Shown piece after piece: positions 1-64,000 of a DNA stretch of 64,000 nucleotides. This DNA is from Chiloscyllium plagiosum. Its lineage: Eukaryota. Made by a program: the position numbers and the translations under genes. Numbering within the stretch: position 1 is the first letter of the stretch; every line of letters begins with the position of its first letter. The stretch lies in the NCBI RefSeq assembly GCF_004010195.1, contig NC_057721.1, positions 70,665,336 through 70,729,335 of the forward strand. The letters run 5' to 3'. The notes beneath the pieces are model-generated. The model was not told the DNA's origin. It ran no database searches and worked only from the letters and a program-made list of their open reading frames with translations.

Positions 1-1051
1 AAATTTCTCTCATTGCCTTGCCCTCTGCAGGGAATTCTTAGCAAGGAACAAAACAGGGCACTGGTTCCTGAACAGCGCAATGCTTCTTCTTACCAATCCT
101 ACTGAGATCTAGCTATTTGGCAGCTCCTACAACCAAAAGAGAACCACGATACCATCTCACTCAGTTACAAATCTCAAGGTAAAATGCTTGGCACCATTCG
201 AAAAAAAGGTGAAGAAAATAAAAGTCAGCATTCTAACCACAAGTCACTCTCTGAATAATACTCTAACATCCAGGGCTGTCCTTTGGAAGGAACAGAAATC
301 AGAGACCAAATCCTTCCAAATGGCTCCGAAAGGCCTGGTGGCTGTGCCATCTTTTGAGCCTATCAATAGGCTTCCATTTCCAAAGGAAAAATGGCAAAAT
401 ATGAATGGAGTGGAGCAAAAGGGTCAAAGGGATGTGGATGAAGCAAGAGTAAAAAGTAATGGAATTTTGCAGATGAGTTAGATGGGGTTTAAACCCAATT
501 GTATATTTTTAAAAAACTACAATAGTTCTAAACTTAAATGACAAAAGCCAATTGAAATAGCTGTATGCAGGTCACAAACATTGTAAAGTTTCCTGCAATC
601 TAGCACGATAGCTCAAATCAATATGAACACCTCAGCGGAGGTTCCTAAGATATGGTGTTTTATCTGAGATTGGGCCTGGGTACATAAAAATGTAGTGTTC
701 AAAGTACTTCAAGATTTTCAAAACCTTGTTCGGTATCCAAAGCTCATGACAGGAAATTACAAATGAATGGAAGCCCACCAATTCCAGCCCCCCTTCCCAC
801 CACCTGTCCTCAACACCACAAAGTAAAAGTGTTGCTATTTACCTCAGTGAGCGTTAAGTAACATTTAAAGTTTAGTATCCTACTAAATTGAAATAATTTT
901 GATGCAGCACACCTCAGTAATTGCAAGTCAAGTAATACCATGAGGCTTTCAGAGTTTGCACATTCCCTAGTCACAGTGCAACACAGTGGACAGAAGGGGA
1001 GGATTGGAGGGGAGGGGGAAGGAGAGAGTTAACCTCAAGCATTCCTAAGTG

Positions 1052-53162
<52,111 letters not shown>

Positions 53163-53624
53163 GTCAGGCAACAATAAAGAGTACATTAGATACTGCACCT
53201 ACATTAGATACTGCACATTTAAAAAAAAATATATTAACTGGATATATTTTGCCAAATTGGAGGCATGTCTTTAAAAATTGAGCAAAAGTGTCTAACCTCT
53301 GAAAATTGTTAAGTAGCTTAACAAATCACTAAATTACAAAAAACAAGTTATTTTTAAAAGTGTTGAATTCGATTCCTTGATGTGGGTTTCACTTTCAGCC
53401 CTTCCTTACTAACTCCATTCTCCTTATGAAAGGGGCACAGGCCGACACCACAGAGCTCAATCCCCGGCCACAATTACTGACTGCATCCGGCCACACAGTG
53501 AGCAAGCCGGGCCCTGAACCACACTGACACTGCTGAGAGTGAAAGCAAGCTCAGCCCACAATACATACAAACAGCCAGCCTCCACATCCCCGCTCCCAGC
53601 TCCAAGTCCACTCTCCAGGCATTT

Positions 53625-53650
53625 ACTAAGGGGCGGGGTCCGCCCAAACC
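53625..53650 (-). promoter_or_regulatory. Paired GC boxes, probable C2CD2 promoter
   Basis: GGGGCGGGG (53630-53638) and CCGCCC (53640-53645) in a locally GC/CpG-rich patch about 0.5 kb upstream of the first coding exon. Confidence 0.5.
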
Positions 53651-53739
53651 CCTCCCCGAAGCTTCTTAAAGCAGCACTGACCCAGCACACAACCCCACAG
53701 TCCAAAAACCACACAATCTCACTCTGTCCTTGCCCATCA

Positions 53740-54400
53740 CTCTACATCTATTTCTCTCTTTCTTTATCTATATTTATTTATCCGGCTCTCAATTTATCTA
53801 GATTTCTCTATTTCTCTCTCTCTATCTCACCCTCTCTATTTATTTCTCCCTGTCCATTTATCCATCTCCTTATCTCTTTTTTCTCTATTTATTTACCTTT
53901 ATTTACTTCCCTCTATGTTTATCTCTCCCTCTATTTATCTCTCTTTCTAACCATATCAATCTCTTTCTCTGTTCCTGTCTATCTCTCTGTTTCTCTTTCC
54001 CTTCCCATCCCCTCTATTTTTCTATCTCTCTCAGTTTATTTCTTTCCATCTATCTCTTTCTATCTCTCTATCTCTGTGTATCTATTTCTTACTACCTTAC
54101 TCTATCCCTCTCTATCTCTTTATCTATTTTTCTCACTCTAGTTCTGGCTGTTTGTCTATTTCTATCCATCTATACCTCTCTATTTCTCTCTATGTATGCA
54201 TATTTCTATTTAATCATTTTTTGTAAAACCTCTATCATCTTTTTACTTACCTACCTCACTCTGTCCATCTTTATCTCTCTCAGCCTATCCTCTTTCTCCT
54301 CTTGATATTTCACTATCTGTCACTCTATTTAACACACTTCATTTTCTACTTTTTTACTTATTTATCCATTCATATTTCTATCAATACATTTTATTTGTCT
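53740..54400. repeat. Pyrimidine-rich low-complexity tract (TCTC/TCTA)
   Basis: About 650 bp almost devoid of G on the plus strand. Confidence 0.9.
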
Positions 54401-54830
54401 ACCTATTAGCAATTACATGCATTCAGATAGCACCTTTGATGTAATAAAACATTGCAACAAGGAACATTTTAATGAGCATCTTAAAGTAAGCAAAAAAAAT
54501 GTGGAGAAATTTCAGTTTAAGGCCCAAGTAGCTGAAGGAATGACGACCAATAATAGTGATTTAAATCAGGGATGCTCAAGACGCCAGAATTAGGTAAGCG
54601 AAAACTCCACAAAGTTTAGTCTTTTATGTATTTATCTTTATATCAATTTAACTCTGTCTGTTGTTCTAGGTCCTGTCTTAGATGGTTATGCATTAATCTG
54701 CCGATCTCCTTTCCAAACTGTTTGTTTCCTTATCCACCTTTGTCTGTCTATCAGTCCATTCAATTGTGCCTGAGGTGTATGTCATAAGATGTTATACCAA
54801 TGAATTGTCAAATAGACATAATATAGGTAT

Positions 54831-55483
54831 ATTCTGGATTAGTGGTGCTGGAAGAGCACAGCAGTTCAGGCAGCATCTGAGGAGCAGTAAAATCGACATT
54901 TCGTGCAAAAGCCCTTCATCAGGAATACAGGCAGAGAGCCTGAAGGGTGGAGAGATAAGTGAGAGGAGGGTGAGGGTGGGGGTGGGGAGAAAGTAGCATA
55001 GAGTTGCAGTGGGAGAGGGACTCCCTGAGATTCTTGTAGAGAGAGGGGGAAAACTTCCTCAAGGCAGGCATCCTTGCAAGAGGCTTCACAGTAGGGTTAA
55101 AATTAACTAGGTAAAAACAATGACTGCAGATGCTGGAAACCAGATTTTGGATTAGTGGTGCTGAAAGAGCACAGCAGGTCAGGCAGCATCCGAGGAGCAG
55201 TAAATCGACGTTTTGTGCAAAAGCTCTTCATCAGGAATACAGGCAGAGAGCCTGAAGGGTGGAGAGATAAGTGAGAGGAGGGGGGGGTGGGGAGAAAGTA
55301 GCATAGAGTTGCAGTGGGAGAAGGACTTCCTGAGATTCTTGTAGAGAGAGGAGGAAAACTTCTTCAAGGCAGGCATCCTTGCAAGAGGATTCGCAGTGGG
55401 GTTAAAATCAACTAGGTAAAAACAATGACTGCAGATGCTGGAAACCAGATTCTGGATTAGTGGTGCTGGAAGAGCACAGCAGT
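54831..55483 (-). mobile_element. Tandem array (~2.1 x 305-313 bp) of a hammerhead-bearing mini-Penelope / retrozyme-like unit
   Basis: ggattagtggtgctg recurs at 54836, 55149 and 55454; hammerhead-like cores at 54895-54922 and 55207-55234. Confidence 0.85.
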
Positions 55484-56214
55484 AAGAAAAATCATGAGGG
55501 GTTTGTACAGAATGAAATAGGGAAATAAAGCTCCTATTGGTCAAAGTATGAAGAACAAAAGGGCACACACTTAAAGTCATTGGAGGGGAAAAAGCAATTA
55601 AGACGTGAGACAAACGTTTTACACAACTGATTTGAATCTGGAATGTACTGCCTGAAAGTGTGGTCAAAACAAGTTCAGTTGAGGAATTCAAGAGTGAGTT
55701 AGATTTTAGGTGAAAAGGAAGATTGCGTAGGGCCACAGAGAGCAGGTTAGGGAGTGGTACTTGATGAATCACTCTTTCAGAGTAGTAGTGCAGACAAATG
55801 TTTCTGTCCTATAACTATTCTGTGATTAATAATCTGTCTGTTGTTTCTGCTGGCAGTTCGAGATCCAAAAGTAACACTCAGAGAAAAATGGAGATTTTCT
55901 AAGGTCATAGCCAGGACCATCAAAAACATTATTGTGTTTGTCTGTATAACAATGGCGCTTGTACACCAAAGTGTGAACTGTTGGGAAATATACTTGAAAG
56001 ATTTGATTAGATTTTGTACAACTGATCATTTGTTTCTAAACATCATCCTCACAAGGTCCTGACACAGAGCTGTAGACAATCAGTGTAGCTGGCTCCTATG
56101 CTGTCCATATATTATTCTTAAAGGTTAAGTGTCATCAATCACATGCCATATGTTAGTGTTATGATTAAGCAAATATATTTCTATATCTCTGGATTAAAAC
56201 CTTTTAAAAACTCT

Positions 56215-57420
56215 GAGTGGAAACATCTTTTCCACATCTGCTCTATCTAGGTCTCTCTGTATTCTGTATGCTTAAATCAGATCCTCGCCTTATCCTTCTA
56301 AACTCTATCGAGTGCAGACCCAGAGTCCTCAATTGCTCCTCATATGACAAGCCCTTCATCCCTGGGATCAATCTTGTAAACATCCTCTAGACCTCCTCCA
56401 ACAACAGTACATCCTTCCTTAGATACAGGGCCCAAAACTGGTCACAATATTCCAAATATAGTCTGACCAGAGCCTTTTACAGCCAGAACAGTACATTCCT
56501 GTTCTTGTATTCTAGTCCTTTTCAAATTAATGCTAACATCGCATTTGCCTTTCCCCATTTAGAAAATTGTCTATGCCTCCATTCTTCCAATATTTTATAT
56601 TTTCCCACATTGTATTCCATCAGCCACTTCTTGATCCACTCTTGTAGCCTGTCCCAGTCTTTCTACAGCCTCCCTGCTTCCTCAACAATATCTGTCTCTC
56701 CACGTATCTTTGTGTCATCTGCCAACTTAGCAACAATGACCTCAATTGATTCGTCCAGATCGTTAATGTATAACATAAAGACGAACCCCATGCAGAGCTT
56801 CACTGATCACAGATTGCCATCCTGAAAAAAAGACCCCTTTAATCCCCTTTATCTGCTTTCTGCCAGTTAACCAATCCTCTATCCATGCCAATACTTTGCC
56901 CCTAACACCATGGGCTCTTATTTTATTAGCAACCTCCTGAGTAGCACATTGTCAAAGGCCTTCTGGAAATCCAAATCAATCTGGTTCTCCTTTGCTTAAC
57001 TTACTGATTACCTCCTCAAATAATTCTAACATATTTGTCAGGCATGACGTTCCTTTGACAAAGCCGTGTTGACTCAGCCTATTGTACCATGCACTTCCAA
57101 GTACTCAGCAATATCATCCTTAATAATGGTCTCTAAAATCTTACCCACGACCAAGGTCAGGCTAACCAGCTTATAGTTTCCTGTCCGCTGCCTCCTTCCC
57201 TTCATTACATTAGCCATATTCCAGTCTGCTGGAACCCTTCCTGGTTCTGGATCAGTGGTGCTGGAAGAGCACAGCAATTCAGGCAGCATCCGACGAGCAG
57301 CAAAATCGACATTTCGGGCAAAAGCCCTTCATCAGGAATAACCTGACTCCAGTGATTTCTGAACGATCACCATCAATGCCTTACAAACTCCTCTGCCAAC
57401 TCCTTCAGAATTCTTCTCCC
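56215..57420 (-). mobile_element. CR1 LINE RT fragment with nested Penelope repeat at ~57245-57340
   Basis: Reverse strand VPADW.MANV, GNYKLVSLTLVVGKILE, DFQKAFDNV; nested copy reads attcCTGATGAaGGGCttttGCCCGAAAtGTC. Confidence 0.85.
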
Positions 57421-57589
57421 TGCAGTTAGTCACTACAATCACCTCTGCAACCTGACTCTCTCAAAGCAGGAGACACTGCCTAAAAGGGTAGTAGAGGTGG
57501 GAATCTTCAGAACTGTTCAGAGCTATGAGCCCAAGTACCTAAAAACTGGAATGGATTAGATAGATGTGGGGGCGGGGGCAGTAAGGAGT

Positions 57590-57985
57590 AAAACGATAGG
57601 TGGGGATAGAGCCCAAAGAGAAAAAAGAACAGTTGGACAGACAAAGGAGTGGATAACGATCTGGCTATGAGTGTGAATAGCTGTTAATGGAGACTAGCCG
57701 AAAGTGAGGACTGCAGTTGCTAGAGGTTACAGTCGAGAGTGTGGTGCTGGAAAAGCACAGCAGGTCAGGCAGCATCCAAGCAGCATGAAAATCGAGATTT
57801 TGGGCAAAAACCTCTCATCAAGGCAAACAATAGATAGGGTATAATGCAGACTGTGATAACAAGGCCTGGTGTGTGGGGTCGGGGCCTAGGACATGGGAAA
57901 GTTCAGGCCCTAAAATTATTGAACTCATTATTGAGTCAGGAGGGCTGCAGGGTCCCCAAACAGAAAACGAGACGTTGTTTTTTCC
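57590..57985 (-). mobile_element. Penelope-like 3' end with nested family A-like repeat (~57700-57823)
   Basis: Reverse strand EKQRLVFCLGTLQPS*LNNEFNNFRA*, resembling the GIY-YIG C-terminus. Confidence 0.75.
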
Positions 57986-58339
57986 AGTATATCAGCATTC
58001 CAATATGCTTCATCACAAGTTTTACTATTTTTCCTTCTGATGCGATGGGCCGAAGGGTCTTTATCCAAACTATTAAAAAAACTCTATTACTGTGTAAAAC
58101 ATCCTTGCCCTGTTATATTTTTCAATCACGTCGCCTCCTAAACTCCAGTGAATACAAAATTTAAAAACAGTGGGTGCTGAAGATCTGAAACTAAAATTGA
58201 AACTCAGCAGACTTGGCAGTGTCCGTGGAGAGAATTCAGAAGTTAACATTTTGAGTTCAGTGACCATTCTTCAGCTTCAGTGACCAGAACTTCTGCTTAT
58301 GTCCAAATCATGCTTATGTTCCAGTGATTGCGAGTTTAC

Positions 58340-58581
58340 ATTCATTTTTGTCCCGGGCAGGATGCTGTAGTCAGGAGGAGAAACTCCCTCCTCCTCCAGC
58401 AGCGGATGATGTCACCCGGTGGAATGTTTACATTGTCGCAGAAACTGACGGCGTTCCATTTCCATTGTTGAATGGTTACATTGTTTCCCCCGGGGTTCCA
58501 TCAGTCTCTGATCCTCACCACAAGGATACACACGGGGTCAGACACAGACACAGACGGACCCGGCTTGTCCTGCGGGCCACC
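58340..58581 (+). promoter_or_regulatory. ATG101 promoter / 5' UTR, CpG-rich region
   Basis: CpG-rich stretch running into exon 1; CRE-like TGATGTCA at 58407-58414; forkhead motif TGTTTAC at 58425-58431; strong Kozak gccaccATG at 58582. Confidence 0.55.
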
Positions 58582-58833
58582 ATGAACTGCAGGTCGCAGA
58601 TCCTGGAGCTCACCGTGGAAGCCAGGCAAATCGAGGAGACCGTGCTGGCCGTGCTCCACACCGTGCTTCTGCACCGGAGCTCGGGCAAGTTCCACTACAA
58701 GAAGGAGGGCACCTACTCCATCGGCACGGTGGGCACCGAAGACGTGGACTGCGATTTCGTCGACTGCACCTACGTGCGGGTCTCGTCCGACGAGCTGGAC
58801 CGTACGCTGCGTCGATCCGTAGGCGAGTTTAAG
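58582..58833 (+). CDS. ATG101: Autophagy-related protein 101, coding exon 1
   Basis: gccaccATG; [84 protein letters not shown]|gtgagt; 84 codons. Confidence 0.97.
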
Positions 58834-59683
58834 GTGAGTTCGCTCTGCAGACTTCGTTATATCTCTGCTGTTTTGTGTATTTTTTTTAAAAAAAGCGACG
58901 CCAGCTCCAAGCTCGGATTCATCATGGATCGAGTCGGTTGGTTTCGGTTTATGTTCAAATTCAAGCGCTTCCATTGTCTGCATTCTTCTCATAATGATTT
59001 ACAGAGTCTCCAGGCCTACAGTTGCAGTTTCAGCCTCACCTTGGTCGCTGTCACTCTTCGATCAGGCCTTCCTTCACACCCCCATGTCTTGATCCCAAAA
59101 TCAAGGCTGAGATTGAGTGTGACGTTCCCCGAGGTGCCCCCGGCCTTTTGAATGGAAGCCCACACCTGCACTGTGAGATAGTTGTGAGGGATCCCCATAA
59201 GGCACAATTTCAAAACAGAGTAGTTCTCTCCGGTTTTATAGGTTTGATCAGATTTGATTTAATGTAGCCACATGTACCATAGTACAGCGAAAAGCTTTGT
59301 TTTGTGAACAAAGCAAGCAAGCACATACAGATAATCACAACCACCTAGTGCTAGTGCTTCCAATTAAACCTGTTGGACTATAACCTGGTGTTGTGTGATT
59401 TTTAACTTTATACAGATCATAGGGTGCTTAGACAGAGGGAGGTATAGAGGGCTACAATGCACAAAGCAGATCAATGTTAACAAGATCAGCATTATTTGAA
59501 GTTAGAAAGGTCCATTCATCAGTCTAATAACAACAGGGAAGAAGTGGTTCTTGAACCTGTTGGTGCCTGTCCAAGCTTCTGTATTTTCTACCTGAGTTTG
59601 GAAGAGAACGTTCGATATTGCAGTGAATTGATGTAGCAACCCAGGGGGATGCCCTGAAAGTTGACTTAAAACCAACTTTAAAC

Positions 59684-60017
59684 CCAGCACGGTGGCACAG
59701 TGGTTAGCACTGTTGCCTCACAGCACCAGAGACCCGGGTTCAATTCCCGCCTCAGGCGACTCTCTGTGTGGAGTTTGCACATTCTCCCTGTGTCTGCGTG
59801 GGTTTCCTCCGGGTGCTCCGGTTTCCTCCCACAGTCCAAAGATGTGCAGGTCTGGTGAATTGGCCATGCTAAATCGTCTGTAGTGTTAGGTAAGGGATAA
59901 ATGTAGGGGTATGGGTGGGTTGCACTTCGGCGGGTCGGTGTGGACTTGTTGGGCCGAAGGGCCTGTTTCCACACTGTTGTGAGGCAGCAGTGCTAACCAC
60001 TGTGCCACCGTGCCGCC
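59684..60017 (+). mobile_element. Young HE1-type SINE followed by an inverted copy of its own head
   Basis: CpG-rich full SINE 59684-59975; 59979-60017 is the reverse complement of ggcggcacggtggcacagtggttagcactgctgcctcaca. Confidence 0.88.
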
Positions 60018-60762
60018 TACTTCTGCTTGTTCAGGCTCAATCTAATCATAAGGAAAGTATTGGGAGGTAGTGTGAGAGTGAGGTGGGGTATCTGGGTATT
60101 TGTAGTGAGGGCTAATTGTCAAGAAGTGCTAGTAGGTGAGAGATGGAGTGAACTGCATTGAGCAGTGTGAGAGGTTGGAATTGTAGTATATTGGAAATGT
60201 ATGGAGCTGGTAGATGTCAGTTTACAGTTAGGCCAGCCATGTGAGATTTAATTTCTTTCGCGTTGCTTATGGGTTCTTGGCTGAGAACCTGGGAGTTTGC
60301 CTCCTTGGAATCTTGCTCCCATTCCTTTCTCGGGGTATGCCTACTGCCCCTCCTCCATTACCATTCCTGGAAGCACAGCCCAGCTCCATCACCAATGTCT
60401 CCAACAATGCTTCCACCACCCTCAACACCATTTCCGTGTCCTGACGTTCATTTTTCTGTCATTTAAATGCCAGCAACATTGCGTGTGGGCTTACCTTTAA
60501 GGGAGTCACCATGCCTTTCAAATGAGCCATCTATGTCCAATTGAAAAGGCAGTTTGTGCCTCAGTTTAACACCTCAACTGAAAGAGAGGACCTCTTACAG
60601 TGCAGCGTTGATGCAGTACTGGAGTGTCCAGGCCAGCCAGCCCAATGAGACTGCTCTGCCATTCATTGAGATCATGGCTGATTCCTGACCCAGCTGAGTT
60701 TATCATGAAGGGCCTGCCTTCTACACCTCAGGCACGGTGATCCTTAGGTTAGACTCACCACC

Positions 60763-60767
<5 letters not shown>

Positions 60768-60807
<40 letters not shown>

Positions 60808-60808
60808 T
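60768..60808. repeat. (CT)n(CA)n compound microsatellite within a SINE
   Basis: Direct reading. Confidence 0.9.
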
Positions 60809-61036
60809 CACAAGAGAACAGCATTATGGTCCTCTGGGACTATGGCAATTTTACTTTTCCTCTATTCTAGATGCTGATCAATGCTACATACTCAGGGAAC
60901 ATTCGTATATCAAGTTATAGTGTATGCTAGGAGTTAATTGTGACCACTGTTACCCTCAATTTTCTCCTGTCGCTCTACAATATCACTTGCCTGGATGAGC
61001 ACAGGTAAGCTAATTAGCCATCAGCCTGGTTAGAAT

Positions 61037-61240
61037 TAAAAGTCACACAACACCAGGTTATAGTCCAATAGGTTTATCTTAAAACACTAGCTTTTGGAGC
61101 GCTGCTCCTTCATCAGGTGGTTGATGAAGGAGCAGTGCTCTGAAAGCTAGTGCTTCCAAATAAATCTGTTGGACTTTAATCTGGTGTTGTGTGATTTTTA
61201 ACTTTGTCCACCCCAGTCCAACACTGGCACCTCCAAGTCA
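61037..61240. mobile_element. Fold-back Penelope-like terminal repeat (family B)
   Basis: Inverted arms; TSD g(c/t)ctggttagaat at 61024-61036 and 61241-61253. Confidence 0.85.
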
Positions 61241-61507
61241 GTCTGGTTAGAATAGAGCTACCTGCCTTTTCTTCATGTTCCCTATATGACCAAAATGTAC
61301 CTCTCCATAGCTGTTTGAGAAAAGAAATTTCAGAAATCACACTACCTTCTGTGTGAAAAATTGGTTAATGATTGGAATAGTTTATTTCAAATTTCAATAT
61401 TGGCCTCCTGGTTTGGGATTTGACACAAGAAAACCAGTTTCTCTATATCTATGTACTTTTAAATCGTTTTACCATTTTAAATACCTCAATCCCAAAGAAA
61501 TACAAAA

Positions 61508-62740
61508 GAAAAGGTTGGTTTATGAGGAGAGATTGAGTAGATTAGATTACCTACAGTGTGAAAACAGACCATTTGACCCAATGAGGGCAGCACGGTAGCT
61601 CAGTGGTTAGCACTGCTGCCTCACAGCACCAGGGACCTGGGTTTGATTCCCTCGTCAGGCAGCTGTCTGTATGGAGATTGCATATTCTCCCCGTGTCTGT
61701 GTGGGTTTCTTCAGGGTGCTCCAGTTTCTTCCCACAATCCAAAGATGTGCAGGTCAGGTGAATTGCCATGCTAAATTGCCCATAGGGTTAGGTGCATAAG
61801 GCACGGGTAAATAGAGAGTAGGAGAATGGATCGGGTGGGTTACTCTTTGGAGGGTGGGTGTGGACTTGTTGGGCCAAATGGCTGTTTGCATACTAATCTA
61901 AAAAAAAAATCCACTCCGAAGAGTGATTTTTTTTTTTAAGATTAGTATGAAAACAGGCCATTTGGCCCAAAAAGTCCACGTCAACCCTCCGAAGAGTAAC
62001 CCACCCAAACCCATTCCACTACTCTACATTTACCTGTGACTGTGGGAGGAAACCGGAGAACATAGAGGAAACACACAGACATGGAGAGAATGTCCAAAGT
62101 CCACACAAACAGTCATCCAAGTCAGAAATCGAACCCAGGTCCCTGGCACTGTGAAGCAACAGTGCTAACTACTGAGCCTCCATACACCTAACACTATGGG
62201 CAATTTGGCACGGCCAATTCACCTAACCTGCACATCTTTGGACTGTGGGAGGAAACCCACACAAACACAGGGAAAATGTGCAAACTCCACACAGTCAGCC
62301 AAGATTTGGACTATACTCTTTGGAATTTAGAAGAATAGGGGAGGATCTTATATAAACATTTAAAATTATGAAGGGAATACTGTAGATAAGATAGAAGCAG
62401 GGAGGTTGTTTCCACTGGCAGGTGAAACTAGAACTAGGGGGCATGGCCTCAGATTAAGGGAGAGCAGATATAGGACTGAGTTGAGCAGCAACTTCTTCAC
62501 CCAAAGGGTTGTGAATCTGTGGAATCCCTTCCCCAGTGGGGCAGCTAAGGCTACCTCACAATGGTTTTTAAGTATAGGACAGATAGCTCTTAACTCCTTT
62601 ACTGTTCAAAATCTATGATGAGCAGGCGGGTAAGTGGAGCTGAGTCTATGAAAAGATCAACCATCATCCCATTGAATCTCTGAGCAGGCTCAATGGGCCA
62701 GATGATCTACTGCTGCTTGTATTTCTTGTGTTCTTATGTA
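61508..62740. mobile_element. CR1 3' fragment (+) interrupted by nested HE1 SINEs in both orientations
   Basis: CR1 ...YEERLSRL breaks at ~61541 and resumes GLYSLEFRR at ~62302; HE1(+) at 61585-61900; HE1(-) pieces at 61543-61580 and 61938-62301. Confidence 0.85.
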
Positions 62741-63194
62741 AAGCTTTGCTCAAAATTTAGCCTGCTAAACTCTAGAATTTCTATCAACTTAAGCTGCATT
62801 CAGTTCCCTTCAAGAACTAGATATTTCCCCAAGTTTTGGTATTCAAAACTGAATGAGGACATGCTCCTGGTAGCCCAGATTAAAAATACAATTGTATCTG
62901 GAATTTAGGAAAAAATTATCTGAACTTTAGCATCAATTGGATGTGGGATCATCATCCCACTTACTAAGTGTACATGATCAGACTGTGGAGTCCCCAAATA
63001 CTGGATGAGATTGAAACGTAATATGATTCCAACCTGGGACCTATGGTCTACAAGGTTTAGAACCCCCCCTCAAACTTACTGTAATTTCAAGAATTGTGCA
63101 TTCAGACTCCAACATAACAATTATATTTGGTTGATATTTTGGAGTAATGGATCTCACCCCTCATTTGCCTTATGCCATTTTCTCTTAACAATAG

Positions 63195-63599
63195 GATGCC
63201 CTTCGTAATTCTGGAAGCGATGGGAGTGGTCAAATCTCCCTTGAGTTCTACCAGAAGAAGAAATCACGCTGGCCATTCTCAGATGAGTGCATTCCATGGG
63301 AGGTATGGGCCTTCAAACTCAACGTGGTGAACCTGGCCAATGAACAGGAGAGGCAGATCTGCCGTGAGAAGGTGGGCGAAAAACTAGGCGAGAAGATAAT
63401 TAATATCATCGAGGTCATGAACCGACATGAGTACTTGCCCAAAATGCCGACGCAATCAGAGGTGGACAATGTCTTTGATACAAGCCTGAGAGATGTGCAG
63501 CCGTACCTGTACAAAATCAGCTACCAGATCACTGATTCTCTTGGGACATCCGTTAGTACTACTATGAGGAGATTGATTAAAGACACACTGGCTTTATAA
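63195..63599 (+). CDS. ATG101: Autophagy-related protein 101, coding exon 2
   Basis: aatag|[38 protein letters not shown]...[10 protein letters not shown]; total 218 aa with the WF finger at W110/F112, as in vertebrate ATG101. Confidence 0.97.
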
Positions 63600-64000
63600 T
63601 CAGTCCAAAAACTATCAAGAAAGCAGCTGACAACTGTTGCATTCTTGACTCTTTTCCCTCAAATTTTCCATTCTGCTGCTGTTACTTTTCCCTGTTTAGC
63701 TAGTCGATCTGATTGAAATATCAACGGATCACATGCATGATTTCTTCTGAAATTTCATAGATTCATGCTTAGCACCTAGAAAATTTTTCCAAGCTTACAT
63801 ATATTTATTTTGTTGAAATAGTCAGGAAACATTGCACATTACTAGAAATGGCTCCAAAAAGAAGTATTATTAGGACAGCTAAGTTCAAGAAATCCACTTT
63901 GATTTATTCTCTTGATAAATCAAATAACCAAAATTGTCCCGACCACTGGAAAGCTTCTTGTTTTTGGAGGACTACAGGCAAGGATGTGGTCAGACTTGCA

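What the first reader, a model, noticed from the sequence alone, without database searches (positions are those of the whole stretch)
54831..55483. Retrozyme-like tandem array: ~310-bp non-coding units each with a hammerhead, between the two promoters
Seen: 2.1 head-to-tail units of 313 and 305 bp. On the minus strand each has CUGAUGA-A-G(G/A)GC-UUUU-GCAC-(G/A)AAA-(U/C)GUC, with predicted cleavage sites 312 nt apart (54895 and 55207). Each unit is the Penelope-type terminal repeat (also solo at 50177 and 57245) plus ~170 bp of extra sequence, with no RT ORF. Both units share GCAC where the solo copy at 57307 has GCCC, implying one template. The array starts and ends in the same ~40-bp sequence, as expected for a greater-than-unit-length copy of a circular template. 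Established: non-LTR retrozymes in several animals are tandem repeats of a few hundred bp with type-I hammerheads that yield small circular RNAs and are thought to use Penelope-type RT. Inference: this is a shark retrozyme / mini-Penelope, possibly undescribed. These particular cores are mutated and may be inactive.
Basis: partly seen in the sequence, partly recalled or inferred. Interest (0 to 1): 0.8.

Follow-up and report, generated by a model that had tools for sequence, protein, structure and literature searches.

The report
Two-lap mini-Penelope hammerhead insertion
A 650-base tandem repeat is a dead, twice-copied scrap of a Penelope-type jumping gene, one of hundreds of similar short copies in this genome, whose joints suggest how ribozyme-carrying repeats (retrozymes) are first born.

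Summary
The array is real: 2.1 head-to-tail units, minimal hammerhead cores 312 nt apart, both mutated. Each unit is one contiguous stretch of a Neptune-type Penelope-like element (PLE): 76 nt upstream of the hammerhead through ORF nucleotide 70, joined end to start. The joint is not unique (14 matches, 13 loci), but its carriers scatter over PLE subfamilies, so it arose repeatedly; it is not one retrozyme lineage. Such fusions are common here: 54 of 80 sampled ORF-start copies, nearly all with their own joint. In 7 of 52 the upstream copy stops where the first stopped (1.3 expected); four other direct dimers repeat a locus-specific joint, three without terminal redundancy. Best reading: PLE reverse transcriptase starts internally on a short RNA, runs off its 5' end, jumps to its 3' part and runs further laps; a covalent circle is the main rival. 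No RNA evidence was found. It fails retrozyme membership (damaged cores, no multimers seen) but looks like a retrozyme at birth. The scan noted solo stubs of such elements elsewhere in this genome, not these fusions. A preprint already reports retrozymes in a cartilaginous fish.

The parts
54831..55483 (-). Whole insertion: two full laps plus a short third over a ~310-nt PLE segment; no target-site duplication found
55414..55483 (-). 5' end: partial third lap, terminal-repeat positions +57 to +126 (0 = first C of the hammerhead core)
55306..55420 (-). Upstream unit: PLE 5' leader and first 70 nt of the ORF (ATG begins at 55376)
55306..55309 (-). Joint 1: ORF nt 66-70 joined to terminal-repeat position -76 through a 4-nt microhomology (ACTC)
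55109..55309 (-). Complete middle terminal-repeat segment, -76 to +126 (pyrimidine tract, hammerhead, tail)
55207..55234 (-). Minimal type I hammerhead core, upstream copy; G12 changed to A and one helix II pair broken; predicted cut 3' of 55207
55001..55115 (-). Downstream unit: 5' leader and first 70 nt of the ORF (ATG begins at 55071)
55001..55004 (-). Joint 2, identical to joint 1
54895..54922 (-). Minimal type I hammerhead core, downstream copy; helix II G-A mismatch, palindrome ACGU changed to AUGU; predicted cut 3' of 54895
54831..54842 (-). 3' end at +91, one of the two preferred 3' ends of the family (inferred reverse-transcription start site)
   Evidence: 27 of 54 fusion loci end near +90, 22 near +126

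Best explanation
The array was made in one insertion by the reverse transcriptase/endonuclease of a Neptune-type PLE working on a short, linear RNA that spans one terminal repeat (from -76, a probable RNA 5' end, to about ORF nt 66-70). The enzyme primed at a nicked target, started internally at the tail site (+91), copied to the RNA's 5' end, jumped through a 4-nt microhomology to the ORF-side end of the same RNA, copied a second lap, jumped at the same place again and integrated 70 nt into the third lap. The hammerhead did not make the joint; it rides along and has since decayed. Shown: the anatomy, recurrence of the joint across subfamilies, abundance and clustering of such joints, single template for both units. 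Inferred: RNA ends, internal start (by analogy with the anole PLE), the jump, and linear rather than circular topology.
For: Unit is a contiguous PLE segment closed on itself. 3' end at one of the two family 3' ends, matching internal start sites shown for an anole PLE (PMC11167929). 6 of the 12 other same-joint loci have 13-19 bp target duplications and 4 have an inverted terminal repeat at the 5' end. Same joint in 13 tree rows needs 11 changes, at least 3 forced by strong branches; shuffled mean 12. 54 of the first 80 of 544 ORF-start loci are fusions; ORF side at or below +130 in 35 of 54; other side clustered at -80..-70 (15), -15..+3 (10), +25..+40 (3, the cut site), -260..-235 (5). The upstream copy starts within 10 nt of the joint's own downstream coordinate in 7 of 52 loci, 1.3 expected, 0 of 20,000 permutations. 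Inverted partners stop at -73 and -76 in L007 and L115. Microhomology at 13 clean joints: mean 1.6 nt vs 0.79, one blunt joint vs 6.7 expected. Four other direct dimers repeat one joint (L015/L136, L137, L138, L139); three lack terminal redundancy, so they hold sequence a monomer would not have. Five inverted twins repeat a joint (L016, L017, L116, L117, L118). The two units share one derived change (GCAC, 0.5% genome-wide) and have about 7-8 private substitutions each; sisters in the tree, 91/75.
Against: No RNA end or short RNA was seen. The seven stop-at-the-same-place loci belong to the -8 and +28 classes; for the window's -76 class only two inverted pieces stop there, while ten loci picked by search pass through, as a circle would. 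-76 is not a strong stop for ordinary copies: 7,307 continue with the usual base against 213 that differ, about half of the 100 listed being point changes (counted by eye). Two visible loci extend upstream past their joint coordinate (L058; L039, which the script mis-called). Microhomology used only 13 joints; 15 were not clean and 25 more were dropped by an upstream-match filter. No target duplication at this locus. Some joints do spread as lineages (L018-L024, L029-L032, L123-L125), so a re-mobilised source locus is possible.
Confidence: 0.5

Rival explanations
1. Covalent RNA circle: a ~310-nt fragment was ligated at the joint (not at the hammerhead cut) and copied by rolling-circle reverse transcription.
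For: Exact repetition of locus-specific joints in 5 direct dimers and 5 inverted twins, some with only 0-1 nt of microhomology (read by eye); circular templates proposed for PLEs (PMC4209133) and retrozymes (PMC7229834).
Against: Ligation does not predict microhomology excess or second laps ending at the joint coordinate; the monomer circle is not unusually structured (z -1.0, 60 shuffles).
Confidence: 0.22
2. Two steps: the joint arose earlier in a source mini-element elsewhere, whose transcript was re-mobilised; the dimer came from a jump between its terminal repeats or from an already dimeric source.
For: Lineages sharing a joint and private changes exist (L029-L032; L123-L125; L143-L149). 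L005 has the same joint, similar subfamily marks and the 6-bp duplication seen in the downstream unit.
Against: None of the other 12 same-joint loci has GCAC; they span several subfamilies; L005 differs in its tail region. Still needs a first event of the kind proposed above.
Confidence: 0.13
3. DNA-level events after insertion: microhomology deletion of a full-length PLE, then unequal crossing-over between the 35-nt terminal repeats.
For: Microhomology deletions in PLE copies are described in a rotifer (PMC3846280, passages); this locus has 35 nt of terminal redundancy; tandem growth by unequal crossover is the scenario discussed in the 2026 preprint.
Against: One shared against about 15 private substitutions puts duplication at or soon after insertion; three sister dimers lack terminal redundancy; inverted twins share joints; DNA deletion does not link the 5' start to the joint coordinate.
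Confidence: 0.12
4. Member of an established, active non-LTR retrozyme family that yields abundant 312-nt circles joined at GUC.
For: Size and layout fit (150-450 bp repeats, PMC7229834); retrozymes averaging 363 bp reported in one cartilaginous fish.
Against: Both cores damaged; hammerhead is of the PLE minimal type; joint polyphyletic; no trimers among 25 best loci; no pile-up of RNA ends in the one raw-read run (poly-A library, weak test).
Confidence: 0.03

Closest known systems
Metazoan non-LTR retrozymes (Cervera and de la Pena 2020, PMC7229834: passages, sections 13 and 17; Li, Clavereau and Pollet 2026, bioRxiv 10.64898/2026.07.22.740005: parts 1-3 of 5, supplements closed)
   Same: Tandem non-coding units of about 300 bp with a type I hammerhead in each; PLE terminal-repeat origin; presumed mobilisation by PLE RT; reported from one cartilaginous fish.
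   Different: Minimal, damaged cores; only dimers seen; unit keeps the ORF start; the joint recurs independently instead of marking a family; no circle shown. The preprint argues origin from phylogeny and co-occurrence and proposes local tandem amplification; it gives no joint-level mechanism in the parts read.
EN+ PLE insertions with pLTR, tail, partial tandems and inverted ends; minimal hammerheads in pLTRs (PMC4209133 parts 1-2 of 4; PMC8557442 and PMC3846280 passages)
   Same: Same sequence family as a full-length element here (L053, RT hit); extra base between positions 9 and 10.1, G10.1-C11.1, palindromic helix III; two 3' ends; inverted 5' copies; long target duplications.
   Different: Here most sampled copies holding the ORF start are short self-closed fusions, not full-length or plainly 5'-truncated copies.
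Anole Poseidon PLE in vitro (Frangieh et al. 2024, PMC11167929, parts 1-2 of 4)
   Same: Two internal start sites defining the tail; RNA needed downstream of them; hammerhead cleavage not needed for insertion, in line with L029/L030 sharing a destroyed core.
   Different: Different clade and layout; that work did not report end-to-end jumps or multi-lap products in the parts read.
Non-autonomous Chlamys PLE derivatives such as MRC1 (PMC8557442, passage)
   Same: Non-coding PLE derivatives with pLTRs and multicopy head-to-tail insertions.
   Different: Algal, discrete families; the passage does not describe recurrent private joints or hammerheads in them.

Membership tests
Non-LTR retrozyme | Head-to-tail non-coding repeats of 150-450 bp, GC under 50%, no LTR/PBS/PPT | tested here: met
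   2.1 units of 305-312 bp, GC 0.44-0.48; only 70 nt of ORF; PBS/PPT not searched separately
Non-LTR retrozyme | [quoted passage not shown] | tested here: not met
   Upstream core G12A plus broken helix II pair; downstream core helix II mismatch and altered palindrome
Non-LTR retrozyme | Canonical type I hammerhead (6-bp helix I, loop-loop contact) as in the 2020 definition | tested here: inconclusive
   Core is the PLE's own motif with minimal-type traits; MFE folds do not give a hammerhead; Rfam 0 hits; helix I and tertiary contacts not modelled. The preprint accepts minimal motifs too
Non-LTR retrozyme | A family of related copies, monomers to multimers | tested here: not met
   Same-joint copies polyphyletic; other 12 loci hold one joint; no three identical units in 25 best loci (partial search)
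Non-LTR retrozyme | Expressed as monomeric linear and circular RNA | tested here: inconclusive
   one poly-A raw-read run (about 2% read) and three contig sets; family-wide reads only, no clustered ends; unsuited to circles
Non-LTR retrozyme | Self-cleavage in vitro | not testable with these tools
   needs bench assay
Non-autonomous derivative of an EN+ PLE | Sequence identity to the terminal repeat and ends of an RT-coding PLE in the same genome | tested here: met
   90-97% to natural reference loci; L053 carries the same leader, an RT domain (PF00078, E 4.4e-6, 27 bits, under the 29.6 cut-off) and the same 3' end
Non-autonomous derivative of an EN+ PLE | 3' end at the tail sites; target duplications and inverted 5' ends typical of PLE insertion | tested here: met
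   3' end at +91; duplications at 6 of 12 sister loci, none at this locus; inverted ends at 4 of 12
Neptune/Nematis clade (partner element) | CX2-5CxxC linker motif upstream of the GIY-YIG domain | tested here: inconclusive
   A fragment beside a mini-copy in L018 reads as this motif with the first Cys changed; a window fragment at 45123-45536 has all three; definition; no RT tree built

The most novel reading that the evidence does not exclude
This PLE continually spins off retrozyme founders: its RT closes short terminal-repeat RNAs (or true circles) into self-joined 300-550-nt units and writes them as dimers that carry two hammerheads, the minimum for ribozyme release of a circle. The genome then holds every stage: one-off fusions, same-joint dimers like this one, and spreading multi-hammerhead lineages with intact cores (L119/L120/L131/L132). 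The joint coordinates would map the RNA 5' ends (-76, -6, +28) and the edge of the protein-binding element (about ORF +50 to +130), and joints at +28 would record hammerhead cleavage in vivo.
Probability: 0.4. Interest if true: 0.7.

Novelty: new variant of a known kind. Interest (0 to 1): 0.48.

Why it matters
The locus itself is a decayed transposon scrap. Its value is as a record of mechanism. How animal retrozymes arise from PLEs, and how PLE RT gets from an internal start to tandem copies, are open in the papers read. The joints give base-level predictions: defined short RNAs should yield multi-lap cDNA with a purified RT, RNA ends should lie at three named positions, and dimers with intact cores should cleave. 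Joints and 5' ends at the cut site (L041, L107) are indirect signs that a minimal PLE hammerhead does cleave in vivo. I found no account of such recurrent joints in six literature searches, which cover open-licence papers only; the preprint's closed supplements may list this unit among cartilaginous-fish retrozymes.

Tried and rejected
Rfam: 0 hits. MFE folding of four cores: no hammerhead fold, z -0.3 to -1.0; expected for dimeric minimal motifs, so uninformative. Sequencing runs: no RNA holder listed. Laying four runs on one unit plus flank: reads come from the whole family; the 'goes back 310' joint is just the normal tail-to-leader continuity of the element and is no evidence of a circle; no clustered ends. 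Idea that the ORF-side break is a second hammerhead cut at a GUC: rejected, breaks spread from about +50 to +400. Idea that -76 is a general strong stop: not supported. Idea of one master lineage for this joint: rejected. Fold-back copying as the source of inverted twins: cannot explain L016, where each arm has sequence the other lacks. Lower limit of the ORF-side break: by eye, clear joints among listed rows on contigs C1-C11 were about 3-4 for +12..+26, about 13 for +51..+65 and about 29 for +71..+85; rough, ambiguous rows left out, denominators not measured. Look-up of earlier notes by sequence: nothing. Pfam found nothing for the N-terminal PLE ORF piece or the minus-strand exon at 52821-53198. 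Withheld stretches leave 14 of 80 sampled loci unclassified and the upstream parts of several lineages unseen.

Full report
Observation. The array is in the sequence as described: 54831-55482, period 305, 2.1 copies, 92% matches, with identical first and last 35 nt. On the minus strand two hammerhead-type cores lie at 55207-55234 and 54895-54922, giving a 312-nt cut-to-cut monomer. Rfam does not detect them and the 7-mer alone is at chance level; the call rests on the whole motif, which has the traits listed for minimal PLE hammerheads: an extra base after A9, a G10.1-C11.1 pair and a palindromic helix III (PMC4209133). Both cores are damaged: the upstream one has G12 changed to A and a broken helix II pair, the downstream one a helix II mismatch and an altered palindrome, whereas 60 of 104 cores in fetched loci are intact. 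Positions below are counted from the first C of the core (0); the cut lies before +28.

What the unit is. A long copy in the same genome (L053) has the same leader, an ORF with an RT domain (PF00078, E 4.4e-6, just under the curated cut-off) and the same 3' end. A linker motif seen in two fragments points to the Neptune/Nematis type; I built no RT tree. Against natural reference loci each unit is one contiguous PLE segment, from -76 through hammerhead and tail to ORF nucleotide 70, joined back to -76 through a 4-nt microhomology. The array ends at +91, one of two preferred 3' ends (27 of 54 fusion loci near +90, 22 near +126), as expected if reverse transcription starts internally at two tail sites, shown for an anole PLE (PMC11167929).

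Is the joint a family mark? A 24-nt pattern across it has 14 exact matches at 13 loci, control 0. The other 12 loci each hold one joint, have different 5' ends, 4 have an inverted terminal repeat, and 6 have 13-19 bp target duplications; they are independent PLE-type insertions. In a tree of 55 3' segments the 13 same-joint rows that could be aligned need 11 changes, at least 3 forced by strong branches, no fewer than shuffled labels (mean 12; 125 of 500 as low). The joint arose several times in different subfamilies. The tree is short-branched and recombination could add to the scatter.

How common are such fusions? An ORF-start pattern with the usual continuation has 544 matches, and 135 more differ 15 nt on, many being joints. 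Of the first 80 of the 544, 54 are fusions of the ORF start to the terminal-repeat region, 6 are long, 6 end otherwise and 14 run into withheld sequence. Nearly all have their own joint. The ORF side lies at or below +130 in 35 of 54 (the sample cannot see breaks before +86); rough counts by eye suggest few breaks before about +50. The other side clusters at -80..-70 (15), -15..+3 (10), the cut site (3) and -260..-235 (5). Median unit length is 384 nt. Earlier notes of this scan on solo stubs in this genome also place starts just upstream of the core; the window's own solos agree, five starting at -4 to -6.

Mechanism. Three patterns bear on it. First, in 7 of 52 fusion loci with a visible 5' end the upstream copy starts within 10 nt of the coordinate at which the downstream copy was joined (1.3 expected; 0 of 20,000 permutations). 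This is what a linear RNA with a fixed 5' end gives when the enzyme runs a second lap and stops where it first ran off. Second, when a locus has two joints they are usually the same and locus-specific: five direct dimers (this one, L015, L137, L138, L139) and five inverted twins; these were picked by search, not at random, and L030 and L140 have two different joints. Three of the direct dimers have no terminal redundancy and contain sequence that a monomer with the same ends would lack, so unequal crossing-over cannot have made them. Third, 13 clean joints show more microhomology than local shuffles (1.6 vs 0.79 nt, p 0.008; one blunt joint vs 6.7), which fits a template jump better than ligation; this is a small subset of the 53 joints called. 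For this locus, the units share one rare derived change (126 vs 25,835 genome-wide) and have about 7-8 private substitutions each, close to the end-branch lengths of the family (median 0.023), so the dimer is about as old as the insertion. I infer internal start at +91, run-off at -76, a jump to ORF +66-70, a second lap, the same jump, and integration at +57. That RTs can jump from a template's 5' end to a 3' end is recalled from R2 and group II intron work and comes from no call.

Limits. The stop-at-the-same-place loci are of the -8 and +28 classes; for the -76 class only two inverted pieces stop there (L007, L115), and -76 is not a strong stop for ordinary copies. A covalent circle therefore remains a real rival for this locus. 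Two loci extend past their joint coordinate (L058, L039). Some joints do spread as lineages: L018-L024, L029-L032 (two sharing a destroyed core, so the ribozyme is not needed for spread), L123-L125 and L143-L149, and concatemers with different joints and intact cores about 290 nt apart (L119, L120, L131, L132). No target duplication flanks this array. RNA data were uninformative: no RNA holder listed, and the one raw-read run was poly-A selected and showed family-wide reads with no clustered ends. The genomic position 'between two promoters' is unproven: ATG101 exons lie at 58585 and 63198 and the only CpG-rich stretch nearby is 58,401-59,200.

Comparison. It works like a founder retrozyme: two hammerheads one unit apart, PLE-derived, PLE-mobilised. 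It is not a member by the tests I could run: cores incomplete, no family of multimers, no RNA shown. Non-LTR retrozymes are defined in PMC7229834, and a 2026 preprint reports them in one cartilaginous fish (mean 363 bp) and derives them from PLE terminal repeats; its supplements were closed and may list this unit. What I did not find in six searches is the recurrent self-joined mini-copy as a main product of a PLE, or joint-level evidence for how such dimers begin.

Verdict. Real feature; decayed two-lap mini-PLE; a new variant of a known kind. Interest 0.48, mostly for the testable route from PLE to retrozyme, not for this locus.

Noticed in passing
L119, L120, L131, L132 (central parts): A spreading family of mini-PLE concatemers with two or three different joints and intact hammerhead cores about 290 nt apart; better retrozyme candidates than the window's array.
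   Followed up: partly
L123, L124, L125; related L143-L149: Near-identical mini-PLE copies at different loci carrying 12 copies of a 34-bp minisatellite made from the ORF start; looks like a young non-autonomous family.
   Followed up: partly
L041 and L107: Joint and 5' start both fall at or within 3 nt of the predicted hammerhead cut, an indirect sign of cleavage in vivo.
   Followed up: partly
L029 and L030: Two loci share a joint and the same destroyed hammerhead core; the lineage spread without a working ribozyme.
   Followed up: partly
window 55252-55259 and 54940-54947 (-): The pyrimidine tract ends in a 3' splice-site-like CAG about 20 nt upstream of each core; in Drosophila virilis Penelope an intron ends at helix I. 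Not tested.
   Followed up: no
window 51391-51530: Head-to-head inverted pair of terminal-repeat stubs; further solo stubs at 7273, 33535, 45008, 46892, 50172, 57245 and 57741.
   Followed up: no
window 45123-45536 and 47155-47229: Fragments of a PLE ORF (Cys-rich linker motif; C-terminal end).
   Followed up: no
window 58585-58920 and 63198-63599 (+); 52818-53198 (-): ATG101 coding exons (Pfam PF07855) in or after a CpG-rich stretch; the minus-strand exon resembles C2CD2/C2CD2L from recall, no Pfam hit. If both genes share the 58.4-kb island, the array lies sense in a first intron.
   Followed up: partly
window 56300-57460 (-): Decayed LINE-like RT sequence (CR1-like from recall) interrupted by the solo stub at 57245-57341.
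   Followed up: no
window 19243-19534: 147-bp tandem duplication, 97% identical.
   Followed up: no
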